From the NCBI GenBank assembly GCA_003344405.1, contig NOWV01000191.1:123562-143561 (forward strand): a DNA stretch of 20,000 nt. The letters are read 5' to 3'. Position numbers and translations under genes: made by a program. The first letter of the stretch is position 1; each line of letters starts with the position of its first letter. The notes beneath the pieces were generated by a model, which was not told the DNA's origin, did no database searches, and saw only the letters and a program-made list of their open reading frames with translations. Positions 1 to 20,000 of this stretch are shown one piece after another. This DNA comes from Trichoplax sp. H2 (Eukaryota).

Positions 1-74
1 AATTTGTTACGAAATGAATTATGTCAATTCAGATACCATATAGCAAAAAGTAACAATCTCTTTACATTTGGCAG

Positions 75-3000
75 GTATTTGGACAGTAATCGGATATTAA
101 CAATTGAAAATGACACATTTCCAGTCTCACTTGTAACTCTGTACGTACCTCCTCGACGTAAATTGACTTCGTAAATTTCGTCTAACATTAGATATGACTA
201 TGCCAACTATTTCTTTCGTGAATATAATAAAGGACTGTACGCAAATCGCCTTTCCGTTTAAACTATCATAAATATAATTTTTTATTTATCTTATACATAG
301 GCACTTACAGAGCAACCAATTCGACTTTCAACACAAGTTACCATTTACGAATCGCTCCAATTTGGTCACTTTGTAAGTAGCGATTGCTAGCTTTACGCCT
401 TAGGATATTTTGTACTTAAACTGCTATTATGTATTATTTTGATACTCTGTTATTGTATAGATACCTACAAAACAACCAAATTAGTTACATTCCCAATGAT
501 GCCTTTCAAGGATGTACGGCTTTAAGTGATTTGTAAGTTGATGCATGATATCATAGGGCTAATCTATACGAGATAATGGTTAATGTCAATAATTTATTAT
601 ATTCATATAAACATAAGGAATCTGTGTCACTGAAAATTAGTAGCTACAGTATCAATCGATTTAATTCATCATAATATTTAATGCTGACTAATATATTCGC
701 AGGAGAATGTCTAATAACAAGATTGGTCGTATACTTTATCCAATGTTTAGAGATACGAAACAATTGATTCGTTTGTAAGTCTATTCTTTTAACATTCATT
801 CATATTTATCGATTTTAACTTTAGCGTACATAAGTCATAAAACAAGCTATCACCGAAAGGAGTTTTTTAAGAAGATTAAAATATAAATTACTCGCCAACA
901 TTTATTGTTAGTGTCTTAAATTATGTGACATTCATCATGATCCATGTAGGCATCTACAGACAAACAGAATTGCATACATCGAAGACGGCTCATTCACCCA
1001 TATTAACCGATATCCTGGGCATAGCATGGTTGATTTGTGAGTTGTTATCATGAAATTGAGCCATTATAAATTGTTAAAATATCCAATGGTAACTTTATTT
1101 ATGCCATCGAAGAAATCGACCCACTTTTTAATTATAATGCTTATAAAATTCATAGCTTTCTAAATTCCAATGAACTAACTAAATTACCAGATGGTGGAGA
1201 CTGGCATGACTTTGGTGCTACAAACATGTAAGTTGACTTAAGTGCTGACACATAAAATTGATGTTATAAAATGCCGTCCAAACACTATTTAAAAACCGAT
1301 ATTTAATAAATTATATGTACTGTATCATCTTTCTTGCATTTAGATATTTCCAAAATAACAGAATAAATCACATTCAAAGTGATCTTTTCAAGAATGTAAA
1401 AAGCTGCAACACCATGTAAGTATTAGACTAATTGTAAATTTAATTCTTTGTAACTGAATTGATAATTCAATCATATCGCAGACAAGAACTCATTTGATAT
1501 TTCTTCCAACATTGCGTGGTTGTAATATCTTATATATTTGTCAAATTTTTATAATAGGAATTTTCGAACGAATGAGATTTACACAATTGATGGCTACGCT
1601 TTTAACGATGTTACCTGCAGCTACATGTAAGTTGAAGGCTTGCTAGATCAATCAGCCGTAGCTAGTAATTTCATATAATCTTCTTACTTGCTAAGTTTAA
1701 ATTTTTATCATTCCTTAGCTACCTCGATTCAAATATCATTCGAAATATTAGCAGCTACTCTTTCAATACGGTTTCAACAGTTGACTTGTATGTAATTAAT
1801 ACTTTTCTATTACATTAATAAGCTATTTATACTAAAACATATCTATAATTTTAATTCGAAATTCATGTTCTTTTGATTTATCAATAAAATTTTACACCTG
1901 TAACGTAGTCATATTGACGATATGAAAATGCAGCAAATTCCAACTATGGCCTTCGTCAATTTCGGTTGTAGTGGCGAATGGTAAATTGCGATAGTGCTAC
2001 TATAAGAAAATAAAACATCAAGAAATAAAGCATTTGTGAACTGAATTAGTATTAAAGTATTGGAAATTAATTGTTAATTTTTAGTTACCTCGACAATAAT
2101 GAAATCCATTATATTGCTGAAGACGCTTTTGCCCCTCTTACAGCTGGCAGATTGTAAGTTAACTTGAATATGATTACCTTTTTAATTGATATTTTGCTAA
2201 TCTTGTGTCGATATTGTTCTTAGACATTTGGAATATAACCAATTAACAACGATAACCAATAAAATCTTTAAGGACGGAAGCTCAATTAATTATTTGTGAG
2301 TATATCTGATCAAACTTATTTTTAACTAATGTAATTACTGATTTGAAATCTAAATGGCCTTCTGTATATTTCAGCTACATGCACCGTAATAAATTGTCCG
2401 TCTTTTCGCCAAAGTCACTTTCTGGTATTACCGTTGGAACTGTTGGTTTCTTGTAAGCCACTAATTTCATTGATGTACCTTTTTGTTGTCGTAACCGTAA
2501 TTAATACACGTAAATTTATCAATCCTGTTCATTCTTCTCAATTGCATTTAATTTTGTCATCTATAGCTACTTAGACAATAACCAGTTCACCTTATACCCG
2601 CATTTAGCTCTAAATGCTATTCGCATCGCACGAATGTAAGTATTTGATTTTATAACGAAGCAACTGCTTTTACGAGTATCAAGATGGTAGCATTCATTAC
2701 TGTTTGATTTGATATAGCTAATAAGTTTTAGAGCAATTTCTTAATCTTAGTGTAAGCAAAAGCCAGATAGCTTTTACATTGTGTAATTTAAGTTCAAACC
2801 TCTTAAAGTTATCGAACTTATGAAATAAGCTATTAATTGATTTTAGATACTTCAACGACAATCCCATAGTTGTATTGCATGATGGTGCAATAGCTAATCA
2901 AGTTAATCTCTTGGAGCTGTAAGTGTATTATTATTTGCATTACCAAATATTTTTATGCCAATTTAAGAAGAGTCATAGCGCTTATATATCAACAAATTTT

Positions 3001-4026
3001 CACTTAGGTATTTACATAGCAATCAAATTCGTTACTTGCCCAAAGATTTATTTAAAGGCTCAAATGCTTTGAATACCCTGTAAGTGAAATACTTTTGTAC
3101 AGAACTTATTTTAATTTCAGTTCTTAATCATATTTCGTGCATGTATGTCTTAATCTTCCAATGTGATAGCTTATTTCTCATAGCCATTTCTTGGGTCGCA
3201 CTAATTCACTAATTATGACCCGTAGGTATTTACATAGTAATGTCATATCAAGAATTGAAGAAGGAGCATTTAATGGATTGCCTTCTCTTCGCACACTGTA
3301 TGAACTATGATATTATATCGATTTTGAATAGCTTTACTTATATCAAATTGTAATTTTATACCTATTTTTTTCATTTCATATTCATTATAAATCTTTTCGA
3401 TTTTATTAGGCAACTACACAGCAACTACTTACCTTACTTGCCGTTGCTTTCCTCAGATTTGACCGCCTTACAGAGTTTGTAAGTAGTTCAAGTATATACT
3501 GTACCTATATGTAAAAATATGGTGAGTCATACGTATATTGATTGATATACGAGTATTTCGTAGCTTGTTTAATGTAGATTTTAAACAAGATAAAAAAATT
3601 TCGTTCAAGATCATGCACATCTAATAATTTATTTTTCCGACTAGGACGTTGCAAAATAATAAAATCGAAGCTGTTTATCGGAAAGCCTTTTTTTATCTCA
3701 GTGCTTTGACTTCAACGTACGATACATTAATCTTACATATAGATTATTAACTAAAGTTGATCAATTATAACACATATTACTTTTAATGTAGATGTAACTA
3801 AAATTTGCAATTAAGATTCACATATTATATCAATTTAGTGACTTGTCCAATAATCCTCTTGGTTGTGACTGCAATGTTTATTACACCATGGATTGGTTTA
3901 ACAATACGGTATTAACAAGCGGAACATGTGCGACTCCAACGCAAACTGCAGGCGTTTTATTTGGCACTACTAATACTAATGATGCTAAATACTTCAGAAA
4001 TGAGAACATTGACATCTTTACTTGCT
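75..4026 (+). other. LRR array (19 single-repeat exons) plus final LRR and LRRCT cap
   Basis: Exons of 66-87 nt (mostly 72 or 69), all phase 2-2, e.g. [24 protein letters not shown] and [24 protein letters not shown]. The cap exon reads [11 protein letters not shown]...GTCATP...FTC, the extracellular LRRCT pattern NPxxCxC...C..P...C. Confidence 0.95.
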
Positions 4027-7000
4027 GTAAGTCTTAGTTTATCAAACAGTGGGTCATATTCTTTTTAAAAAATTGCAAGTTATGTACGGTGAAGTGTTCT
4101 TGCTATCGGTAATAAAAGGACAAAATTTTTTCTTTTATTCTAGCTCCCGCCAATCTATCTATCTCTGCTCCTACTGATTATACCATTTATATTAACTGGT
4201 CAACGCCTCTATTATTCCCTGGAGCTAATCCTGCATCCTATTCGACGGCTGCCTGGCAATACCATGCTAACTGTTCAAGTGAAATTGCTCCTACGATGCT
4301 TAAAACTGTAACAACAAATTCGGTAATAACAAACATTCAAATGTTATCATCAATCATAGCTTATTCGCCTATTCCTTTGATTACATCAATCAAGAGTTAT
4401 GGGTCCTTCTTAATGAATACAAAATTTTTTCTGTATATTCTTTATTTAGGTCTCATTTACGCAAGCAGACGGTGTTCAAGCTGGAACAGACTATACCTGT
4501 TACGTTTCATTGGATACAACAGTAGTACAAAGTGCAAGAAGTCGTCCATTGTACATTACTACATTGGAATTTGTTGGTAGGTGACAATATTATTAACATG
4601 CTTTGACTACTTTTACAGCATGAAGTATCTTTACTAGATATAGAGGCTACTTTCAACTTAAAATATTTCACTAAAAGTCATAACTATCATTTTCCCTGTT
4701 TTTATATAGTCAATTATGCTAACTGTACACCGGAGAACAATTGTCCAGACATTGTTCTAGATGTGACTTATCGTGATTTTAGGTACAGTATATCTTAAGA
4801 ATGTCCTAGAATCAGTCGATATTTAACTACCGCTATTAATTGTTAAAGTACTAATTATATATGTATTAAAATAGTATGATGCATCCAGATTTTACTGGCA
4901 AGGAAGTTATAAATCATTTAGTCTTTCCAGCTTTTATTAAAAGTCCTTATGGTAGCTGGCTAGCCAAGAGTTTTCCACCATCAACATCTGATACCTTAAC
5001 TCAATGGTTTGTCACATTACCGCCAGATAATTTTGCCATAGAAACTCAAATACTGATCGAGAAATTGAATACTACACCTGCCGGGCCGGATCAAATTAAT
5101 CGAAAGTACGATAATCCATTTCGGCCCGTTGATGGTCGAGGTTTCCGGTCTGAAGGTCAACGTGATTGTAATAGCCAATTAAGAAATAGAGGGTGAGAAT
5201 AGCCTATGATATCTTTTTGCTTACATTTAGGAATAATATCAGAGGACTGTTATAATAATACAAGTTTAGGGTGTGAAATTCTGTAGTCTTAATTTACTTA
5301 ATAATTTTAATAGGTGGACAGCTACAATTCACGCTGCTATAACTTTTAATGGTACGGAAGTACTCACATTCGGTGCTGGTGATGAAATGTGGGTCTTCAT
5401 TGATGGTTATATGATTGTTAGCTTACCGGATGCTTCCAATCCTGTTACGAAGCCTTGTCGTCAAGTATCGCTTTCACCTTTACTGGCGAGTGAGGGTGGC
5501 TATCCGGAAATTAGAGGCGGAGTAATTAGTGGCAACGAATGTGTACTTAACACAACTATTTCAACCAATGTTCCAAAATTCAAACTAGTCGTAAGTTGAC
5601 TATAATTAATTTGAAATCATGTCTTTTAACGAAACTTAATTTTTGTCCATTAAATTTGTTATTTAACATATTTTAAATTCCCTTTTGTGTTTCTATTGTT
5701 TATTAACGCAAGTATTTGCTTGTACATTTCTCCTTAGGTTGGCTATACGTATCATCTCGACATATTCATTGCTCATCGCGGTGTAACGTGCTCTACGCAC
5801 TTCTTCTTCGAATCACAAGGAGCAAAATTCACAAGAACTGTTCCTCCACTAGATTACGTTGTTCAAACTCCAGAAAATTTAAATGTTGGTAGTTTAATAA
5901 CTCGCTTTAACTTAACAGGTTTGCAACTAAAAAAATCACCAGATCTTCAATTTTTTGACAATGGATGGTAATTTCATTATTTGATGTGCATCACGTTGAT
6001 CTGTATGTGTTATTATAGATGCCTATAGCAATGGCACTACGTACATGCTACAAATCGAAAGTGGAAATACTTACGGACATTTAACAATAAATAGTAACAA
6101 TCCTACGGCTCCTTTGACTCCTGCTGCACCCACAACTTCGACCTTACCTACAGTGACAATAGGAAATCAAACATTTGGTATCTGTCTTAATAGCCCACCA
6201 CCATTATATACGAATGGCGCTCCTGCAACCCTGTTCGCCGTCACCACTACTGAGGCTATGGTTGTAAGTCAGGAACCGCTAGACCATGAATTTGTTACTT
6301 TTTATGACTTTCTTATCAGCATAAATGATACCGGATATTCGCCACCCAGAATAGGACAAGCCATGATTAAGGTAAGTAATTTCAAGTTAAGTCGGTTTTT
6401 AAACTAAAAAATTTTTAGAATTTATAATATCACTAATGACTAATGAGAGTAAAAAATCAATTTCAGGTTTTGGTTCAAGATATAAATGATAACTGTCCGA
6501 TAGCTACATCTGATTTACGAACGCATGTAGCTGTGACCGCTTTGCAAGTTCCTCCTCTCTTTCAAATTAACGCGACAGATCGTGACAGTACAGATAACGG
6601 TGCAATGATATATACTACACAAGATATAACCGTGACGTAAGCGTAAAATATAGGACTAACTAGTTTTTATACAGAGAAAAATTTTGGTGACCTTGTAACG
6701 CCCTTTGTTACTATTTAATAGAGCTCCAGCAAATACTACGAAAACGATAGTATATACATTTACGGTCACGATAGTCGATAAAGGTACACCTACCCTTGGT
6801 ACTTATCTCATGTTCAATGTGACAATGTTTGAAAACTGCAACACGTCACGAATGACATTCCCATTAAATGAAAGCTCTCCTGGTATTGTCGACGTTTACT
6901 TACGTATTCCTGGCTATATTACCTTTTCTAAGTACAGTGAGTACTGCATGAGTGAAATGATGTCAAATTCTCTTTGACGGCTGTTAGCCTCTATACTAAC

Positions 7001-10000
7001 TTGTTATTCATTAATACTTAAACATTGTTCTATATACTCAATTTATCTTCATAATTTAGATGATACTGAGTGTGCTAGGTGTCCAACAAGTTATTACTGC
7101 TTCGGTGACGGACTAAAGCACAAATGTGGTTGTAATCCTAATACCACCGATTGTTCTGGTCGTAATGATACTACATATCATTCCTTTGGTGCATGGGATC
7201 ACTGTGAAACATGTCCGCATGGCTGGATTTGTCATGATGGCTATGCTTTACCATGTCCTCCAGCTACTCATGCGAAATGTAACTACACGGTAAGTAGTTT
7301 AAATTGTATCGTGCCTAGGAATGCTAACGTAACAATTACGGTAATACATGAAAATACTATTTTCTCGATCATATTTGGTAGTAATTATATTATATCATTC
7401 ATTTTAGTACTGTCCACCAGTATGTGAGGCTTGCCCACCAGGTACTGCTTGCTATCAAGGCAAGATAACTGGATGTAACCCTGGAACTTACGGAACTGGC
7501 GCTACTACTCAATGCGAACCTTGTCCAATCAATACCTATGCCTCCTCGTATAATGCTAGTTCTTGTCCATGCTGTCCGCATGGCACTCACAGCTTTGAAG
7601 GAGCATCGGTAATGTAATTATATCTTTTTGTGTCTATTGTAAATATCTTAATGACGTTAATTTTTTGGTTCATGATACAATAATAATGTCATAATAATTT
7701 TGATACTCATAAACCTTTCTGTAGGATTGTGTATTTTGCCCTGAGGGTATGTATTCGAAAGGTGTCTGTGATCATTGCCAAACGTGCTCTCCTGGTCAAT
7801 GTCCTTGTGTGGTAGATAAGCCCTGTTTTCCGGAAGTAGAATGTCGTAACATTTTATATGATAACGGCACTTCAACATTTGCATGTGGCAAATGCCCAGT
7901 TGGCTTCACTGGAGATGGAATCAATTGTACCGATATTAACGAGGTAACAATATCATTTTATGCTAATGTGCCTTCGCTTGTAATAATACTGCATATTCTG
8001 TATCTTACCTGTAATTGCCATAGATACCATACATAATACAGAATAAAACATTTTTACCTCAATTGCGATATTATTACTTTTAATAGTGTGCAGCAGGAAC
8101 ATTTTGCTATGATCAAGCCAATTGTATCAATTTCGCTCCTGGTTTTGCTTGTGCAAGCTGTCCATTAGGCATGACTGGAGATCAACCTTCAGGCATCGGT
8201 GTCGATTACGCCTTGTCTCACAAGCAGACCTGTACCGATATTGACGAATGTGCTCTCGGGGAACATGTTTGTGTGCCAAATGCTTATTGTAATAATACTA
8301 TTGTAAGTCTACCACTTGATTAAACTATTCAACTTTTTCTACTAATAATTTTACACATATTGTCTAATACTAACTACAATACATGCTATAAAATGACAAA
8401 TTAGCATGTATCATTATAATTCAATTATACATCTATACATTTGTTATTTGTAGGGAGGATATCTATGTGGTAATTGCTACGCTGGTTACTTTGGTAATGG
8501 ATATACTGGCTGCATATTTGGTGACTTTTGCACCAGTAAGAAGGACAATTGCGATGGAAATGCTACGTGTATTTTTACAGGAATGGGAACATTTGTCTGC
8601 AGGGCATGTATTAACTGATCATTACGGTTGTTAATGCCTTTGTATTAATTTCTAAGTATTAGCTATTAATTGATGGACGCGTTATATTCCATTATAGTGC
8701 AATCCTGGTTATGCTGGTAATGGTGTACATTGTGGACAGGACGATGACGCTGATGGCTTTCCAATCGCTTACGTTTACTGTCATGACCGCGGTTGCCAGG
8801 CTGACAACTGTCCGATCGTTCCAAATAGTGGCCAAGAAGATGTTGATGGAGATACTTTAGGCAATACTTGCGATTTTGACGATGATAATGATCTTATACT
8901 AGATATTACTGTAAGTTTCTTATATGTTATCAGCAAATTAAGTGTATATCTTCAATAGGTGAATTGTAAATGTTTATGCTATAATGTGTAACTTTATCTG
9001 TGGTCTTACTGTTAGGATAATTGCCCATTGGTCGCAAACACTGATCAGACAGACTCTGATGGCGATGGAGTTGGTGATGCTTGTGATAACTGTGTGTCTA
9101 CTTCTAATCCTTCGCAGTTAGACAGCGATAATGACGGTGTTGGTGACGATTGTGATAGTGACAAAGATAACGACGGAATTGCTAATGGCAGTGATAATTG
9201 CGAAGTTGTTGCTAATCCTTCACAAACAAATTCTGATGGAGATGCTTTTGGTGACGCTTGTGATAATTGTCCGTCGACTTCCAATCCAACTCAGGTAACT
9301 TATACTCAAGAAATAAACACTTTTATATCATAATGATAATTTCATTGTGTCTGAATGTATTATACAATAAGTTGTAATGATACGAATTGCATTTCGTAAT
9401 TGAACACCACTATAGTTTATAACATCGACGTAGACGTTTACATTTATTTTTACAACTTTAAAATTTTTTATACTCAGGCTGACACCAATATGAATGGTGT
9501 TGGAGATGCTTGCGATTGTGCGAGTTTAGGTTATTTGTGCGATAGAGATGGTGATGGAATTATAAACACCATTGACAATTGTATCAACAATCCTAATCCA
9601 TCACAAATTGATACAGATGGCGACGGCTTAGGTAAGCGTTATGACTTAGTTAAATAATATTTGTACTACTAAAATCCTGCGATCGAAATAGTACAGTTCA
9701 ATGTCGTTAATTAGTTATCCTTTACGCTATATTAGGAGATGAGTGCGATCCGGACGCAGACAATGACGGAATCAGTAATGCGTTAGATAACTGCCGCTTA
9801 TTAGCTAATGCTGATCAAAAAGATACCAATTCCGCATCACCGGAAGGCGATGCATGCGACCCTGATTTTGATGGTGATGGAATCAACGATGATCAAGACT
9901 CTTGCTTCTATAATAAGTTTTATATGCATACCAATTTCACAAGACACCAGGTTATATCATTAGGAGTCACTAATACACCAGCGGCAGTATTTACAATAAC

Positions 10001-12300
10001 TGATCAAGGCTCTGAAATAACTCAAACTAACGCTTCATCGCTGCCCTTTATCTTAGTTGGTAGGTTAATTTATGTATTACTAGTCCATTATACAGTAACC
10101 TGATAATAAATTTCTTTTCATTAATAGGATATGATCAGTTTACAGCCGTCAACTTTACTGGTACTCTGTATGTCAATACTCAAGAATCGCGTAATTACAT
10201 CGGTTTTGTGTTTGGATACCAAAACAATCGTCAATTTTATGTCGTTATGTGGCGCCATAAAAATATTAACTATCAAGGCGGCTCAACTCCACCTGAAGCT
10301 GGTATTAAAGGAATTCAAATTAAGGTAATTACGATACAGTAAAAGGCAGCACTTTCCTGTATGTTTTTCTTTACATTTTTTAAGGTTATGGGTACTATTA
10401 GGTATTTTTGGACACAAAAAGATTATATGAAGAAATAAGTGTCTGTCATATGCATCTCATTTTTCTCTCTTTTTTATCTAGCGAGTTAATTCTACTACTG
10501 GTCCACACAATACTCTTGCACAGGCATTGTTTGACACATACACTACTGCAAATCAAGTAAGCATAACTATAGCCTTCTGCCAGCTATAAGATCATCTATA
10601 GGGATATTCATGGTATTACTTCGCGCATTTCATATATGATTAATCGCCTTTGATTACCTGTAGGTTAAGTTATTGTGGCAAGATCCAGCCATGAGAGGTT
10701 GGGAACACGAAGTAGCATACTCCTTCCATCTGGTCCACCGACCATCTCTGGGGCTAATTCGGTAATAACATTACATACGTGTAAAACTATAATATTTTCA
10801 ACATAATTTTAAAGTGATCTTCCTAAGTTTTTAAATTATGAATGTAATTGTAGGGTCTGGATATACCATGGTGCAACTCTATTAACGGACTCAGGAAATG
10901 TTTTTGATACCTCATACTCGGGTGGCCGATTGGGAGCGTTTGTTTACAATCAACCTGGAGTTATTTGGTCGCGATTATCGTATAAATGTATAGACCGGTG
11001 AGTAAATGCTAGTTTATGACTATGTTTACTATATAAATATTCTAAAATACAACCACGTTAAAATGAAATGTAATTTCTGTTTACTAGCATGAATCAAGCG
11101 TTGTCTCTTGATGGCGCTTCCGCTGTCCGATTGCCTTCTTTTCAATCCATGTCATTGCTGAAGAGGTTGGTATCTAAAATACTTAAATTACTGCAGCATA
11201 TCTGGTAGAGTTTTTAATAAGAAGACACCTTTCATTTTGCTAGTTTCACTATGGGTGCCTGGGTTCATTTGCCTTCAGGATATACTACGGACAAGGAGCC
11301 AATCCTTTGTACTTTAAACAGTACTGCCTGTCTATACATTTCTAATAGGTAATGATCCTTGAATAATTACGTTTGTTAAAAAGTGTCGCTATCATAGTCT
11401 ACGGAGTATCTCCAATTACTGAGCTACTATTACGCTAAACTTAGGCGCCTTACTGGCCAATATGGCGATAAGACCGCTGTATCATCGACGGATCTACCGG
11501 GTGGTGTTTGGAATCACGTAACTTTTAGATATGATGCTTCCAATCAACAGATAGATATCTTTGAAAATGGAACTGTAGTAGCTACAACCACTGGTGTACC
11601 AATTTATGAATTTGTGAGTTACATTGAATTGCAAGAGTAGGCATTTAGCTCATTAATTATAATGGAACGATAGTTAACTAATTCTCTATCCTTGGCTATA
11701 GTACAACGAAACTTTCCTATATATTGGTAGGGACCAATCTAATTTTATAACCGGAACATTAGATGAAGTATGTCAAAAATATATGAATTTTACTGATATT
11801 CCCGTAACATTTTTAGGATATGACTCTTCTCGCTCTGATCGTGTTGTTAACATACATAATTATCTGTGCAATAGGTTCGTATCTGGAGTATAAAATTGAT
11901 AGGGTCACCATCCATAATTGATTATTGGAAATACCCTGGTTTAACACGAGAACTGCATAAGAAAATTATTCATGCTCATTACGACATGGATCTTACTGCA
12001 GAACATTTACTGGTCGATAAGGACATTTATGCGTTCCATGGTCAATTTGAAGGTGGTCCACAAATAGTTTATGTGAGTACTATCAATCCGTAACATTGTA
12101 CGACTGTAACATTAGTGATATCGCTTTACGTAATTTGGCTAAATTTATCCATATTATCCGATTGCACCTAGGTAATTAAAATATTTGGTTTATTTTTTTA
12201 GAGTTCATTAGAAGAAGGTCGATTCCAAGCGACATATCCGAACAACCGCCGTCGTCGCCGAAGCGTCCAAGATAGTACTGATGTTCACATAGAATTGTAA
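75..12300 (+). CDS. Mega-thrombospondin-like giant ECM glycoprotein, 5'-partial, 48 exons in window (~2,220 aa)
   Basis: Hand-spliced exons with consistent phases: 75-140, 301-372, 461-532, 703-774, 950-1036, 1156-1227, 1344-1415, 1558-1626, 1719-1787, 1909-1980, 2085-2153, 2224-2295, 2375-2452, 2567-2635, 2847-2918, 3008-3079, 3226-3297, 3410-3478, 3645-3716, 3839-4026, 4144-4322, 4450-4576, 4710-4782, 4875-5192, 5314-5590, 5738-5918, 6019-6371, 6467-6636, 6722-6936, 7060-7289, 7408-7608, 7725-7943, 8087-8302, 8454-8603, 8698-8910, 9016-9294, 9478-9631, 9736-10059, 10128-10324, 10482-10556, 10664-10761, 10854-10997, 11088-11165, 11244-11348, 11445-11613, 11702-11767, 11875-12072, 12202-12300 (TAA). 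They give one open frame. N-terminal LRRs, central cadherin repeats and EGF/type-3/L-lectin match the described mega-TSP branch of the thrombospondin superfamily. Confidence 0.88.
4144..4576 (+). other. Fibronectin type III-like domain (2 exons)
   Basis: [22 protein letters not shown]...WQYHANC...[13 protein letters not shown]...[11 protein letters not shown] shows the FN3 P-x-N-L / W / Y / T-x-Y / S pattern. Confidence 0.75.
4710..5830 (+). other. PA14-superfamily, fibro-slime/Psi-like domain (4 exons)
   Basis: Motifs in the expected order: [74 protein letters not shown]...STHFFFES. They resemble the RDF..HPDF / F.PID..GF / F.GDDDVWVFING / G.TY..D.F..ERH motifs of Dictyostelium Psi and bacterial fibro-slime proteins (recalled, not searched). 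Confidence 0.75.
5850..6830 (+). other. Two cadherin-like repeats
   Basis: Ca-binding motifs [41 protein letters not shown] and VDKGTP. Confidence 0.85.
7060..7800 (+). other. Cys-rich ephrin-receptor-like (GCC2/GCC3, TNFR-like) repeats
   Basis: [50 protein letters not shown] and [10 protein letters not shown]. Confidence 0.8.
7800..8735 (+). other. Four thrombospondin-type EGF domains
   Basis: PCFPEVEC...[21 protein letters not shown], ...[21 protein letters not shown] (similar to the TSP3/4/COMP GVG..FA..NKQVC insert) and ...[15 protein letters not shown]. Confidence 0.9.
8736..9910 (+). other. Thrombospondin type-3 Ca-binding repeats
   Basis: Repeated DNCP..PN..Q.D.D.DG.GDACD units, e.g. 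[26 protein letters not shown]. Confidence 0.96.
9910..10997 (+). other. Thrombospondin C-terminal L-lectin domain
   Basis: [18 protein letters not shown]...YIGFVFGYQ...[22 protein letters not shown]...[37 protein letters not shown]. Confidence 0.95.
11088..12072 (+). other. LamG/pentraxin-like (ConA-fold) domain following TSP-C
   Basis: ALSLDG...SFTMGAWV...WNHVTFRYD...IFENG...LYIGRD...GTLDEVRIWS...HYDMD. Confidence 0.88.
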
Positions 12301-13457
12301 TCGCATATTACTACGTCAATTTTATTCACTCTATTGGCATAACGTAGCAAGTTGTGCCCCCTTTGAAATACATTTTGCTTAGTATCATTTTAGTTGTAAA
12401 TGTATATTCTGACTAATGGTCCAATAATGCATTACGTTATTGTTCTGAGACTATTTTGCAGTAAAGTAGCAAACTATACTAGACGAATATGGTACTTTTA
12501 AGCACTATATGATAGCTCAGAAAGAAAATTTAGTCTTTCAATGTGTAACTGTTGATGTATTATTGGATTCCATATCCATTTTTTTCTTATATAAATATTT
12601 AACTACCTTCAATGAATTAATAGCCTTGTAATGTCTAGATGGTATCTGACGAAAAAGACAAATCATTTGTCTTGAAGAATTTTAAAAAGCATTTGCCAGA
12701 ACTCAAATTTACATATAGTTTCATTACCGTCATTCGATCCATGTTTACAGTAATGCACTATAAACGTGATAATTTTTTTAATTTTGTAACTTTTGATAAA
12801 AAAATACCCAGCTCAAAATATTCTGTAGCTCAGTTGTCATATTACGTGTCTATTTTTAAATGTTATTAAGAATCATATCTTTTATATCTTTATCTTTTTT
12901 TTATCTATCGGATAAGAGATTGCGTCTTTATCGATTTAATTACACCCTTATCGGTTGTTAAAGTTTTAGTTGAACTACGAATTCGGTATCCAATACTTAT
13001 TTAAGAAACCGAACTCAGTTCAGTTGCTAACACTATTGATTATAACAATTGTTTAAAATTGAATCTGTATGTAAAAATTATCAAGAGAGTAAATGTTAAA
13101 TAAATACTATACTTCTAAAATAGAACAAAAATAATATGAGATGTAAAAAATTTGAGACCCAGCCTATGTTAAAATTTGGCGGATCGAGATAACAGTTAAC
13201 CAAGATAGCGTCGTTACAAGGTAGTAAAATGACAATTTTATCTATAGTTACCAATACATTCTTGCAAATACTGTATATACTGTACTTTATATATACAATG
13301 GTTGGATACAATGGAAGGTCGTATAATATTTGTTTAAAATGTAGTCAAGTAACGGTGAAGTATACTAATACGAGCATCTTTCTTGTAATTTACAAATTTC
13401 GGTAACCCAACATCCGCTATTTTAAAGTTAGTTTTGTGTGTCTATGGAAGTCACAAA

Positions 13458-16400
13458 TTAAATTTCTTCCATCAGATCTTCAGCTCCCGGTAGAGCTGAA
13501 CTGTTTCTTTTGAGACGTCCTTGTGATGAATTTGACCTATTAAATTGAAGTGCGGTAGTTATACGAAGACATACAGTCATTGAAAAACTATTTGATTACT
13601 TTAATTTTCATGAGATATCGTACTAAACTCATACCCCGTGCTATTATTTCTAGATAATTGACTGGAATTTTTACGTAGAGAACGGGTTTTAGGTAAAGCT
13701 GGAAGATCGTCAGCATCCGACTTTATTGCTGCTCCTCGGCGCTTTCTCCTATTTATAAAGAACATCAAGTCAACAACAATATCCCACTTATTTGCAATTC
13801 TACACTAAGCTTACAAAAATCTGAATCACATTGACTGAAACCACTTTATTAATACCTCTTAGCTGTAGGTGCGACACAAATATTACTAACAGTATCTTCA
13901 AGCATTAAACTTGAACTCGGTAAGCTATTTTCATTTTCAGTGGAGGTCGAGCTAGTACCAGGTCCACTATGACTTGTACCCGGCAATAATAAATCGTCTT
14001 CTTCTTCCTCTTTCTCGACTTTACATAGTAACAGAGTAAGCAACGTTTACATATAGTGTTTTATTCCTTATGTTTATTTACTATAGCGAAATTTATACCT
14101 TTAATTTTCTCCTCCATCTTGACACTGGTAGGAAACGTGGGCATATTCCTAACTAAAAAAAGGAACAGCCCATGTACCAGTCAAGATAAAAAAACACCAC
14201 AATAGTTGTCAACAATACTGCCAAGAATTCTTTTAATGCCACAGCATTAATTGTATGCAGTAGCAAATTAATTACCTTGATTTGTAAGTGTCCTAATTTT
14301 ATTCTTCTTGCTATTGAGTACTCGAATGAACTATACAATTTACATGATACCGATATTAGTATTATTTATTTGCAAAGGGATTTTTCATTAATCAATACCA
14401 TGTAGTAGCAAATACAATATAAAGTATTCTAGCTGAAGTCAACTTTCTGATATCTTGGCTTTATCACTTACTTTGCCATACATGTCCACTTCTAAGTTCT
14501 CTTTTGTAACTACAAATTCCTCGAGATTCTAATTTTGTATACATTATATATTCAATTTAATGAGTCACTTAGCATTAAAAATATGGGTATTTCTACGTTG
14601 TCCTAACTTACCTTGAGAGATTCAGCTCTCTCGCTAGATAGACGTTCATTTGTAGAATTAAGCGATGCAATATTCATCTAAAAGTGATATTAATGGCAAC
14701 TGGAGTAAGGATACGCAATCAATATACACTTTATTTCTAAAATATCGAGTATAATTAGCTACATGGCAAATGGACCGTTACAAAAAAAGTTACAAAGTAA
14801 ATTACTTTTAAGTTCGAAATTTGGCTCAAGCTGAAATCAAATAATTCGCTTATAATTGCTTTCGGGTCAGTGACTGCGGCCATTTTTAATTTACCAAGCT
14901 GAAACTAAAGGAAGTGACAGCAAGGATATTAATCACTTTCATCGATTTGAATTTCCTTTCATCAGAATTGTTAAGACCAATAGGATTGGAAACAAATGTG
15001 AAAGTTGCATCATTTTGTCAATATACTTTATGATGTCTAATTCATCTAGTGCACATTACCCAGCTTTAGTATTAGCTTTAATATTAGAATATCATAAAGC
15101 TTACTTTCATATCTTCGCTTCTTAGGTACTTCTTCCAAGCAAACTATGCCAAGAGAAAGATTATTGTTATTAGTCAATTAATGCCTAATCTTTGAATAAA
15201 ATCTAAATGTAGCTATGCAACCGTTCGAGTAATTCAATATCAAGTTATGCATGATGACGATGCAATTTCAATTTACAACAGTTTTAGGGATGATCATTTG
15301 TAGAGTCTGTCATCACTTTTAATCATGTCTTCAATTTTAATAGCAACCTCGACAGTGTTATGGTCCGGCAGCAAGGAGACGCCGAAGTGAAAATTAGAAT
15401 TGGCGGAAGAATTTGCTGTAAATGCTTTCTTTGTCTGTTTTAAATATTCATGCAAGTCCATTTGAACACTTCTAGCCAATCGGTTAGCAACACCATCGGT
15501 AACTGTAAGAGACATCAAGAAAGAATAAGCAAGTGTAGAGCATAGCGGCGTGAAATTGATCAGCCGAATTACGTACGGTAGCGGAGAGGTAAGCAATCAT
15601 CCTAGTCAAGTATGAATAGCTAGTAGAACTATTTGCATGGAAAGTCTTCTCTAAATTAGTTAAGGTACAGTACAGTATGTATACGAGCTTATCTAATATA
15701 TTATTTCCTAATACAATATCATTTATATTGGCATGGAAAATCCTATATAAACTAGGTAAGATATACTGCATACGTATGAGCTGATATTGATTATTTTATC
15801 TCATAATACGACACTATTATTATTACTATTTTTGACCATCTAGTTGGTTTGTTCGACTAATGTCAATGCAATGGATATCATTCAGATCCTCTTCTAGCCC
15901 ATTATAGGATGTAATCAAGACAGTAGACACACGATGTAATTTGCGTCAATGAATTCTAATATAACTCATAGTCAACTACTCGTAGAACCAACTGGTTGCG
16001 CCATGACGACTCTGTTGCCGTCCAATCCGTGTGATGTTTCCAATCGATATTAATCCATGGGATTGTGTTGTAGTGCAGCATAGAATGCTGTCAAGAAAGT
16101 ATACAGCATATAATTTGCTTGAATCATTTCAAATACAACTTATAGACTTAAAAGAGGAGTACTTATTCTAGTAGTGTGCAACAAATGGCCTGTTATCCCT
16201 AACTGGCTGCACAATGACAACTCTATCTATAGCCGTCCAATCCGTATAATGATTCCAATCGATGCTAATCAATCGGATCAAGTTGTAGTGCGGCATAGGA
16301 TGCTGCCAAGAAAGTACACACCATGTCATTTGCTTGAATCATTTGAAATGCAACCGACAGAATTGTAAGAGGAGTACTCATTCTAAGCGTGTGCAACTGA

Positions 16401-16738
16401 TGAACTGCTATCACGAACTGGCTGTATACGACTCCGAAGCCGTCCAATCCGTGAGATGCTGATACTACAATCCAATTCTCCAAGCTAAAGCAAAGCCCAT
16501 ACCATTCCTATCATAATCTCTATCCATATAGCAGAAAGGCTACGTCGTATATCAGCGATTACAACTAATTGGATCGCATGACTTGAGCTAGTTAGTGCTT
16601 ACCTACAGTATGCCAAGCACTTTGGCCATCGGTTAAGAAGAGCTTACACAATTGATCGACATCGTCATTCTCCCATGAAGTCATCAAGTAATACTTCTGA
16701 CCAGCAGCTTCAATACGACAAAGATATTTCTCCTCCAT
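13458..16738 (-). CDS. XRCC4: DNA repair protein XRCC4 (NHEJ, ligase IV partner), complete, 11 exons, 338 aa
   Basis: Exons (high-low): 16738-16603, 15502-15348, 15143-15105, 14904-14806, 14677-14612, 14528-14472, 14330-14276, 14152-14099, 14018-13856, 13748-13635, 13536-13458. All introns are GT-AG with consistent phases. Translation MEEKYLCRI...SWE...LFLTDGQSAWHTV...EYLKQTKKA...WKK...FQLG...NERL...KENLEVDMYGKFIRVLNSKKNKIRTL...APTAKRRKRR...EDLMEEI* parallels human XRCC4 ([45 protein letters not shown]). Confidence 0.93.
15990..16460. repeat. Degenerate tandem repeat, ~210-bp unit, ~2.2 copies, in XRCC4 intron 1
   Basis: Anchor GCCGTCCAATCCGT at ~16017, ~16232 and ~16439. Other shared blocks are GTTGTAGTGC, CAAGAAAGTA, ATTTGCTTGAATCATTT, AAGAGGAGTACT and AACTGGCTG. 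Confidence 0.9.
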
Positions 16739-17620
16739 GATAGTAGTCCTCTTGTCAATTCTTCCTTTTAAACTACCGATCGTCTTTTCCTTTTACTTCT
16801 AGCAGCTAGAGTAGTCCAGATGAGATTGAAATATTGCGTGCAGGATAAGGCAGCAGCGGCGTAGGATTAACGACACAATCGGTCCGGTACTAGTACCTTG
16901 TTCCCTTGGACTATCTACTGTATCAAATAAAGGCAGTGATACCATACTGTAGCAGTCATGATGCTAGTGAGTCTGGATTGTGACTCACAACACCTAGGGG
17001 GGGTTGGGGGGTGTGTCAGAACATGTTTTCATCGTTGATTCTGGTCTATCATGAAAGATCCTCTTGGCCGAGTATTGATCGTAGTAAGCATTGATGAGGT
17101 TAACATACAGTAAAATAGAGCTATTTTAGCCCTATTTGTAAAGTTATTTTGTGATTTAAAGGTTATTGGGTAGGGCTGTGGCCGACTTTAGTACTGATAG
17201 TACTAATACTGATACATCTATCCAATCTATAGCCTACTGTATGATTTAGGTTCCAATTTGGGCGGACCCGCTGTGAATCTCTTCAAACCTTCCATATCCG
17301 TCCGTCTGTTATGGATAGACTCCAGTACGAATAAAGTATTGCTAGGCAATACTCATAGTAAAGCAGTATTAATTCAGTCGTAGAATGGACATAGTATAGT
17401 CGATGGTCGACAAACGTTCCTAGGTTACGGTGGTGAAGGAGCAAAGCAATTTGCTGCTAGGCTAGTAGGAAAGAAGAATTTTGTCATCAAGTTGAAATTA
17501 GCTTGGCATCCAACGTTTTTAATCGCTTGCAACCCTTGCAATTGTCCCCTAATAGACTACTGTAGCTGCCAGTCGTTCTCAAGACGATAGCAACCCACTT
17601 ACACTAGTACTATTACTTTA
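16739..17620. promoter_or_regulatory. Probable shared/bidirectional promoter region between divergent XRCC4 and PDCD4-like genes
   Basis: XRCC4 ATG at 16738 (-) and the PDCD4-like leader exon donor at 17628/17629 (+) are under 1 kb apart. The region is less AT-rich than the introns. Transcription start sites cannot be determined from sequence. Confidence 0.5.
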
Positions 17621-17797
17621 TGAACAAGGTGAGAGCAGTCATTTTACAGTCTGGTGCTCATCGACACGTTGTTGCACACTTGCACATATTTTATAGCAGC
17701 AAAATCATTTTACTAGGCAGACTAAAAGCGTGTTGCAATTGGTAACATTCATTCAAGCTCAAAATTGATTGATTATTAAGCTTCGATCAAGCACATC

Positions 17798-17993
17798 ATG
17801 TCTTCACCGGATAAAAATCAAGGTAAAAATGCCAATCGAAACTTGGTCGATAGTGACCAACTCAATCCGATGAAAGAAGATCGATCGAAACAAAAAGTGG
17901 ATAAAAATACCAAGATGGCTACTGAAGACAGTAAAAATAAGGCTATGGACAGGCATTCGCGTATGGGTAAAGGGCGTGGAGAGCCGAAGAAAG
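17798..17993 (+). CDS. PDCD4: Programmed cell death protein 4-like translation repressor, N-terminal coding exon (3'-partial)
   Basis: MSSPDK...DRHSRMGKGRGEPKKG is followed by the donor AAAG|GTCAGT at 17993/17994. It matches the conserved PDCD4 basic motif DRRSRSGKGRGLPKKGGAGGKG. I found no downstream exon (expected GAGGKG..WG) before 20000. Confidence 0.75.
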
Positions 17994-18479
17994 GTCAGTT
18001 ATTACCTATATCCATGATGATAGATAATGAGCAATGATATTGTTGTTAAAATAGAGGATGGATAACATTGCAATCGTCTTCCTATCTGTAAAGCCAGAAT
18101 CTACATCTCTATACGGTAGAAATAGATGCCTAACTAGCATACAATGTAGCATCTTGACGATCGGTTGTTTTAATCTTGGTCTACAACTATTTCGAATAGA
18201 CCTACTCAAATCATTTTCCATCGATCAATGACCACAACTGCCTTAATCCATCCAAAATGGCAGAGACATACTTCAACTCGTAAGGAAATGATCTCTAGAC
18301 TGCTTAACGGCCATACTTTATCTTCTATCTACCTAATAATAACAGTATAAAATCGACGGCTATTACAGTCTATGCCACAGCACAACCATCGCGAATTTGT
18401 CCCAGAAAGAGACTGTTTCAAATAGATTCTTAATTCATCCAAATCCCTATCCAATATTGCAAAGAAAATGATCAATGCG

Positions 18480-19262
18480 TCTCAATCACAGTTGTTCATT
18501 ACATCGAATCAATAATACTAATCGAGCGATTTCGCTCGTTCCTGTATGCCATAACAACAGTGTTATTGGCACAAGCACTGCCAGTAAGAAAGGCCAGAAC
18601 AAAAAATCAATGGCGTTCCTACGCTAGGAATGGAAAGCTCATTCCCTTTAAAAGAGGCTCCGACTTAATTAGTGATGATTGTGATTACACCCCAATAATT
18701 GACTGTAGTTGTCCATTACACCTAATCGACAATACTAAGCTAACGATATCGCTAGTTCTGACAACAGCACAGCCAGTAAGAAAGGCTAAGAACAAAAAAA
18801 TCAACGGTATTCCTGTGTTAGGAAAGGAAAGCTCATTCCCTATAAAAGGCTCCAACTTGAATGGTGATGGTTGTAAATACATCCCAATAATTGACTGTAG
18901 TTGTCCATTACACCTAATCAACCATTACTATGCTAACGATATCGCTAGTTCCCCATAGGCCATGACAACAGCATTATGGACAAGAGCCAGGCCAGTAAGA
19001 AAGACCAAAAACAAAAAAAAATCAACGGTATACCTGTGGTAGGAAAGGAAAGCTCATTCCCTATAAAAGAGGCTCCAACTTGAATGGTGATGGTTGTTAA
19101 TACATCCCAATAATTATATATAATTGACTGTAGTTGTCCATTACACTTAATCAACAATACTAAGCTAACGATATCGCTAGTTCCCCCTAGGCCATGACAA
19201 CATCATTATTGACACGAGCAAAGTCGGTAAGAAAGGCCAAAAAAACAAAAAAAATCAACGGT
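18480..19262. repeat. Tandem repeat, ~190-230-bp unit, ~3.5 copies, in the PDCD4-like intron
   Basis: Anchor CCAGTAAGAAAG at 18581, 18773 and 18992, with a variant at 19224. Shared blocks are GGAAAGCTCATTCCC, ATTGACTGTAGTTGTCCATTACAC and GCTAACGATATCGCTAGTTC. Confidence 0.93.
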
Positions 19263-20000
19263 GAAGAGCAAGATAGATATCCTGCTAGCTTCCCAATTCG
19301 CACTTGATTGCAGTATATAGCTGACCGATTTTTACGTTTGCAGCACTGTTCAAAGGCCCATATTTTACTGGTCAGTTTTTATTTACAATTTGTACTAGTC
19401 AATATCCACCGCTGCTTGACAAGTAGTAATAATAAATAAATTGAAATACCTAAACTGAGAACATCGATCAAGTCAATCTATCTTTTTTAACGCCAATATC
19501 AAACACCTTGTCCCATTTTCCTATATGTCAAGCTTAAAAGTAAGAAATGCAATCGAATCAACGAATGCATGGCTTATCAAGGAGCCGAATTGATCCGGCT
19601 CCAATTATGACTATAGCATGTTAAGTCTACATCTCACTGTGCTCTTGCTGCACTTCATTTTTGACCGCATTGCATCGTAGTAAATAATCCATAATTGTAT
19701 ATCGTGCGTTTAAAACGAATATTCTACACCCTTTAGTAGAATAACGACGGTGCTGCAATCTGCAAGCGTTGCATTGTAATATAGCTCATCGATTTTAACG
19801 TCTTGTACAATCGATGATCATATCACACAAAATGAGCAGTTAACGAAGGAGTCAATCTTACCTGTTTTACACGCCAACCTAACATGTACTGTAAGCACTC
19901 ATGCAGCCTCTTATAAAACCCAAATCGTGGCACAAATTAATTAATTATATATTGTACAAGTGTATGTATGCAATGGATTTTGTTATAAATTAGAGTCTAT

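Follow-up and report, generated by a model that had tools for sequence, protein, structure and literature searches.

Why should the gene for a very large thrombospondin-type protein end in a run of five arginines that is followed, eight residues later, by HIEL and a stop codon? The question is raised by the window, which is the whole stretch of 20,000 nt analysed here (Trichoplax sp. H2, assembly GCA_003344405.1, contig NOWV01000191.1, positions 123,562-143,561, forward strand). An earlier note on this DNA had read the end of the protein as a furin-cleavable tag for retrieval to the endoplasmic reticulum (ER). On balance we lean towards a related answer, that the tail would be a removable brake on secretion, in which ER retrieval is combined with release by a proprotein convertase. 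Cleavage, receptor binding, the order of events and secretion are what we infer here from the sequence.

The window covers the 3′-most two thirds of the gene for a mega-thrombospondin (mega-TSP), a member of the thrombospondin (TSP) superfamily, in an AT-rich animal genome. Pfam matches in + strand open reading frames (ORFs) at 8087-11001 are to EGF_CA (1e-07), TSP_3 (4.5e-19) and TSP_C (3.4e-26 and 2.9e-18). After TSP_C comes a second globular domain of the ConA/LamG type (Laminin_G_3, PF13385, E 1.6e-06, 11398-11640), as it does in the orthologs P0017 and P0274. By tblastn the gene is colinear with residues 1014-2805 of P0274, the Nematostella ‘Mega-thrombospondin’, and the match extends to the end of that protein. 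Its domain order is that of the mega-TSPs of Shoemark et al. 2019 (PMC6526912), with putative leucine-rich repeats (LRRs), a putative cadherin-like middle, EGF domains, type 3 repeats, TSP_C and the second ConA/LamG-like domain. A discoidin domain was not found in the window gene, hence its architecture is of the non-bilaterian type. Features are as follows.

1..8618, + strand: upstream exons, with the 5′ end beyond the window (spliced RNA joints, Pfam, tblastn to P0274 residues 1014-2070).
Within 1..8618, + strand: content of these exons, namely one-repeat LRR-like exons (about 1-3100), a PA14-like/cadherin-like middle, an ephrin-receptor-like Cys-rich region and EGF domains.
8698..10058, + strand: thrombospondin type 3 repeat exons (Pfam TSP_3); RNA-confirmed pieces are 9016-9288, 9472-9627 and 9732-10058, with the joint 9288>9472.
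10064..11001, + strand: exons of the TSP C-terminal (L-lectin-like) domain, given as ORF limits (both Pfam TSP_C matches).
11398..11640, + strand: exon within the second jellyroll (Laminin_G_3, Pfam), given as ORF limits rather than exact splice sites.
11875..12072, + strand: penultimate coding exon, start approximate, with the end of the second ConA/LamG-like domain and an ordered extension (open frame, tblastn to P0274 and P0017).
12073..12201, + strand: last intron, 129 nt, GT..AG, phase 0 (sequence, RNA pieces starting at 12202, ortholog spacing).
12202..12297, + strand: coding part of the last exon, 32 codons, with the end of the ordered C-terminal extension (15 residues) and then the tail (translation, RNA, alignment to the end of the Nematostella mega-TSP).
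12247..12261, + strand: polybasic RRRRR, a predicted proprotein-convertase (furin-type) site, with the predicted cut after 12261, before Ser-Val.
12262..12285, + strand: variable spacer SVQDSTDV of 8 residues (ortholog spacers have 2-13 residues of unconserved sequence).
12286..12297, + strand: C-terminal HIEL, a KDEL-receptor retrieval motif of the HXEL type (translation).
12298..12300, + strand: stop codon TAA, within RNA contig pieces.
12301..13131, + strand: 3′ UTR to a likely poly(A) site, where an X14 piece ends at 13131 and an AATAAA at 13099 gives a weak hint.

The upstream parts are recognised with varying ease. At 1-3100 the spliced exons of 69-72 nt have LRR-like translations that are too short for Pfam; they gave no tblastn match at 1e-3, and the gene start lies beyond the window. 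The central Cadherin match (E 0.0058, 17.4 bits) is under the 28.8-bit cut-off, and in P0274 the stretch colinear with this region bears a cadherin domain. The LamG exon, used as a query, had no match among proteins of up to 2000 residues. A quick tree puts the window row inside the mega-TSP group and outside the cnidarian clade and the deuterostome and mollusc groups, a placement that is unsure, with a long window branch (1.87) and 5 stops in the joined exon model; no taxonomic conclusion is drawn from it. The tail would be luminal, since a signal peptide is stated for all mega-TSPs in PMC6526912; in the window gene the 5′ end that would encode it is beyond the window.

Is the last exon real? 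The preceding intron begins with the donor GTGAGT at 12073 and gives way to the exon at 12201/12202 through the acceptor ttttttttag|AG. An open frame upstream, 11875-12072, has ...GGPQIVY as its end and joins the last exon in phase 0. Contig pieces from three studies (X14, recorded as RNA, X5 and X6) start exactly at 12202 and run to 13131 or 13534, thus the stop codon lies inside the last exon, and the last exon and stop assumed in the earlier note are in use. No run departs from the window sequence across 12202-12300, by substitution or by indel, and the closest differences lie at 12331 and 12343; run X1 is unspliced across 11775-12770. The X5 and X6 contigs extend to 13534 and beyond, possibly because of an overlapping convergent transcript. 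For the 12072-12202 junction, which the same note had singled out for an RNA check, the acceptor stood, whereas the joint 12072>12202 itself is absent among the 15 of 52 joints listed. The donor at 12072 is supported by the Nematostella mega-TSP, whose tblastn alignment crosses the junction and keeps the same spacing as far as the final residue, and weakly by GT-AG exon chains that fit 1131 nt of RNA between 10058 and 12202. Such chains number 72, some of them using a donor at 12066, so that the chain for 10059-12201 is not unique; under strict filters the scan gave 0 chains.

We then turn to conservation. Among 56 long TSP-type database proteins, 41 end in [H/K/R]xEL preceded by 2-13 variable residues and, before these, by a run of 4-9 Arg/Lys, and the polybasic site and the retrieval-type end are thus conserved jointly from cnidarians to cephalochordates, as the earlier note had supposed they might be. 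In the 42 tails (41 from the database and that of the window) E-L is invariant and H stands at position -4 in 40, while ten different residues occur at -3. The commonest ends are HSEL (17), HEEL (8), HTEL (4), HGEL (3), HAEL (2) and HREL (2); HIEL, HQEL, HMEL, HNEL, KSEL and REEL are seen once each. Tail bearers come from 19 named genera in Hexacorallia, Octocorallia, five echinoderm classes, Hemichordata and Cephalochordata (amphioxus), one octocoral and sea stars among them, and the paralogs in Acropora, Patiria and Branchiostoma have all kept the tail. Judged by this comparison, the two-part tail is real and is conserved from corals to sea stars and amphioxus.

That the last exon is misread or its motifs accidental is scarcely credible. 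The missing joint and the non-unique exon chain would fit such an artefact; it is refuted by the pieces from three RNA runs starting at 12202, by the alignment of Nematostella to the last residue and by the 41 independent database proteins that share the tail. The tail is also specific: 42 of the 363 proteins compared end in [HKR]xEL, all of them of mega-TSP type, an end that no bacterial LamG or type-3-repeat giant in this set has. Five canonical-size TSP-type representatives are without such a tail; one of the five, P0061, groups with the echinoid mega-TSPs in the tree and is probably a fragment. The 150 representatives listed are mostly short exon fragments that bear no tail, and the Saccoglossus entries P0009 and P0271 stop short of the tail region and are uninformative. 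The survey was one without ctenophore, sponge, named placozoan or Hydra sequences, and therefore the wording ‘ancestral to all animals’ is not established.

The orthologs that lack the tail are informative about where it begins. Eleven lophotrochozoan orthologs (9 from molluscs and 2 from Owenia), read from gene models, stop 0-2 residues from the start of the basic run, for example in ...TYPNNRR, ...TYPNNKR, ...AYPTN and ...EYPDN. All 11 keep the whole protein body. Hence the body works without the tail and stops at the predicted cut, and the tail, lost in molluscs and an annelid, is dispensable in some lineages. Read at the sequence level, these ends accord with a removable tag. We also considered read-through into a missed intron as their origin and rejected it: 0 of 11 continue with the Val/Ser-type residues that an intron starting with GT would give.

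The furin consensus is R-X-[K/R]-R; RRRRR fits it, and runs of 4-9 Arg/Lys are found in 42 of 42 tails. Convertases also have a preference for the residues that follow the cut. In 39 of the 42 tails the run is followed by S/D/N/G/H and then by V/L/I/A (the second residue counted by eye), and this resembles a protease subsite pattern more than a simple basic stretch. It is very improbable, in our judgement, that the run stays uncut and binds heparan sulfate or another acidic partner, be it within the cell or outside it, with the HxEL end left in place. Runs of 8-9 residues, reached in Amphiura, Asterias and Diadema, do exceed a minimal convertase site as that proposal would have it, but there is constraint on the two residues that follow, the lophotrochozoan orthologs keep 0-2 basic residues and end there, and cutting is to be expected for an RRRR exposed in the secretory pathway, since an exposed R-X-X-R is stated to be cut on the way out of the cell (PMC8904541). 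Another role for the arginines, as an RXR-type ER retention signal, was rejected. Arg-based retention acts on cytosolic tails and not in the lumen.

In the AlphaFold2 (AF2) model of the ortholog fragment P0017 (mean pLDDT 85.2) the fold matches TSP C-terminal structures and the pentraxin/LamG jellyroll. Residues 454-470, that is the basic run, the spacer and HEEL, have pLDDT <50 and come directly after a helix at 443-451. The tail is thus predicted to be disordered, with the predicted convertase site in an accessible segment, the model being that of the ortholog P0017 and not of the window protein; such predicted disorder fits a removable tag. It bears as well on the proposal that the tail would be a C-terminal propeptide only, with a real convertase site and an -EL end without retrieval function, for example masking the lectin-like domain or partner binding until it is clipped. 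We regard this as improbable. It would account for the subsite-like pattern and for the lophotrochozoan truncation point, but in a docking or masking peptide one would expect conservation to reach beyond the last four residues. The invariant part here is instead a receptor-type pattern at the very end of the chain (E-L preceded by a free position -3 and by H/K/R at -4), kept at a variable distance of 2-13 residues from the run in a predicted disordered segment.

This brings us to HIEL, which, followed directly by the stop, is a tetrapeptide of a functional KDEL-variant class at the extreme C-terminus. The HXEL class is stated to be functional in ER retrieval, including HIEL in human CES1 (PMC5818367), an example that the earlier note also gives. 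KDEL receptor binding is pH dependent (PMC8904541).

Would the protein then simply live in the ER? It is conceivable, if rather unlikely, that HxEL keeps mega-TSP in the ER or early secretory pathway for its main work, such as a calcium-dependent chaperone-like function or ATF6-type signalling, with cleavage as a minor release or inactivation. HxEL ends all 42 tails, and vertebrate Thbs are described as mainly located in the ER and post-ER vesicles, where they bind ATF6α (PMC5063588). In ATP6AP2 less Golgi cleavage takes place because of ER retrieval, and the ER function may cease once the protein is cut (PMC6249795). The label ‘extracellular matrix protein’ for mega-TSP is itself an assumption. 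In the available text of PMC6526912 the evidence consists of transcript data and siRNA, protein-level localisation is given for no mega-TSP, and the protein ‘might form part of’ the mesoglea. The term ‘leucine-rich’ is absent from the main text of a Hydra mesoglea proteome paper (PMC6079037), which is uninformative either way. Such residence is opposed by the 11 mollusc and annelid orthologs, which keep the whole body without HxEL, by the LRR, cadherin, EGF and lectin domain set, typical of extracellular proteins, and by the cleavage-type site conserved beside the tag.

We therefore return to the removable brake and describe how it might work. The full-length protein, with its about 2,500-2,900 residues and many cysteines and calcium sites, would be recycled by HIEL from the cis-Golgi to the ER, and so would spend longer where folding takes place. 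Copies that slip through to the late Golgi would be cut after the arginine run by a furin-type convertase. Carboxypeptidases would then trim the basic residues, leaving a mature end near ...TYPNN. The mature protein would be beyond retrieval and would be secreted, with the HIEL peptide discarded; SVQDSTDV plus HIEL gives the 12 residues that the earlier note had counted for this peptide. Efficient cis-Golgi retrieval would spare the protein from late-Golgi convertases, and therefore the scheme needs a leaky tag.

Known systems share parts of this scheme. The HXEL carboxylesterases (HIEL in human CES1, identical to that of the window, and HVEL in mouse Ces1d) use the same tetrapeptide class, and isoforms without HXEL are secreted. 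However, they are residents of the ER lumen, compared here by description, with no convertase site mentioned before the tag in the available text, and their secreted and resident forms are separate genes, not one processed protein (PMC5818367). The plant cysteine endopeptidases SH-EP and AtCEP carry a C-terminal KDEL that is removed post-translationally, and this KDEL was proposed to detain the proform in the ER, its removal then letting the protein move on. They differ in that a vacuolar protease is concerned, which loses its tail in the ER or soon after leaving it, at a site other than a polybasic convertase site, and which bypasses the Golgi; tails of this kind, according to the authors, had been known from higher plants only (PMC2174809). 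In ATP6AP2, the (pro)renin receptor, ER retrieval competes with cleavage by a Golgi protease, and removal of the motif increases cleavage. It is, however, a membrane protein with a cytosolic KKXX read by COPI, and the tag stays on the membrane fragment after the cut (PMC6249795), whereas mega-TSP is a predicted soluble luminal protein with a tag of the KDEL-receptor type. The engineered lumER switch follows the same logic, being composed of cargo, a cleavable linker and a C-terminal KDEL-type tag, and in it cutting the linker releases secretion; it is synthetic and relies on chemically induced viral proteases in the ER (PMC8904541), whereas the mega-TSP tail would use the cell's own convertases.

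The tail is apparently undescribed in the literature, although built from known parts. Our literature searches agree here with the earlier note: no natural soluble animal protein of this design was found among the matches listed, and PMC6526912, the one paper found to use the term mega-TSP, mentions neither KDEL nor furin. That paper calls the mega-TSP end ‘a terminal, nonconserved sequence’, whereas we find a conserved two-motif module in cnidarians and deuterostomes that is absent in molluscs and an annelid, and the published description is corrected in this respect. Few matrix-type proteins of animals are as old as the mega-TSPs, and one of them is reported as needed for head regeneration in Hydra (PMC6526912). 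If the proposal is true, nature would have built a secretion brake into the gene of a very large protein, and the nearest parallels would be the plant KDEL-tailed proteases and lumER. The tail bears on whether thrombospondin-family proteins have a role within the secretory pathway in addition to one in the matrix (PMC5063588). Tail-bearing cnidarians and deuterostomes and tailless molluscs and annelids offer a natural comparison, and the four terminal residues or the arginine run give a direct experimental handle.

A wider and doubtful extension is that mega-TSPs were ancestrally ER-cycling proteins whose export was gated by a convertase. HxEL would then be the trace of an ER and vesicular role, reported for vertebrate thrombospondins (ATF6α binding, trafficking of adhesion complexes), that reaches back to the origin of the superfamily, matrix deposition would be a regulated second life, and lophotrochozoans would have lost the gate through a stop codon at the cut site. 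As a separate observation, basic runs of up to 9 residues are longer than a convertase site needs and could serve some other purpose.

Judged from its sequence, the gene is a mega-thrombospondin (mega-TSP), and window 3849-12297 is colinear with residues 1014-2805 of P0274, a Nematostella protein carrying the UniRef name 'Mega-thrombospondin'. By Pfam, the plus-strand open reading frames contain an ephrin-receptor-like Cys-rich region, EGF_CA, TSP_3 (to 4.5e-19), TSP_C (3.4e-26 and 2.9e-18) and Laminin_G_3 (1.6e-06). The 5' end of the gene lies outside the window; in positions 1-3100 the spliced exons measure 69-72 nt and each appears by translation to encode a single leucine-rich repeat; they are separated by introns of 70-211 nt that are all skipped in the RNA contigs. 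Bilaterian orthologs have a discoidin domain between the cadherin-like and Cys-rich regions. Here Pfam finds none in the scanned frames, and the frame translations and RNA pieces leave little room for it. As the domain is described as a bilaterian addition (PMC6526912), the architecture is therefore of the non-bilaterian type. A quick tree places the window's protein inside the mega-TSPs, on a long branch of unsure placement. At 6435 and 7911-7942 the RNA contigs of sequencing runs X14 and X6 have loose ends, and other contigs share an EGF-type exon followed by unlike sequence; a related gene, or a variant form of this one, may account for these ends.

The end of the coding region is arranged as follows.

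11875-12072, plus strand: penultimate coding exon, an open frame ending in ...GGPQIVY, then GTGAGT
12073-12201, plus strand: last intron, its acceptor side formed by a pyrimidine tract followed by AG (12200-12201)
12202-12300, plus strand: last exon, joined in phase 0 and translating into 32 residues and TAA
12202-12246, plus strand: block preceding the basic run
12247-12261, plus strand: basic run, RRRRR
12262-12285, plus strand: spacer, SVQDSTDV
12286-12297, plus strand: HIEL end

The earlier note had proposed this last exon and its joint at 12072-12202, and RNA bears out the acceptor side and the stop. Four public runs were compared with window 1-14000, X14 being on record as RNA and X14, X5 and X6 coming from three studies. 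In contigs of these three, GT..AG introns are spliced out gene-wide and a piece starts exactly at 12202, extending to 13131 (X14) or 13534 (X5, X6); therefore, the stop codon lies inside the last exon of expressed RNA. The fourth run, X1, is unspliced across 11775-12770, and none of the four differs from the window within 12202-12300. The donor at 12072 is assigned by homology instead: in tblastn the Nematostella protein spans the junction with an equal residue number and is aligned to its very last residue. The joint 12072>12202 is not among the 15 RNA joints listed, beyond which there are 37 further ones. The RNA records have 1131 nt between 10058 and 12202, a length compatible with GT-AG chains that use donor 12072; this is a weak check, as 72 chains are compatible with it, some of them through donor 12066.

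Joint conservation of the basic site and the [HKR]xEL end in orthologs was a check named in the earlier note, and it holds from cnidarians to cephalochordates. The TSP_C exon was searched against 1.84 billion representatives (410 matches, best 150 of 410 examined), and a 5.8-billion-protein collection was searched with the C-terminal region of Acanthaster P0013 and with the type 3 repeats and TSP_C of Acropora P0175 (at least 120 matches each). The ends of 56 long TSP-type proteins among the matches listed were read, a set whose named sources are hexacorals, an octocoral, echinoderms, hemichordates, amphioxus, molluscs and an annelid. In 41 of these 56, as in the window, an Arg/Lys run and a brief variable segment lead up to [H/K/R]-x-E-L as the very last residues. 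Coincidence or an artefact is in practice ruled out. Within Acropora, Patiria and Branchiostoma all paralogs keep the tail, and seven records without source name also carry it. No [HKR]xEL end occurs among the other proteins collected, including about 250 bacterial LamG/type-3-repeat giants and five TSP-type representatives of canonical size. One of the latter, P0061 (1173 residues), clusters in the quick tree with mega-TSPs of echinoids and is probably a mega-TSP fragment rather than a canonical thrombospondin.

Table. Features of 42 tails, the window's included, and the named animals bearing them
End motifs: HSEL 17, HEEL 8, HTEL 4, HGEL 3, HAEL 2, HREL 2
End motifs found once each: HIEL, HQEL, HMEL, HNEL, KSEL, REEL
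E-L: invariant
Position -4: H in 40/42
Position -3: ten different residues
Basic run: 4-9 residues
Spacer: 2-13 residues, sequence not conserved
First residue after run: S 29, D 8, N 3, H 1, G 1
Second residue after run: V, L, I or A in 39/42 (by eye)
Hexacorals: Acropora, Montipora, Porites, Stylophora, Oculina, Nematostella
Octocoral: Dendronephthya
Echinoderms, all five classes: Acanthaster, Patiria, Asterias, Antedon, Anneissia, Amphiura, Holothuria, Diadema, Lytechinus
Hemichordates: Glandiceps, Ptychodera
Amphioxus: Branchiostoma

Three of the 56 models (Apostichopus P0177, Saccoglossus P0009 and P0271) break off before the tail. The other 12 tail-less models are all lophotrochozoan: ten from molluscs (nine genera) and two paralogs from the annelid Owenia. 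Eleven of them have the conserved pre-run block and end 0-2 residues from the run start (e.g. ...AYPTN, ...EYPDN, ...TYPNNRR, ...TYPNNKR, ...TYTNNRR, ...NFPNNF), so the protein is predicted to end there where others would be cut; unlike these, the Pinctada model, named 'partial', diverges before this point. A terminal micro-exon missed in all eleven models, which stem from several different pipelines, seems unlikely. The tail appears to behave as a separable module, lost in one animal branch. The block itself, [S/T]xxDxxR[F/Y]xx[T/S][Y/F]P, is conserved in nearly all orthologs, though more loosely in those of molluscs and the annelid that lack the tail.

P0017, a 470-residue ortholog fragment with TSP_C, second jellyroll and tail, was folded by AF2 with a 32-ortholog alignment (mean pLDDT 85.2). 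The model comprises TSP_C (35-234), Laminin_G_3 (243-389) and an ordered extension, in which the pre-run block forms a short helix (443-451), and it matches solved thrombospondin C-terminal domains (1yo8, 2rhp, 3fby, 1ux6) and pentraxin/LamG jellyrolls. Residues 454-470, with the basic run, spacer and HEEL, have pLDDT below 50. The tail is thus predicted, on this ortholog rather than on the window's protein, to be a free accessible end, as needed for cutting by a protease and equally for binding to a receptor.

The earlier note saw in the tail a removable ER-retrieval tag, and we consider such a course of events somewhat probable. Full-length mega-TSP would cycle between Golgi and ER via the HxEL end, molecules reaching the late Golgi would lose this end at the Arg run, and the trimmed protein, ending near ...TYPNN, would leave the cell for good. 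The reading is put together from literature: binding of KDEL-type signals takes place in the acidic cis-Golgi and their release in the ER, and furin cleaves R-X-X-R, where exposed, en route to the surface (PMC8904541); the HXEL class of ends, with HIEL on human CES1, is reported to be functional, and carboxylesterase isoforms lacking such an end are secreted (PMC5818367); mega-TSPs have a signal peptide (PMC6526912). The main rival, which we hold to be rather unlikely, is that mega-TSP resides chiefly in the ER or early pathway, with cleavage as a side route. In its favor, vertebrate thrombospondins are reported to be mainly intracellular, with ATF6alpha bound in the ER (PMC5063588), and in the relevant passages of PMC6526912 no mega-TSP is localised at the protein level. 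A propeptide whose invariant -EL end serves another role is a doubtful reading, and a basic patch that stays uncleaved is very unlikely.

The tail pairs two well-known signals, and we found no description of the combination in open-access papers and preprints, in line with the earlier note's impression. The one paper among these sources that names mega-TSPs terms the end 'a terminal, nonconserved sequence' and has no mention of KDEL or furin (PMC6526912). None of the sources combines KDEL, furin and ER retention with a C-terminal propeptide, and among the matches listed for a looser search there was no natural soluble animal protein of this design. The nearest natural parallels are plant KDEL-tailed cysteine proteases, whose KDEL is removed, a step proposed to free the proenzyme to move on (PMC2174809), and ATP6AP2, whose cytosolic KKXX retrieval signal restricts Golgi-protease cleavage (PMC6249795). 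The engineered lumER switch is built on the same plan, with cargo, protease site and KDEL as its three parts (PMC8904541).

The best match of the representative search, P0003 (749 residues, Logan assembly), has an unusual architecture: by eye it shows three tandem TSP_C-like domains, each with DDDYIGF, and no type 3 repeats. Downstream of the stop, the X14 piece ends at 13131, 27 nt past AATAAA at 13099, which only hints at the transcript 3' end there; X5 and X6 contigs reach 13534 and continue with more sequence. On the minus strand there are open reading frames at 13601-13804 and at 13849-14046, the second of which includes an acidic EEEEDD stretch; they are probably part of a neighbouring gene in convergent orientation, its transcript overlapping the 3' UTR. 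Further downstream, tandem repeats occupy 16017-16424 and 18574-19262, with units of 215 nt (1.9 copies) and 192/232 nt (about 2 copies).
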